A DNA stretch of 64,000 nucleotides, taken from positions 1 to 64,000 of the forward strand of contig CAWHCF010000040.1 of NCBI GenBank assembly GCA_963827655.1, given 5' to 3'. Positions within the stretch are counted from its first letter, which is position 1; each line of letters opens with the position of its first letter. The notes beneath the pieces are model-generated. The model worked only from the letters and a program-made list of their open reading frames with translations, made no database searches and was not told the DNA's origin. A program made the translations under genes and the position numbers. Positions 1-64,000 of this stretch are shown here, piece after piece. This stretch comes from an uncultured Acidobacteriota bacterium (GTDB lineage: Bacteria; Acidobacteriota; UBA6911).

Positions 1-2
1 GT

Positions 3-209
3 TGCATCTGGGCGCAGCGCCTGGACCCTGCCACGAAGCGCCCCGAGGGCTCGCCAGTTCCCATCTATCATTCCCATAGTTCCCGGCGCAGCTTGCTCAA
101 CGTCGGTCTGAACCTGCTGGAAATCTCGGTGGCGCGGGACAAAATAGCCTTCCCGCTGGGCGAGATCACCGGCAACCTCTGGACGACGACGCTGGAAGGC
201 GCGCACTGA
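3..209 (+). CDS. C-terminal end of a TolB/PD40 beta-propeller protein (often fused to a Ser/Thr kinase); partial at window edge
   Basis: Manual translation CIWAQRLDPATKRPEGSPVPIYH...LGEITGNLWTTTLEGAH*; resembles acidobacterial kinase-propeller tails. Confidence 0.6.
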   Translation, partial: CIWAQRLDPATKRPEGSPVPIYHSHSSRRSLLNVGLNLLEISVARDKIAFPLGEITGNLWTTTLEGAH

Positions 210-247
210 ACAAGTAGGACGGGAGGGAGCCGGCGGAGCCTCGAGAA

Positions 248-472
248 TCACGGCCGCGCCGCGCTCGATCCGGTCAACCGCGCGACCTCGTGCGCGTGGC
301 GCTCGAAAGTCGCCAGCGACTCTGCGAATCGGCCCTCCTGGAACAGTCGATGTCCGTCCCGGCGCATGCCACGCAAGCGCTCGCGCGTCTCGGCCGGAAG
401 CGAGGCGAGGCGCCGCAGCCCCTCCGCAGTCCCGAGGAGTTGCTCGCGCGCCCGGAAGTACTCTTCCGGCAT
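248..472 (-). CDS. Hypothetical protein or gene remnant
   Basis: Helical, protein-like ORF MPEEYFRAREQLL...; no motif recognised; 5' end uncertain. Confidence 0.3.
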   Translation of the reverse strand: MPEEYFRAREQLLGTAEGLRRLASLPAETRERLRGMRRDGHRLFQEGRFAESLATFERHAHEVARLTGSSAARP

Positions 473-757
473 CCGCGGCAGCCTCTCCTTCGCCTGCGGC
501 AGGGAAGTTCGTGACAGGTTGAGGCGCGATGCGGCGCAGGCAATGGACCAGACTCGGATAATCGGCTGGATAACAACCGTTGACTACCCGTCGCGCTTCG
601 TGCCAGCATGAAATCCACTGCGCAATTTTCGGCGGCCACCGATGCCCCGCGCACGACCGCGAAAAGCTCCAGGAACTCTAGGCCCCTCTGATGTCCGAGG
701 TTGGAGTACAATGACCCCCTTGGACAAAACGCCGGAGGAATTCGCCGTAAGTAAGCC

Positions 758-1967
758 ATGACATCGAAGAAGCACAAGAAAGGCTCTCCCGTTGCCGCAC
801 GAAAACGGCGGCTGGTGGGTTTTCAGGTCCGTTGGCTGCTGGCGGTCGGCCTGCTCGTGGCTGCCGCCTCGGTGGCCGTCATCCTGAGCGCGTTCTGGTC
901 TCTCGAGCCCGCGCAAACCGGCGATTCCTCCGAGTCCTCCAGTAAAGCTCAACCATCCTCAGGTCCGGCGACATTCGCCCCAACCATCGCCAATACGGCC
1001 AGCGCGCCAGGTCCGGCGCCCCAGGGAATGGTGTGGATTCCCGGCGGCGAGTTCTCGATGGGTAGTCATGCTGAAAGCGAATCTCTCTGCGCTCTGCCTG
1101 GCTTGACCGGGGATGCTTTGCCGGTGCATCGAGTCTATATCGACGGGTTCTGGATGGATGCGACCGAGCTGACCAACGAAGACTTTGCCAGGTTTGTGAA
1201 AGCGACCGGGTACATGACCATCGCCGAACGCACGCCGACGGCAGCAGAGTTTCCGGGGGCGCCACCGGAGAAACTGGTTGCGGGTTCGACGGTATTCACG
1301 CCGGCAGCAAAGCCTGTGTCCCTGCAGATCACCTTCAATGGTGGCGTTATCAGAAGGGCGCCAACTGGCGCCAGCCCGAGGGGCCGGGGAGCACGATTCA
1401 CGGCCGCGAGCGATATCCGGTCGTCCAGATTGCCTATGACGATGCGGAGGCGTACGCGAAGTGGGCAGGCAAGCGTTTACCGACTGAAGCGGAATGGGAG
1501 TTTGCCGCCCGCGGCGGTTTGAGCGGAAAGCTCTATGTCTGGGGCGACGAGTTTCGTCCGGCGAAAAGGCGATGGCGAACACCTACCAGGGATCGTTTCC
1601 GGTGAAGGACACAGCCGGCGATGGCTTTGCCGGCATCGCACCAGTGGCGTCGTTTGCCCCGAACGGTTATGGACTCTACGACGTGGCCGGCAACGTGTGG
1701 GAGTGGGTCAGCGATTGGTATCGACCGGACTACTACGCGCAACTCGCCTCAGCGGGCGTCGTTGCGCGGAATCCACGCGGACCCGAATCGCCACTCGATC
1801 CCGCCGAGCCCGACACGAAGAAGCGGGTGCATCGCGGCGGTTCGTTCCTGTGCACCGATCAGTACTGCACGCGCTACATGGTCGGGACGCGCGGCAAAGG
1901 CGAAGTCAGCACCGCCAGCAACCATGTCGGCGTGAGATTGGTCAAGGACGCGAAACCCCGAGAGTAG
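758..1967 (+). CDS. Formylglycine-generating enzyme (FGE/SUMF1 family) with N-terminal TM anchor; two frameshifts (~1325, ~1560)
   Basis: [28 protein letters not shown] (middle frame), [27 protein letters not shown] across three frames. Confidence 0.9.
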
Positions 1968-2017
1968 CGGGCGGGATGCCCGACGGTAGGGGGAAACGGA
2001 GTGGAATCTATCGCCGA

Positions 2018-2300
2018 ATGAAAGAAATTGCCTCCGACGCATCCGAGCGAACTGCTGCGTAAGGAAATCATGCCGGCAGCCGGACTGACCCAGGACCGAC
2101 TTGCAACGCTCCCAGGTGTATCCAGGTTAACGATCAATGAGATTACGCGGGAGAAGCGTAGCGTGAAGGCGGATATGGCCCACCGCCTGGCGCGATTCTT
2201 TGGTACCACGCCGGAATTCTGGCTGGGTCTGCAGCAGGATGTCGATCTCTGGCAGGCGGCGCAGGATGGCTATGAGACACATCGGAAGATCAAGCCTTAG
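2018..2300 (+). CDS. higA: HigA-family antitoxin (HTH); start probably ATG 2018 with a 1-nt indel, or TTG 2028
   Basis: PPTHPSELL...LTQDRLA...MAHRLARFFGTTPEFWLGLQ..DLW matches the HigA pattern. Confidence 0.85.
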
Positions 2301-2417
2301 CCAAAAACGGCGTCTTGATCGGTCAGATACTCGGTAGCAATTCGCTCTCGGCAGCGACCTGACCTCGACGGATCGATGCCGCCCCCATCCCACGAATTGG
2401 CGGCGACGGTGCAGAAG

Positions 2418-3551
2418 CTATGCGGCGTCGGGCGGCTGCAGCCGCGAAAGATCCGGCAGAGTCTGGCTCAGCAAGATCAGCTCATCGCCTTCGCGCAACG
2501 GTCCCGCTTCCCCGCCAACCGGGTTGAGCATCATTGTTTCACCGCGATAGAGCCCGATGAGAAGGCACGCCTTCATATTCGTGCGATCGGGCAGGAACAC
2601 GTTTGCCGCTGCGACGAAATCCATCCCGACAAGTTGGGCAGGCACCGGCACCAGGTACATCTCGTTGGCGTCGCGCCGGACCGATAGCAGCTCTTGATAA
2701 ACGCGCGTCATGCCATGAAAGAGCGAGGCACGTGCCATCAGCCGCAATCCGAAGTCGGCGGCCGAGATGACTTCATCGGCACCCGCCTTGCGCATGTGCG
2801 GCCGGTATTTCGGATCCTGGCACTCGGCCACGATGTTTGGCTGGCGCTCTTGCACGCAAACGTTCTTGACGGCAATGCAGCACACGATGGTTTTTCCGTC
2901 GGCGTGCTGGTCCTGGCGGTCATCCGACAAGATGACGACGGAATGCGCTTGCGCAACCTTGGCGCGGCGCAGGATCACTTCGTTGGCTGGATCACCTTTG
3001 ACGATATAGACGTCGTTGAAGGCGGCTTCATCCTGTTTGTCAGGCAGCACGACTTCGTCGGGTGTGTCGTGAACGATCACGACTGGCCGCTTGTCGGTGA
3101 CGATACCGCTGTGCACTTCGCGTATCCAGTCTAGTGCTCGCGGCGACCAGTTGCACAGCACCAGATGGTCAGACATTTCAAGATTAGACACCTCACGACT
3201 CCTTAGTGAGCGTTCGATCAGGATCGACGCCACGCTGGCCGTGAACAAACCGGCCAAGGCGACACCGACGACAAGCACGGCGGAAACCACGAGCCGCCCA
3301 ACACGAGAGTTGGGCGCGTTGTTGAGTCCGCTGAAGAGGGTGACCCAGACGTTCCAGAGGGACTCGCGCAACGTCTCGAACGCTGGATTCGTGCCACGCT
3401 CCGCGAAGTGGAGTGCTGTGCCGCTGACGATCCAGATCACCACGATAGCGGTCAGGATTTTCCAGACTTGGTGGCGGTTCCACGCCGTTAGCACGCTCAG
3501 CAAGGTGTCGCGCCACGACGCCTTGTCCCGAACTCGGCCGAGCTCGCTCAA
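2418..3551 (-). CDS. Two-TM ion channel-like protein with RCK/TrkA-N and TrkA-C-like domains
   Basis: TM-pore helix-TM layout, then DHLVLCNW, GDPANEVILRRAKV, AGADEVIS; true start may lie slightly upstream. Confidence 0.8.
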   Translation of the reverse strand: MSELGRVRDKASWRDTLLSVLTAWNRHQVWKILTAIVVIWIVSGTALHFAERGTNPAFETLRESLWNVWVTLFSGLNNAPNSRVGRLVVSAVLVVGVALAGLFTASVASILIERSLRSREVSNLEMSDHLVLCNWSPRALDWIREVHSGIVTDKRPVVIVHDTPDEVVLPDKQDEAAFNDVYIVKGDPANEVILRRAKVAQAHSVVILSDDRQDQHADGKTIVCCIAVKNVCVQERQPNIVAECQDPKYRPHMRKAGADEVISAADFGLRLMARASLFHGMTRVYQELLSVRRDANEMYLVPVPAQLVGMDFVAAANVFLPDRTNMKACLLIGLYRGETMMLNPVGGEAGPLREGDELILLSQTLPDLSRLQPPDAA

Positions 3552-3757
3552 AGCCGAGCCTCTGCGCCGGAGCCATAACTCATGTCATTTTCCGTGTTCG
3601 AGGCTGTCACGATTAGGGCGAGCGGTAATTGTTTCCAGGCGGAAAGTCCGCCTGCAGGCGCACTTATTCGCCACGCTCATATTTCGTCAAGTCCCGCGTT
3701 CTTTGCACGCCATGAACAACCGGCAAAGAAGCACGACCGATTGCACACGGTACGCCA

Positions 3758-3910
3758 TTAGTCCGCCAGTCCGAAAACCACCACCGCGCCGCCCTGGCGG
3801 AAGCCCCAGAGCGAGTTGCCGCCGGCGGCCACCGCCACGTACTGCTTGCCGTCCACGGCATAGCTCACCGGCGGCGCGTTCACGCCCGCGCCGCAGTTGA
3901 AGGAATAAAG
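3758..3910 (-). pseudogene. C-terminal remnant of a PQQ-dependent dehydrogenase
   Basis: LYSFNCGAGVNAPPVSYAVDGKQYVAVAAGG...VVVFGL with no upstream PQQ-dehydrogenase body. Confidence 0.75.
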
Positions 3911-3960
3911 GAATAGGAAATTGCTTTCGGGGGTGGTGGGAGAATAGCATAGTTGGCCCG

Positions 3961-4182
3961 GATGGTCTGCTGAAATATCTCGGCGGTTGGGTGAGAGGCC
4001 TGTTTGGGAGGCGTTCAGTTTCGAGGAGTCCTCGGAGTCGCGGAGCGTCTCGTCGAATCGCCACGGGTCGCCGATCAGCGTTCTTCGCTCGACGTTAATG
4101 ATACGATCGTTCCTATCGGGTCTCATTGACAATGGGCAAGACGGTTGATTGTCCGAACGGGACTTTCATCAATAGCCAGCTA
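3961..4182. mobile_element. Possible degenerate ~220-bp IS-derived MITE
   Basis: Ends GATGGTCTGCTGAAAT... and ...TTTCATCAATAGCCAGCTA resemble the GCAGGCTGTTGA-type IS termini; imperfect inverted repeat, no clear target duplication. Confidence 0.3.
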
Positions 4183-5214
4183 CATTGCCTGAAACGCCGC
4201 CGCTGCCTGCTTCTCGCAGCACGACACTGTCGGTCCAATCGGCGATAGTTTGCGCGACCTGTGCCTCTTCACCGGTATACATGTGATCGGCATTCCGGAT
4301 CATGACAGTGTCCACCCGACTGGGACCGCTCCGTTGGCGCTGGATCGATGATTTGAGCAGTTCCAGGTCTTCCTCACTTCCGACATCTCCCCTCGTGCCG
4401 AAAAACGCGAGCAGTGGACAACGGATGCGCGTAACGCCGGGATTTACTGTCTGTGTCTGCACGCCGAAAAAGTCTTTGGATTCCGGCGGAGAGTTCGCGA
4501 TGTCCAAGAATGTCGCCGCGCTGATGTAGGAAGGGAAAGAGCGCTTCGGATCGCGTATCAACGCGTCCCCTTCGCCCGCAGCCATCAGGCGCTTGGCTTC
4601 CGCGAGCTGATCGGGGTCCGTCGGCCTGCTCTCGGCGCGAACTGCACCGGAAGCGAGTACCACTCCCACGACTCGTGAATCCTGCTTTTCAGCCTGATAG
4701 CTGCGCACCGCCGCCCAACCCGCGCTGTGTCCGACCAGAACCACCTGCTTGAAGCCCTGGTCCTCGGCGAAGTCGATCCAGGCGGCAAGGTCTCGGACTT
4801 CCTCACCTGCTACACCCCAGTAACCTCCGCCGCGGATCCGCTTTCCGTGTCGGTACCCGGCGAATTGCCGAGATCGTGCATGCGCGTGTTTCCACTGATC
4901 GTTGCATAGCCGCGCGCCGCGAGCGCTCGGCCGATCATCACGTACGTCGGAGAGTAGAAGTTAGTTCCCCATCCATGGATCCAGATGACAGCGATGGGTT
5001 TGCCTGAAGGCTTCGACGCCGTGAACATCGCGCCCCCATTCACGATGTCGTCCATCGAACGAACGTAGACGAGTTCTTCGGGGAACTTCCCAGCTGTTAC
5101 GGTTACGGCACGCGGCGCGTACCGGTGCCAAAGCAGGAAGGTCGTCCCGATTAAAGCGAGGACTGCAATTATCACGGTAAGTCGTCGGCGTGTGGTCCAA
5201 TCTTGTAGATGCAT
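4169..5214 (-). CDS. Alpha/beta hydrolase (DUF1749-like) with N-terminal TM; one frameshift near 4860
   Basis: IWIHGWGTNFY oxyanion motif, GHSAG nucleophile elbow, NADHMY catalytic His; RBS GGAGG. Confidence 0.85.
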
Positions 5215-5267
5215 CGCTCCTCCGCCGCTTCGAGCTATCTACGCGACCGGTGCATAAGTTTTCGTGC

Positions 5268-5321
5268 GGCTAACGTTGCGTTCACCCGCGCGGAGCGGTC
5301 AAGTGCAACGCGGGGTTGGCT
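5268..5321 (-). other. Solo integron attC-like recombination site
   Basis: Minus strand AGCCAAC-N5-GTTGCAC...GTGAAC-N5-GTTAGCC: R''/L''/L'/R' spacing with one extrahelical base; 54 bp, slightly short for attC. Confidence 0.6.
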
Positions 5322-5440
5322 GGCCGAAACTAGGCTGGCGCCTGGAGCCGACAGGCGCTGACGAGACCTATGCGGACTTGGATACGCGACCTGAACAGGT
5401 GAAGGTCAACGCGAAGAGTCGGCTCGCCGTGACGGCCCAC

Positions 5441-6295
5441 TTACTGAACAGCAATTGCATCGTAGTGAATTCGTTCCTTCCCGATGCCTTTAGAGTCAAG
5501 CACCTTCACCACTTCGCGCACCATGATTGGCGGTCCGGCGAGATAGGCGTCGGCATCCGACGGCGCCGCGACGTGCTTTTCGACGACCGAGTGGATGAAG
5601 CCGGTCTCCCCATGCCAGTTATCTTCGGGCGCAGGACTCGACAGCGCGGGAATGTAGCGGAACTTTGTTTTCGTCCGCGCCCATTCCTGAAAGCGTTCGT
5701 GCCAGAACAGGTCTTTTCGGCCGCGCACGCCGAAGAAAAAGTAGATCTCGTTGTTCTTGTCGAAACCGTTCTCGAACCAGTACTCGAGCAGCGAGATAAA
5801 CGGCGCAACTCCGGTGCCACCGGCGACGATCACAATCGGACGACCCGTGTCCTTTCTCAAATAGAGACTTCCGCCGGCGCGCTGAAGCTGCACCACATCT
5901 CCCGGCTTCAATTGCGCGTGGACGTAGGTCGTCGCAATTCCCGGCGGAACCTCTTTCCCCGGCGGCGATCCTGCGAGCTTGATCATCAGGTCGAAGCTGG
6001 GCAGCCGGCTCGAGCTGCTGGCAAACGAGTACGGGCGCGTCACCTCTCCGTGAGTGGTCCCGTAGCGCGCATTCCACTGTTTGACGTAATCGTCAGGAAC
6101 CTTCAGAAACGTGTACTGTCCGGGAGTGAATAAAAAACCCTTCGCGTCCAAAAGGCGGAAGCGGATGCGTTTGGTGTCGTGAGTCAGGTCCTCGATCTCG
6201 ATCACCTTGGCGCGATAGGGATAGCTGTCGGCAAGAAGATTGACGCTGCAGCCGAGCCACAGCGCGAATAATCCGAAGGTGCGGCGATTCAGCAT
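5441..6295 (-). CDS. FAD/NAD(P)-binding ferredoxin-reductase-type oxidoreductase (NqrF C-terminal-like) with possible Tat signal
   Basis: FTPGQY, RPYSFAS, VPPGIATTY, VAGGTGVAP, AYLAGPPIMV; N-terminus NRRTFG plus hydrophobic stretch. Confidence 0.85.
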   Translation of the reverse strand: MLNRRTFGLFALWLGCSVNLLADSYPYRAKVIEIEDLTHDTKRIRFRLLDAKGFLFTPGQYTFLKVPDDYVKQWNARYGTTHGEVTRPYSFASSSSRLPSFDLMIKLAGSPPGKEVPPGIATTYVHAQLKPGDVVQLQRAGGSLYLRKDTGRPIVIVAGGTGVAPFISLLEYWFENGFDKNNEIYFFFGVRGRKDLFWHERFQEWARTKTKFRYIPALSSPAPEDNWHGETGFIHSVVEKHVAAPSDADAYLAGPPIMVREVVKVLDSKGIGKERIHYDAIAVQ

Positions 6296-6304
6296 TTGCT
6301 CTGA

Positions 6305-7037
6305 TCAGACCGGCTTGCGCCACAGGATGGAAAGATCGTCCTTCGGCCGGAAGCCGAGGACCCGCTTGGCTTTTTCATTGATGAACTTCCCGTGCGGCAT
6401 GTCGGAGAAAACGAAGAAAATCTCGCATCGCGACGGCAGCTTCGCCAGGTCGATCTCCAGGCCGAGCCGGAATATCTGCACCCGCATCTCCCCATGAGAC
6501 CGAAAACGGTGTTGCGTCCGTGCCCGGCGTGAGTTTGCCCATGTCGAGAAGCGAGAAGAATAGATATTCCTGGACGTAAACATCATGGTGTTGCGAAAAA
6601 ACGCGGCAGATCTCCTGACCCAGCGACTTACTCAAACCATACAGATGGGTGCCGGGCTGCGGCGGTTGATCCGGCCCTACCCTGAAATCGAACCGTTCGG
6701 ATGGCGGACCCGAGACCACCAGGTGCGGTCCGGTATTGATCACTCGTCTGATATTCTGCTCCACGGCCGCGAGCATCATGTTGTAACAGCCGCGCGTGTT
6801 CACGTCGAACGCCAGCTTGCGGTCGTTGCGCAAAACCGAGAGGTTCACGATGGCGTCCATGCCCCGGGCCGCTTTGCGGACTTGCTCGATCGACGAAATA
6901 TCCACGTGCATGTATTCGTGACGCGTCTTCTCCGCCGGCGGTCGGATGTCGGTGATGCGCAACTCGTGTCCCGACTCCAGCGCCTTGACAACATGTGGAC
7001 CAAGATACCCGGTTGCGCCGAGAAGCAGTACCTTCAT
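6305..7037 (-). CDS. NAD-dependent epimerase/dehydratase (extended SDR); frameshift near 6495
   Basis: MKVLLLGATGYLG, YGLSK catalytic motif; C-terminus AKRVLGFRP in the adjacent frame. Confidence 0.85.
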
Positions 7038-7050
7038 GCCGCCCTCCCTG

Positions 7051-7830
7051 TCACCATCGAAATCGCGGTCGATATACCAACGCTGTCTGGGCACGCTTGA
7101 CCGAGAATCGCGCGCCCGGCGAATCCGATTGGATATGGAAGACCTGCCAAATATTCAGCCTGGCGCTGAGAGCGCATGAGACCGCGTGCACTACGTCGCG
7201 CTCGTCCACCCAGAGAGGGTCGGGTGGTTGGTCCTTGACCTCGTCGGCTCGTACTACTTTGCCCAGACGCAACACAACGATTTGAATTTTGCCCTCGCGC
7301 GCGAACTCGCGACTGGCGTACTCGCCCAGGTGCTTCGCCAGAACGATCGTGGTCATTGACGGAAGCGGCAACCAGTTCTCGCTGACGGTGTAGCTGGGCT
7401 CATAGCCGGTCATCATTTCGAGGGTGCTCAGGAAAACGATGCGCGGCACTTTTCCCTCGGCCGCCGACCACAGCAGGTTGTAGGTGCAGCGAGTCAGAAA
7501 ATCAATCTGTTGTTCGGGCGTTTCCTCGGGCAGAGGTTCGGCCACATGCACGATCGCCTCCACGCCTCGAACCACCTCATCGGTTGCGCTGTCGTGACCA
7601 AGGGCACACTGGACAAACTCGTGCTCGGTGCGGATCGGCGCTCGCTCGGTCAGCCGGATCGAGTAAGTTTCCTTCAATCCGGAAGCTAAAGCCTGCGCCA
7701 GCCTTCCCCCGCCGGAGGTAATGAGAATCGACTTCGCCTTAGGCGCTTGCGCCGAAACGAGCGGCGCGGCTCCGGCGAGGCCGCCTGTTGCGAGAAATCT
7801 GCGACGGTTTACTCTCAGTGACTGCTTCAT
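7051..7830 (-). CDS. Extended SDR/epimerase-like protein with Tat signal
   Basis: VNRRRFLATGG signal; ILITSGGGRLA degenerate Rossmann motif; AIVHVA; VLAK in place of YxxxK. Confidence 0.75.
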   Translation of the reverse strand: MKQSLRVNRRRFLATGGLAGAAPLVSAQAPKAKSILITSGGGRLAQALASGLKETYSIRLTERAPIRTEHEFVQCALGHDSATDEVVRGVEAIVHVAEPLPEETPEQQIDFLTRCTYNLLWSAAEGKVPRIVFLSTLEMMTGYEPSYTVSENWLPLPSMTTIVLAKHLGEYASREFAREGKIQIVVLRLGKVVRADEVKDQPPDPLWVDERDVVHAVSCALSARLNIWQVFHIQSDSPGARFSVKRAQTALVYRPRFRW

Positions 7831-8014
7831 TGTCACGACCCAGGAGAGGGATTTGAATCCGCGGACAGTGCGAGGTTGATCTTATACCAACAGTACCCTC
7901 AAATAGCAACACGCGCCCCAGCAACGGCTGCACTCGGACTTTCACACGGCGCTCACAACACAGTCGCAGGCGAGATGAATTCAATCCAGCAACCGGCCTC
8001 TCCTGCCGGCGCTT

Positions 8015-8110
8015 TCACTTCATCCCGATACCGAGGTTGATCGGGCTGATCAATACGGCCGTGCCGCTCCCCGCGGCGCGCTCGCGTACCAGGTCGTCCA
8101 TCGCCTGACC
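8015..8110 (-). pseudogene. Short C-terminal gene remnant, possibly of a SAM methyltransferase
   Basis: Manual translation AMDDLVRERAAGSGTAVLISPINLGIGMK*; upstream sequence unrelated. Confidence 0.4.
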
Positions 8111-8322
8111 GTTCAAATTTACTGGACGAGCGCAGGGTTCTCGATCAAACTCCTCGATCCAAGTGGGTCAGGTACGAATCTCATACTTGGAGGAGTAAAC
8201 CGCCCGAAGATCTTCTATGCGATGCCTTCGACCTTGGCGGAGCGACGGCGCATTCTGCATGAGTGCGTGCAGCTTCAACACCGGGTGAAGTAAATGGGTT
8301 GAAGTTCCAATGGGAGGAGATA

Positions 8323-8889
8323 GTGAATTTATCCCCGAAATTTGACCAGGCTCTTCACTACGCTGTCTTGATACACGCAGGACAGCTTCGGAAAGGCACC
8401 GAGATTCCGTATTTGTCTCATTTGCTTGGCGTCGCGAGCATTGCCCTTGAGTACGGTGCCAACGAGGATGAAGCTATCGGAGCCTTACTGCACGATGCCG
8501 GCGAAGATGCCGGTGGCCGTGGTCGCATTGAAGACATCCGTCAGCGATTTGGTGACCCGGTTGCCGATATCGTCGATGGTTGTACGGACGCAGATGTAGT
8601 TCCGAAACCTGAGTGGCGCAAGAGAAAAGAAGAATATATCGCTCATATTCCAACTGCATCGGCATCGGTGAGATTGGTTTCTGCTTCAGATAAATTACAT
8701 AACGCCCGCGCCATCCTGCGCGACTACCGAGTCCACGGCGAAGATCTCTGGAACCGCTTCAACGGCGGAAAAGAGGGCACGCTCTGGTACTACCGATCAC
8801 TTGTCGAAGCTTTTTCACAAGCGGAAAGAAACGAATTAGTAAAAGAGCTCGATAGCGTCGTCTCTGAAATCCAGAGAATGAGCAGGTAA
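8323..8889 (+). CDS. HD-domain small alarmone hydrolase (Mesh1/SpoT-hydrolase-like)
   Basis: HAGQLRKGTEIPYLSH, LLHDAGED, SDKLHNAR; GGAGG RBS before GTG 8323. Confidence 0.88.
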   Translation: MNLSPKFDQALHYAVLIHAGQLRKGTEIPYLSHLLGVASIALEYGANEDEAIGALLHDAGEDAGGRGRIEDIRQRFGDPVADIVDGCTDADVVPKPEWRKRKEEYIAHIPTASASVRLVSASDKLHNARAILRDYRVHGEDLWNRFNGGKEGTLWYYRSLVEAFSQAERNELVKELDSVVSEIQRMSR

Positions 8890-9049
8890 TTTATGCAATC
8901 ACGAAATCGTGCTCAGCCCAGACCGCACAGCGGCCTGAGTTCCTCCGATACTCTGCATCGGACATCGGGCCGTCTCACGGCGCTAGGGTCTGTGAGTCAC
9001 GCTTCGCTGCCTCGCGGTCCGGCCAATCGATCGCTGCCCTTGCAGCCGA

Positions 9050-9085
9050 CCGAGTTTCTTACTCTTGGGCAGCCGAGTTTCTTAC
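9050..9085 (+). repeat. Two exact 13-bp direct repeats CCGAGTTTCTTAC, 23-bp period
   Basis: Copies at 9050-9062 and 9073-9085. Confidence 0.9.
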
Positions 9086-9092
9086 CCATACG

Positions 9093-9121
9093 GTCCTGTT
9101 CCTGGACGAGCTCCCCGAGTT
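9093..9121 (+). pseudogene. 29-bp fragment encoding the ComM/YifB Walker-B motif VLFLDELPE
   Basis: GTC CTG TTC CTG GAC GAG CTC CCC GAG TT; isolated, with no flanking comM sequence. Confidence 0.7.
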
Positions 9122-10045
9122 ATCTCAGCGTGCATGTGAAGCCGGTTCTTGGATCCGTACCGAAATTGAAGAATATCCGGCCTTCTACAATTCAGGACCT
9201 GGTTGCACAGCTCTGCCAGAAGAAAGCCAACGGCGCCGATCGGTTACTGTCCGCAAACACGATCGGAAAATCATCACGATGCTAAAGACGCTCTTCAAGG
9301 CCGCGGTCAAGAATAGGATCATCCATGTCAATCCGGCTCTTGACGTCGAGCTCCCGAAGGTGATCAAGTCGAAGGTTCAACCTCCCGACAAGAAGGACTT
9401 GATTGCCATCCTTCAGCACGCAACGCCGGAAACGTAAAGACGCTCTTTCTGCTCGATGGCATGTACCGGCTTGAGGCGCGGGGAAGTGCTCGCCCTCCAG
9501 TGGCGGGATATCGACTGGCTGAACGAGCGAGGTTTTGGTCGAGCGCGCGATCTCAAAAATGAAAATGACCGACGGAGTTCACAAGTACCGGTTGGCTCTG
9601 AGTTCGACCAAAGGAGGCAGATCCAGGCGTGTGGGTCTTCCGCCTGTGGTACTCGAATCTCTCCGGACTCTTCGAAGCAGCTTGGCCGAACCGCCGGCCA
9701 GTGAGAGCTTCATTTTCACCCGCGGCGGAACGTTCATCGATCCGGAATACTTCACGAAGTGGATAGCGATCCCGCTGATCAAAAAGGCAACCAAGGGGGG
9801 CGTGAAGCGCTTCCACGACCTCAGACATTTCTTCACTTCGATGCTAATCGAGAATGGCGAGAGCCCGAAGTACATCCAGGACCAGGTGGGCCACGCCTCG
9901 ATCACGACGACGTTTGACACCTACGGCCACCTGATGCCCCAGGCAAAGCGGTCCGCGACGGAAAAACTCGAGCGTTCAATCTTCGGCGAAGGAAGTGTTA
10001 GAACGTTTGTTAGACACTTCCGATGCAGAAGAGATGGTAAATTGA
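9118..10045 (+). pseudogene. Phage/genomic-island tyrosine integrase, N-terminally truncated and multiply frameshifted; end coordinate approximate
   Basis: TGLRRGEVLALQWRDID, STKGGRSR, FHDLRH, QVGHASITTTFDTYGHL; adjacent to the tRNA 3' end. Confidence 0.88.
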
Positions 10046-10113
10046 GAATGCTCAGTAATTTAGCGGTTAAATTCTGCGATTGGCGTGGGGTTGTTCTGCA
10101 AACTATTGAGTTA

Positions 10114-10189
<76 letters not shown>

Positions 10190-10241
10190 GCAATGGCGTC
10201 TCGCGGACAATTCTGCGCGGTCGCAGCGCGGTAAGCGCCAC

Positions 10242-10270
10242 AACGTAACAAATCTCCTTGCCGGAGTCAA
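10242..10270 (-). promoter_or_regulatory. Putative sigma70 promoter of tRNA-Asn
   Basis: TTGACT-N17-TACGTT with TG extended -10 on the minus strand. Confidence 0.55.
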
Positions 10271-10380
10271 TGTAACGATAACCTGAGGCTCCCGCGCGTC
10301 TCAGGTAAGTCTTTTTTCACGCACTAAACGCCAGGAGTCGAAGTCCAACAATAGCGGGCTTCGGCTATAATGCGCCCATC

Positions 10381-11277
10381 ATGAAGCCGGACGAGATCAA
10401 GCGCCATGAAAGAGAAGCTTACGACGCGGTAGCCGAGGTCTATAACAAATCACTGGCCGAATACAGCGCCCGGTTTGCCCGGGACCTGATTGATCTTATG
10501 TTCCCCCAAAAAGGCGAAGCCGCGCTCGACATCGCCGGCGGTACCGGAGCAGCAGGTTTAAAGGTCGCAGAACGGATCGGACAAGACGGAAACGTGACCA
10601 TCACCGATATCTCTCCGGGAATGCTCGAACAGGCCAGGAAGAATGCCGCGGCGCGCGACCTGTCGAATGTAAAAACCCTCGTGATGGATGCGGAGCGCCT
10701 CGATTTTCCCGACGCCACCTTCGACATCGTCACCTGCTCGATGGGAATCATGTTTGTTCCAAACGTAAGACTGGCCATCTTGGAAGCCTGCAGAGTCCTC
10801 AAGCCCGGCGGGAGAATAGGTTACACCGTCTGGAGCGTTCCGGAACGGTTTCCTTTCTTCGCCTGTCCCATGACCGCAGTCATAAAGCGAGCGGCGCCGG
10901 CTCCCATTCGCCTTCTGCTGCGCGCGCCGGTTATCGGCTCCGCAGTTCTCAGAAAGCTCCTGGTTTCAAACCTGGCATCAGGCTTCTCTCCGGCGCGCTT
11001 CAGCGCGACGGGGAGTCTGGAAAAACATCTGACCCGCGCTGGTTTTCAATCGGTGCGCCGGGAGCTGCGCGCCTATCCGCTCGAGTTCAGGAGCTTCGAA
11101 GAATTCTGGGATACTATTACCAAGGGGACGCCTGCCCGAGCGCTGAGGACCCGGCTGCCGGCCACGATGATCGCGGAAGTAAAGGAAGAAGTCCGCGCTC
11201 ATATGATGAATCCGACGACCGGCGCTCTCTACTTTCATAACGAGGCTGCGCTCGTTCTGGCGAGAAAGCCGGCTTAG
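10381..11277 (+). CDS. Class I SAM-dependent methyltransferase (UbiE-like)
   Basis: ALDIAGGTG, TDISPGML, MDAERLDFPDATFD, RVLKPGGR; TATAAT at 10366-10371 suggests a near-leaderless mRNA. Confidence 0.9.
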   Translation: MKPDEIKRHEREAYDAVAEVYNKSLAEYSARFARDLIDLMFPQKGEAALDIAGGTGAAGLKVAERIGQDGNVTITDISPGMLEQARKNAAARDLSNVKTLVMDAERLDFPDATFDIVTCSMGIMFVPNVRLAILEACRVLKPGGRIGYTVWSVPERFPFFACPMTAVIKRAAPAPIRLLLRAPVIGSAVLRKLLVSNLASGFSPARFSATGSLEKHLTRAGFQSVRRELRAYPLEFRSFEEFWDTITKGTPARALRTRLPATMIAEVKEEVRAHMMNPTTGALYFHNEAALVLARKPA

Positions 11278-11509
11278 GGCTCGCGCAGAAATAACTTCAC
11301 ATTCTGGCGCGAGAGTCGGTTGTCAATCATGAACCGGTTTCTGTTTGCTAAGCATGCTGAGGATCGCGCCCCTTCGGGCTGCGGCCCGCAGGCCCGCTGG
11401 CTTTGTTGCTCGCTCCTCACGTACCGCACCGGGTACGCATCGTCGCTCGCGCCTCGCCAGCGGGCCTGGGGGCCTGCAGCAGAATGCGAACTTATTTCTG
11501 CGCGAACCC
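11277..11509. mobile_element. 233-bp MITE with 30-bp terminal inverted repeats and TTA target duplication
   Basis: GGGCTCGCGCAGAAATAACTTCACATTCTG ... CAGAATGCGAACTTATTTCTGCGCGAACCC (3 mismatches); TTA at 11274-76 and 11510-12; internal hairpin. Confidence 0.88.
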
Positions 11510-11747
11510 TTAGCTTCCATCTTTCCGGTCCGAGAAAATCAACCATAAAATACCAGGGCACGAAGAAACTCCGAGACCCTCTTGCGAGCGTGGAGACAAA
11601 ACCCTATCCTTGGACCGGCTTGCCATGAAACGGAATGCCCACGCGCGCAGCGTCGTCTAAGGATGAAGGGCGCCGTGATGAATCACGGACCCAGTTGGTC
11701 GGCGGGGGACCCGTAAGCCTTCTCAATCGCCAGGGAGAAGAGCCCAG

Positions 11748-12095
11748 ATGTACCGAGGGCGTGAGGGGATGTGGTCGTATTTTTTCCACCGCGTAAGCGG
11801 CGTCGGAATACTGATCTTTCTCCTGGCTCACATCGTCGACACGATGCTGCTCGGCTGGGGGCCGGAAGTATATGACAAGGTCGTAAAACTGTACGCGCAC
11901 CCCGCCTTCATGGTGGGCGAGATCGCGCTGCTGGCGGGCGTCCTCTACCATGCTCTCAACGGCATCCGCATCTTCATCATAGACTTTACTTCTTTGGCAA
12001 GCCGGATTCAGCAGCGTCTCTTCTGGATCGAAATCGTGGTCTTTTTTATCCTCTTCGTTCCCGCGGCCTACATCATGATACGGTCGGTGCTGTAG
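11748..12095 (+). CDS. sdhC: Succinate dehydrogenase cytochrome b556 subunit
   Basis: MYRGREGMWS..HRVSG, LYHALNGIR; three TM helices. Confidence 0.93.
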   Translation: MYRGREGMWSYFFHRVSGVGILIFLLAHIVDTMLLGWGPEVYDKVVKLYAHPAFMVGEIALLAGVLYHALNGIRIFIIDFTSLASRIQQRLFWIEIVVFFILFVPAAYIMIRSVL

Positions 12096-12114
12096 ATCTT
12101 CGGAAGGCGAGCAC

Positions 12115-12513
12115 ATGACGATAGATCAGGGAAGAAGGACACGACCGGCCGGCGGGCTGGAGCTTTACGCATGGCTCTTTATGCGCGTCTCGGGACTCAC
12201 CTTGATTGTCATGGTACTCATTCACTTTGCCATCATGCATGTCATCAACGACATTCAGGACATTAATTTCGCCTTTGTGGTCAAACGATTCGCTACCCCA
12301 TTCTGGATTAGCTACGACCTGGTCATGCTGGTCCTGGCCTTGTTCCACGGCCTGAACGGCTTGCGCACCATCATCGACGACTACGTGAAGTCGAGGCCCT
12401 GGCGCGTGATGTGGCTCTCGGCTCTGTACGTCGTCGGATTGGTTTTTCTTGTCGTTGGTACGGTGACGCTGGTTACTTTCAGACCCGATGCCGGCCGCGC
12501 CATCGGGCAATAG
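12115..12513 (+). CDS. sdhD: Succinate dehydrogenase hydrophobic anchor subunit
   Basis: WLFMRVSG, HGLNGLRTIIDDY. Confidence 0.92.
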   Translation: MTIDQGRRTRPAGGLELYAWLFMRVSGLTLIVMVLIHFAIMHVINDIQDINFAFVVKRFATPFWISYDLVMLVLALFHGLNGLRTIIDDYVKSRPWRVMWLSALYVVGLVFLVVGTVTLVTFRPDAGRAIGQ

Positions 12514-12527
12514 CGTAGAGGATTCCC

Positions 12528-14264
12528 GTGGACGAAGTGACCCTGCACAAGTTTGACGTAGTCATCGTGGGCGCTGGAGGCGCCGGCCTGATGGCCGCAC
12601 TGGAGGCTTCCAAGGCTGCGCGCGTTGTCGTGGTGAGCAAGCTCTACCCCACGCGGTCACATACCGGCGCGGCGCAGGGTGGCATCGGGGCGGCTCTGGG
12701 AAATGTCGAACACGACAACTGGGAATGGCACATGTTCGATACCTGCAAAGGCGGCGATTACCTCTGTGACCAGGATGCCGTGGAGATTCTGGCGCGGGAG
12801 GCCATTGAAACCGTATACGACCTGGAACACATGGGGCTTCCGTTCAATCGGACGCCGGACGGGAAAATCGATCAGCGCCCCTTTGGCGGGCACACTCGAG
12901 ACTTCGGTAAAGCGCCCGTGAAACGGGCCTGTTACGCGGCCGATCGCACGGGGCACATGATCCTGCAGACGCTTTACCAGCAGTGCCTGAAGAACGACGT
13001 CCACTTCTTGAATGAATACTACGTCCTGGACCTGATCTTTACCGACAAGGTCTGCAGGGGAATCGTCGCCTATCGCCTGGCTACCGGGGACTTGCATATC
13101 ATTGAAGCCAAGGCGGTCATGTTCGCTACCGGGGGTTATGGCCGCGTCTTCAAGATCACGAGCAATGCCCATGCCTCGACCGGAGACGGAATGGCCATTG
13201 CCTTCCGCCAGGGGATTCCGCTGGAAGACATGGAGTTCTTCCAGTTTCACCCGACGGGCATCTACAAGATGGGGATATTGATCACGGAAGGGGCGCGCGG
13301 CGAGGGAGGCGTTCTCCTCAACGACAAGGGAGAACGCTTCATGGAAAGGTACGCTCCCACGTTGAAGGATCTGGCGGCAAGAGACGTGGTATCGCGCGCC
13401 ATCTATACCGAAATCCAGGAAGGGAGGGGCATCCAAGGAAAGGACTATGTCTACCTCGATCTCCGGCATCTGGGCCAATCCGTGATTGAGACCAAACTTC
13501 CCGATATTGCGGACTTTGTGCGGACCTATATGGGGCTGGAGCCTTCGCGCGATCTGATTCCGACACAGCCGACGGCCCACTACTGTATGGGAGGAATACC
13601 AACTGACGTAGAGGGCCGCGTGGTGATGGATGAGAAGAATACCGTGGCGCCGGGTTTTTATGCGGCGGGTGAATGCGCCTGCGTTTCCGTTCATGGCGCG
13701 AATCGGCTGGGCACGAACTCGCTCGTCGACATTCTGGTTTTCGGCCGCCGGGCCGGTCGTCACATGCTGAGATACCTGCCGCAGGCCGAGCCCCTGCCGC
13801 TGCCGTTACAACCCGAAGAAGCGGCACAAGCGAACATCGCAAGACTCCTGAAAGGCAAAGGGAAGGAAAGCGCCGTGGGAATCCGAGAGAGCCTGCAGGA
13901 GAATATGATGAGTCTGGTCGGGGTTTACCGGGAAGAGACGCAGATGAAGCAGATGATCGACAAAATCGGGGAGCTGCGCTCACGCTACGCCGATGTGAAG
14001 GTCCAGAACCAGGGGAAGAAGTTCAATACGGAGCTGGTTCAGGCGGTCGAATTGGGATACTTGATCGATACCGCTGAGGCGACTGCGGTAGCGGCGCTGG
14101 CGCGCCAGGAGAGCCGGGGCGGGCATTCTCGACGAGACTATCCCAAGCGGGACGATGCCAACTGGCTCAAGCACAGCCTGGTCTACACCAGCTCGCGGGG
14201 AACTGAGCTGAAATACAAACCGGTGGTGATCACACGTTTTCCCCCCAAGGAAAGAGTCTACTGA
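12528..14264 (+). CDS. sdhA: Succinate dehydrogenase flavoprotein subunit
   Basis: [16 protein letters not shown] (covalent FAD His, Q-type), [18 protein letters not shown]. Confidence 0.97.
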
Positions 14265-14355
14265 TTGCGGATTGCGGATTGCGGATTGCAGATTGAAAAG
14301 CAAGACAGGCGATTGCGGATTGCAGATTGAAAAGCCGACAGCGATTCGTAATCCA
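14263..14355 (+). repeat. GATTGCG heptamer array with a duplicated ~34-bp unit, between sdhA and sdhB
   Basis: (GATTGCG)n-GATTGCAGATTGAAAAGC occurs twice, starting at the sdhA stop. Confidence 0.85.
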
Positions 14356-14366
14356 AACGAGGCCTT

Positions 14367-15065
14367 ATGAAAATCACGCTTGAAATCCAGCGCTTTGATC
14401 CGGAAAAGGACGCTGCCCCGCACATGGCTTCCTATCAGGTGGAAGCAGAGCCGACTGATCTGGTCCTGGATGCGCTCCACGAGGTTCTCTGGCATCAAGA
14501 TGGGACTCTCGCGTTCAGACGGTCCTGCGGTCACGGGGTTTGCGGTAGCGATGCCATGGAGATCAACGGGGTAAACCGACTGGCCTGTAAGGTCCTGGTA
14601 AAGAGCCTCGGGTCGAAGATTACCGTTCGTCCCTTGAGAGGGCTTAAAGTGCTGCGGGACCTGATTGTGGATATGGAGTCGTTTTTTGACAAGTACAAAA
14701 GAATGAAGCCCTGGCTTATAACCCAAGGAGAAGAACCGGTCAAGGAACGGCTACAGAGCCCGCGTAAGCGCGCAATTTTCGACGATACGACCAAATGCAT
14801 TCTCTGCGCAGCCTGCACATCATCCTGCCCGTCTTTCTGGGCCAACGACGAATACGTTGGACCGGCAGCCATCGTGGCTGCCCACCGCTTTATCTTTGAT
14901 AGCAGGGATGAAGCAACCCAAGAACGCCTGGAACTGACGAATGAGAAGACGGGGGTCTGGCGCTGCCGCACGGTCTTTAACTGCGTGGAAGCCTGCCCGC
15001 GCGATATCGACGTTACCCGGGCGATCGGCGACATCAAACGCGCGATTCTGTACAACAAGACGTAG
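14367..15065 (+). CDS. sdhB: Succinate dehydrogenase iron-sulfur subunit
   Basis: RRSCGHGVCGSD, CILCAACTSSCP, CRTVFNCVEACP. Confidence 0.97.
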   Translation: MKITLEIQRFDPEKDAAPHMASYQVEAEPTDLVLDALHEVLWHQDGTLAFRRSCGHGVCGSDAMEINGVNRLACKVLVKSLGSKITVRPLRGLKVLRDLIVDMESFFDKYKRMKPWLITQGEEPVKERLQSPRKRAIFDDTTKCILCAACTSSCPSFWANDEYVGPAAIVAAHRFIFDSRDEATQERLELTNEKTGVWRCRTVFNCVEACPRDIDVTRAIGDIKRAILYNKT

Positions 15066-15068
15066 AGA

Positions 15069-15156
15069 CAGCTTTCAGCGATCAGCGTTCAGCTTCTGCT
15101 GAACGCCCAGGGTTGCGGGCCGCAGCTGATCGCTGATGGCTGAAAGCTGATTGCTT
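15069..15156. repeat. Hairpin with TCAGC/GCTGA heptamer arms between convergent operons; possible terminator
   Basis: cagctttcagcgatcagcgttcagc ... gctgatcgctgatggctgaaagctga. Confidence 0.75.
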
Positions 15157-15216
15157 GAAAGAAATCTGAGAGATGAATTCTCGGATGACCGGCCTGGAAT
15201 TGCCTGGAATCCAATA

Positions 15217-15573
15217 TTAGTCGTCCGTGACGGGGCGGGTTACGGGAGCGTCGACGTAGCGCAGGACCGTGTGATTGGTAACGGAGCCGAACCAGCGTTC
15301 CCTGAACTCCTTTCCCTCGTCCGACATGAGCCATTGGCGGAAGTGGTCCGAATGCTGCTGATCCGGCCAGAATGCCTCGTTGAGGTACTTCGGACGCCGC
15401 TCCGCCTTTCCTCTTTCATAATCACCGCGGATCCCATCGATGAAGACCCAGGTCTTACGCTCGAGGCAGCCAAAGCGACTGGTGATTTCATCGAGACGGC
15501 TGTCGAGCCAGTTGATAAAGGATTCCTCGACGACGCCGGGCTTGAGGTCGAAAGAGTGGATTACTCTGAGCAT
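15217..15573 (-). CDS. Hypothetical protein, possibly dimeric alpha-beta barrel fold
   Basis: RBS AGGAGG before ATG 15573; MLRVIHSFDLKPGV..E.F..W pattern. Confidence 0.7.
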   Translation of the reverse strand: MLRVIHSFDLKPGVVEESFINWLDSRLDEITSRFGCLERKTWVFIDGIRGDYERGKAERRPKYLNEAFWPDQQHSDHFRQWLMSDEGKEFRERWFGSVTNHTVLRYVDAPVTRPVTDD

Positions 15574-15657
15574 GACACCCTCCTGATGTGGCGAATGCGG
15601 CGCACAAATCAGCCGCGAAGACTCCAAGGGGCGAAGAAACGCTCCATCACGAACCTA

Positions 15658-16008
15658 CTAAGGGATGCTCCACAACGTCACTGCAGCGGCGACAGTCCCC
15701 AGTAGAGCACCGCCGTAGCACATGATCACGATGAGCAAGGTAAGGTGTTTCAGCTTAAGCCCATCATACAGCGTGTAGCGAAAGCGGTGAGCTCCGTGAA
15801 AGAGAGGGAGAGAAATCAGCACGAAGAGATAGATCCGTGCCAGAGGGTGTCTCACCAGGTTCAGAAGAGATTCGTAACCTGGCGCTTCTATCCAGCCCAG
15901 GGGGAATGCCAGTCCGGTCAGGAAAAGATGGATCGGGAATAATACCGCCGCAACCGTCCCTCCGACACTAAACAGAGCCCAAAGGCAGGGTGTTATGTCT
16001 CTGCGCAT
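15658..16008 (-). CDS. frdD: Fumarate reductase anchor subunit D
   Basis: WALFSVGGTVAA, LPLFHGAHRFRYTLYDGLKL. Confidence 0.92.
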   Translation of the reverse strand: MRRDITPCLWALFSVGGTVAAVLFPIHLFLTGLAFPLGWIEAPGYESLLNLVRHPLARIYLFVLISLPLFHGAHRFRYTLYDGLKLKHLTLLIVIMCYGGALLGTVAAAVTLWSIP

Positions 16009-16425
16009 CTAGCCTCGCAGGAAAAACCAGGCCACAGCGACGGAAGCCACGACCCAGGCAAGATAGTTCAGCGCCACGATAACAAAATCAGGCACCCGCT
16101 TGCCGCCGAGGCGCAGCACCATCGCCTTGGGAGCCAGGTTGAACCAGGTAATGGCGTGGAACAGAACAAAGAAAAACGCGACCACATGGAGAGTGAGGAA
16201 TAACGGGCTTTCAAGCCGGGCCATGAAATCGGCGTAAGCATCGGGTCCCGAGACCAGGGCTCGAAGCTGCCATAGATAGATGATGGCAAAAAAGGCGACG
16301 AAGACGCTGGTGATCTCCCGCAAGACAAACTTGGTATAGGACCAGTTCTCGAGCCACCACCACACCGAGACGGCGCGGCGGTACCACTTGGGGTGATAGA
16401 GGGTGTACTGAACCGGCGCGCTCAT
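16009..16425 (-). CDS. frdC: Fumarate reductase anchor subunit C
   Basis: [30 protein letters not shown]. Confidence 0.92.
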
Positions 16426-17183
16426 TGACCTCCTTTGGGGAAGAGCCAGGACTTGAACCATTCGGCCGCGCCCGCCAGTTTATACTGCTGGATGGCCCCG
16501 GCCGGGTCGACCCCTTTAGGACAGGCCTTGGTGCATTCGCCGACGAAGGTGCACTGCCAGATGCCGTCGTGCGCCGAGCAAATCTCCATGCGTTCCTGGG
16601 CCGCCTGGTCTCGCGTGTCGTTGTTATACCGTTGAGCCAGCGCGATGGCGGCAGGACCGATGAAGCTCGGCTCCAATCCATAAACCGGACATGCGGCATA
16701 ACACAGCGTACAGTTGATGCAGGCGCTGAAGTGCTTGTAGATATCCAACTGGTCGGGTGTTTGCAGGTACTCTCCCTGGGCGAGCGGCTTCTCTTCCTTT
16801 CGAATGATCCAGGGCTTCACTTTCTTGAGCTTTCTCATGAAGTCCGTGATATCGACCACCAGATCCCGAATGATGGGGAAGTAGCGCAAGGGTTCGACCC
16901 GAATCGGCCCGGGCAGGCTCTCCGAAAGGAAAGCGGCGCACGTCAGTTTCGGCGTGCCGTTCACCATCATCCCGCAACTGCCGCAAACGCCCATGCGGCA
17001 CGACCAGCGGTAAGAAAGCGACCCGTCCAGGTTGTCCTTGATGTAGTTGAGGGCATCCAGAACTACCCAGTCCTTACGAAACGGAACTTCGTACGACTGA
17101 AAGGTGGGTTCCGATTCCTCTTCGGGGCGGTAACGCAAAAGAGTGAGTCGTACGGAAGACGCCACTTTTTCTCTACCTCCCAT
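16422..17183 (-). CDS. frdB: Fumarate reductase iron-sulfur subunit
   Basis: [43 protein letters not shown]. Confidence 0.95.
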
Positions 17184-18915
17184 ATACCCGTTTTCCGGGT
17201 GGCCAGCGTGTGATGGTTACGGGCAAATAGTCGATCCGAGGATACTCACTCTCACTCCGATAGGCGAGCGAATGGGCCAGGAACTCGGTGTCGTCCCTCT
17301 GAGGATGATCGGTGCGCTGATGCGAGCCGCGGGACTCGGTGCGCTTCAAGGCGGATTGGACGATGGTCTCCGCCAAATCGAGCATGTAGCCGAGTTCGAG
17401 GGCCGCGGTCAATTCCGTGTTGAACGTGTAACTGTGATCGTCCAGCTGGAGGTCAGCGCTTCTTTCCTGCAGGCTCCGCAGCTTAGCGGCCGCTTGTTCC
17501 AGCTCGGCGCCCGATCGATAAATTCCCGCGCTCTCTTCCATGATTCTCTGCATCTCGGCGCGCAGGCCCGCAATCCGCTCACGGCCCCCGCTCTTGCGCA
17601 GAAGATTCGTTTCCAGTCGCTTTTGTTCGTCCCGAGCCAGTGCCAGGGCCGGCACGGTTCGAGCATTGTGTTCCGAAGCATATGCCGCGGCTGCCTTTCC
17701 CGCCCTCGCTCCGAATACCAGGCATTCGGTGAGCGAGTTTGAGCCCAGCCGGTTGGCTCCGTTGATGCTCACGCACGCAACCTCACCGGCCGCGTAAAGA
17801 CCGTGAAGAGGTGTGGCCCCGCGCAGGTCGGTGTGGATCCCTCCCATCATGTAATGGACCACCGGGCGGACGGGAATCATTTCTTTGACAGGATCAAGGT
17901 TCACATACTTCAGGCACAGTTCCCGGACGAAAGGGAGCTTCTTGTCGATGATCTCGTCTCCAAGGTGGCGTAGATCCAAATGGACATAGTCTCCGTACGG
18001 GCCTTTGAGCGTGCGCCCCTTTTCCTGTTCCTTCACGAAAGCCTGGGACAGCCGATCGCGGGGACCCAGCTCCATGGAACGCAACACCGGCTTCGGTTCC
18101 GGCTTGCCCAGGTCGTAGTCCTGCAGATAGCGATAGCCGTCCTTGTTGAGCAGCCACCCTCCCTCGGCACGCGACCCTTCCGTAATCAGGATGCCGGTAA
18201 ACGGAAGTCCGGTGGGATGGTACTGGACAAATTCCATGTCCTTCAGCGGCGCGCCCGCGCGGTAGGCGAGCGCCATGCCGTCGCCATTCTTGATGTTGGC
18301 ATTGGTGGTGAATGGAAATACCTTTCCACATCCTCCGGTGCACAGTATGACCGCTCCCGCCGTGATGGCCTCGATGTGTCCCGTAGCGATCTCGATTGCC
18401 ACCACGCCATGGCATCGCCCGTCGTCGACCAGAAGCTTGGTGACGAACCATTCGTCGTAACGGTGGATGCTGTCGTATTTGAGGCAGGTCTGAAACAGAG
18501 TGTGGAGCATGTGAAAGCCGGTCTTGTCGGTGGCAAACCAGGTCCGCTCGGCCTTCATTCCGCCAAATGGGCGCACGGCGACACGGCCATCGGGCTCCCG
18601 GCTCCAGGGGCAGCCCCAGTGCTCCAGTTGCAGCATTTCATCCGGAGCTTCCTTGACGAAGACTTCCACTGCATCCTGATCGCAAAGCCAGTCGCCGCCG
18701 GAAATCGTATCGTAGGCATGCTCGTCCAGGCTGTCCCCGGCCTTGATGACGGCGGCGGCTCCGCCCTCGGCTGAAACAGTGTGGCTGCGCATGGGATAGA
18801 CTTTGGAAATTACGGCAACGCGCAGCTTGGGATTCGTTTCCGCGACGGCAATCGCGGCCCGCAATCCTGCGCCTCCCCCTCCAACCACCAGCACGTCGCA
18901 AGCGGATGTATCCAT
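17173..18915 (-). CDS. frdA: Fumarate reductase flavoprotein subunit
   Basis: [10 protein letters not shown] (E-type), [39 protein letters not shown]. Confidence 0.96.
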
Positions 18916-19007
18916 GGATCTCAGTAAATTCGGCGACAGGCTACGCTTTGCCTCTTAGGCTAACCCGAAGTGCCGGGATGAAATTGGGAAAAGCGTAGCC
19001 CTGCCAC

Positions 19008-20669
19008 CTAAAAGGCACCGGAGTAGACGTGCGCCTCTTCCCCCCTGTGCCAGTAAGGCGCCGGAATATCCTCGAGGGGAAGAACCGAATCCGATATGGG
19101 CGTACGGCCGAGATGCAGTTTGCGATTGATCAGCCAGCCTGGCAGGTTGGCGAAGTTCATGGCGGGCCAGGTGAACTGAGGGCCGTGAATTCGCCGGCCT
19201 TTCAGGGCCCAGAAAATTGTCATTCCCAACCGGAACCCAAAACGGATTTTGGGGCGTGAGATGGCGATATTCAGGCTGTACTTCCAGCACGTGAGAATGA
19301 ATTCCCACTGCAATTCCGAAAGCTCGCGCAGGTGAAGCCCCTTGGCATTGCCGAGCCGCGTCTCTTCGAGCGGCGTGAAAATAGAGGGGACAAAGAAGAG
19401 CTTGTGGTTTCTCAGCTTGTAAATGAGTTCCAACGACTGCTTGACGTCGTCGTCAGTCTCGCCGGGCGATCCCACCAGGAAAGTACACACCGGATACCAC
19501 TTGTTCTCGTTCAGGATGGTCAGTCCGTTCACCACGATGTCCTGCCAGTTTTCGACTTTGAACGGGAGAGCCTTGCCGCGCATGATCTTGTCTGCCAGCC
19601 GGGGAGAGCCGGTCTCGATGCCGATCAGGGGACATATGAATCGCTCGTTCGGGTTTGACTTGTGATGCAGGGCATAAGGCGTCTTGGGCAGGATTATCTG
19701 AGAAAGCTCGCGGATCAACTCGGGATCCACCAGCGCAGGCGCGATGGTCGCGTGAGACAGGGCCAGGTACTCGACGCCCGGGACTCGCGCAATGCTGTCG
19801 TAAAGATCGAGGATGGCCTCCCGATTCGGTATGTAAAACGGCATTTTGGCCTGGTAGATGAAAATATCCTCCGACACCGGAAAGACCATCTTGCCGCCTT
19901 CACGAACATTGCCGCGCACCGATTCGAGGATTTTTTCCTTGGGGACCGAGACCCTGGGCTCCAGCGTGGGTGCGCAGAAGGCGCAGGCGCGACCGCACCC
20001 GCGCGTCATCTCCACGATCCCATAGGTGCTGCGCCGTTTCGGCACCACGATTTGTTCCAGCGGCGGATCCGGCGGCCGGATCACACGGGGAAGGGGCTCG
20101 CCGCGCACCGCCTTCAGGAATATGTCTTCGATCACGGCGTCGCCTCGTCCGATCACCACCGTGTCCACACCCAGTTCCTCGAAGGCGTTCATTTTCTCGA
20201 TCTGCCAGGCCCCGGCTCCTCCTACGATGACCCGCGGCCGATACTTTTTCATCACGGGGTGCAAGAACATAGCCCGTGACTCGAGGGCGTTCACCGGGTT
20301 CGCGGTCGAGCCCATGATCGAGCTATAGACGCCTGTGGAGAACGACTGGCCGATAGGATTGTGAGCCGCGACTCCGACGACCCGGGTTTCCGGACCGACG
20401 AACTTGTCGAGATTGTGCGGGTGCGTGACGGCGATGTCTTCAGCGGGGAAGTGCCGCAGCAGAAGTTCCTCTACAATCCGCAGGCCGTAAGGAACTGCGG
20501 AAGCAGTGCCATCCGCATAGTCGTCGGTCAGAAGATCATCCTGATAGAACCGCCGCTTGATGTACTTCGCCGGTATCGACGCATACATCATCTGGCGCCA
20601 GGGAGAAAAGCCTTTCTCGGTGCTTTCAGTCACGGGTGCGGTCAACACGATTTTCTTGCCTTGCGGCAT
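19008..20669 (-). CDS. Radical SAM protein with B12-binding-like N-terminal domain
   Basis: EMTRGCGRACAFC (CxxxCxxC), IVGGAGAWQ, GIETGSPRL, PGETDDDV. Confidence 0.88.
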   Translation of the reverse strand: MPQGKKIVLTAPVTESTEKGFSPWRQMMYASIPAKYIKRRFYQDDLLTDDYADGTASAVPYGLRIVEELLLRHFPAEDIAVTHPHNLDKFVGPETRVVGVAAHNPIGQSFSTGVYSSIMGSTANPVNALESRAMFLHPVMKKYRPRVIVGGAGAWQIEKMNAFEELGVDTVVIGRGDAVIEDIFLKAVRGEPLPRVIRPPDPPLEQIVVPKRRSTYGIVEMTRGCGRACAFCAPTLEPRVSVPKEKILESVRGNVREGGKMVFPVSEDIFIYQAKMPFYIPNREAILDLYDSIARVPGVEYLALSHATIAPALVDPELIRELSQIILPKTPYALHHKSNPNERFICPLIGIETGSPRLADKIMRGKALPFKVENWQDIVVNGLTILNENKWYPVCTFLVGSPGETDDDVKQSLELIYKLRNHKLFFVPSIFTPLEETRLGNAKGLHLRELSELQWEFILTCWKYSLNIAISRPKIRFGFRLGMTIFWALKGRRIHGPQFTWPAMNFANLPGWLINRKLHLGRTPISDSVLPLEDIPAPYWHRGEEAHVYSGAF

Positions 20670-21254
20670 CCGGAGCCTCCGTAAAACGACAAATGCAATC
20701 CCTTCACTGCTTCTTACCTCGAAGCAGCTCTCAACGGGAACCCGACCTGCACAATTTGCGAGATGCTAGCATGGTAGTTTGTTAATGCCAAGAACTTGTC
20801 TTACATCCCTGATTCGCAGAGTCTTGGGGTCTCTGCCGTCAGTTAACAGAAACACCACCATAGCAGGGCTCAGGGGCCGCGGCCGCAATCAAAGTGGCGG
20901 CCATCCGCGCGCGCCGAAGCGGTCAGCGGTCAGCTGTCAGCGTTCGGGATTACCGACTCGAGCGTTTTGACTTCCGTTACATGACGATCGAGTCGAACAT
21001 CTTCCCTGGCGATCGGATATCCGCAAACGGGCATGGTCATTATAAGCACTACTAAGTGAGCACGACCAGGCTTCGAGAAGTCAACGTCCTGGAGTTGCCA
21101 GCGTAGAACATTGTCCTACAACACGAATTTACAGGTGTGTAATACAACAAGCCAAAGATGCGAGGTCCACCGGCAGCTATTGTGAAGTCGCGAGGGGTGC
21201 TGTATAAGACTGACGGCGATTTCCAACCCAATCTTTGAACGGGAGATCATTCTT

Positions 21255-23129
21255 GTGATAAGCCGCCGGAAGTTCTTGAGAGGTACCGCGAGCCTGGCCG
21301 CGACTTCAGCCGCGGCGGGGCCCTTACTGACCAGTCTTGAGGGCGCCACCAAAAACGGCGCGAGGGAGTGGCGCTGTTACGGCGGAGATCAGGGTGCAAG
21401 CCGGTACTCCCCTCTCGACCAGATCAATCGCTCGAATGTCAAAAACCTCAAAGTTGCCTGGGTGTATCGCAGCGGGGATGCCATGCAACGACCGGCGACC
21501 ACGATCGAATGCACTCCGATCGTGGTTGAAGGTGTGATGTATTTGACCACAGCGCAGGTACACGTGCGCGCGTTGAATGCGGCTACGGGCGCGGTTCTGT
21601 GGACTTCCGATCCCTTTGCCGCGAAACGGGGTCGAGGTTCGCCTGGCGTCAATCGCGGCGTCTGCTTCTGGCAAGACGGGTCGGAGCGGCGAATCTTTCT
21701 GATCGTCAGGGATCAGTTCTTCAGCCTGGATGCAGGGACTGGCAAGCTCGTTCCCGGCTTTGGCGAGAACGGCGTGGTCGATCTGAAGGAGAACTTCGAC
21801 CACGACATGACCGGGCTTTCTTTCAGAAGTAGCAGCCCTCCGGTCGCCTATCGCGACCTGATTATTGTGGGCGGGGGCGGCGGTGAGGGCCCATACCCCG
21901 AAGCTCCCGGACATATTCGAGGGTACGACGCCCGCACTGGAAAGCGCAGGTGGATATTTCATACGGTCCCCAAGCCGGGCGAGTTTGGCAACGACACCTG
22001 GGAGGGAAACTCGTGGAAGACGGCCGGCGGCACCAACAACTGGGCCGGGATGAGCGTCGATGAAAAGCGCGGTTTGGTCTTTGCTTCGATCGGGTCGCCC
22101 TCATTCGACTACTACGGGGGAGATCGCAAGGGGGCCAATCTGTTCGGCAACTGCGTGCTCGCGCTCAAGGCCGAGACCGGCGAAAGGGCCTGGCATTTCC
22201 AGACCGTGCATCATGACGTCTGGGATTACGACCTGCCCGCCCAGCCGGCATTGATTACGGTCAGGCAACGTGGCCGCCGCATAGATGCCGTGGCGCAAGT
22301 GACCAAAACCGCCATGCTGTTTCTGTTCGACCGCAGCACGGGGAAACCCCTGTTCCCGATCGAAGAGCGGCCGATTCAGAAGTCTGACGTTCCGGGCGAG
22401 GAGTTGTGGCCGACTCAACCTTTTCCGGTCAAACCGCCTCCCTTCAGCCGCCAGGACTTTTCCGAGGACCAGATCACCGACATCTCTCCCGAAGCTCACG
22501 AGGCCGTCAAGAAGATCTACCAGGTCTCACGAATAGGAAAGATGTTCACGCCCCCGAGCAAGGTAGGGACCGTCGTACACCCCGGTTTTCGAGGAGGCGC
22601 GTTATGGGGTGGCTGCAGTTTCGATCCCGCGCTGAACCTGCTGTTCGTCAACTCCGATGAAAACTCGGATCGGATTACCCTGGCCGACGCCGCCCCGGAC
22701 CAGCCTTTTCGTTACGCCCTGCCGGAGCGCCGCCGATACGTGGACCCGGAAGGCTACCCCGCGATCAAGCCTCCCTGGGGCTATCTCACGGCCATCGATC
22801 TCGACAAAGGGGAATTTGCCTGGCGGGTCGTGATCGGTGAATTCCCGGCGTTGAAGGCGCGCGGCATTCCCAAGACAGGGACGCCGACGAATGGAGGTTC
22901 GATCGCCACCGCCGGCGGGCTGGTATTCATTGCGGCCACGTTCGACGAAAAGATCCGAGCCTTCGATTCCAAAACGGGAGAAATTCTCTGGGAGCACCAG
23001 CTCAGCGCCGGCGGATACGCCACCCCTTGCACCTATGAAGTCGACGGCCGGCAATACCTGGCGATTGCGGCCGGTGGTGGAAAAGGCTTCACGAAGCCGG
23101 GCGACGAGTTTGTAGTCTTCTCGTTGTAG
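21255..23129 (+). CDS. PQQ-dependent (glucose/quinate-type) dehydrogenase with Tat signal
   Basis: SRRKFL; RYSPLDQINRSNVKNLKVAW; WHFQTVHHDVWDYD; ATPCTYEVDGRQY. Confidence 0.93.
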   Translation: MISRRKFLRGTASLAATSAAAGPLLTSLEGATKNGAREWRCYGGDQGASRYSPLDQINRSNVKNLKVAWVYRSGDAMQRPATTIECTPIVVEGVMYLTTAQVHVRALNAATGAVLWTSDPFAAKRGRGSPGVNRGVCFWQDGSERRIFLIVRDQFFSLDAGTGKLVPGFGENGVVDLKENFDHDMTGLSFRSSSPPVAYRDLIIVGGGGGEGPYPEAPGHIRGYDARTGKRRWIFHTVPKPGEFGNDTWEGNSWKTAGGTNNWAGMSVDEKRGLVFASIGSPSFDYYGGDRKGANLFGNCVLALKAETGERAWHFQTVHHDVWDYDLPAQPALITVRQRGRRIDAVAQVTKTAMLFLFDRSTGKPLFPIEERPIQKSDVPGEELWPTQPFPVKPPPFSRQDFSEDQITDISPEAHEAVKKIYQVSRIGKMFTPPSKVGTVVHPGFRGGALWGGCSFDPALNLLFVNSDENSDRITLADAAPDQPFRYALPERRRYVDPEGYPAIKPPWGYLTAIDLDKGEFAWRVVIGEFPALKARGIPKTGTPTNGGSIATAGGLVFIAATFDEKIRAFDSKTGEILWEHQLSAGGYATPCTYEVDGRQYLAIAAGGGKGFTKPGDEFVVFSL

Positions 23130-23166
23130 TTCATAGTGCCAGGATGGGAAGGCGCCAGGAGATCTC

Positions 23167-23661
23167 ATGCTGACTGCAAGTTCCTGGGCATGTGCTTTGG
23201 TGTTCTCGGTTCTTAGCTCCTTTCTCTCCGACGAGAAACCAGCGCCGCCTCAGCCGATCCCCTTCAGCCACAAGACCCACGCAGTGCTGGGCGTGAAGTG
23301 TCTTTACTGTCACTCGATCAAGGATCCCGGTTTCAGCGCGGGTTTGCCCGAAGAGGCCCTGTGCATGTCGTGCCATGAGAGTATCAAGACCGAGAGCGCG
23401 GCGATTCAAAAGCTCGCCCAGCATGCCAAATCCGGCACGGCGATCGAATGGGTGAGAATCTACACGGTTCCTGACTATGTGTGGTTCTCTCATAAGTCGC
23501 ATCACCGTGGTGCAGGACTCGAGTGCGAGACCTGTCACGGACCGGTTGCCGAGCGCGAGGTTATCGTCAAGGAGAAACCGACCTCGATGACGGCCTGCAT
23601 GGACTGCCATGCCAAGCGCCGCGCGTCAAACGACTGCGGCTTCTGCCACAACCCGATGTGA
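23167..23661 (+). CDS. Pentaheme c-type cytochrome (ActA/QrcA-like, cytochrome c3 superfamily)
   Basis: PQPIPFSHKTHA; five CxxCH motifs (CLYCH, CMSCH, CETCH, CMDCH, CGFCH); VPDYVWFSH. Confidence 0.9.
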   Translation: MLTASSWACALVFSVLSSFLSDEKPAPPQPIPFSHKTHAVLGVKCLYCHSIKDPGFSAGLPEEALCMSCHESIKTESAAIQKLAQHAKSGTAIEWVRIYTVPDYVWFSHKSHHRGAGLECETCHGPVAEREVIVKEKPTSMTACMDCHAKRRASNDCGFCHNPM

Positions 23662-23734
23662 TCGAAGCTTTCAGCGAAACAGCAATAGCTCACTGATCGC
23701 CGAAGGCACGAAGAAGCGTCATGAAATCTTAACT

Positions 23735-25066
23735 CTAGAGAACCTCGGCGCCGCGGCCCTGCTGCACCAGGGGCATATAGGTTTCAAGCTCCTGCTGGGT
23801 TCCCGGATCCAATAAGTCTACCGTGCGCCGCGATTCGGCGGCCATGTAAGCTGCCATGACCAGCCTGGTTATCTCCAGGCCATAACTCCAGGGGAGAAAT
23901 CCGTCCCGGCCGGCGTTGAAAGCCCGGAGCGCATCTTCATTCTCGTCGGTATAGCCGTACAGGTCAGCCTCGTTATACTGCACGGCTATCAGCCCGCGCG
24001 TTGCCGTGGCCTTTTCGAGCGCGGCCTCGGCATCCTTGATCGCTTCAGCGGCCGCATCGCCGATAAAGAGGGTCGAAGGCGAAACCAGTGTATTCACCTC
24101 GAAGGCGTAGCCCGGCCCCATGCCGTCCATGAACAGGCGCAGCCCCTGCTTTTCGAACATCCAGGAATTTGTAAACTGGGCTTTGACCTTTTGCCCGGTC
24201 TCGGGATTCCGGTAGGTGATTATTCCGGTGGCGAAGTCTTCAGCCGGATGCTTTGAGTAATCGATCCCGCGTTCATTGAGCAATTTCGCTCGCCAGTTCG
24301 GCTGTCCCCATTTCAGGAGCCCGATCTCCGCGGAAACGCTCACAGGCTGCAGGAAGGTTATTTCCTTGCCGGGCGGGTTGAGCGCGAACCAGCTCGCCGC
24401 GATGCTGTGACACCCCATGTCGCTGAGCACTCCGCCCCCCTGGCGCGTGGGATCCCAGAACCAGGCCTCATGCGGCCCGGCGTGCTCTTCGGACGATCGG
24501 ACCAAAGCCAGAGGACCCATGGTTCGCTGGACCGGTTCCAGCTGCGCCAGCTGTGTGCGGATGGGCTTCATGAAGACCTGGTTCTCGAAGTAGGCCGTGC
24601 GAAGATTCACCGATTGAGAAAGTTGGATCAGGCGCCGGGCTTCCGCGACCGTACGTCCCAAGGGTTTTTCGCAGATGACCCCCTTCAACTCGGCCCCGGC
24701 TTTCACGGCCGCCACGATCTCTTCCATCACCGGAATGCGCGTGTAGTTCGGCGAGAAGATGGCCACGCAGTCGACCTGCCTGGCCATTTCGTACACGCTG
24801 TTGAAGACCCGGGGTTCGCCCAGTCCGAAGTCCCGGGCCATCCGTGCGACGGCCGGTGTGCCTTTGCGCTGGGTGAGGGCGCAGAATTCCATGCCGCGCA
24901 CCTGCTTCATCGCTACCGCCTGGAAGCGGGTGATGAATCCCGCTCCCACCACTCCGACCCTCAGGGGATTGCGGGTTGCGGATTGCGGATTAGGGATCTT
25001 TTCGATTGCGGATTGCGGATTGCGGATTGCGGATTTTCTCGATTGCGGATTGCGGATTGAAGGCAT
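23735..25066 (-). CDS. Gfo/Idh/MocA oxidoreductase with an N-terminal repeat-derived SAIRNPQ extension
   Basis: LRVGVVGAGFI, ICEKPLG, GGGVLSDMGCH. Confidence 0.9.
   Translation of the reverse strand: MPSIRNPQSRKSAIRNPQSAIEKIPNPQSATRNPLRVGVVGAGFITRFQAVAMKQVRGMEFCALTQRKGTPAVARMARDFGLGEPRVFNSVYEMARQVDCVAIFSPNYTRIPVMEEIVAAVKAGAELKGVICEKPLGRTVAEARRLIQLSQSVNLRTAYFENQVFMKPIRTQLAQLEPVQRTMGPLALVRSSEEHAGPHEAWFWDPTRQGGGVLSDMGCHSIAASWFALNPPGKEITFLQPVSVSAEIGLLKWGQPNWRAKLLNERGIDYSKHPAEDFATGIITYRNPETGQKVKAQFTNSWMFEKQGLRLFMDGMGPGYAFEVNTLVSPSTLFIGDAAAEAIKDAEAALEKATATRGLIAVQYNEADLYGYTDENEDALRAFNAGRDGFLPWSYGLEITRLVMAAYMAAESRRTVDLLDPGTQQELETYMPLVQQGRGAEVL
24966..25060 (+). repeat. GATTGCG heptamer array inside the 5' end of the oxidoreductase ORF
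   Basis: Multiple tandem GATTGCG units with short interruptions. Confidence 0.9.
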
Positions 25067-25279
25067 GGCATCAATGGATACGCAGGAGGCTCAAGAAAGT
25101 CAATCTGTATCTGGTACCCGCTCCCGCACCTGTTTCCCGATTGCCTGGAAGCGGGACCGATTGTCATTTATGTCTAATGACAGATGACCAATGACAAGAC
25201 CAATGAGAAAATCGGATTTCGGATTGAAGGCATTACATCAAGGGATACGCAGAAATTCGACAAGGTCAATCCGCAATCG

Positions 25280-26899
25280 TCAAATCGAATGGTTCTGGAA
25301 TTGAACCCGCAACAGTTTCTTGTCGAATTTTCCCACGCTGGTCTTGGGCACCGACTCAATAAACACCACGTCATCCGGGAGCCACCAGCGCGCGACCCGC
25401 GGCCGCAGGAATTGGAGCACGTGTTCTTTGGTCAGCGTCCCCTTGTACTGCGGCTTGGGCACGACGCAAGCCAACGGTCGCTCCTGCCACTTTGGATGCG
25501 GAACAGCGATAACGGCGGCTTCCAGAACCTGAGGATGCGCCATGATGGCAGTTTCCAGATCAACACTTGATATCCACTCCCCCCCGCTCTTGACCAGGTC
25601 CTTGGTTCTGTCCGCGATGTGGATATAGCCATTCTGGTTGATCGACACCACGTCGCCGGTGCGGAACCAGCCGTCCATGAAGGAATCGGCGCTTCGCGGA
25701 TCGTTGTAGTAGCTCCGGATGATCCAGGGCCCTCGCACCTGAAGCTCGCCCAGGGTCTTGCCATCCCAGGGGACCTCCTTTCCGTTCTCGTCGACGGCGC
25801 GGATCTCCACTCCGGGCAAGGGCGCTCCCTGAAGCGCGAGGACGCCGTACTGCTCGTCTTCAGGCCAATTCTTCATGAAGCCGCGAAGCTTCGAGACGGT
25901 TCCGAGCGGAGTCATCTCGGTCATTCCCCAGGCCTGGCAGATGTTGATACCGAATTTCTTCCTGAAGCCTTCGATCATGCTCTGCGGAACAGCCGAACCG
26001 CCGCACGGGCATATGCGCAGACTGGACAAATCGTATTGCTCCTGCTCCAGAACAGAAAGGAGGCCGATCCAGATCGTGGGCACGCCGGCGGCGAGTGTGA
26101 CCCGCTCCTGCTGAATCAGCTCAGCCAGGGCCTTGGGCTGGAGATTCGGACCGGGAAAAACCTGCTTGGCCCCCACCATCGTGGCGCAGTAGGGAATTCC
26201 CCAGGCGTTAGCGTGGAACATCGGCACTACGGGCATGACCACATCGGTTTCGCAAATGCCGAATGCGTCAGCCATGGCATGAGCCATGGAATGCAGATAG
26301 ACGGCGCGGTGGCTGTAAACCGCTCCTTTCGGGTTTCCCGTGGTGCCGGAGGTGTAGCACATCGCGGCAGCCGAATTCTCGTCGAGCTGCGGCCAATCGA
26401 ATTCAGAAGAGGCCCGGGCCAGCAGCTCTTCATAATGAAGAATGGGTGAGAGTGAGGTGACGCTCCCGCCGTCTTCGTTCATGACCACAATGTGCCGGAT
26501 GCTTGGCACCATAGGGCGGAACTGCTCGAGGAGTGGAAGCAGGTTCTGATCGACAAAGATAACTGCGTCCTCCGCATGGCTGGCGATGAACCCGATCTGC
26601 TCGGGAATGAGTCTCAAGTTCAGGGTGTGCAGGACCGCTCCGTAACAAGGAGCGCCAAAATAGATTTCGAGGTGACTAAAGGTGTTCCATCCGAGCGTGG
26701 CGACACGTTCTCCCGGTTTCACGCCCAACTCCCGAAGCACGTTGGCGAGGCGGCAGACACGATGGTAAAAATCGGCATAGCTGTATCGGTGAGTTTCCAC
26801 GGCGCCTCGGGTAACGATCTCCTGCCGGGGAAAAAGCTGCCGGGCCCGTTGCAGAATCATCGTTAGAGTGAGCGGAAAATCCATCATCAGGCCTTGCAT
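25280..26899 (-). CDS. Long/medium-chain fatty-acid--CoA ligase (AlkK/DmdB-like)
   Basis: MCYTSGTTGNPKG, AWGMTEMTP, FRTGD, DRTKDLVKSGGEWISS. Confidence 0.95.
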   Translation of the reverse strand: MQGLMMDFPLTLTMILQRARQLFPRQEIVTRGAVETHRYSYADFYHRVCRLANVLRELGVKPGERVATLGWNTFSHLEIYFGAPCYGAVLHTLNLRLIPEQIGFIASHAEDAVIFVDQNLLPLLEQFRPMVPSIRHIVVMNEDGGSVTSLSPILHYEELLARASSEFDWPQLDENSAAAMCYTSGTTGNPKGAVYSHRAVYLHSMAHAMADAFGICETDVVMPVVPMFHANAWGIPYCATMVGAKQVFPGPNLQPKALAELIQQERVTLAAGVPTIWIGLLSVLEQEQYDLSSLRICPCGGSAVPQSMIEGFRKKFGINICQAWGMTEMTPLGTVSKLRGFMKNWPEDEQYGVLALQGAPLPGVEIRAVDENGKEVPWDGKTLGELQVRGPWIIRSYYNDPRSADSFMDGWFRTGDVVSINQNGYIHIADRTKDLVKSGGEWISSVDLETAIMAHPQVLEAAVIAVPHPKWQERPLACVVPKPQYKGTLTKEHVLQFLRPRVARWWLPDDVVFIESVPKTSVGKFDKKLLRVQFQNHSI

Positions 26900-26958
26900 G
26901 AAACCTCCTGGCGAAAGTTACCGGCCGTCTTTACGCGCTGACCTGGGAGACACATAGG

Positions 26959-27903
26959 CTATGAATATAACAGACCGCGTCCAAGAACCTGTTTCATTCC
27001 GGCGCCGAGATCCGGGTATTCCGGTTGCCAGCCTGTCGCCTGTTTGAGTTTCGTGTTGGGGCAGTTAAACGAGATTGTGGGAAGAACACCCATCACCGGT
27101 CCCAGCAGCGGACGCGCCAGGAACTGGGGCCAGTGTCTTGCCGGCTTTGCGCCGAGCAGGGCGGCTATGGTGTTAACGTAGTCCTTGAAAGCAAGGGGAT
27201 GGTCGTCTACCACGAAGAACGTTGCTCCCGGAGCGGGTCTCTCGAGCGCCGCAACGAAGGCGCTTCCCATGTCGTCGACGTGAATCACGCTGATGACGTT
27301 ATTACCCGAACCGAAGATCGGAAGCCTTCGTTTTCGAATGGCGTCCAGAAGCTGCCGGATCTGAAGACTCTCCGCGTGGTAGAAAAGTCCGCCCCTGAGA
27401 ATCATCGTGGCCAGCCCGTGATGCTCATTCGCGCGGCGCACGAGTTCTTCCATCTTGGCTGCGGCAAAGAACGGTGATCCCGGGGGCATGGGCAGGGTAC
27501 AGGGGGCATCATCCCGAAGAACCCGAGCATCCCGTGTCGCCGCCAGGAATGCGATGCTCTGTTGAAGATAGAGGCGCGCCCCGGCCTTGCGAGCAGCCTC
27601 GAGAAGCTTTGCCGTGCCTTCCGTGCGCACTCGGTCGTTCTCACTGAAATCCCGTAGCGAGGGCCGAATCTTATTCGGGATCTTGGTCGCCAGGTGCAAA
27701 ACCGCCTCCGAGCCCTCGACCACACGCGCCAGAGCCGGCATGTCGAAAAGATCTCCCGCGGCGGGCTCGGCACCCAATTGGCGTATCAGTTTCTCGTTCT
27801 GCGCCGACCGGGAAAGGGCTCGAACAAAATGTCCCTTTGCGACCAGCCGCGAGACCACGTTTCGCCCGAGAATACCTGTGGCGCCGGCTACGAATATGTT
27901 CAT
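26959..27903 (-). CDS. NAD-dependent epimerase/dehydratase family protein
   Basis: MNIFVAGATGILG, IHVDD, TGWQPEYP. Confidence 0.88.
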   Translation of the reverse strand: MNIFVAGATGILGRNVVSRLVAKGHFVRALSRSAQNEKLIRQLGAEPAAGDLFDMPALARVVEGSEAVLHLATKIPNKIRPSLRDFSENDRVRTEGTAKLLEAARKAGARLYLQQSIAFLAATRDARVLRDDAPCTLPMPPGSPFFAAAKMEELVRRANEHHGLATMILRGGLFYHAESLQIRQLLDAIRKRRLPIFGSGNNVISVIHVDDMGSAFVAALERPAPGATFFVVDDHPLAFKDYVNTIAALLGAKPARHWPQFLARPLLGPVMGVLPTISFNCPNTKLKQATGWQPEYPDLGAGMKQVLGRGLLYS

Positions 27904-27946
27904 GGTGCCGGATCCAGCGCTCTTGAGAATCTGCTGAACAGTCTAA

Positions 27947-28025
27947 GGTTCGTTCGGGGACTTCGCCCCGAACGAAGGCCCCTGGTGAACGACCACATAT
28001 TGGTTTGAACGTTTCACTAAGCGCC
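27947..28025. mobile_element. 79-bp repeated miniature element, copy 1, flanked by TAA (CTAAG context)
   Basis: GGTTCGTTCGGGGACTTCGCCCCGAACGAAGGCCC...TTTCACTAAGCGCC; close second copy at 35764-35841. Confidence 0.8.
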
Positions 28026-28087
28026 TAAGGAGAAGAGGCATCGGCCGTCAGTATCCTGATGAACTCCTCGCGAAGTGGTCTGCCCTC

Positions 28088-28786
28088 TTACATCCGTTGC
28101 TTCTCGAAAATAACAATGTGCTGGCGTGGCAGCAAATCCAGAGTTTCGATATGGCGAAAGCCCATCGGGACAATCTCTTCCAGGACCTGCCGCTTGGTCA
28201 TCTTGTGCAGCGGCTTGATGGGTACCGAGGGGTCCTCGGCGCGGTATTCAACCAGTACCAGCCGTCCCGTGGTTTTCAATGCGGCGCGTATTTTTTCCAT
28301 CATCGCGGCCGGCTGAGAGAATTCGTGATAGACGTCGACCAGCAGGGCCAGGTCAATACTGTTGGGCAAGAGGTTGGGATCGGTTTCGGTTCCCAGGATC
28401 GTTTCGATGTTCTGGAGACCCTCGCGGTCCCGAGAGCGGGCCAGGTCATCCAGCATTGCTTGCTGGATGTCGACCGCCAGAACCTTGCCCGTATTTCCAA
28501 CCCGCCGCGCGAGGCGCAAAGAGAAGTACCCTACACCTGCGCCAACGTCGGCAACGACGTCACCCGGGCGGATTTTCAAGGCTTCGAGCAGTCGCTCCGG
28601 CTTTTCTTCCTCTTCTCGTTCGGGCCGGATCAGCCATGGGGCTCCACTCGCGTCCATGACCGGCGCCGGCGTGCGCCGGATTTGTGGACTCGGGGCTTGC
28701 TCGGAAAAGGTTCGGGTATGGCCTGCCGCAAGCAGAATGGCGACAAGGAACCATCTCTGGTGAAGCCCGCCCGCCCGGCAACTCAT
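28088..28786 (-). CDS. Class I SAM methyltransferase with signal peptide
   Basis: VADVGAGVGYFS, AVDIQ, LLVDVYHEF, LPRQHIVIF. Confidence 0.9.
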   Translation of the reverse strand: MSCRAGGLHQRWFLVAILLAAGHTRTFSEQAPSPQIRRTPAPVMDASGAPWLIRPEREEEEKPERLLEALKIRPGDVVADVGAGVGYFSLRLARRVGNTGKVLAVDIQQAMLDDLARSRDREGLQNIETILGTETDPNLLPNSIDLALLVDVYHEFSQPAAMMEKIRAALKTTGRLVLVEYRAEDPSVPIKPLHKMTKRQVLEEIVPMGFRHIETLDLLPRQHIVIFEKQRM

Positions 28787-29137
28787 GAGTCATATTTAAT
28801 CACAAAGGCTTGCCTCGACGGCAAGGTTCTTCGCGTTTTAGCGAATTGCCCCCACCGCCAGGACGCCTAGTCCCAAGGTTCCGAGGCTTGTTCATCGAAG
28901 GCGGAAATGGTAAAGTCGGACTCGACAAGGAGACTTGCAGGTCGCTGAGTGGTCTGCGAGAAATTGAGCCCGCCTACACCCTCCCAGGAAGGCGACCTCA
29001 CTCACGTTGTCTGACTCCTTTTGGGTTGGCGACGCCGGAAGAACCTGCCAGCCATGATACGTGTGGCCAGCTGGCAATGATTCATCCGAGCATGAGTCAG
29101 GGCGCTCCAGATTCATATCAAGGAGGTCATTGGAATA

Positions 29138-29769
29138 ATGTCGTTCTTTGGATTCCCGGTCGGGGGAAAGCGCTTGCTTTCGACCGCGCTGGTATACTTG
29201 CTGTTCTGGCAGACCTGCGGGGCAATGCCGCAGGCGCAGGTTGGTCCTCAGTCAAAGCTGAGGGTTGTCATCCTGGAAGGGAACGAGGCGGTCAATGATC
29301 TCGGAGCGGGCACTGCGGTCGAACCGGTTGTTCGGATCGAAGATGAGAGCGGCCAGCCGCTCGCGGGCGCCATGGTCGTTTTTACCTTGCCCGAGACCGG
29401 AGCGGGGGGAGTGTTCGCGGACGGCTCCAAGAGCCTGATCGTCCACACCGACCTCAAAGGCCTGGCGGCCGCCCGAGGGCTTCGGCCGAACAAAACGGAA
29501 GGCCCCTTCGAGATTCGGGTCGATGCTTCCTTCCAGGGACTCACCGCAAGCGCCTCCATCTCTCAGACCAATGTCGTTCCGATTGTTGTTCCGGCGGCGG
29601 CGGCTAAGCCTCCATCGAAAAAAGGCTTGCTTTTCGTGATTATCGGCGGCGTTGCTGCCGCTGCAGGGGTTCTCGCGGCCTCGGCCGGAGGGGGTGGAGG
29701 GGGTGGAACCCCACCGCCGCCTCCGACAACACGGTCTCGTCGGGCAGCCCAACCGTCGGGCCTCCATAG
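29138..29769 (+). CDS. Secreted Ig-like (Big_1-like) protein with C-terminal TM and Gly/Pro tail; frameshift near 29730
   Basis: Signal peptide; VVILEGNEAVN..EPVVRIEDESGQPLAGAMVVFTLP; TM; corrected end TVSSGSPTVGPP*. Confidence 0.7.
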
Positions 29770-29940
29770 TCCGTTACGGAGCGGTCATGAGAATTCGGTT
29801 CGCGCTACAAGCAAGCAGCGGGATATGAAGGCGCAGCCCTTGCCTGGAGATTGGCCATTTCGCGAGTGCGCGGCAGCTTGCTACCGCCTTGGTTTGCCGG
29901 AGCTTGCGTTCGACATAACCGAAAACACGCGGGGATTGAA

Positions 29941-31086
29941 ATGATTCAACGAGATCTCGCAGGGCGGCTGTTTTCGCCGTCATCCTTATTCTGGCCCCGA
30001 CTCTTTCCAGGGGGCAGACCGGTCGCGAGGGAAACAGAGAAAGCGAAACCAGAAGCCGGCCGTGGAACGAAACCAGAGACCGTGCGTTACCGTTAAATGA
30101 GGAGAATCCGGCCCCTTCAACCGGCGTGGCTGGGCCGGGTCTTGGGACGATATTCGACGCCGCTCGAGGCGGTCTGCGACCTATCCTGGGATTGCCGGGA
30201 GCCGCCACCGTAGGCGGCGTTCTTGATCTGGGTTCGGAATTCTCGCTGGGCTGGATTTCGCCTCGACAGGAGTATGCCCTCGGACGACTCAAGCAAGGGG
30301 CGGACCTTGTCCTGGTAAATCTTGATCGGGACCAGATTTCCGTCGACCCGCTTCCCGGAGCCATGCCGGGAGTGGACCGGGTAGCCCTCAGTCCAGCCGG
30401 GGCTTCAGCGGTCTTGTACGATGCTGAAAGCCGTCGTATGCAGCTGATCAGGGGCTTGCCGCGGGCGTACTCCGTTGTCGCCGAAGCGGATATCTCAAAC
30501 CTGGCGGGCGCGGTGGGCGCCATGGCCGTCAGCGATGATGCCGGCGCAGCTTTGTTTTTCATTTCAGAAGGTGAATCGGGAGCCGTTTATTCGATTGCGG
30601 CCGGCGGTGAACTGAAATGGGTCAGCGCGGCCGAAGAGGTTTCGGCCATCTCTTTCTTGACTGATCTTCCCGACGCGCTGATTGCCGACCGGCGGGCGAA
30701 TACCGTGCTGCTCCTGCGCGACGTCGCGGGCGCCGCCGGCAAGACGCGTGTTAGCGGCCGAACAGGATGGAATTCTGAATCCGGTCGCCGCTCAGATTTC
30801 GGATGATCACCGGCGAGTTTTCGTTGCCAACTCAGGATCGGCCACGGTTTCGGTTCTCGACCTGACTGGCGGCCCGATGACGCAGGTCCCCTGTTCAAGG
30901 GTTCCCTCGGGCATGTACCGTCTGACAGGCAGTTCCGTGTTTCGCTTGACTGAATTCTCTGAGGCGCCGCTCCTCTTGCTGGACGGCGGCGCAGACGAGC
31001 CTCGCATATTCTTCATTCCGCCACCGGTCGAGGCTCGCTCTGAAACCGAGGAGCCCGCCGAGCCTCCCAAGGCTGAAGCGCATTAG
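29941..31086 (+). CDS. Secreted beta-propeller-like protein; frameshifts at the start and near 30750
   Basis: Signal-like RRAAVFAVILILA; GPGLGTIFD..LRPILGLPGAA; AMAVSDDA; VFVANSGSATVSVLDL. Confidence 0.65.
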
Positions 31087-31162
31087 CACGGGGTCTTCGG
31101 GCGCGTTGGGCCGCATTGTTAACCTAACTCATAAAGTCACTGGACTGGGGATCGACAGAGGT

Positions 31163-34100
31163 ATGAAGCGAATTGGAATACGGCGCGCGCTGGAAGCCGC
31201 TTTCGTGTCGCTGGGAGTATGGGTAATTGTGATCTGCTCGGCGATTCCAGCGCGCGCTCAGAGCCCTTATCAGCAGTATCAGTCCGAACTCAGGCCTCGC
31301 CGGAGGCCCGGCTTTCACCCTGACAGTCAACGGTTCGGGATTCAACGGTCCTATGCAGTCGGGAGCAGATTCGCAGGTCCGCTGGAACGGGAGCGCTCGA
31401 ACTACGACATTCGTCAGCGTGACCAGTCTCACAGCGACTGATTACCGCCGCCGACATCGCCACTGCGGGCACGGCCACCGTTCAGGTTTTCAACCGGGGG
31501 GGGCGGGCTTCAAACCCGGTAACCTTCACCATCAATAATCCGCCGCCGGCAATTTCGAGCATTAGCCCGACTTCTGCAATAGCCGGAGGTGCGGCTTTCA
31601 CCCTCACGGTCAATGGTTCAAATTTCATGAGTGGAGCGGTCGTTCGCTGGAACGGGTCCGATCGGACGACGTCGGGTAGCGGCGGCAGTCAACGTACGGC
31701 CTCGATTCCGGCGAGCGACATCGCCGCGGCTGGTACGGCCAGCATTACGGTCGTCAACCCGGGCGGCGGTACCTCAAACGCAGCGACCTTTACGATCAAT
31801 AACCCGTCCCCGACGCTCGCCAGCATCAGCCCTAACTCTGCAACAGCCGGAGGTGGGGCTTTCACCCTCACGGTCACTGGCTCGAATTTCGTCAATGGTT
31901 CGGTGGTTCGCTGGAACCTTGGAAACCGTATCGACGACGTTCGGTAGCGCCACGAGTCTTACAGCCTCGATTCCGGCGAGCGATATCGCCGCGGCAGGAA
32001 CCGCTTCGGTCACGGTTTTGAATCCGGCTCCGGGGGGCGGGGCGTCGAGCGCCGTAAACTTTACCATCAATAACCCCACGCCGGTGATTTCGGGCATCAA
32101 CCCGAATTCGGCTCTCGCCGGGAGCGCGGGTTTTACCCTTACGGTCGATGGCTCCGGTTTTGTCAGTGGCTCCATCGTTCGCTGGCAAGGGGGCCGATCG
32201 GCCCACCTCGGGTAGCGGCACGAATCAACGTACGGCGACGATACCGGCCAGCGACATTGCCACGGCCGGACCGCGCACCGTAACCGTGTTCAATCCAGGC
32301 CGGGGGGCGGCACTTCAAACGGCGTGACGTTTAACGTCACGCAGAATCCCACGCCGGCCATTGGCGGCATCGCTCCGAATTCGGCGACGGCTGGGGGCGG
32401 AGATTTCACCCTGACGGTGGGCGGCAACAACTTCATTACGACCTCGGTGGTTCGCTGGAACGGCGCGCCCCGGCCTACAACTTTCAATAGCAGTTCGGAG
32501 CTGACGGCCGTGATTTCGTCCGGCGACATCGCCGCGGCAGGATCGGCGAACGTCACGGTCCTCAATCCGGCTCCCGGCGGAGGGACGTCGAACGCCGTTA
32601 GCTTTGCCATCAACAATCCCTCCCCTCAAATCTCGGCCATCAACCCTTCCTCGGCCACTGCGGGCGGCGCGGCGTTCACCCTTACCGTAACCGGCGCCGG
32701 CTTCGTCCCCGGCTCCGTAGTCCGGTGGAATGGTACCGATCGATCGACAAGCTTCGGCGGCAGCAGTCAATTGACGGCATCGATTCCAGCCAGCGATATT
32801 GCCGCGGGCGGCTCCGCCGCGGTCACCGTCGTCAATCCTGCCCCCGGGGGTGGCACCTCGAACGATGCGCCTTTTACGATCAATAACCCGGCCCCTACCC
32901 TCGGCAGCATCAACCCGACCTCGGCAACAGCCGGAGGTGCCGGCTTCACCCTCACGGTCAGCGGCTCGAATTTTGTCAGCGGAGCCGTCGTTCGCTGGAA
33001 CGGAGCCGACCGGACGACCACGGGCAGCGGCACTCAGCTTACGGCAACGATACCGGCGAGCGACATCGCCACGGGCGGCACGGCCAGCATCACGGTGGTC
33101 AAACCCGGGTCCGGGGGGCGGCGCTTCAAACGCAGCGAGTTTTACGATCAATAACCCTGTCCCCGTACTGGCGAGCATCAACCCGACTTCTGCAACAACG
33201 GGAGGGGCGGCTTTCACCCTCACGGTCACGGGCTCGAGTTTCGTCAGCGGCGCCGTGGTTCGCTGGAACGGAGCCGATCGGCCGACCACGGGCAGCGGCA
33301 GTCAACTTGCGGCAACGATACCGGCGAGCGACATCGCCGCGGGCGGCACGGCCAGCATCACGGTGGTAAACCCGGGTCCCGGGGGCGGCGCCTCAAGCGC
33401 AGCGACGCTTTACCATCAATAACCCCGTACCCGTGCTTGCGAGTATCAACCCGACTTCTGCAATCACGGGAGGTGCGGCTTTCACCCTCACGGTCACGGG
33501 CTCGAGTTTCGTCAGTGGATCCGTGGTTCGCTGGAACGGAGCCGATCGGCCGACCACGGGCAGCGACAGTCAACTTACGGCAGCGATACCGGCGAGCGAC
33601 ATCGCCGCGGGTGGCACGGCCAGCATCACGGTCTTCAACCCGGCTCCGGCGGGCGGGACTTCAAGCGCAGTGAGCTTTACCATCAGCAATACTCTGCCAA
33701 CCATCTCCGCTCTCAATCCGGCCTCGGTGATAGCCGGGGGGCCGGCTTTCAACCTCGCGGTCGCCGGTACGAATTTTGTCAGTGGATCTATCGTTCGCTG
33801 GAACGGGGCCGATCGGCCTACAACGTTCGGCAACAGTACCCAGTTGACGGCAGCGATCCCGGCCAGCGACATCGCCGCGGCAGGGACCGCCAACATAACG
33901 GTCTCCAATCCTGCTCCCGGCGGCGGCGTCTCCAGTCCCGCAACACTTGCGATTACCAACCCGACTCCCACTATCACCGGCATTGCTCCGAATTCAGCGA
34001 TAAGCGGTGGCGGGCCCTTCACCCTGGTGGTGAACGGAACCAATTTTGTCGGTGGATCCATTGTCCGATGGAATGGGTCGGATCGATCGACCGTCTTTGG

Positions 34101-35715
34101 CACCAATAACCAGATCTCGGCATCGATTCCGGCCAGCGATCTTGCAACCGGAGGAACTTCAAGCGTCACTGTCTTCAATCCCGGTCCGGGAGGAGGGTCT
34201 TCCAATGCAGTAAGCTTCCAGGTCAATAATCCGGTGCCGGCTATCAGCGGGCTCAGCCCCGGTTCTGCAACAGCGGGAAGCGGGGCGTTCAGCCTCACGA
34301 TCAGCGGCACAGGTTTTATATCCGCCTCCGTGGTTCGCTGGAACGGAGCGGAGCGGCCGACGACGTCCACCAGCGCCACGCTGCTGACGGCGACGATTCC
34401 GGCCAGCGATATTGCGGCTCCGGGCAGCGCAGTCATAACCGTATCGAATCCGGCCCCGGTTGGAGGGACTTCGAATGCGGTGACGTTCACGATCACGAGC
34501 GGGAACCCGCTGCCGACGATCACCACCCTCAGTCCGAATTTGGCCGGGGCTGGAGGCCCCGCCTTTACCCTTACGGTAAACGGCACCGGCTTTGTCTCAA
34601 ACTCCGTGGTGCGCTGGAACGGGGCAGACCGAACGACAAGTTTTGTGAGCGACACACAGTTGAACGCGGCGATTCCGGCCAGCGACATCGCCACGATCGG
34701 TACGGCGAATGTGACGGTCGTCAGTCCAGCACCCGGAGGAGGTACGTCGAACGCAGTCACGTTCTCGATCGTTGCGGCGAACCCCGTGCCGGCGATCACG
34801 CGACTCGATCCGGCGTCGACGCCAGCCGGCGGGCCGGCTTTTACCCTGACCGTGATTGGAACCGGCTTCGTCAACACATCCGCAGTTCGCTGGAACGGCG
34901 CGGACCGGCCCACGACCTTCACTAGCGGCACGGAACTGAGAGCCTCGATCCCGGCGAGCGACATTGCCACCGCCGGCGTCGCAACTATCACTGTCTTCAG
35001 CCCCTCGCCTGGCGGGGGGGCTTCGAATGCTCAGAGTTTCACGATTCTGGGCGCCGGCGTCAGTATCAACGGCCTATCCGACACGCTCGAATCTCTCCAG
35101 CAACCGAGTATCAACCTGACGGTTGCCACGCCGCGGCCGGTCGCGGTCTCAGGCCGTATGGTCCTGGTGTTCACGGGTCCTACCGATGACCCGGCGGTCC
35201 AGTTTGAAGGAGGAGGAAGGACGGTCAATTTCACGATTCCGGCTAATGCCACGCAGGCAATATTCTCCGGCAATGCCACCAGCACTTCGCTTCAGACCGG
35301 AACCACCGCCGGAACCATCACCCTGGAGGCTGTTCCTGACGGCATGCTCGGTTCCACTCGGACGGGAACGGTAAGCCGGCGTGCTCCCCGAATTACCAGC
35401 CTCACGATAGGCTCTCGAACGTCCTCGAGCTTCCAGCTGGTCATGGTCGGATTTTCCAACATCCGAAATCTGACTCAGGGGGTATTTCGCTTTACCGGAA
35501 GAGCGGGAACCAATCTGCAGACCAGCTCGCTGACGGTCGACCTTAGCAGTGCGTTCGCCGCCTGGTACCAGAGCGCAGCCTCCGCGCCGTTCGGAAGCCA
35601 GTTCAGGCTGGTGCTCCCCTTCAACGTGCAAGGTGATATAAACGCCATCGGCTCAGTTTCGGTGACGCTGACCAATGCGGAGGGAACCTCCGAGCAAGTT
35701 ACCGTCAACTTCTGA
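31163..35715 (+). CDS. Large surface protein with 14 tandem IPT/TIG (Ig-like) domains and a distinct C-terminal region; several frameshifts in the 5' half
   Basis: ~270-bp periodic repeats [28 protein letters not shown]...[24 protein letters not shown]; VRW motif counted 14 times. Confidence 0.9.
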
Positions 35716-35763
35716 CCCGCAAAACAAATACCACCAAGACACGAAGACGCGAAGAAACACTAA

Positions 35764-35841
35764 GGTTCGTTCGGGGACTTCGCCCCGAACGAAGGCCCTT
35801 GTGAACGAAAACATGTTGGTTTGAACGTTTCACCAAGCACC
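35764..35841. mobile_element. 78-bp repeated miniature element, copy 2, flanked by TAA
   Basis: TAA at 35761-63 and 35842-44; its last base completes the TAG stop of the convergent gene. Confidence 0.8.
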
Positions 35842-36215
35842 TAAGAATCAGCCAAAACTCTATCAACTGCGTCGGCCACGTCTCCCAGCGCGAAGGGTCG
35901 CGACAAGACAGCTGCCCAGGCAAAATCCCGGACCAGCGGGTCATTCAGCTCCAGAACGCTCGCGAGCGCGATCACCGGTATCTTTGAATCAGTCAGCGCT
36001 TCCAGAGCGGAAGGGGTGAGAACCTGATCGCGCAGCTCCAGGACGATGGCCCGGGGCTTACGGAGGTCAGAACCCTGGACCGCGGCCATAGCCTTGTCGA
36101 GTTCCAGAAAACCGACGGCGTCGTACCCGCGTTCGATCAACTCCGCTCTCAAGCAGGCGCGCGGCCACTGCTCGCTATCAACGATCCATACGATGACTTC
36201 GTGTTTCGGGTGCAT
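35841..36215 (-). CDS. Atypical single-domain response-regulator receiver-like protein
   Basis: VWIVDSE, L..RGY, PRAIVLEL, IPVIAL, LSRPF CheY-like layout; Glu at the phosphoacceptor position. Confidence 0.65.
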   Translation of the reverse strand: MHPKHEVIVWIVDSEQWPRACLRAELIERGYDAVGFLELDKAMAAVQGSDLRKPRAIVLELRDQVLTPSALEALTDSKIPVIALASVLELNDPLVRDFAWAAVLSRPFALGDVADAVDRVLADS

Positions 36216-36277
36216 GAATCGGCTGTCGGAGCTTCCACGGTCGTGGCCGCAGAGACCCGAAGTCTCGTTGCGCGGGC

Positions 36278-37510
36278 TCACTTGAACATGTTAATGCAAG
36301 CGGTGATGATGAGCGCGTTGGTGAAGTCTATGAAGAAAGCGCCCACCATCGGAACGACAAGGAAGGCTCGAGGGGCCGGGCCAAAGCGCTCGACGAGAGC
36401 TTCCATGTTGGCCATGGCATTAGCCGTCGTGCCGAGCATGAAGCCGACAAATCCCCCTCCCATCACTGCCGCGTCGTAGTCGCGTCCCATCAGTTGAAAT
36501 ATCGGCCAGAAACAAACCAGGGCTACGATCGCGACCTGAACCACCAGTATCAGGAGCAGAGGGATGGCCAGTCCGGCGAGCTTCCAGAGCTCGAGGGTCA
36601 TGATCGCGAGAACAAGGAAGAGAGAAAGCGCTACATTGCCGATGTCGTCGATGGTCCGCTGCGAAAGATTGATCCAGTGGGTAAGATCATCGAAGTTGCG
36701 GATGACGGCGGCCGTCAGCATGGCTCCGATGTATGCGGGCAACGTGACGTTCATAGACGCAAACCAGCCGCTGACCCACGAACCAATCCACATTGCGATC
36801 AGGATCACGACCAGATTCTTCAGGAGCAGGTAGGATTCCTTGTCCTCGCCTGAAGGAGCTGCGGTCGGCGCTTCCGGCGTCTGGTTTTCGACTATGTTTT
36901 CCGCCGTGGGCACTTCGAGATCGAGCGGCCTGGCCCGAGGTTTCCTCAGAGTGTGGCGCTCGATGAGAAAGGTGCCGACCGGGCCGCCGACCAGGCCTCC
37001 CGAGATGATGCCTCCCATCGCGACCGCAACCGCAACGGTAGCGGCACCCGGCACGCCTGCTTGCTCGAAGAGGGGAGCGAAAGCCAGTCCGGTCGCCGGA
37101 CCGCCGGTCAGCGTGACCGATCCGGCCAGGATGCCGAAGAGAGGATGCAGCCCGAGCGGCAGGGCAACCAAAACACCGGCCAGGTTCTGCACGATGGCGA
37201 AAACAGTTGCCGCGAGGAAGAACAGAATCACCTGCGGTCCTCCGATGCGGAGCAGCGCCAGGCTGGCGCCGAAACCGATGGTGGTAAAGAAGGCGATATT
37301 CAGCGGATCGCGCAGGGTGGTATCGAACTGAAAGAGTGAAATCTCGAACCGTCGCGCTATCAGGAGCGCGACGGCCACGAGCAGGCCGCCGATGATGGGG
37401 GCCGGGATGTTGTAACGCGCGAGCGGGCGAATCGCGCGCCGGACTGCATAGCCGATAAAGAGCGCGACGCCCGCAAAAGCCACGGTATGGACCGAGTTGA
37501 GTGTAAGGAT
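36278..37510 (-). CDS. gltS: Sodium/glutamate symporter
   Basis: YNIPAPIIGG, FFTTIG, LPAYIGAM, FMLGTTANAMANM, AFLVVPMVGAFFIDFTN; RBS points to ATC at 37510. Confidence 0.92.
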   Translation of the reverse strand: MLTLNSVHTVAFAGVALFIGYAVRRAIRPLARYNIPAPIIGGLLVAVALLIARRFEISLFQFDTTLRDPLNIAFFTTIGFGASLALLRIGGPQVILFFLAATVFAIVQNLAGVLVALPLGLHPLFGILAGSVTLTGGPATGLAFAPLFEQAGVPGAATVAVAVAMGGIISGGLVGGPVGTFLIERHTLRKPRARPLDLEVPTAENIVENQTPEAPTAAPSGEDKESYLLLKNLVVILIAMWIGSWVSGWFASMNVTLPAYIGAMLTAAVIRNFDDLTHWINLSQRTIDDIGNVALSLFLVLAIMTLELWKLAGLAIPLLLILVVQVAIVALVCFWPIFQLMGRDYDAAVMGGGFVGFMLGTTANAMANMEALVERFGPAPRAFLVVPMVGAFFIDFTNALIITACINMFK

Positions 37511-37607
37511 AACTCCTCCTGGGTAAATGCTCTGATGTTTACATTCGATGTACTTCGAAGATCCTGGATTGTATTTCTGGCTTGGCAGCGCCAACAATCC
37601 GGAGACG

Positions 37608-38138
37608 CTACGGAAGTGAGTTGTCGCTCGTAATTTCATCGATTGCGTCCCGGGCCTTCTGTTCAATCTCGGCAGAAGTCTGGTCCTGAATTGGGTGGGG
37701 AACATAAACGGGGTCATAGTCCGGCCTTCCGAGCGCGCTCCCCTGAGCGCGCGCAGCGGTCGTGAACTCGTCGGTGGCAACTGATACCGTTGGTATGCCG
37801 AGATTCTCGAGCCTGATGGCATCGTGCAAACTGCACGTCGTGCAGGATCCTCAATCGGCCAATGCCTCAACGACTGCGTTCGGACGGCTGCTCAGCAGCC
37901 GTTGAACCATTTCATCAGGCGCCGGCCTGGTAAACGTCGGCTTGGTTTCTCGGATGACTCGTTCGACATGATGGCGCTCCTTGAGCAGCCGCTCGATGGC
38001 ATCGAGAAAAACCTTCCCACCCGGCTTGCTGATATCCAGCAGCGCGACAGTCTTTCCGCGCAGGCTTTCCAGGCGAGGCGCCGGACTTGACCGCGCCCGC
38101 CTGGTTTCGTCCATCGGGTTCACCAGGATTGTCTTCAT
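37608..38138 (-). CDS. UGSC-family selenoprotein (GrdB/PrdB-like motif), in-frame UGA at 37851-37853
   Basis: ORFs 37851-38195 and 37608-37829 are in one frame; read-through gives ALAD-U-GSCTTCSLHDAIRLENLGIPTV. Confidence 0.85.
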
Positions 38139-38230
38139 GGTTTTTGTTTCCTTCCTCCGATCATTACGCCGCCAGAGCAACGCCAAAACCGCCAAGGCAC
38201 GACGCGTCTCTGGGCCGCAGCCAAATAACA

Positions 38231-38295
38231 GCCACGGATTACACGAATTTCACGAACTCTAGAATTGGCTCGGTGAAATTCGTGTAATCCGTGGC
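38231..38295. repeat. Perfect 23-bp inverted repeat built from nonamer-like units
   Basis: GCCACGGATTACACGAATTTCAC (38231-53) / GTGAAATTCGTGTAATCCGTGGC (38273-95). Confidence 0.92.
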
Positions 38296-38374
38296 AGATG
38301 CTTTTGCTCCCTGCTTGTGGAAAATCTTGCCCAGACAACAAGATGTTTCCCCTTGTTATACGAAGCCCGCGCGG

Positions 38375-39983
38375 TCACTGGATGGGATACGTGACCATTT
38401 GGCTCCCGCGAGGCCCCGTGGCCCAACTTCCGATCACAGCCGAGAATTTGCCGGCCGTTCCGCCGGCGACGACGATCTTGATGCCATTGCGCTCCCGAAA
38501 CTTTCGATAACACGGCTCGCCGTCGATCGTGATCCGGTCGTAAGATTTTATGGACTGTGTCCCCTCACCGGTCGACTCGGAGAAGGCCTTCTCGGAGAAT
38601 CGCGGTATGCTGGAAGAGATAGTCACGCACATCTTCCTTGGTGAAACCGTCTCGCTCTAAGGTCTTGACGTGTTCGGGGCAGAGCACCACGATGGCTTCA
38701 TAGCTGGAGCAGACCAGGTAAGTCCCTATGGTGGCCAAAGTGCGGGAAATCGCTTTCAGCACATCCCGGCCCCGGCGGGCGTTGTGTTCACTTACGCCTC
38801 GCGGAGGCTCGGCGCCGAACAGGGTTATTGTGCTCTGGGTTGCCTGGAATCCGAGATCGACGTGGAAAGGCGGCCAGGGGCTCTCCTCTTCGTTTTCCGC
38901 GATACAGTATGAAAACTTACCCGGGTTGCCGAGTGTGGACATGTCGATCTCGCCCGGACGGGCGCCGCCCAGGTTGACCAGGACCAGTTGCAACGCCCGC
39001 CCGAGCGTGCTGTTCGCCCGGGCGACGTTGCTCAAGACGTTGCTGCGACAGGCAAAGCCAAGCTCATCGCGAATCGGACCATTGACGATGACGAGCGGCG
39101 CAGCAAAATGGGTTGTGGCCTGGATGCCGTGCAGGTTGAGTCGCTCGTCGCAGGCGGCCCTGATCGTCGGGAGCAGAACGCGCATCATTCGGGGATCACA
39201 TCCGGCCATGACGGCGTTGGCGGCAATCTTCTCAACCGTGGCAGCGCCGTAATTCGGAGGGACGTGGCCCACGATCATATCAGGGTCAAGCGTGGTTGCT
39301 TCGAGCATGCGCTCGACTCGCTCGACCGTCGGGGGCACCACGGGAAGAGGATCACCAAACGTCCTCATGCAGTACTCGTAGGGATCGATCGCATCATCCA
39401 GCTCGAGCCGCGTTGCCCGTGAGCCGCGGGTCACATGGAAGGGCAGGGTGGCCGGATCAATTTGCGGGAAGTGTCTGGAGCCTGTCTGCTCCAGATGACG
39501 CGAGGCGCAACCCGGCTTGCGATCCGGCGCCCCGTCATGAGCCGATGCGATCGTCACAGGCCTGGCCCCCAGTTCCTGGCACATCAACGCGGCAGCGGTG
39601 TTCAGGCCCTCTTTGTCGAAGCCGACCAGGGAATAGGCAAGTCTTCCGTCGCGATTCACCAGATAGAGTGCCGGGACTGAAACGGGGTTGTATTGCTGCG
39701 AGATAACCAGCTCGGTGTCGAGCGCGACCGGGAACCGAACCTGCGCCTGCTGTATCAGGCGGCGTGTTGCCGACTCCCCATCCTGGGAGATTGCGACAAT
39801 CCTTTCCGAGTCATTTCCGAGCGCTTGCGCCAGACGCATCAGATAAGGAAGGGTGAGCTGGCACGTCGGGCAATCGGTTTCAAAGAACAGGAGGAGGGTT
39901 GGCTCGCCGGCCTTGCGCTCCCAGGTACTTCCATCGAGGCGCGGAAGTGAAAAGGAGGGCGCAGGATCGCCGAGCTGAAGCAT
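38375..39983 (-). CDS. Redoxin (AhpC/TSA-like, CPTC) fused to a conserved uncharacterised domain; frameshift near 38605
   Basis: LQLGDPAPSFSL..FFETDCPTC; then LPVVPPTVERVERML, TVEKIAANAVMAGC, GNPGKFSYCIAENEEESPW; tail IVVAGG..KFSAVIGSW. Confidence 0.85.
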
Positions 39984-40337
39984 CGATTTCTTTACCTCTT
40001 TGCTCTAAGAGTTCGTGACATGGTCTTTCAGCGCACCGCTGCGCTCGGGGGTTAAAATAACACCAAGACGAGAGGGCACAAAGCAATTCCGAGGTTCGGG
40101 CCAGATGTCCGACGTGGCGAAGCAAGCTTCGCCCTGGAGATTGGACTCTTGGGTATCTTTGATCGAGCTTCAGAGTACTGTTCATTCAGCGCGCCGAGGG
40201 TGTGACACCCGAACCTCGAGCAAGGCAACAGCCGTCGACGAGCCCGTGCACGACCACGTCGACGTCCACGTTGCCTCAAGGCCCGGGGTAGCAAGCTTCC
40301 GCCCGGGTACAAGTACGCAAACCACGCTGGATGGAGT

Positions 40338-41606
40338 TCAGACGTCAACTACTGCATTGCGATTTCCCCGCGCGAGTGACAGGCTGCTTTCCTTCCTGGA
40401 AAGACGCGAGAGACGGTAGGTGAGCCTTTCCTGCCATTTGCCATAATGCTCGGCCGTGAGACGGCGCTGGCGCAGCGCCGCTTGCAAAACTTCCAGGGCC
40501 TCGCGAGTAACGGCGGCGGCGCGTTCGGGCTCGCCGGCGCGGTGCTCGTAGTAAATTGCGAGCTGCTCGTAGGCATCGAGTCCATCGATATCCTCTCCCA
40601 GAAGCTCCTTCCAGAGCGACGTTGCGCGCGCATAATCGCGCTGCCGCTTGGCAAGAAGCGCGAGTTCTCCTCGAGCGATGCGGTCGATCGCCTCAGGGAG
40701 CCCACAGCTAAGCGCGCGCTCGTAGAGAGAACGAGCCGCCGGACCTTCGCCGCGCCGGCCAAGCAGCCTCGAAAGACAATAGAGATCGAGGGCATCACCC
40801 TCGGCTAGTTGCGGCTGCTCGAGGATGGAGAGGATGCGCGCCGCCAGCGCAGCCAGTCCACGCAGGTCCGTCTGGTTATGCCGGAACACGTCGGCCAGCG
40901 GCTCCACGGGTCCCCCTCTGAGGAACCCGAAATACCGGTGAGGAATCAGCTCTGCAGGAACGTCTTGACGGCGCTTCATTGCCAGCACCCGTGACTCGAG
41001 CTCAACCAGCCGGACCGAACCCAGCCGAAGCCGCCAGAGCTGCCTGGCCGGATAGAGGAGATCAAAATGCGCCAGAGGTTGGGGAAGCGCCGCGGCCCGC
41101 GTCATCCGGTAGCGAGTTTCGATCAGGGGCCAATCGAAACTCTTTCCGTTAAATGTAACCAGGATGCGCCGCTCGCACAGCCGTTCAGAAAGCGCGAGCA
41201 AAATCGAAGCCTCCTCGCGATGATCGCGCATGAAAAGCTGTTCCACGATGAGCGAGCCGTTTTCCCACCAGGCCATGCCGACCAGGAACGCGTAGGTGCC
41301 GCTGCCGCCGGACAGGCCCGTGGTCTCGACGTCAAGAAGGAGCCACCGGTGGAGTTCCACAGCCTCTTCTCCAGCATCGGGGACCAGCAGACGGAGCGCG
41401 CGAATTCCAGGCTGGCAGACGGGAGGGTCGCTAAATTGGCTGCGCACGAGCAGGTGCTCGCCAAGGTGGTTGCTTCGGCAGGCGCCGGCGACCAACCGGG
41501 CGAGCCGCTCGGAATGCAGCGGGGACCCGCCGGCGCCGGGACGAATTGCGGGAGCAGCGGGGCGCAGCGCAGCCAGACGCTGAAGTTTATCGCGTAGTGT
41601 GAGCAT
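40338..41606 (-). CDS. YprB/MrfB-like RNase H-fold (DEDD) exonuclease with C-terminal TPR
   Basis: LDVETTGLSGG, VTFNGKSFDWP, HFDLL, HNQTDL, LAIYYEH. Confidence 0.9.
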   Translation of the reverse strand: MLTLRDKLQRLAALRPAAPAIRPGAGGSPLHSERLARLVAGACRSNHLGEHLLVRSQFSDPPVCQPGIRALRLLVPDAGEEAVELHRWLLLDVETTGLSGGSGTYAFLVGMAWWENGSLIVEQLFMRDHREEASILLALSERLCERRILVTFNGKSFDWPLIETRYRMTRAAALPQPLAHFDLLYPARQLWRLRLGSVRLVELESRVLAMKRRQDVPAELIPHRYFGFLRGGPVEPLADVFRHNQTDLRGLAALAARILSILEQPQLAEGDALDLYCLSRLLGRRGEGPAARSLYERALSCGLPEAIDRIARGELALLAKRQRDYARATSLWKELLGEDIDGLDAYEQLAIYYEHRAGEPERAAAVTREALEVLQAALRQRRLTAEHYGKWQERLTYRLSRLSRKESSLSLARGNRNAVVDV

Positions 41607-43962
41607 CCGAGGACAAGAGATTCAGGATAGCGAGCGCAACTTCCTTGGCGTGCTCGCGCGCTTCGCCGGCCGGCCCCACGCAGGATGGGCATCCTCTCTC
41701 GCATGCGCAAGCCGCAATCAAATCGCGTGCCTTTCCAAGCAGCAGCTCGTGCATGGCGAAGAGGGGTTCGCTAAAACCGATACCCCCCGGATAGGCATCG
41801 TAGAGGTACAGGTTCGGTTCAAAGAATTCTCCCGACGGCTCGCGCGCTTCGGAAGATTGCGGCGCGGCGCCGGTCGCGATCGGAGGCGCGCTTTCCCCGA
41901 TGGTGGAGTCAAGATCGCGCCGGTCGCACATCAGGAGCAGGGTGGCAATGGTTTCCAGAGCGTAAAGCAACCCGAACAGACCGGCCTGGCGCTCCGACCG
42001 GGAGAAAGGGAGCGATCCCAGAAGCGAATGCCGCAGCGTCAGCCAAAAGGCTGTTGTGTGCATTTCATTTTCCGGCAAGTCGAGCTTGCCCGACCCGATA
42101 TTTTCCAGCGTGAAGAATTTGATCTTCTTGAACCCGACCACCCGGGAGCGCACCAGCACGTCCCCGTGCGCCTTCATTGCGGGACCCGGTAGTCCGGACG
42201 CGGCCGCGAGCTCCAGCACACGCACCTCGGTGTAGCGCACCGCTTGCGTAAAATGATCCACCCGCACGCGGCGCACGTAGGCCTTGCGCTGCTCGAAGTC
42301 CAGCCGTTCGACATGATACTGTTGGCCCTCGTGAATGTAGATTGCCTTGGGATGGACCGAGGAGAGCGCGCTCGAGAAATCGACTTCGCCGATTACCCGC
42401 GGGGTTTCGGTTTCATCGATGATAACAAAATTATCGGACGTTACGGCGCGCAGGCTGATGGCGTCGGCCGGATACGACTCATTGGTCCAGTGCCAGAATT
42501 CACCACTGCGGTGAAGAAATCCAGCCTCAACCAGGTGCTCATAGATAGGCGACAGATCCATGTCGCCGAAACGCTCGCCCGAGGCGAGCGGCAGCTCGAA
42601 CGCCGCCGCCTTGAGATGATTCACGAGGATTTCGAGATTATCCGGCTGGATGAAAGCATGCTCGGGAGGGCTGCCGAAAAAGTAATCCGGGTGATTTATG
42701 ATGAACTGATCGAGCGGCAACGACGAGGCTACCAGAACGGCGCACGACGCGCCCGTGCGGCGCCCCGCGCGTCCGGCGCGTTGCCAGGTTGACGCAATGG
42801 TGCCCGGATAGCCGGCCATCACCGAGACGTCGAGCGATCCGATATCAATGCCCAGCTCCAAGGCATTGGTCGCGACCACACCGCGAATGCTTCCCTCACG
42901 AAGACCACGTTCGATCTCCCGCCGTTCCAGCGGCAGGTAGCCGCCGCGATAACCGCGAATGGTGTCGGGCGCGCCCGGAGCCCTGGAAGCGGCTTCCTGC
43001 AGGTAGGTGAGGATAACTTCGGTATTGAGACGGCTGTTGGCAAACGTGATTGTTTGCAGTCCCCGGATGAGAAACTCCCTCGCCACCTTGGCGCTTTCAT
43101 TGATGTAACTGCGTCGAATACCAAGATAACGATTCACGACCGGTGGATTGTAAAAGACGAAAAACTTCTCGCCCGCCGGGGCTCCATTGCGGTCGAGCAC
43201 GGTGACATCCGCTTCCAGCAACCGCCTGGCCAGATCGTCGGGATTCGCGATGGTCGCCGAAGAGCAGATGAACTGCAGTTCTTTCCCGTAAAAACGGGCG
43301 ATCCGCCGCAGTCGCCTGAGCAGGTTGGTCACGTGGCTTCCGAAGACGCCACGGTAGGTATGAAGTTCGTCGAGAACCACGTACCGCAGGTTCTCAAACA
43401 AACGGGTCCACTTCGTGTGGTGCGGCAGGATTCCTGTGTGCAGCATGTCGGGATTGGTGATCACGATGTGGCCTTGCCGGCGGACGGCCTTGCGAGCGTC
43501 TCCAGACGTATCGCCATCGTAGGTGTAGACTCCCAATCCGGCGTCCAGGCGCCGACCAATGTCGTGGAGCTCCGCCAGCTGGTCCTGTGCGAGAGCCTTG
43601 GTCGGGAAGAGGTAGAGCGCGCGCGTGTCGGCATTCTCCAGAATGGCATTGATGACCGGCAGGTTGTAACAAAGGGTCTTTCCGGAAGAGGTGGGAGTAA
43701 CTACGACGATGTTTTCGCCCCGCCGGACGCGCTCGGCCGCCTCGGCCTGGTGGGTGTAGAGGTGCTTCACTCCTTTATCCCGGTAGGCCTCGGCTAGTTC
43801 GGGCCGCACCCAGGCGGGCAGGGGAATCCATTCGGCCTCGCGGGCGGGAATATGCCGAACGGTTGTGACCTCATGGGGTTGGCCCGCGGAGGCGAGTTTC
43901 TCGACCATCTCTCGTAGACCAACGAGCGAAACATGTCGATGGGACACCGTCGAAGGGGGCAT
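41587..43962 (-). CDS. YprA/MrfA/SftH-like SF2 helicase with DUF1998 Cys domain
   Basis: TPTSSGKT, LDELHTYRG, SATIAN, QRAGRAGR, YDAYPGGIG, CACERGCPSC. Confidence 0.95.
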   Translation of the reverse strand: MPPSTVSHRHVSLVGLREMVEKLASAGQPHEVTTVRHIPAREAEWIPLPAWVRPELAEAYRDKGVKHLYTHQAEAAERVRRGENIVVVTPTSSGKTLCYNLPVINAILENADTRALYLFPTKALAQDQLAELHDIGRRLDAGLGVYTYDGDTSGDARKAVRRQGHIVITNPDMLHTGILPHHTKWTRLFENLRYVVLDELHTYRGVFGSHVTNLLRRLRRIARFYGKELQFICSSATIANPDDLARRLLEADVTVLDRNGAPAGEKFFVFYNPPVVNRYLGIRRSYINESAKVAREFLIRGLQTITFANSRLNTEVILTYLQEAASRAPGAPDTIRGYRGGYLPLERREIERGLREGSIRGVVATNALELGIDIGSLDVSVMAGYPGTIASTWQRAGRAGRRTGASCAVLVASSLPLDQFIINHPDYFFGSPPEHAFIQPDNLEILVNHLKAAAFELPLASGERFGDMDLSPIYEHLVEAGFLHRSGEFWHWTNESYPADAISLRAVTSDNFVIIDETETPRVIGEVDFSSALSSVHPKAIYIHEGQQYHVERLDFEQRKAYVRRVRVDHFTQAVRYTEVRVLELAAASGLPGPAMKAHGDVLVRSRVVGFKKIKFFTLENIGSGKLDLPENEMHTTAFWLTLRHSLLGSLPFSRSERQAGLFGLLYALETIATLLLMCDRRDLDSTIGESAPPIATGAAPQSSEAREPSGEFFEPNLYLYDAYPGGIGFSEPLFAMHELLLGKARDLIAACACERGCPSCVGPAGEAREHAKEVALAILNLLSSDAHTTR

Positions 43963-44074
43963 GGGGCTTCACCGTTTATTCACCGGGAGACTAACACGAT
44001 TGGCGCGGCGAAGCAAATACCTCTAGGACGCAAAGGCGACGAAGAAACACCAAGAATCTTTGCAAAACCCAAAC

Positions 44075-44575
44075 CTAGTGGTAGCGCAGTTTGTCGTGAC
44101 TGTGCTCGTGAGGTTCTGGTTGGGCAGGCTTCGTCTGTTCGAGCTCTTCGGGCGTCAGGGCGGGCAAGTGCCTGATGAACGAGACCAGCTGCCAGATCTC
44201 TTCGGGACTGTCCTCTCCGCCCCAGCCGGGCATGCCGGTGAAGCGAATGCCGATCGAGATTATGTAAAAGAGCTCACCATCTGAACGCTGCTGCGTATCA
44301 GGTGCAGCCATATCGGGCGCCTTGGGATAGAGGTTGCGTCCGATGGCCTCATACCCCGGCCATCCGGACCGTGACAGACTGCGCAGTGGTCTTGAAAATG
44401 GCCGCCGTGACGCGCCAGGCGCCGGATCGCCGGCGAGCGGGTTCGTCTGATTCTTTACGCCGGCCGGTATCGACAGGCTGTGGAGCCGTGTCGCGATGAA
44501 TTGTTCGAAGGCGCTGGGTTGGGCGCGCAGAGAACCTCTCCGAGCCATTAACCACCGCTGCCCGCTGCAACGACA
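44075..44575 (-). pseudogene. Monoheme c-type cytochrome, 5'-truncated and frameshifted
   Basis: HFQDHCAVCHGPDGRG in an alternative frame; LYPKAPD, SDGELFYII..GIRFTGMPGW, His-rich tail. Confidence 0.75.
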
Positions 44576-44596
44576 AAATGTTACCGATAAAATGAA

Positions 44597-44652
44597 TGAC
44601 AAATGACCAATGACGAATGAATTGGTCATCTCATCATTTCTCATTTGTCATT
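44597..44652. repeat. AATGACA/AATGACC heptamer hairpin
   Basis: aatgacaaatgaccaatgacgaatga ... tcatttctcatttgtcatt. Confidence 0.8.
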
Positions 44653-44677
44653 GAGACCGGGCCAAGACCAAAGGACT

Positions 44678-45637
44678 CTATTTCAGCTGTTCTTTCGCTG
44701 CCCGCGCAACTTCATCGTGCCGGGCAAACCAAACGCCTTTCCTCGACTTGATATGCTGGACCAGTTTATCGAGTATGACGATGCGCGACCGGTGTCCGAT
44801 GACATGAGGGTGCATCGTGAGCAGGAAGAGAGTTCCTTCGTCGTATGCGAGGTCAAACTCTTTCTTCCAGATGTCAAAGACATCTTCGGGGGAGATGTGA
44901 GGCCGGACCGTGGAGAAGCGGCTCATGCCAAAGTAGGGGTAGTCGTCCAGGATCCATTCCACTGGAAGCTCGATTACGCCGGTTCGCTTCCCTTCGTGCA
45001 AAACTTCATAGGGACGGTCATCTGCCATCAAGCTGCTATCGTAGAGCAGTCCGAGTTCGCGGATGATCTTGATCGTGTACGGGCTGTAGTCCCAGGAGGG
45101 AGTGCGCACGCCCACGGGGTGCTGGCCGCTAATCTCCGCCAGCGTGGCCGCGGCCTGCTTCATCAACTGTCGTTCCTGGTCTTCGGTCAAGAGTGAATTG
45201 CGCTCGTGAATCCACCCGTGAATGCCGATCTCGTGTCCCCGGGTTGTGATCTGCTTGATAGAGTCGGGATAGAGTTTGGCTACGATAGCAGGCACGAAGA
45301 AGCTGGCCTTGATCTGGTACTTGTCGAGCAGCGTCAATATTCGACCCAGGGCTACGCGACTGCCGTACTCTCCCTGCGACAGCTCCGATGGACTCTGGGC
45401 ATTGTCCCGGAGCGAGGGGGTCTCGTTGTCGAGATCGAAACTGAGCGCGACTGCCACCCGGTTATTGCCAGGCCACGTTTTCGGTGTCAGGTCTTTTCCC
45501 GCTCGGACCTTGCCAACCACGCTCTGAACCTTTTCCCAGCTCCACTGCCAGGGCGGAGGCTCTCCCGTTTGGCCGGGAGGCGGGGTTTGGGAGAATGCCA
45601 GAGCAGTCGAAGCGGTCAGGGCGATGTATTTGATCAT
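44678..45637 (-). CDS. Secreted polysaccharide deacetylase (CE4, PgdA/PuuE-like)
   Basis: LSFDLD, GHEIGIHGWIHE, RTPSW, YDSS, LTMHPHVIGH. Confidence 0.92.
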   Translation of the reverse strand: MIKYIALTASTALAFSQTPPPGQTGEPPPWQWSWEKVQSVVGKVRAGKDLTPKTWPGNNRVAVALSFDLDNETPSLRDNAQSPSELSQGEYGSRVALGRILTLLDKYQIKASFFVPAIVAKLYPDSIKQITTRGHEIGIHGWIHERNSLLTEDQERQLMKQAAATLAEISGQHPVGVRTPSWDYSPYTIKIIRELGLLYDSSLMADDRPYEVLHEGKRTGVIELPVEWILDDYPYFGMSRFSTVRPHISPEDVFDIWKKEFDLAYDEGTLFLLTMHPHVIGHRSRIVILDKLVQHIKSRKGVWFARHDEVARAAKEQLK

Positions 45638-45820
45638 GGGTCTCCTCCACGAAGAGATCGAATTTCAGGGCAGGCTGATTATACGCAAGGTTCATGGTAT
45701 TGCTTAGCGCCTTCGCGGCTCTGAAAAAACTATTCTTCCGCCAACCTGAAACAGCACGAAACGCTTGATCTATCCGATCATCGGGACTACCCTCCTCCCT
45801 GCGATGAAGGAGAACAATTG

Positions 45821-46600
45821 ATGGCCGAGGAGACAGGCAGTCTGGCGGTGTTCATCGATTTCGAGAACCTGGCCCTTGGGTTTCGCGGAAAGAAGAAGCG
45901 GACGTTCGAGATCAAAAAGGTCCTGGAGCGTCTGGTGGAAAAAGGGAAGATCGTGGTCAAGAAGGCCTACGCGGACTGGGGGCGTTTCTCGGAATACACA
46001 CGACCCTTGCACGAGGAAGGGATCGAGCTCATTGAGATCCCGCACAGATCTCAGACAGGAAAGAATTCGGCCGACATACGGCTGTGCGTGGATGCGATGG
46101 ATCTGGCCTGGGCGAAAGAGCACATCACCAGTTTTGTAATCGTCTCCGGCGACAGCGACTTTTCTCCCCTGGTTTCCAAACTGAAAGAGAACGGGAAGCA
46201 TGTCATCGGTCTGGGGATGAAAGAGTCGACGTCGGATATGCTGCGCGATAGCTGCGATGAATTTATTTACTACGAAGACATCGAGCGAGGCCGAACGGCG
46301 CCGGTCAAACTGCAGTCCGAAGGGCTTTCAGAGCGGCAGCGGGAAGCATTCTCCATTCTGATGGAATCGATCGTGGCTCTGATCCGCGAAAACAAAGAAA
46401 TACTCTGGCCTTCCATGATCAAGAGCACCATTCGCCGAAAGCGACCGGTTTTCGATGAATCGTACTACGGATACCGCACGTTCAGCGCTTTGCTGGAGGA
46501 TGCCCAGAAGCATGGCCTGATCGAGCTGCGCACGGATCCGCGGCGCGGGTCTTACGTGGTGCCAGATCTGGGCAAAGACTCTCGCGAACAGGAAAGGTGA
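45821..46600 (+). CDS. NYN (LabA/DUF88) domain protein with OST-HTH/LOTUS domain
   Basis: FIDFEN, AYADW, KNSADIRL.VD, VSGDSDFSPL, FDESYYGYRTFSALL. Confidence 0.92.
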   Translation: MAEETGSLAVFIDFENLALGFRGKKKRTFEIKKVLERLVEKGKIVVKKAYADWGRFSEYTRPLHEEGIELIEIPHRSQTGKNSADIRLCVDAMDLAWAKEHITSFVIVSGDSDFSPLVSKLKENGKHVIGLGMKESTSDMLRDSCDEFIYYEDIERGRTAPVKLQSEGLSERQREAFSILMESIVALIRENKEILWPSMIKSTIRRKRPVFDESYYGYRTFSALLEDAQKHGLIELRTDPRRGSYVVPDLGKDSREQER

Positions 46601-46643
46601 TCGCTGGCAGCAAAGGCGTCAAGGCGTAAACGAAAGGAGCGTC

Positions 46644-47432
46644 ATGAAAGTGTTTGGGAAGCTGGTATTGCTCGTCGCTGTCGTTGTCGTGTTCGCTCCG
46701 GCAAGTTCCTCCCAGGGGGAACAGAAACTGCTATTTCTGACTCATTCCGCCGGGTTCAAACACGCCGTCATTCCGCTTGCAGAAAAGATCATGCCGGAGA
46801 TTGGGAAGAGCCTGGGAGGCTTCCAGACTACTGTCACGCAAGACTGCTCGGTGATCAATGAGAGCAACCTGAGGAATTACAGCGCAGTGATGTTCTATAC
46901 CACGGGTGAACTTCCCATCAGTGAGGAAGGAAAGAAGGCGCTGCTCGACTTCGTCAAGAGCGGAAAGGGGTTTGTCGGTGTTCACTCGGCCACGGATACT
47001 TTCTACAAGTGGCCCGAGTATGGCGAGATGATTGCAGGTTATTTCGACCGACATCCCTGGCACACTGACGTGACCGTCCGGGTCGAAGATCGGTCATTCC
47101 CCGCCACGGCTCATCTGGGAGAGTCTTTCAAGATCAAGGATGAAATCTATCAGTTCAAGAACTGGTCGAGAGAAAAGACTCACGTCCTGCTCAGCCTGGA
47201 TCCCAACTCCGTCGACCTGAATGCCAAAGACGTCCATCGAACTGACAAGGACTTCGCGCTTGCCTGGGCACATCCATACGGGAAGGGCAGGGTCTTCTAT
47301 TCCGCCCTGGGGCATCGCGACGAGGTGTGGCAGGACGAGCGCTTTCAGAAATTTCTCGTGAATGGCATCTTGTGGGCGATGGGGGTAAAGAAGAGCGAAG
47401 TCAAGATCGGAAATCCTCAGCCGTCGCGCTGA
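46644..47432 (+). CDS. Secreted ThuA-domain protein
   Basis: SAGFKH, GKGFVGVHSATD, DEIYQF, YGKGRVFYSALGH. Confidence 0.9.
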   Translation: MKVFGKLVLLVAVVVVFAPASSSQGEQKLLFLTHSAGFKHAVIPLAEKIMPEIGKSLGGFQTTVTQDCSVINESNLRNYSAVMFYTTGELPISEEGKKALLDFVKSGKGFVGVHSATDTFYKWPEYGEMIAGYFDRHPWHTDVTVRVEDRSFPATAHLGESFKIKDEIYQFKNWSREKTHVLLSLDPNSVDLNAKDVHRTDKDFALAWAHPYGKGRVFYSALGHRDEVWQDERFQKFLVNGILWAMGVKKSEVKIGNPQPSR

Positions 47433-47495
47433 TCTCAATCTGAACCAGTGGCTCCCCCAACATACTCTAGATAAAAGTACGAGGCGACTACTCCT

Positions 47496-48714
47496 ATGCT
47501 CAAAGGCCGGATTTCTCGAATTCTGTTCTTTATACCGCTGTTCTTGCTGCTACGCTCGTTTCCCCTCTGGGCTCACGGCGACAAGGTGATTCCGCAAGTG
47601 TTCGACGGGGGCGGGGTTGGTCGCACCAAGTTCGATCTCACCAATTTGAGTCCCGAGTTTCCCATCACCAAGGTAAGTGTTCTGTTCTTCCGCCAGGATG
47701 GCAGCCCCTGGTCCGTAACCACCAATCAAGGTACCGGGACCAGCTTCAATCTGAACATCGGTCCGTTCCAGACGATCCGAATCGAGACCACGGGCGCGAG
47801 CCCAAGCTTGACGGTCGGGTATGCGATCGTTCGAAACACGGAGCGCACCACACAATTTGCCGAGGACTTCGAAGTGGCTATCACGGTGTTTTTTGAAATT
47901 CTCAATGGGCCGAATGTGGTCGACACCGTCAGCGTTCCGGTTGGTCAGCCTACCGTTTCATTCGCATTTCCCGTGGAGATGGACAATGCCGTCAATCTGT
48001 TCACGGGGTTCGCCATTGTGAACCTCACCGACGCCGACAACAACGTCGCGCTCACGCTCTATGAGTCCACGACCTCCGGAAGCAGCGATCCCTCCGCCCG
48101 ATTCGGGAATGGTGAATCTCACGCTGAACTCGCGACAGCAAAGAGCGCAGTTTCTCAACGAGAGCAACCTCTTCCCGACCAGGACGAAATTCAAGGGCAT
48201 GTTGCTTGGCTTTGCCTCCGGGCCGGTTGCCATTCTTGCGCTGCTTCAGACCGGCACGCCCTTTGGTGTTCAGTTCGCCACGCTGGTGCCTGCGTATCAG
48301 GATGCCCTGCGGCGGAACACGCACATGTACCTGCAGCAGGGCCTCCCGCTCGATGCGGATCTCCCGATATCGGACTATACGGGCAACACCGAGGACAGCG
48401 CACCATGGGATATCCTTTACGAGACCCTGAATCCCACGACGCGGCGGCTTGCCCCCCAGGGGAGCGCGATGGTTGCCCCGATCGGCTTGCGCAGTGACAA
48501 CCAGTTCGACAACGAAGTCACTCTGGAGTTCCTGCAGGGGCTGACATACAGCTCGACGCCCATCGATATGAGCAACGGCTCTCCGAACCTGGCAAGCGGC
48601 TTTACCTTCGCCATTCAGACCGGACTGAAGCGCTTTGTCAAAGTCCGGGTTTCCGTGTTCGTTACACAGGTGAATGACCGGCACCTGGTCCTGGAGATGG
48701 AAGTGTACCGGTAG
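47496..48714 (+). CDS. Secreted hypothetical beta-rich protein; frameshift near 48090
   Basis: Signal peptide then IPQVFDGGG..TKFDLTN, TGFAIVN; continues in the ORF 48061-48714 frame. Confidence 0.7.
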
Positions 48715-48940
48715 GATTTACGATTGACGATTTACGATTGACGATTGAAATAGCGGAGTCCACAATCATCCGCTTCAATCGGCAATCGTCAATCGTAAAT
48801 CGTCAATCCTAAGTCAGCCGGCCAGGTTTTGGAGATGGAGGTTTACCGGTAGCGGATTTTACCATTGACGATTTTGGCGGGCGGTTATTGTCGACTCTGC
48901 AGTTCAATCGTCAATCGTCAATCGTCAATCGTCAATCGTC
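48715..48940. repeat. Two tandem GATTGAC/GATTTAC heptamer hairpins separated by a diverged copy of the upstream gene end
   Basis: Arms at ~48715-48749 / 48775-48808 and ~48854-48875 / 48904-48940; duplicate at 48818-48852. Confidence 0.88.
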
Positions 48941-49438
48941 GTCGGCCAGGTCGCGAAGGATCGATGGCGTCAGAAGCCATACCATCGTGCCGCGGGGTTG
49001 GGGAATCAAAGTTTCAAGGTCTATCGCGCAGCCTCCCCCTTTCTTGAGCTCAACATAACTTTCCGCCGAGCCCCAGGCGATCTCGCCGGCTATTTCTCCC
49101 AGAGAAGGCTGGTGGCCTACAAGCATCAACTCGTCTTCGTCCTTGAAGGACTGAATCGCTTTGTAGACGTCAGGTCTCTTTCCTGAAGGTGAAAGCGCCT
49201 GAAGTTGCTTGAGGTTGGTTTTCGAACCGAGAACTTTGCCGACGATTTCGGCTGTCTGCCACGCTCTTGGCAAAGGGCTGCTCAATATTGTCCGCGGCGT
49301 GATCCCCAATTGGTTCAGACCCGCCGCAGCCTTCTTCATTTTTTTGATGCCGTCAGGAGTCAGGGGCCGGTCATTCTCCGCCACTCCGCTGGTTCCGTGA
49401 GGGACCGCGATGGCGTGGCGGACGATGTATAGTCGCAT
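48932..49438 (-). CDS. sixA: Phosphohistidine phosphatase
   Basis: MRLYIVRHA, DRPLT..G, SSPLPRAWQTA, LVGHQP, ELKKGG. Confidence 0.92.
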   Translation of the reverse strand: MRLYIVRHAIAVPHGTSGVAENDRPLTPDGIKKMKKAAAGLNQLGITPRTILSSPLPRAWQTAEIVGKVLGSKTNLKQLQALSPSGKRPDVYKAIQSFKDEDELMLVGHQPSLGEIAGEIAWGSAESYVELKKGGGCAIDLETLIPQPRGTMVWLLTPSILRDLADDD

Positions 49439-49439
49439 G

Positions 49440-50465
49440 CTATCCCTCGACCTTTTGAGTCGGCTCGGCCTCGACGGAAACCGGAGAGGATTCATCGGTT
49501 TGAAGCATCGCCCGCAATGCTGCTTGAAGCTGGGTCAGGGCGGGCAGCATCTTCTTCCTTAGTTCGGCCCTCTGATCTTGCGCCTGTGACAGAAGCCTGC
49601 CGAGTTGAAAGGCCAGATGAGTAGTCTCTTGTTTCGTGAGCCGGCGAATTTCCTTCTGCAGGGTCTCACGAAGGACAGACCAGTCGTGGTAATGACCACC
49701 GGCGTCCTGCAGCGCTCGCGCGAGCGCGATCTCCTTATCCAGCCCGGAAGGAAATGCCGGACTGAAGATCTCTAACCCGTAACGAAGTTTCTTGGCGGCG
49801 ATTCGCAGGTCGTGAAGTTGCTGATCCGTGGCCCCGCGGAAATCGTAACGCGCGCGGAACGAGAGGATGGGAGCCGAGAGTTCTTCCAGGACACGCCGGC
49901 CTCTTCCGGTCGGCTCCTGCTGCAACCGAAACAAACTAAGTTGAGGAGCATTGCCGCGCTTCGCGGCAGGCCGGCCGCCGGCGTTGGGGAGCGAACCTTC
50001 AAGGTCCTCGAAAGGACCTAAGTTTGACAAAAGGAATTGGGTCTTCGAACGGAGCTCGCGCAGATTGATTTCACGTAAACTCTTTTTGAGTTTCCGCTTC
50101 CGTTTCTGGAGTGTCTTTTGAAAGCGCTGTTCCAGATACTCGCGGCAGAGGTTTTCAGCCATGTCGCCCGAACCGGTTTGTTCCTTCAGGAGGGACAACG
50201 AAACCTCGGTTTCCCGGGCTTTCCCCAGAGCCTTCGTTACCTGGCGCGCGCGGCTGTAGACGGCGTTCCAGGGATGAGGAGGAAAAAGGTCTTTGAAAGC
50301 TTCCAGCGCCGCTCGCATCCGGCGTGATTGGACGCGGGTGTCATGAATCGATTCTTCGTCGGGGCGCCGTTTGAGGCGGGTCAGTTCTTCGACCAGGGAA
50401 CCCATGCGCTCACGCAAGATCATGCGCGCAAGAGCCTCCTCGAGTTCTTCCGGGAATGGTTTCAT
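49440..50465 (-). CDS. CHAD domain (polyphosphate-binding) protein
   Basis: IHDTRVQSRRMRA, LHDLRIAAKKLRY, LQDAGGHYHD. Confidence 0.9.
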   Translation of the reverse strand: MKPFPEELEEALARMILRERMGSLVEELTRLKRRPDEESIHDTRVQSRRMRAALEAFKDLFPPHPWNAVYSRARQVTKALGKARETEVSLSLLKEQTGSGDMAENLCREYLEQRFQKTLQKRKRKLKKSLREINLRELRSKTQFLLSNLGPFEDLEGSLPNAGGRPAAKRGNAPQLSLFRLQQEPTGRGRRVLEELSAPILSFRARYDFRGATDQQLHDLRIAAKKLRYGLEIFSPAFPSGLDKEIALARALQDAGGHYHDWSVLRETLQKEIRRLTKQETTHLAFQLGRLLSQAQDQRAELRKKMLPALTQLQAALRAMLQTDESSPVSVEAEPTQKVEG

Positions 50466-50596
50466 GTTCAATTCACAAACGTGAAAAAGTCTTGTAACAT
50501 CATCGGTGGCTGCTGACAAGAAAGTTTCGTGAAATAAAGAGATTTTTAACCTTTCTTTCGCTTTTGCGGCTATTCTACCTTCGAAACGGAAAAAAC

Positions 50597-52177
50597 ATGA
50601 GAGTTGCAGCTATCGATCTGGGATCAAACTCCTTCCACATGCTTGTGGCGGAAATCCTGGGACCGAACTCGTTCGAAACCGTGCTGCAGGACAAGATGAT
50701 GATCCAGCTGGGCAAAACCGCCCTGGTAACCGGACGGCTGGATCCTCAAGCCATGGAGCGGGGCCTGCGCTGCCTCGACGAGTTTCGGCGCATGGCTCTG
50801 GCCCGCAGGGTGGATCGCACCCTCGCCGTCGCTACCAGCGCCATCCGTGAGGCCGAGAACGGAGAGGAATTTCTGCGCCGGGCGCGCGAGGAAAGCGGAC
50901 TCTCGGTTCGTCTGATCTCGGGTCGGGAAGAGGCGCGCCTGATCCACCTGGCGGTTTCACGGCACGTGGATCTGCGTGAGAAAGCCTTGCTGATCGACAT
51001 TGGAGGCGGGAGCGTGGAGCTGACGGTCGCCGATGCCTCCAGAATCTACTACTCCACCAGCGTAAAACTGGGCTTCTTGCGTCTGCAAGGAAGGTTCGTG
51101 TCCTCCGATCCAATGACCAAGCGGGAGGGTCGGGCGCTGACATCATTTGTGCGTGACTCGCTGCAGCATCCGTTCGTGGCCATCCGCAAGCACTCGCCGG
51201 GTTTGGTGGTCGGCACGAGCGGCTCCATCACCTCGTTGCTCCGGCTGGCTCAGCAGCGGCGGGGCGAGTCGGCAGGGGCGAGCGGTGGATCGTCCGAAGT
51301 AACCCGCGACGAGTTGAAAGCAATCCTGGCGGACCTTTTAAAGCTTCCGGCCGTGGATCGGGCCAGAAAGTTCGATCTCGATCCGCTCCGGTCGGAGTAC
51401 CTGGCCACCGCTCTGGTCTGCCTGGATGGGATACTGGAAGGGGCCGAGATGAAGGCTCTCCAGGTGTGCCAGGTGGCTCTGAGAGAGGGCCTGATCTACG
51501 ATTTCATGAGTCGCGCCACACCTGTGTCGGCGGCGCCGCGCGCCGATGGCGATCTGCGCTTTCGCGCCATCGTCGATCTGGCCAGCCGCTGCGACTACCC
51601 CATCGATCACTCGCACCGGGTGGCATCGGTTGCGGTGCAGATCTTCCGCCAGACGACCCATCTCCATGGTCTGGCGGAAAAGGAAGAACGTCTGCTCGAG
51701 TACGCTTGCATCTTGCACGACATCGGCTACCACATCGGTTATTCCAAGCACCACAAGCACGCCTATTATCTTGTCATGAATTGCGATCTGCGCGGGTTCA
51801 GCCCTGAGGAGAGGAGCATTCTGGCAAATCTGGTGCGTTATCACAGGCGAGCCCAGCCGAAGAACAAGCACCGTGCTTTCGCCGATTTGCCCGCCAGGGC
51901 GCGAAAGATCGTGAAGTATCTCACGTCGATTCTCCGCATTGCCGACGGCCTGGACATGAGTCATTTCTCGGTCGTGGACGAAATCAAGTGCACGGCGGCG
52001 AGAAAGAAGATCAATTTTCAGTTGACGGCGAATGCAAACTATTCCGACGCCGAGCTCGATTTATGGGCGGCCAAGAAGCACGCGCGTTATTTCGAAAAGT
52101 TGTTCAACGTGGAGACCCATTTTGCCGCGCGCACTCCGGCGCGGCGCGTCGTGGCCGAACAGCGCCGCGTTTCGTAG
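50597..52177 (+). CDS. ppx: Ppx/GppA exopolyphosphatase with HD domain (paralog 1)
   Basis: AAIDLGSNSFH, ATSAIREAEN, ISGREEARL, DIGGGSVE, LHDIG. Confidence 0.93.
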   Translation: MRVAAIDLGSNSFHMLVAEILGPNSFETVLQDKMMIQLGKTALVTGRLDPQAMERGLRCLDEFRRMALARRVDRTLAVATSAIREAENGEEFLRRAREESGLSVRLISGREEARLIHLAVSRHVDLREKALLIDIGGGSVELTVADASRIYYSTSVKLGFLRLQGRFVSSDPMTKREGRALTSFVRDSLQHPFVAIRKHSPGLVVGTSGSITSLLRLAQQRRGESAGASGGSSEVTRDELKAILADLLKLPAVDRARKFDLDPLRSEYLATALVCLDGILEGAEMKALQVCQVALREGLIYDFMSRATPVSAAPRADGDLRFRAIVDLASRCDYPIDHSHRVASVAVQIFRQTTHLHGLAEKEERLLEYACILHDIGYHIGYSKHHKHAYYLVMNCDLRGFSPEERSILANLVRYHRRAQPKNKHRAFADLPARARKIVKYLTSILRIADGLDMSHFSVVDEIKCTAARKKINFQLTANANYSDAELDLWAAKKHARYFEKLFNVETHFAARTPARRVVAEQRRVS

Positions 52178-52250
52178 CGTCTTCGTGTCTTGGCGGTGGA
52201 TGTTGCGTCAGTCGCTCACCGCCAGAATGCCAGCGTGAGATTCAGAATCG

Positions 52251-53804
52251 ATGACAGTTTCCAATAACACTCTGGTGGCGGCGATCGACATCGGATCGAG
52301 CGCCATTCGCATGGATGTGGCCGAGGCGCGGCCTGACGGGTCCCTCCACGTCCTCGACTCGTTGAAGAAGGGAGTTCAGCTCGGCAAGGACGCCTTCACA
52401 GAGGGTCATCTGAGCGAGGAGTCCATCCGGGCTGCCTGTGCCGCGCTGAAGGACTTCAAGAAGGTTCTCGACAGCTACGGGGTGCTTCGATATCGAGCCG
52501 TTGCCACGAGTGCCGTCCGCGAGTCGAGCAACAGCGACACGTTCCTGGATCGAGTACTGATGAGCACGGGTCTCGACGTGCAGATCATCGACGGCTCTGA
52601 AGAAAACCGCCTCACCTACTCGGCGGTGCTCGAATCTCTCCGAGGAATGCCTGAGATCGAGAAGGAGCCGTCGCTGCTGGTAGAAATCGGCGGAGGGAGC
52701 GCCGACGTCACCCTGTTGAGCAAAGGGGAGCCGGTTCAATCGGGAACCTTTCCGCTGGGCTCCATACGCCTGCGCGCTTCCGTGGGTTCGCCCACCGGGA
52801 CGCACGATCAGCAGGTCCGTCTGCTAAAACGCCACATTTCCAATGTGCTTACCAACGTCAAGCGGTCCATTGCCGTCAAAGAGGCGAGGCACTACATCGC
52901 AGTCGGAGGCGACGTGCGTTTTGCTGCGCGGGCCATCAAAGGCGCCACCGAAGACAGCCGGACCTGCATCGTGGCGCGAGACGCCTTCGCGGAATTCGTC
53001 GACTCGGTGACGCGCTTGACGGTCGATGCGCTCGTGCAGAAGCATGCGCTTTCCTACCTCGATGCCGAGACTCTGGGGCCGGCTCTGTTGGCCTACCAGC
53101 TGCTGCTGAAGGAGACTGAGGCTCCGCAGGTGATCATCGCGGATGCAAATATCCGCGCCGGGATTCTGCAGGATCTGACTCCCGCGGAAACAGGGAAGCG
53201 ACTGAAGAAGCTGGCCAATCAGATTCTCTCGGCTGCTCGAAGCCTGGGACGAAAGTACCAGTATGATGAAAACCATGCTGAACGCGTTCGGGAGTTGGCC
53301 GAGCTTGTCTTTGACGAAGTCAAAGGCGAGCAGCGCTTGACCGACACGCATCGCCTTTACCTGCAGGTGGCGGCGCTGCTCCACGACATCGGGCTCTTTG
53401 TCAGCCCCAGGGCCCATCACAAGCATTCGCAGTATTTGATCGCGTCATCGGAACTCTTTGGACTGAGACAGCGCGAGCTCGAGATCATCGGCAACGTTGC
53501 CCGGTACCATCGCCGGGCGCTGCCGCAGCGGACCCATAGTTCCTTCGTTTCCCTGGAGCGCGATGAACGCGTCGTGGTCTCCAAGCTTTCCGCCATTGTC
53601 AGGGTTGCCAACGCCCTCGATAAAGGACACCTGCAAAAGGTGACGGATTTGCAGTTACTTCGTGAAGGGGATCAGCTGGTTCTGGTCGCGCAGAACGTAA
53701 CCGATCTGACCATGGAAAGAGTTGCTCTCGCAAGTCGCAGTGAACTCTTTGCCGAAGTCTTCGGCAAGAGGATTGTCTTGCGGGAGGCGGCCAAAACCGC
53801 ATGA
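52251..53804 (+). CDS. ppx: Ppx/GppA exopolyphosphatase with HD domain (paralog 2)
   Basis: AIDIGSSAIR, ATSAVRE, IDGSEENRL, EIGGGSAD, LHDIG. Confidence 0.9.
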   Translation: MTVSNNTLVAAIDIGSSAIRMDVAEARPDGSLHVLDSLKKGVQLGKDAFTEGHLSEESIRAACAALKDFKKVLDSYGVLRYRAVATSAVRESSNSDTFLDRVLMSTGLDVQIIDGSEENRLTYSAVLESLRGMPEIEKEPSLLVEIGGGSADVTLLSKGEPVQSGTFPLGSIRLRASVGSPTGTHDQQVRLLKRHISNVLTNVKRSIAVKEARHYIAVGGDVRFAARAIKGATEDSRTCIVARDAFAEFVDSVTRLTVDALVQKHALSYLDAETLGPALLAYQLLLKETEAPQVIIADANIRAGILQDLTPAETGKRLKKLANQILSAARSLGRKYQYDENHAERVRELAELVFDEVKGEQRLTDTHRLYLQVAALLHDIGLFVSPRAHHKHSQYLIASSELFGLRQRELEIIGNVARYHRRALPQRTHSSFVSLERDERVVVSKLSAIVRVANALDKGHLQKVTDLQLLREGDQLVLVAQNVTDLTMERVALASRSELFAEVFGKRIVLREAAKTA

Positions 53805-55921
53805 GCTCCCAGCAGCCCCAGGCTCGCTTGTTCCTGAACCGGGAACTAAGCTGGCTGGAGTTCAACAGCCGCGTTCTTGAAGAATCCCGCAATTCGAGAA
53901 ACCCGCTTCTGGAGCGACTCCGCTTCTATTGCATCTTTCATTCCAATCTCGATGAGTTCTTCATGGTGCGAGTGGCTGCTCTAAGCCGCCAGATAAAGGA
54001 AGAGGACCATGCCTCGGATCCTGCCGGGTTCACCCCATACGAGCAGCGGGAGCGAATTCTTTCTCGTGTGCGAGATCTGGAGCACATGAGTTATGCGCTT
54101 TACAATACGAAGCTCCGTCGCGCCCTGGCTAAGGAAAAGATAAGGATCCTTCAGGTCGAGGAGCTCAATCCGGCGCAGCAGAGATACCTGGATGACTACT
54201 TCGATCAGCAAGTCTATCCGGTTCTGACCCCGCTGGCCATCGAGCAAAATCAGCCCTTCCCGCCGTTGCTCAGTCTTTCGGTGAACCTGGCGGTAAGGCT
54301 GATCTCCTTGAGGACGACTGACGAAGCCCCGCGGCTTGCCGTGGTTCAGGTGCCGGGAGGGTTGCCGGGGCTGTGCCGGCTCCCGCACGGAGAAGAGCTC
54401 GAGCTGTGCTGGCTCGCCGACGTGATCCGCCGAAGGCTGTCCGGGCTTTTTCCGGGTTACCAGATAGTCGAAGCCGCAGGATTCAGGCTTACTCGCGATT
54501 CCGAGCTGGAATTGGACGATGAAGGCCGCTATGACTACGTGCGCAACCTGGAATACGAATTGAAGAAGCGCCGTACTGCGGATCCTACGCGCCTGGAATT
54601 CCAGGAGCAAATGACGCCGGAGCTCCGGCGGCTTCTCCAGGAAGGGCTGGAGGTCGATGATTCCGCGATGTTGCCCGTAAAGAGGCCGCTCGATCCCCGT
54701 CCTCTTCTTTCCCTGGCGGACATGCCTGGTTACGACAAGTTACACTATCCGCCTCAACCTCCGATGATGCCGGCGGTCTTCGAACAGGAGCGGAACCTCT
54801 TCGATATCATAAGCGATGGCGATATTCTGCTCCATCACCCCTACGATTCTTTTGATCCGGTGGTCGAGTTTATTCAATCTGCGGCCGAAGACCCGGATGT
54901 TTTGGCCATCAAACAGACACTCTACCGCACGAGCGGAAAGGGATCGCGCCTCCTTCGGTCTTTGGTTGCTGCGGCGGAGAACGGAAAGCAGGTAACTGTT
55001 CTGGTAGAACTGACGGCGCGTTTCGACGAAGAGCGCAACATCGATTGGGCAAGGGACCTCGAGGAGGCGGGGGCTCACGTGATCTACGGCCTGGCCCGCC
55101 TGAAAGTACACGCCAAGGTCGCTCTGGTCGTGCGTCGTGAGCCCGCCGGAATTCGCCGTTACTTGCATCTGGCGACTGGAAACTACAACGAACGCACGGC
55201 TCGATTCTATACCGACTTCGGCCTGCTCACGGCATCCGATGCGTTCGGTGCTGATGCCTCGGGTTTTTTCAATTCCCTCACGGGTTACTCCGAGCCTCCT
55301 ATGTTTCAGAGACTGGTCGTGGCACCCCTCGGACTTCGTGAGCGAATCGTCTCGCTGATTCGGAGGGAGGCTGATCGCGCCCGGTCCGGCCAGATTTCGG
55401 GCATTCTTGCCAAAATGAACTCTCTGGTCGATCCGGTGATCATTCAGGAACTGTCAGCCGCGAGCACGGCTGGAGTTTCTATTCGGTTGAACGTTCGTGG
55501 CATATGTTGCCTTCGACCCGGGTTGCCCGGCGTGAGCGAGCACATCCGAGTTATCTCGATTGTAGATCGATACCTTGAGCATGGCCGCGCTTTTGTGTTT
55601 CGCAACGGAGGTAACGCCGAAGTGTATCTTTCCAGCGCGGACTGGATGCCGCGTAACCTCGACCGTCGCATCGAGCTGATGTTCCCTGTCCTGGATGAAT
55701 CCGCCAAGAGAAAGGTGATCGAGGCCCTGGAGGCGCAGTTTGCCGACAATCAGAAAGCTCGTTTGTTACTCCAGGATGGCAGCTACCAGCGGATCACTCC
55801 GGGTCGATCCGACCCGGTCCGGGTCCAGGAATATCTTTACCGGCAACTTCTGGAAGAACGGGAGCGAACTCGAGCCGTGACTCCGGTCCGTTTTGTTCCG
55901 ATCGAAGGATCGAGGACTTAA
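53801..55921 (+). CDS. ppk1: Polyphosphate kinase 1
   Basis: NRELSWLEFN, NLDEFFMVRVA, HHPYDSF, KVHAK, YLEHGR, SADWMPRNLDRR. Confidence 0.97.
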   Translation: MSSQQPQARLFLNRELSWLEFNSRVLEESRNSRNPLLERLRFYCIFHSNLDEFFMVRVAALSRQIKEEDHASDPAGFTPYEQRERILSRVRDLEHMSYALYNTKLRRALAKEKIRILQVEELNPAQQRYLDDYFDQQVYPVLTPLAIEQNQPFPPLLSLSVNLAVRLISLRTTDEAPRLAVVQVPGGLPGLCRLPHGEELELCWLADVIRRRLSGLFPGYQIVEAAGFRLTRDSELELDDEGRYDYVRNLEYELKKRRTADPTRLEFQEQMTPELRRLLQEGLEVDDSAMLPVKRPLDPRPLLSLADMPGYDKLHYPPQPPMMPAVFEQERNLFDIISDGDILLHHPYDSFDPVVEFIQSAAEDPDVLAIKQTLYRTSGKGSRLLRSLVAAAENGKQVTVLVELTARFDEERNIDWARDLEEAGAHVIYGLARLKVHAKVALVVRREPAGIRRYLHLATGNYNERTARFYTDFGLLTASDAFGADASGFFNSLTGYSEPPMFQRLVVAPLGLRERIVSLIRREADRARSGQISGILAKMNSLVDPVIIQELSAASTAGVSIRLNVRGICCLRPGLPGVSEHIRVISIVDRYLEHGRAFVFRNGGNAEVYLSSADWMPRNLDRRIELMFPVLDESAKRKVIEALEAQFADNQKARLLLQDGSYQRITPGRSDPVRVQEYLYRQLLEERERTRAVTPVRFVPIEGSRT

Positions 55922-55957
55922 CGATTTACGATTGACGATTTACGATTGACGATTGAA
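55922..55957 (+). repeat. GATTTAC/GATTGAC heptamer arm directly after the ppk1 stop
   Basis: gatttacgattgacgatttacgattgacgattgaa, same as the arm at 48715. Confidence 0.88.
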
Positions 55958-56011
55958 TCGCATTTGGGATGGGTCCTGCTCGTTTCACCTTGACCGGGCC
56001 ATCCAGGTGCG

Positions 56012-56130
56012 CTAGTTCTGGCGTCTTTCCATCAGTAGCGCTCGCAGTTGCTCGTAGACGCTCCGCCGGGGACCAACAAAGACGATATCAAGCGTGCTTC
56101 AGTTGTGTATCGAACCCGAAAGGTCTTCAC
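56012..56130 (-). pseudogene. RelE/ParE toxin with an internal deletion
   Basis: GTG overlaps the antitoxin stop; MKTFRVRYTTEA joined out of frame to TLDIVFVGPRRSVYEQLRALL*. Confidence 0.78.
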
Positions 56131-56405
56131 ACGGGGCCACGACCAAACACGGCTTCATGGGTAACCCACTGTCCCGCCTCAGCCTGTTTCAGCGAGCGCC
56201 GAAGGGAGCGCATGGCTTGCCGGTCGCTTAGAATTTCGATTGTTTCCATGAGTCCTTCAAACTGATCTATGCTCAAGAGCACAGCCGCCGGCACACCGTC
56301 CCGGGTAATTGCCACAATCTCTTGTCTCGACTTCAGTCCGCGAATCAAATCGAGCAACCGGTTCTTTGCCTCCGTAACTGACACAAACCGATCCACGTGT
56401 GGCAT
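56127..56405 (-). CDS. Phd/YefM-family antitoxin
   Basis: VSVTEAKNRLLDLI, ITRDGVPAAVLLS, LMETIEILSD. Confidence 0.92.
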   Translation of the reverse strand: MPHVDRFVSVTEAKNRLLDLIRGLKSRQEIVAITRDGVPAAVLLSIDQFEGLMETIEILSDRQAMRSLRRSLKQAEAGQWVTHEAVFGRGPV

Positions 56406-56429
56406 CTCAATCTCCAATGGCTTTTTTGA

Positions 56430-56463
56430 TGGTCATTATACTGGCCAGCGAGTGCTGACGCAA
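56430..56463 (-). promoter_or_regulatory. Sigma70 promoter of the TA operon with an operator-like palindrome over the -10
   Basis: TTGCGT-N17-TATAAT; TGGCCA-GTATAA-TGACCA. Confidence 0.7.
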
Positions 56464-56577
56464 GGAACCGGAGGGAACAGGGCCCGATCCAGTTGCGGCG
56501 GTTCCGTCGCTTCGACTGGGGGGGCGGTGTGCTCAGGAAGGCTTTTTTGAGTCTTGGCGTCTTTGCGGTAGTTTTTG

Positions 56578-57639
56578 TCAGGGAATGATCGCGATCTTGA
56601 TGTCGCCATTCCGGTTCAGCAGTCGTTCCAAAACGATGCGCAGCGCGGGGAGCCGCTCTTCGCCTGTAATGAATGTCCGGGCGCGAAACTCGCCGCGATG
56701 GATGGCTTCGAGCGCCTCGCGAATGTGACGCGGCGTGTGATGGAAGCTGGCTTTTATCGTGATCTCGGAATAATGGATGAGGGTCGTGTCCAGCGGTATG
56801 TGCGTTCCCGAGGGGCAGCCGCCAAAGAGATTAATGGTACCTCCGCGCCGGACCATTCCCATGGCTTGCTGCCAGGTTTCGGTTGTGCCCACGGCCTCCA
56901 CAACCACATCCGCGCCGCGCCGTCCGTTGGTAACGTTGCGGACCTGCTCCACGATATTACTGTTGGTAGAATCCAGGACGTAGTCGGCCCCGATTGCTCC
57001 GGCCATCGCGAGTTGCTTCGCCCTTTTGCCTACCGCGATGACGGTCGTTCCCAGCTTCTTGAGCAACTGGACGAACATGAGCCCAATAGGTCCCATGCCG
57101 ATGACGACAACCGTGTCCCCCTCGATGATGGCGGTTTCTTCAATAGCGCGCAGAACGCAAGCTAATGGTTCTACCAGGGCCGCCTCTTGAAAACTCAACT
57201 TGTCCGGAAGAATAAGCAGATTCTGACGCACAATCCGTTCGGGAATTTTTATGAACTCGGCGTAGGCGCCATTGATGAATTGGAGATCTTCACAGAGATT
57301 GGCCAGGTGTCGCTCGCAAAAAAAACACTGGTTACAGGGACCGGAATTCGCAGAAACCACGCGCATGCCTGGAGTGAAGCTATCGACTCCTTCTCCTATT
57401 TCTTCAATCACGCCGGCCAGTTCGTGCCCGAACACGGCCGGAGGGACGATCATGCGCGCATGGAATCCCTGGCGGTAGACCTTCAAGTCTGTGCCGCAGG
57501 TCAGGGCGGCTTTTATGCGCACCAGAACTTCGCCGGGGCCGATGCGGGGAATGGGGATTTGCTCGATCCGCACATCTCGCTTCCCATAGAGCACGGCCGC
57601 GACCATTTTCTCTGTGGTGACCTTGATGAGATCTCTCAT
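56578..57639 (-). CDS. Zn-dependent medium-chain dehydrogenase
   Basis: LTCGTD, FGHE, CNQCFFC..C, VEPLAC, GMGPIG. Confidence 0.92.
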   Translation of the reverse strand: MRDLIKVTTEKMVAAVLYGKRDVRIEQIPIPRIGPGEVLVRIKAALTCGTDLKVYRQGFHARMIVPPAVFGHELAGVIEEIGEGVDSFTPGMRVVSANSGPCNQCFFCERHLANLCEDLQFINGAYAEFIKIPERIVRQNLLILPDKLSFQEAALVEPLACVLRAIEETAIIEGDTVVVIGMGPIGLMFVQLLKKLGTTVIAVGKRAKQLAMAGAIGADYVLDSTNSNIVEQVRNVTNGRRGADVVVEAVGTTETWQQAMGMVRRGGTINLFGGCPSGTHIPLDTTLIHYSEITIKASFHHTPRHIREALEAIHRGEFRARTFITGEERLPALRIVLERLLNRNGDIKIAIIP

Positions 57640-58742
57640 GGGCGTATCATAACCTTCAGCGAGCCCTGGGAGGGGTGGGCCGCCAAATGGATACCTTCCA
57701 ACACCCGGTCTAAGTCGAACCGGTGCGTCACGAGTCCTGCCACCTTTACAGTTCTCGAGAAGATGAGTTCGGCTGCCTTCGCTTGAAGCTCGATCGACGC
57801 GCTGTAGCTGCCGATCAGTTTTTTTTCTTCGACGCAGATCCGGGAAAGGTCCACCGGAATCGTCTCGCCGGGTATCGTTTGCGCGAAGAGGAGAACTCGC
57901 CCGCCGCGCCGAACCAGGCGTTGGGCCGAGCCGATGGCACCGGGGTCGGCGGTCGCCACGATGGCCAGATCCGCTCCGCGGCCGCCGGTCAGGTCTCCTA
58001 TCTCGCGCTCGATGTTCGTCCGATCGGGGTTCAAAGCCAGTCGCGCGCCCAGCCGCCGCGACATCTCGAGTCTGGTCTCGAGAAGATCGAGCCCTATCAC
58101 GTCGGCCCCTTCGCAGGCCGCCGCCTGCAGGAGAAGAAGCCCGATGGGTCCCTGACCCAGGATCGCCACGACTTCTCCTCTTTCCATCTGTGCCGTTTCA
58201 AGAGCGCGGAGACATGTATTCAGGGGTTCGAGAAAGCTGGCTTCCTCGAACGTAACCTGGTCGGGTATCCGGACGGTCCCATCATTGACAATCCAGTCCA
58301 TGACTCGGACGTACTCGGCGAATCCGCCGCCGGCGGGCTCAAAGCCCGCGGTTGTTCCCGTACGCCGGTAAAACTCGCATTGAGAATAGAGCCGCTTCCG
58401 GCAGTAGAAACATCGGCGGCACGGGATGTGGTGATGGACCGCAACACGATCTCCGGGAACGAATTGCGTTACTCCTCTCCCGACGGAAACCACGGTTCCC
58501 GCGGTCTCGTGTCCGAAGATCCTTGGAGGCTGAACCAGGCCGTATTCAATCTTCTTGATGTCGGTGCCGCACACTCCGCAAGTCTGGACCCGGACCAAAA
58601 GCTCTCCGTCACCGACCTCCGGTACAGGCACTCTCTCGAGCGCCAGCTGATTCTTTCCGCGATAGACGGCCGCCCGCATGTCTCCGGAAACGGAGAAGCT
58701 CTTTTCCTGGTGTTCGAGAATTGCGGCGTCCATTCGTTTCAT
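57636..58742 (-). CDS. Zn-dependent medium-chain dehydrogenase
   Basis: GVCGTD, FGHE, CRRCFYC..C, LEPLNTC, GQGPIG. Confidence 0.92.
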   Translation of the reverse strand: MKRMDAAILEHQEKSFSVSGDMRAAVYRGKNQLALERVPVPEVGDGELLVRVQTCGVCGTDIKKIEYGLVQPPRIFGHETAGTVVSVGRGVTQFVPGDRVAVHHHIPCRRCFYCRKRLYSQCEFYRRTGTTAGFEPAGGGFAEYVRVMDWIVNDGTVRIPDQVTFEEASFLEPLNTCLRALETAQMERGEVVAILGQGPIGLLLLQAAACEGADVIGLDLLETRLEMSRRLGARLALNPDRTNIEREIGDLTGGRGADLAIVATADPGAIGSAQRLVRRGGRVLLFAQTIPGETIPVDLSRICVEEKKLIGSYSASIELQAKAAELIFSRTVKVAGLVTHRFDLDRVLEGIHLAAHPSQGSLKVMIRP

Positions 58743-58813
58743 AAGACGAGCTAGGTTCGGTGTCTGTTCCGGGCGAGCTGCGTCGTGTCTCCTGGTCCTT
58801 GAGTCCTCAGCGG

Positions 58814-59855
58814 TTAAATGGTTTTCTCGCGCAAGTCGGAAATCCGGTCTTGAGCCGAGTCAGGTCTCCAATGGTACCGAAAGTAGTCCACGGCTTCCCT
58901 GAGGGCTTGTTCCACGGGCCTTGGGCTGAAGCCAAGCTCCCGGCGGGCCTTCTCGCTGCTGACATACATTTTGTAGCGAGCCATCTTGACCCCTTCCAGC
59001 GGAATGATCGGTTCGCGTCGCAGGATGGTTCCCAGGACCAGGTTGTCCATCCAGCCTGCCATGAACGCGACGATCCAGGGGATTTGGACTCGCGGCGTCC
59101 AACGGCCCGAGATATGAGCCAGGGCGTCGAGAATCTCCTCCACGCGCCAGTTTTCTCCGCCGAGAATGTATCGTTCCCCAACCCGGCCTTTTTCTTCTGC
59201 AAGCAGGTGTCCGCGCGCTACGTCTTCTACTCCCACGATATTCAATCCGGTATCCACGTAAGCCGGCGCGCGTCCTTTGATGAAGTCGCGGATCATCTTT
59301 CCGATGGGCGTGGGCCTGATATCCCCCGCGCCCACCGGCGTGGTGGGGTTGACAACTATAACCGGAAGCCCTGAGACGGCAAATTCAAGCGCAACCTGCT
59401 CGGCGATGAATTTCGATCTTTCGTAATGACCGATCATGTCATCGAGAGCGATTGGACTGTTCTCGTCGGCGGGTTGGCGATTGTTGCGCGTCCCTATTGT
59501 GCCGGCCGTGCTGGTGTACACAACCTTTTCCACTCCGGGCCTCACAACAAGCCGAGAGCAGGTTTCGCGTGCCGGCCACGTTGCTGTCATAGATGTCCTG
59601 AGGATCCTTTGCCCAAAGACGGTAATCGGCGGCGACGTGATAAACGCGACGGCATCCCTGCACGCAGCGCAGAAGAGACATGGCATCCTTCAGGTCGCCG
59701 ATGACGATCTCGCATTCCAACCCTTCGATATTCGCCTTGCGGCTCGAATTACGGGCCAGGATTCGGACCCGGTCACCGCGCAATCGAAGTAGCCGAACCA
59801 CATGGCTGCCTAAGAACCCCGTTGCTCCGGTAACGAAAGTCAAGTTGTCTGCCAT
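58814..59855 (-). CDS. hpnA: Hopanoid-associated sugar epimerase; frameshift near 59545
   Basis: FVTGATGFLG, YHVAADYRLW, MIGHYERSK, DIRPTPIG, YVDTGLN, LEGVKMARYKMY. Confidence 0.88.
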
Positions 59856-60347
59856 GCCGCCATCCGGAAAGTATTGCCCGATTTTCGATTGAGACCCGAC
59901 CGTCTCCTTGATTGCGGTCGCGTTTTCTCCGTCAGGGCCGCATCCTTTAGACGCGAGATTGCAGGGAAACCAGAGGAGAGCGCGTCCTCCGGATCCGCTT
60001 TTGCTTCGGTACGTAGCCTCTGATGGAGGCGGTCACAAGACTGGAGATTTCATTGATATGATTCACGCCCGTCACCAAACCGACTGCAATCCGCTTACTG
60101 CGCCCGCCGCAGGTATCGAACGTGCCACCCAAATGCGGATCTGCGAGTATATCCGAAATGACCGGGCTTTTCCACAATCGGACGGGGCACTTGAGCGTTT
60201 CGGGGAACCGTGCTCGTTCCCGTTCCCAGGGTCAAGTTCCTGGCGTTTCTTCCAGTCTTCGTGTCCTGGTGGTTGGGTTTTGTCCACCGGCACCTTACCA
60301 CGAAGATTGCGAAGATACTAAGAAGGTGGGACTGGGAACGGCTTGGA

Positions 60348-61358
60348 TCATGCGCGCGTTTTTTCAGTCACCCGGACAAGCTCGGGCGGGAGGGCGAATT
60401 CAACGTTCTCTACGATGCTCCCGACCGTTTCCACTCGAGGAAAGCCGATAGAGTTCAGGTAGCAGATCACGCGGTTAACCAGCTCTACGGGAGCCGAAGC
60501 GCCCGCGGTGAGACCGATCACCTGTACACCGGCTAACCATTTGTCCTGGATGTCTTCTATATCGTCGATCAAGTATGCCGGCACTCCCGCGCCCTCGGAA
60601 ACTTCCGCCAGCCTGCAGGAGTTAGAGCTGTTAGCCGAGCCAACGACCAGGATGACGTCGGATCTCTGGGCCAGCTCGAGCACGGCGCGCTGTCGGTTCT
60701 GAGTTGCGTAACAGATGTCTTCGGAGGCCGGTCCCTGAATCAGAGGAAACCTTTCGCGCAAACGCTCGATGATCTCGCGCGTATCGTCGAGGCTGAGGGT
60801 CGTCTGGGTTAGATAGGCAACCCGACTGGGGTCACGCACCTGAATTTTGTCGACTTCGCCGACATTCGCGACGACGGTCATCGCGTGGGGGGCCTCGCCT
60901 GCCGTTCCAATCACTTCATCGTGATCCTGATGGCCGATCAGAATAATCGAGTAGTCTTCGCGAGCGTATTTTATGGCTTCGGAATGGACTTTGGTGACCA
61001 GAGGGCAAGTCGCATCCAAAACTCTAAGCTGCCGGGCGGCTGCAGCTTTTCTGACTTCAGGGGATACTCCGTGGGCGCTGAATATTACCCGGCTTCCGCG
61101 CGGGGCGTCATCGAGCTCTTCTATGAAGACAATCCCTTTAGCGCGCAGCTCGTTGACAACATACTTGTTGTGAACTATTTCGCGTCTCACGTAAAGAGGG
61201 GCGCCATAGACTTCGAGCGCCAGATTGACAATATCGATCGCTCGAACCACGCCGGCGCAGAACCCACGGGGAGTGGCCAGCAAAACGGTTCGTTCCAGCC
61301 CTGCTTCTCCAGTCTTCATATGAGCCAAATGATAGTCTTCGAACTTCACTGCTGGCAA
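60348..61358 (-). CDS. ispH: 4-hydroxy-3-methylbut-2-enyl diphosphate reductase; start may be a later Met or Leu
   Basis: PRGFCAGV, IVHN, SAHG, DATCPLVTKVH, TQTTLS, ICYATQNRQ, NSSNS. Confidence 0.96.
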   Translation of the reverse strand: MPAVKFEDYHLAHMKTGEAGLERTVLLATPRGFCAGVVRAIDIVNLALEVYGAPLYVRREIVHNKYVVNELRAKGIVFIEELDDAPRGSRVIFSAHGVSPEVRKAAAARQLRVLDATCPLVTKVHSEAIKYAREDYSIILIGHQDHDEVIGTAGEAPHAMTVVANVGEVDKIQVRDPSRVAYLTQTTLSLDDTREIIERLRERFPLIQGPASEDICYATQNRQRAVLELAQRSDVILVVGSANSSNSCRLAEVSEGAGVPAYLIDDIEDIQDKWLAGVQVIGLTAGASAPVELVNRVICYLNSIGFPRVETVGSIVENVEFALPPELVRVTEKTRA

Positions 61359-61436
61359 GGGGTTTCGCCCTCCCCGGTTGCCGAGCGTCCAGCCGGCACG
61401 CGGAATGGTTTCGAAGACCGTGGCGACACCGCAAGA

Positions 61437-62339
61437 TCACGAAGCCTCGGTGCCGCGGTGTTGCAGAAGGGTAAGTAACGTAACCGAGGTTACCAGGATG
61501 ATTCCGCCGAAAAGCTGCGAGAGCGTCAAGCGTATGTCGAGCAGAAGCCAGTTTGTGATAACAGCAGTAACAGGAAAGGCAAGCTCACCGATGGAGGCCA
61601 ACGATGCTTTCGTGGAATGCAGGCCAGCGTAGTAGAGGAGCAGGGCCGCGAGTCCGGGTACCAGGGCCATCGCTGCCAGGCTTGCGCCGGCGGAGAAATC
61701 GGCGGGCAGCGATTTTTGATCGGGATGCTGTAGCCAGAAAAGGGCTACCAGCGCAGGTAAGGCAATGACAAACCTCAAGCTGGTAAGGACGAGCACAGGA
61801 AGCCTGGCGATAAGATATCTTCCGAAAACCGTGGACGTACCCCAAAGAGCCGCGGCGCCCAGGGCCGCAATCAGATTCAGGGGCTCGTCGGGATTGATCG
61901 CGAAGCCGGACCGCCAATCAGGTACGGAGACCAAGTAAGCGCCGCAAAGTGCTGGAGGCAGCAGGCGCCAGAACCATATACCGGGACGCTCCTGCAAGAA
62001 CCAGCGTGCCAGAAGCAGCGTGAATAAAGGCTGCGTCTTCTGGAGCAACACGGTCACGCTCGGGTTGCCATGCTTGATTGAGAAGGTGAAAAGACTCGTG
62101 GCGGCTACGGACCCGCCCAGGGCTATGAAGACCAAACAGACCCACTCTTTGGGACTGAGGCCGATTATCTTTCGGCGAGAGCCGACGATTACCGGCAACA
62201 CCACAATCGAAAGAATGCAGTGTTCCAGATAAACGATCGTGACAGGCGATAGACTGCGGGTCAGGGGGCGCCGGAAGAGGGAGTCTGTGCCCCAGAGCAT
62301 GGAACCAAGGACTATGAGGAGAACGCCGTATTTTCTCAA
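61437..62339 (-). CDS. DMT/EamA-family transporter
   Basis: About ten TM segments; LWGTD, LLQKTQP, LWGTSTVFGR, ELAFP. Confidence 0.9.
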   Translation of the reverse strand: MRKYGVLLIVLGSMLWGTDSLFRRPLTRSLSPVTIVYLEHCILSIVVLPVIVGSRRKIIGLSPKEWVCLVFIALGGSVAATSLFTFSIKHGNPSVTVLLQKTQPLFTLLLARWFLQERPGIWFWRLLPPALCGAYLVSVPDWRSGFAINPDEPLNLIAALGAAALWGTSTVFGRYLIARLPVLVLTSLRFVIALPALVALFWLQHPDQKSLPADFSAGASLAAMALVPGLAALLLYYAGLHSTKASLASIGELAFPVTAVITNWLLLDIRLTLSQLFGGIILVTSVTLLTLLQHRGTEAS

Positions 62340-62492
62340 GCATCACCCGATCGAGAGTGGCAGATATTAGCATAGCGGAGCCTCTGGATTTTCGCGGTTA
62401 GTGCCGCTCTTGCCGAAGAGAACCAGCGCGGAGACGCGACGACACGCGGAAAATCGCCGCCCTTGGGATTCGACCGGCGTTGACGGGGAGTG

Positions 62493-63017
62493 TTAATCCA
62501 GCTTCGCGTTTTCCTTGATCAGCAATATCCTCTTATGCGACTTCGGAAGCTTCACGACGTGGAAAAAGTGTTGTCCTATGCAGCCGCCGCCGATACGCTC
62601 TTCTCCGTCCTTCACATGCACAACGAGCCGATCTTCGGTTTCAACGATTTTTGAAACTACGACTGCTCTTGAGCGCCCTTGCCCCGTGATACCGCCAACA
62701 TGGAATGTCCCGACTGCGATCGCCATTTGATTCGCAAAATCTGGTTTTTTGGAGGTACTCAGCCCACCCCGGAATATTTGACGGTCGCACCTGCAGCCCA
62801 ACGCCTCCACTGTTCGTCTGCTTTGATCACCAGGACGGGTAATGGTCCTGAATCGCCGGCTTCACGGTCGGCGTCCGTCATGATGAACTCCACTTCTCGA
62901 CCGATGACCTCGAACTGGAGCTCTCTGGCCGCATCTTTCTCCATCGAAGCCATGACAAGACTGGCTAGCATCAAGGGCCCGCAAATCAAGCCTGGAAATC
63001 TGGTTGTCACAAGGCAT
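62493..63017 (-). CDS. Secreted protein with a PrcB-C-terminal-like domain; frameshifted
   Basis: ORFs 62759-63010 and 62493-62810 join: LVIKADEQWRRW...PDFANQMAIAV...FHVVKLPK; RBS before ATG 63017. Confidence 0.55.
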
Positions 63018-63188
63018 CTCCCTTTCGCTTAGTCATGTGCACTAGACGCCTTCGGAGCATCGACCTTGCAGACTATTTTAGCGCGCCACGCAGTTTAGAC
63101 CTTCGGGTGGACGCGCGGCCCAACCCTTGCGCCGGACTCCTCAAGATTCTCTTCATAAACCGCGGAGTATCGGAGGACAGCGGTTTGG

Positions 63189-63218
63189 TTGACGGTGCGG
63201 GAACAGCTTTGGTAGTAT
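63189..63218 (+). promoter_or_regulatory. Putative sigma70 promoter of tRNA-Glu
   Basis: TTGACG-N18-TAGTAT with TG extended -10. Confidence 0.55.
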
Positions 63219-63236
63219 GTGCACCCGAATTTGGAT

Positions 63237-63312
63237 GGCGCTATCGTCTAGGGGACTAGGACGGGTGGTTCTCAGCCATCAAACCAGGGTTCGAATCCCT
63301 GTAGCGCTACCA
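63237..63312 (+). tRNA. tRNA-Glu (CTC)
   Basis: GGCGCTATCGTCTAGGGGACTAGGACGGGTGGTTCTCAGCCATCAAACCAGGGTTCGAATCCCTGTAGCGCTACCA. Confidence 0.96.
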
Positions 63313-63431
63313 AGACTTACAGGTTTTCCGAAATCGGCAGGAAAGAGCCGGAGCGCCTTCAGGGCCTGTTAACCGCTGACGCGCCTCCCGCGTTGTATCG
63401 GTAAATCTCGTACATGCGAGGAGAAGCGCAG

Positions 63432-63911
63432 ATGGGTCCAGAAATCATCATCGTGCCGGCGGCGTTCCTGCTGATGGGCTACGTCGTCTTCACAATCGTC
63501 GACGGCATCCTGCGGTGGCGCAGGCTCAGAGTATCGACCGAGTTTCAGGGGAAGCTCCTGGAACGGATCGGCTCCGCCCGGGAATTCGGCGAATTTCTCA
63601 ACACCGAGGGGGGCGGCCGGTTCATCGACGTCATCGGGACGGAGAGAGGTGGCAGCGCGCACGCACGTATTCTCCGCGCCGTGCAGATGGGAATCGTCCT
63701 CGTCGTTCTCGGTGCGGCGCTGTTCCTGTTCGTCAGGTGGGTCACGCTGCCGTACCCCGTTCCGGAGAACCTGGGGTTTCTCGCGACTGTTTCGACAGCC
63801 ATCGGGGTCGGACTGTTGCTGTCCTCCTTCGTCTCGTACCGTCTCTCGAGAAAGATGGGACTGATCGAAGATCAGGCGCACCGTGCGCCTCACGTGACAA
63901 CAGTGTCGTGA
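63432..63911 (+). CDS. Membrane protein preceding an ECF sigma factor
   Basis: RBS GAGGAG; three hydrophobic segments; KLLERIGSAREFGEFL.TEGG.RF. Confidence 0.75.
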   Translation: MGPEIIIVPAAFLLMGYVVFTIVDGILRWRRLRVSTEFQGKLLERIGSAREFGEFLNTEGGGRFIDVIGTERGGSAHARILRAVQMGIVLVVLGAALFLFVRWVTLPYPVPENLGFLATVSTAIGVGLLLSSFVSYRLSRKMGLIEDQAHRAPHVTTVS

Positions 63912-63912
63912 C

Positions 63913-64000
63913 ATGCCTGAGTTCACGGAGCTTGCCTTCGGCGAGTTCTACCGCCGTCATGCGCGGGCACTGTGGTCGTACGTGTATCGGGTGACCGGCA
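63913..64000 (+). CDS. ECF RNA polymerase sigma factor, 5' part (runs off the window)
   Basis: MPEFTELAFGEFYRRHARALWSYVYRVTG resembles the start of sigma region 2. Confidence 0.75.
   Translation, partial: MPEFTELAFGEFYRRHARALWSYVYRVTG

Follow-up and report, generated by a model that had tools for sequence, protein, structure and literature searches.

The window, a 64,000-nt stretch of DNA from an uncultured Acidobacteriota bacterium, contains a gene for a secreted protein (gene A) and a sixA-like gene that converge across two hairpins built of heptamer arrays. Relics of both gene ends lie between the hairpins, so that the order along the locus is A1 / H1 / B′–A′ / H2 / B1, comprising the following features:

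47496..48714, + strand: gene A, ORFs 47496..48497 and 48061..48714, encoding a secreted protein
48684..48714, + strand: A1, the functional 3′ end of gene A and copy 1 of a 31-nt repeat, with E1 at 48688-48714 (VLEMEVYR*)
48715..48808: hairpin 1 (H1), with L1 array 48715-48749, loop 48750-48773 and R1 array 48774-48808
48814..48827, − strand: B′, a relic of the sixA 3′ end, reading LAG* with its own in-frame stop
48822..48852, + strand: A′, a spare, untranslated end of gene A, with E2 at 48826-48852
48853..48940: hairpin 2 (H2), with degenerate L2 array 48853-48876, loop 48877-48902 and R2 array 48903-48940
48932..49495, − strand: B1, a sixA-like histidine phosphatase (Pfam His_Phos_1, E 1e-09)

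A Pfam search returned no family for the gene A product. In the assembly a +1 frame change near 48075-48101 interrupts the gene; its homologues, which have open frames of 400-470 amino acids, align with frame 1 and then with frame 2, switching at about 48100. The convergent order of gene A and sixA is also present in relatives. Between E1 and E2 lie only a 94-nt hairpin and a 17-nt spacer (111 nt), with no integrase and no cargo, and the ORF list holds no frame of at least 40 amino acids within 48715-48825.

Both gene ends are repeated head-to-tail

The last codons of gene A (48688-48714, GTC CTG GAG ATG GAA GTG TAC CGG TAG), which close the plus-strand ORF 48061..48714, recur at 48826-48852 as GTT TTG GAG ATG GAG GTT TAC CGG TAG. 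As the initial annotation had recognized, both copies read VLEMEVYR* and their four differences are all synonymous; three are at third positions and one is at a first position (CTG/TTG). The direct repeat spans 31 nt (48684-48714 versus 48822-48852) with 26 of 31 positions identical (84%); its fifth difference, CTG/CAG, is non-synonymous and falls at the position that we read as the duplication junction. The match exceeds chance: it scores 18.5, and local direct repeats reaching the scan threshold of 17 or more are rare, with 2 cases among 670 random regions and 9 among 1,000 array-free gene ends. The frame around A′ is short, with a stop at 48796-48798, and a search for a paralogous or ectopic source found no further copy of E1, E2 or either loop in the genome.

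The end of sixA is repeated as well. On the reverse strand, B′ (48814-48827) reads (AC)CTG GCC GGC TGA, of which 48814-48825 encodes LAG*, and its CGGCCAGGT is identical to 48943-48951 of the living sixA. Relatives end this gene in LRALAG* (L004 and L005, two of the 13 loci with sixA nearby), LRKLA* and similar, and the DNA of B′, GCCGGCTGA, is identical in L005. The living gene ends here in LRDLADDD*; its final codons and stop (GAC GAC GAT TGA) come from the R2 heptamer array, the reverse-strand stop TCA (48932-48934) lying inside that array (48903-48940), which bears out the overlap described earlier between the last arm and the sixA stop.

B′ directly abuts A′, and the junction falls in the GGT at 48825-48827. 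Gene A carries CCTGGTC and sixA CCAGGTC, which have GGTC in common and match at six of seven letters, and the junction itself reads CCAGGTT; the microhomology amounts to 3-4 nt. This new junction links the distal end of one unit to the proximal start of the next. Comparison of 48684-48821 with 48822-48951 aligns the 31-nt gene end, the beginnings of the arms, the R arms of 35 nt and the tail, and also the loops once one of them is reverse-complemented; a contiguous unit is repeated head-to-tail in direct orientation. Because the sixA relic lies beside the spare gene A end, the layout is A-end / hairpin / B-relic joined to A-relic / hairpin / B-end, that of a tandem duplication. The earlier proposal of a repeated gene-end-plus-hairpin unit is thereby supported and, judged from the sequence, the unit of about 130 nt appears to be the whole inter-gene unit, with the last codons of both facing genes and the hairpin between them.

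One hairpin is inverted and the spare end occurs in other samples

A GATTGAC-array hairpin follows each copy, as had been annotated. H1 is strong (−55.3 kcal/mol, z −10.9) and H2, folded alone, is weak (−31 kcal/mol, z −2.1); both R arms are 35 nt long and begin TTCAATC. A terminator scan found no terminator with a T-tract, and Rfam gave two sub-threshold matches only, both to hairpins of plant miRNA precursors (37 and 25 bits, where the gathering scores are 135 and 230), which we take as generic long-hairpin resemblance.

The loops had been described as different, and read on one strand they are: aligned forward, they match no better than shuffled sequence (score −6, shuffle mean −7.1; local score 4, shuffle mean 4.4). 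Reverse-complemented, however, loop 1 matches loop 2 at 17 of 20 positions (score 12, shuffle mean 5.2; reached in a fraction of 0.0002 among 5,000 shuffles), which overturns the reading of two different hairpins and reveals the same loop in opposite orientations. A protein-guided scan of metagenome contigs, in which an exact-pattern scan for either gene end had given 0 stretches, found one relative, allele L138, with 91.8% identity across 609 nt. Downstream of the stop of gene A, L138 carries an H2-type hairpin, with TAG CGG and then a loop in the orientation of loop 2; the TAG/CTA pairing to which the H1 stem reaches in this genome (48712-48811) is absent there. The L138 loop matches loop 2 in the same orientation at 21 of 24 columns and the reverse complement of loop 1 at 20 of 21, a value reached by none of 5,000 shuffles; read forward, loop 1 agrees with it no more than chance allows. 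Because loop 1 matches both in reverse complement, H1 is inverted as a whole relative to H2 and L138. Over the entire hairpin, H1 is 82% identical to that of L138 when reverse-complemented and 69% forward, and H2 is 77% identical to it; an irregular loop-adjacent arm unit also switches sides, being GATTTTC in L138 and GATTGCC in the reverse complement of R1. The loop is thus reversed relative to the orthologous allele with the arms kept, as in the inversion of inverted-repeat spacers. The L138 contig stops 12 nt past its R arm, so that polarization by this allele is not rigorous: one or two units would look the same there. If the duplication is older than the L138 split, changes on the E2 branch would be inseparable from those on the coding stem.

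Among public sequencing runs, the best share of sampled words was 0.40, none held half, and bins without cover in single runs carry no meaning. X3 record 29 covers 48727-48922 (R1 / spare copy / L2), and X2 record 22 covers 48809-49049 (spare copy / H2 / sixA). In these contigs from two other samples, what precedes the spare copy is an array or loop 1 / R1 rather than the body of gene A. The spare copy therefore exists outside this assembly, which argues against a merger by the assembler. Both contigs carry G, the E1 letter, at position 48843 of the spare copy, so the GTT of E2 arose within the spare, non-coding copy. The spare copy in X3 has one insertion, one deletion and a lost stop, and drifts freely. 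X2 record 21 joins gene A (48398-48746) to sixA (48893-49049) through a single hairpin. The arrays are common to hundreds of loci, so contigs that run through them can be chimeric, and this bridge, too, may be an array shortcut; most L1-to-R2 joints with foreign letters between them reflect further members of the hairpin family that align to the shared arms. None of the contigs listed starts in unique gene A sequence and crosses both hairpins to reach sixA. Soil populations apparently contain single-unit and double-unit forms side by side. In the 19 relatives examined at family or class level, both the hairpins and the duplicate are absent.

Local duplications are enriched beside heptamer arrays

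The arrays belong to a dispersed family. In this genome, one rule finds 381 period-7 arrays and 0-10 at periods 5, 6 and 8-11; GATTGAC is the unit in 294 of 547 arrays, and the units GATTGAC, GATTTAC and GATTGCG contain no G-tracts. At least 117 stretches, drawn from many phyla, contain the exact 28-mer. The 335 heptamer clusters of this genome include inverted pairs of fixed polarity, 84 being '-+' and 1 '+-', and an identical 35-mer arm stands at 48715 and 55923. Solo arrays sit at gene 3′ ends: the stop of a long ORF abuts the array in the GATTGAC sense at 37 of 97 and 43 of 112, compared with 13 of 97 and 18 of 112 in the other sense and about 5% at random places.

Diverged terminal duplicates had been expected to be enriched beside these repeats, and they are. 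Comparable local duplications lie at 10 of the 335 clusters, against 2 of 670 random regions (Fisher p 5e-4) and 9 of 1,000 array-free gene ends (OR 3.4, p 0.013). At C22:320150-320650, both convergent gene ends are repeated in the order A1 / L / B′ / A′ / H / B1, a younger form of the arrangement described here; further younger cases are C26:290540/290660, C17:57040/57196 and C43:33818/33962. The younger examples have small units of 120-225 nt and near-identical copies. Spare copies contain indels at five of eight other loci.

Origin of the duplicate and comparison with known systems

We interpret the locus, with a probability of roughly 70%, as an old local tandem duplication of a unit of about 130 nt, unusually well preserved; the mechanism is an ordinary one and the mutation of a known kind. 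We favour slippage or template switching because the sixA relic lies upstream of the spare gene A end, head-to-tail and with microhomology. The ancestral state would have been a gene A end, a single heptamer-array hairpin and a sixA end, with the genes convergent. Replication slippage or a template switch may then have linked ...CGGCCAGGT, which lies immediately inside the end of sixA, back onto ...CCTGGT(C/T), nine codons short of the stop of gene A, by way of the microhomology GGT(C), or six of seven letters in CC[A/T]GGTC. In the product, the outer A1 and B1 would still be read, and the inner B′ and A′ would be untranslated relics. Afterwards, the whole of H1 would have been inverted, perhaps because its inverted arms recombined or because the polymerase switched template between them, and the L2 array would have decayed. 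The living sixA probably lost its old stop and now runs into the R2 array, the source of its DDD and TGA; A′ would have gained a few substitutions, by chance synonymous. Slippage as opposed to unequal sister exchange, the order of these events and a promoting role of the hairpin are all points that we infer.

The initial annotation favoured import or displacement from another allele over simple slippage. In such a scheme, an unequal illegitimate exchange at the GGT microhomology, with a related strain arranged A / E / hairpin / sixA, would have combined E1/H1/B′ and E2/H2/B1 from separate alleles that had each evolved as coding sequence. We regard this as unlikely. It explains the all-synonymous differences without coincidence and leaves B′ and B1 each as a plausible sixA end with an in-frame stop; strains of 85-99% likeness do occur together in soil samples. 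With drift in a non-coding copy and constrained drift in the coding copy, four of four synonymous changes have P 0.02-0.04 (0.013-0.023 with three changes on the spare copy, 0.06-0.08 with two), roughly a 2-8% coincidence and a modest strain on the duplication model. At C10:238686 versus 238911, eight of nine substitutions are at third positions (P 0.001), which simple in-situ drift does not predict, and the C10 spare copy has no paralogue closer than its neighbouring gene. Pooled over loci, the third-position count of 15 of 21 (P 0.015 against an expectation of 0.455) likewise suits allele exchange; this count leaves out C44:49322/49404 as ambiguous, both copies touching the ORF there, and becomes 18 of 31 (P 0.11) with it. 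Without C10, however, the excess loses significance (7 of 12). Whether the other duplicated ends show a synonymous excess depends on the expectation chosen: pooled, 13 synonymous against 14 non-synonymous changes differ from pure neutral drift of 0.26 (P 0.011) but not from the mixture expectation of 0.41 (P 0.30), which decides for neither side.

Allele exchange also requires foreign DNA on top of an illegitimate join; a sister chromatid, by contrast, is always available. H1 and H2 are about equally near L138 (82% and 77%), so neither looks foreign, and no living gene end of the E2 type appears in L138 or among the differences listed for contigs covering E1. Import is unneeded, as the B′–A′ order and the microhomology fit local duplication. 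Nor is the related claim supported that the spare copy evolved as coding sequence: position 48843 changed in the non-coding copy, the X3 copy has indels and a lost stop, indels mark most other spare copies and the all-synonymous pattern has the modest odds given above.

A larger tandem duplication of the whole of gene A and sixA, both copies functioning for a while before a microhomology-mediated deletion left the relics, is improbable. It would yield the identical final layout, a deletion junction can also show microhomology, and coding constraint on E2 would account for the synonymous differences. Two rare events would be required instead of one, however; large duplications normally collapse by homologous recombination to restore a single unit, and the younger examples in this genome have small units with near-identical copies.

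Very little speaks for the footprint of a mobile element, whether of a hairpin that produced a long target duplication on insertion or of an integrating element that brought its own copy of a gene end, in the manner of an att site. The hairpins are a dispersed family with an identical arm elsewhere, and of 11 PF05635 genes, 3 sit inside copies of the family, between '-...+' arms. Best matches at the outer flanks of the 335 clusters, however, are no better than at 1,675 random controls, giving no target-duplication signal; the 111 nt between the copies lack integrase and cargo, the end of the facing gene is duplicated as well, in an order that an insertion with target duplication would not produce, and the hairpin is already at this site in L138. 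The flank test and the B′–A′ order largely refute this reading. Equally remote is an assembly artefact in which two strain haplotypes were strung together at shared arrays: the genome has 53 contigs and 90% completeness, resembles a metagenome bin, and has the single-hairpin form in one public contig, but the spare copy is present in independent contigs of two further samples, the sequence upstream of E2 is a sixA relic and not gene A, and merging haplotypes would not invert one hairpin; the assembler merge named earlier as a possible refutation is thus not borne out.

On the tandem-duplication reading, one 260-nt stretch would be a fossil record of a microhomology duplication, the inversion of a whole hairpin, the decay of an array and the replacement of a stop codon by a repeat, and would show how bacterial repeats of a class that is common yet unexplained affect the DNA around them. 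Short extra gene ends beside such repeats would then be relics, neither genes nor evidence of import, and coexisting unit forms would make the rates and polarities of heptamer hairpin dynamics testable. We consider it doubtful that, beyond this, the hairpin arrays are engines of gene-end turnover that repeatedly duplicate, invert and collapse the few dozen bases flanking them and rewrite last codons and stops, as in sixA with its array-encoded DDD-TGA and its old stop left as a fossil, spare ends at times becoming living ones through unequal exchange, including between diverged strains; if true, spare-end cycling would explain the coding-type differences here (four of four synonymous) and at C10 (eight of nine at third positions).

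Several known repeat systems resemble parts of this locus. The cyanobacterial STRR sequences are intergenic heptameric tandem repeats. Intergenic GGGNATC heptamer repeats are described in Xanthomonas and Nostoc (Rehm et al. 2015, PMC4692102) and TAACTGA repeats in Beggiatoaceae (PMC4679880); the portions of these two papers considered here do not describe duplicated gene ends. The GGGNATC repeats of Rehm et al. (PMC4692102) have a G-tract unit that can form a quadruplex and favour four units; the present units, which are without G-tracts, form no quadruplex. Like all these heptameric repeats, the arrays have 7-nt units and form short, dispersed intergenic tracts tens of bases from sense-strand stops; unlike them, they consist of GATTGAC, GATTGCG and GATTTAC and stand mostly as inverted pairs of fixed polarity (84 versus 1).

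The REP/BIME (REPIN) elements of Proteobacteria are likewise dispersed palindromes after gene ends that are tied to local rearrangement, and in 1990 Shyamala et al. reportedly ascribed to them a role at the join points of tandem duplications. In contrast to REP/BIME, the arms here are tandem heptamers without a RAYT link: the single PF01797 (Y1_Tnp) match in the genome, C35:41745-42074, is 15.9 kb from the nearest array. Integration of e14 and phage 21 in icd of E. coli duplicates the 3′ end of that gene. As at those att sites, spare and mostly synonymously diverged last codons lie shortly downstream of the living end; unlike them, the interval between the copies lacks integrase and cargo, the end of the opposing gene is repeated and the layout is head-to-tail.

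Two further parallels concern mechanism. Junctions of lac amplification in E. coli, in the account consulted, have 4-15 bp of imperfect homology and units of 7-32 kb, with palindromic intergenic repeats occasionally at the duplication junctions (Slack et al. 2006, PMC1428787). The present locus shares with them a direct head-to-tail repeat and a new junction formed where a few bases match imperfectly. It differs in its unit of about 130 nt, its age, its 15% diverged coding relic, the lack of evident selection for amplification and the position of the hairpin inside the unit rather than at the junction. Inversion of inverted-repeat spacers, together with homogenization of the arms, has been attributed to polymerase template switching (PMC8604942), and the inverted hairpin agrees with that description, loop 1 being the reverse complement of the orthologous loop with the arms retained; the present arms differ in being tandem heptamer arrays of 35 nt, a length that would also permit ordinary recombination.

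Gene end, hairpins and spacer

The 3′ end of a plus-strand ORF (48061..48714), which reads GTC CTG GAG ATG GAA GTG TAC CGG TAG at 48688-48714, recurs at 48826-48852 as GTT TTG GAG ATG GAG GTT TAC CGG TAG. As the initial annotation had stated, the copies differ at four positions, 4/4 synonymous, each is followed by GATTGAC-type heptamer arrays in inverted pairs, and the last array overlaps the stop of a convergent sixA-like gene (hereafter sixA; His_Phos_1 in Pfam). A repeat finder lengthens the match to 31 nt at 84% identity, with one additional, non-synonymous difference (CTG/CAG).

Features of the locus
47496-48714, plus strand: gene A, split by a +1 frame change at 48075-48101 in the assembly
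48684-48714, plus strand: living end of gene A
48715-48808: hairpin 1, fold −55.3 kcal/mol, z −10.9
48814-48827, minus strand: relic of the sixA end
48822-48852, plus strand: spare end of gene A
48853-48940: hairpin 2, weaker fold, −31 kcal/mol, z −2.1
48932-48934, minus strand: sixA stop (TCA), inside the array

Homologues of gene A are open frames of 400-470 aa, and the frame switches at about 48100. A protein-guided scan of metagenome contigs yielded one close relative, L138 (93% identical in protein, 91.8% in DNA over 609 nt), in which gene A is intact (412-aa open frame); a contig from the public run X3 has one base fewer at 48085, a change that would bring gene A back into frame. The split is either a consensus error or a strain-specific pseudogene.

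The loops had been described as different, which holds as they are read forward, where loops 1 and 2 gave no alignment, but the reverse complement of loop 1 matches loop 2 at 17/20 positions with one gap (score 12, shuffle mean 5.2; reached by a fraction of 0.0002 of 5000 shuffles). In L138, gene A ends GTT CTG GAG ATG GAA GTC TAC CGC TAG; next come CGG and a heptamer hairpin whose loop matches loop 2 in 21/24 columns and the reverse complement of loop 1 in 20/21 (reached by 0/5000 shuffles). This whole hairpin shows 82% identity to the reverse complement of hairpin 1, 69% to hairpin 1 forward and 77% to hairpin 2, and the irregular arm unit adjoining the loop also swaps sides between hairpin 1 and L138. 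These comparisons with L138 and hairpin 2 show that hairpins 1 and 2 are one hairpin, with hairpin 1 inverted whole. A stem reaching TAG/CTA is seen in the source genome only, and in the minimum-energy fold of the whole stretch the left array of hairpin 1 pairs with the right array of hairpin 2, and the right array of hairpin 1 with the left of hairpin 2. When a polymerase switches template between inverted repeats, the spacer is described as becoming inverted and the arms homogenized (PMC8604942); either such switching or recombination between the 35-nt arms may have inverted hairpin 1, as both give the same outcome.

Past the right array of hairpin 1 the sequence runs CTAAG TCAGCCGGCCAGGT TTTGGAG..., in which 48814-48825 reads CTG GCC GGC TGA (LAG-stop) on the reverse strand and CGGCCAGGT is identical to 48943-48951 of living sixA. 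Among 13 related loci with sixA nearby, the gene ends in LRALAG* at two, L004 and L005, the latter with the same nine letters as the relic, GCCGGCTGA; in the remaining loci it stops one to three residues past LRxL. The LAG-stop, the nine letters shared with living sixA and the LRALAG* of relatives thus show that the spacer carries a fossil sixA end that retains the former stop. The living tail is LRDLADDD*, of which GAC GAC GAT TGA come from the right array of hairpin 2. Across 48932-48951, the last three to four sixA codons and the stop are array-encoded (relatives have LRALAG*, LRKLA* and similar), and the tail in the L138/X3 strain, LATDSD*, likewise reads into the array; the C-termini of genes seem to be rewritten by arrays.

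On the plus strand the sixA fossil comes before the spare gene A end, and the order is living gene A end, hairpin 1, sixA relic joined to spare gene A end, hairpin 2, living sixA end, as expected from head-to-tail duplication of a unit comprising gene A end, hairpin and sixA end. The junction falls within GGT (CCTGGTC in gene A, CCAGGTC in sixA, CCAGGTT at the junction), so the CTG/CAG difference is the join itself. The gene A copies are spaced 138 nt apart and the sixA copies 124 nt, a gap of 14 nt, or two heptamers. We favour, at a probability of about 0.7, an old tandem duplication of ~130 nt that would have copied the whole inter-gene unit, after which one hairpin was presumably inverted, one arm decayed and the sixA stop was captured by the array.

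Heptamer arrays and duplicated gene ends in the genome

Under one rule, the source genome, 8.18 Mb in 53 contigs of which C40 is the window, holds 381 period-7 tandem arrays versus 0-10 for periods 5, 6 and 8-11; a looser rule gives 547 arrays in 335 clusters (units GATTGAC 294, GATTGCG 80, GATTTAC 50). The polarity of inverted pairs is fixed: 84 clusters read GATTGAC...loop...GTCAATC, and 1 reads the other way round. Stops of long ORFs reading in the GATTGAC sense abut or overlap 37/97 and 43/112 solo arrays, compared with 13/97 and 18/112 in the other sense and about 5% at random places; in paired clusters, about 46% of sides have such a stop. At least 117 genome stretches from many phyla (loci including L021-L100) contain the exact 28-mer (GATTGAC)x4; their source labels are Bacteroidota, Acidobacteriota, Planctomycetota, Chloroflexota, Gemmatimonadota, Nitrospirota, Desulfobacterota, Verrucomicrobiota and others, and a few isolates are among them. 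An array lies within 400 nt of 7/11 PF05635 ('23S rRNA intervening sequence protein') genes versus 924/20000 random intervals, and 3/11 in this genome are flanked by −...+ arms. A link to a RAYT-type transposase is absent in the genome, its one Y1_Tnp match lying 15.9 kb from the nearest array. A solo array at 55923-55957, with no inverted partner nearby, is identical over 35 letters to the left array of hairpin 1 (48715-48749), which suggests that whole arms are copied between loci, not locally grown.

With arrays masked, local direct repeats scoring at least 17 lie within 150 nt of 10/335 clusters. Repeats as strong as that of gene A are rare elsewhere, at 2/670 random regions (Fisher p 5e-4) and 9/1000 array-free gene ends (ORFs ≥300 aa without an array within 600 nt; OR 3.4, p 0.013), which bears out the enrichment of terminal duplicates beside arrays that the initial annotation had anticipated. 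In most of the ten near clusters, a unit of 120-225 nt that contains an array and a gene end is repeated in tandem.

Other repeats beside arrays
C22:320150-320650: both convergent gene ends repeated, ordered living end of the first gene, left array, relic of the opposite end, spare end of the first gene, hairpin, living opposite end, as at the gene A/sixA locus
C26:290540/290660: array and 99 nt at the 3′ end of a PF05635 gene repeated, one difference
C17: 22 nt of gene end and intergenic region repeated
C43: 46 nt of gene end repeated, one indel
C1: 5′ region repeated

The C22 locus is a younger twin of the gene A/sixA duplication, with frame-breaking indels in its inner copies; C26:290535-290776 is a 120-nt tandem duplication with a GATTGAC-type array, its PF05635 gene lying between inverted heptamer arms. 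Within the window, GATTGCG and AATGACN arrays form a complex cluster at 24966-25290 that contains a ~35-nt module (GGATTGAAGGCAT...GGATACGCAG) twice, 166 nt apart, and in which motifs of the neighbouring gene end (GCCTGGAAGCGGG, CCCGCTCCC) recur; this cluster may be another such relic.

Synonymous changes and rival histories

Across the eight codons, 17/72 possible single changes are synonymous (0.24; 0.29 with transition bias). Under a mixture model with free drift of the spare copy and synonymous changes only in the living one, the synonymous probability is about 0.38-0.44 and 4/4 has P 0.02-0.04. With L138 as outgroup, one change (GTT>GTC) falls on the living end and three on the spare end (3/3 synonymous by chance, P 0.013-0.023); setting 48843 aside as a late spare-copy change leaves two, with P 0.06-0.08. 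The L138 contig stops 12 nt past its right arm, so this polarization lacks rigour: should the duplication predate the split from L138, some of the spare-end changes may lie on the coding stem. Three changes in 27 nt of the spare end and one in the living end, beside 33/203 third-position differences between the source genome and L138, fit an old in situ event. We read 4/4 as an unremarkable coincidence, not proof of coding history, since the case was chosen for its striking look and the genome holds about ten comparable duplicates.

In the test for synonymous excess that the annotation had called for, eight other comparisons give 13 synonymous versus 14 non-synonymous changes (P 0.30 versus the mixture), with indels in five spare copies. 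An exception is C10 (238686 versus 238911), where third positions take 8/9 substitutions (P 0.001); pooled third positions stand at 15/21 (P 0.015 versus 0.455), and at 7/12 without C10. In this region of C10 (238600-239000), two heptamer hairpins enclose 80 nt that duplicate an internal segment of the neighbouring 541-aa gene; this spare copy is 87% identical to the gene, with one indel, and a search of the genome found no closer paralogue. Simple drift does not explain this pattern, and mainly for this reason we retain allele exchange as an unlikely history of the duplicated ends. At the gene A/sixA locus, the gene end plus hairpin was rightly taken as a unit tied to the repeats, but there is no need for the import from another allele that had been proposed, which the order of the sixA relic, the inverted hairpin and the drift of the spare copy mostly contradict.

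That drift is seen in public contigs. No public run contained half of the words sampled; for four runs from soil and rhizosphere, contigs were aligned to 47400-49600.

Public contigs at the locus
X3 record 29, 190 nt, 48727-48922: hairpin 1, sixA relic with spare gene A end, hairpin 2; 15 other letters, 13 gaps
X2 record 22, 249 nt, 48809-49049: sixA relic with spare gene A end, hairpin 2, sixA
X2 record 21, 501 nt: 48398-48746 joined to 48893-49049, 21 letters between

Position 48843 is G in both X3 record 29 and X2 record 22, so the GTT of the spare end is a change within the spare copy, and the X3 copy also lacks a stop and differs by four more substitutions, a 2-nt insertion and a 1-nt deletion. 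Had the assembler merged two haplotypes, which the annotation named as what would overturn it, the spare copy would not be preceded by an array; in these two contigs, as in the assembly, an array precedes it and the body of gene A does not. X2 record 21 is a single-hairpin form bridging gene A and sixA, and its 21 letters may, by count, correspond to the L138 loop; these are k-mer contigs, and with 250-6400 depth in array bins versus 5-15 in other bins, a path through an array can be a shortcut; among the records listed for the four runs no contig spans the whole stretch. Insertion with target duplication would not yield the observed order of gene ends and hairpins.

Relation to known repeats and duplications

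The repeats belong to the heptameric intergenic repeats noticed long ago and unexplained, and cyanobacterial STRR are among comparable repeats. A spare icd 3′ end is left by e14 and phage 21, and Shyamala and colleagues reportedly found REP sequences at duplication join points in 1990. A narrow literature search found no report of duplicated gene ends at heptamer hairpins. The ~130-nt tandem duplication has the marks of a microhomology-mediated event: imperfect homology of 4-15 bp is found at E. coli amplification junctions (PMC1428787), where template switching is inferred and REP palindromes are sometimes present. The heptamers of Rehm et al. (PMC4692102) are quadruplex-forming, whereas the present unit has no G-tracts and so is not of that kind. 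The locus is a new example of known processes, in a poorly understood repeat family.
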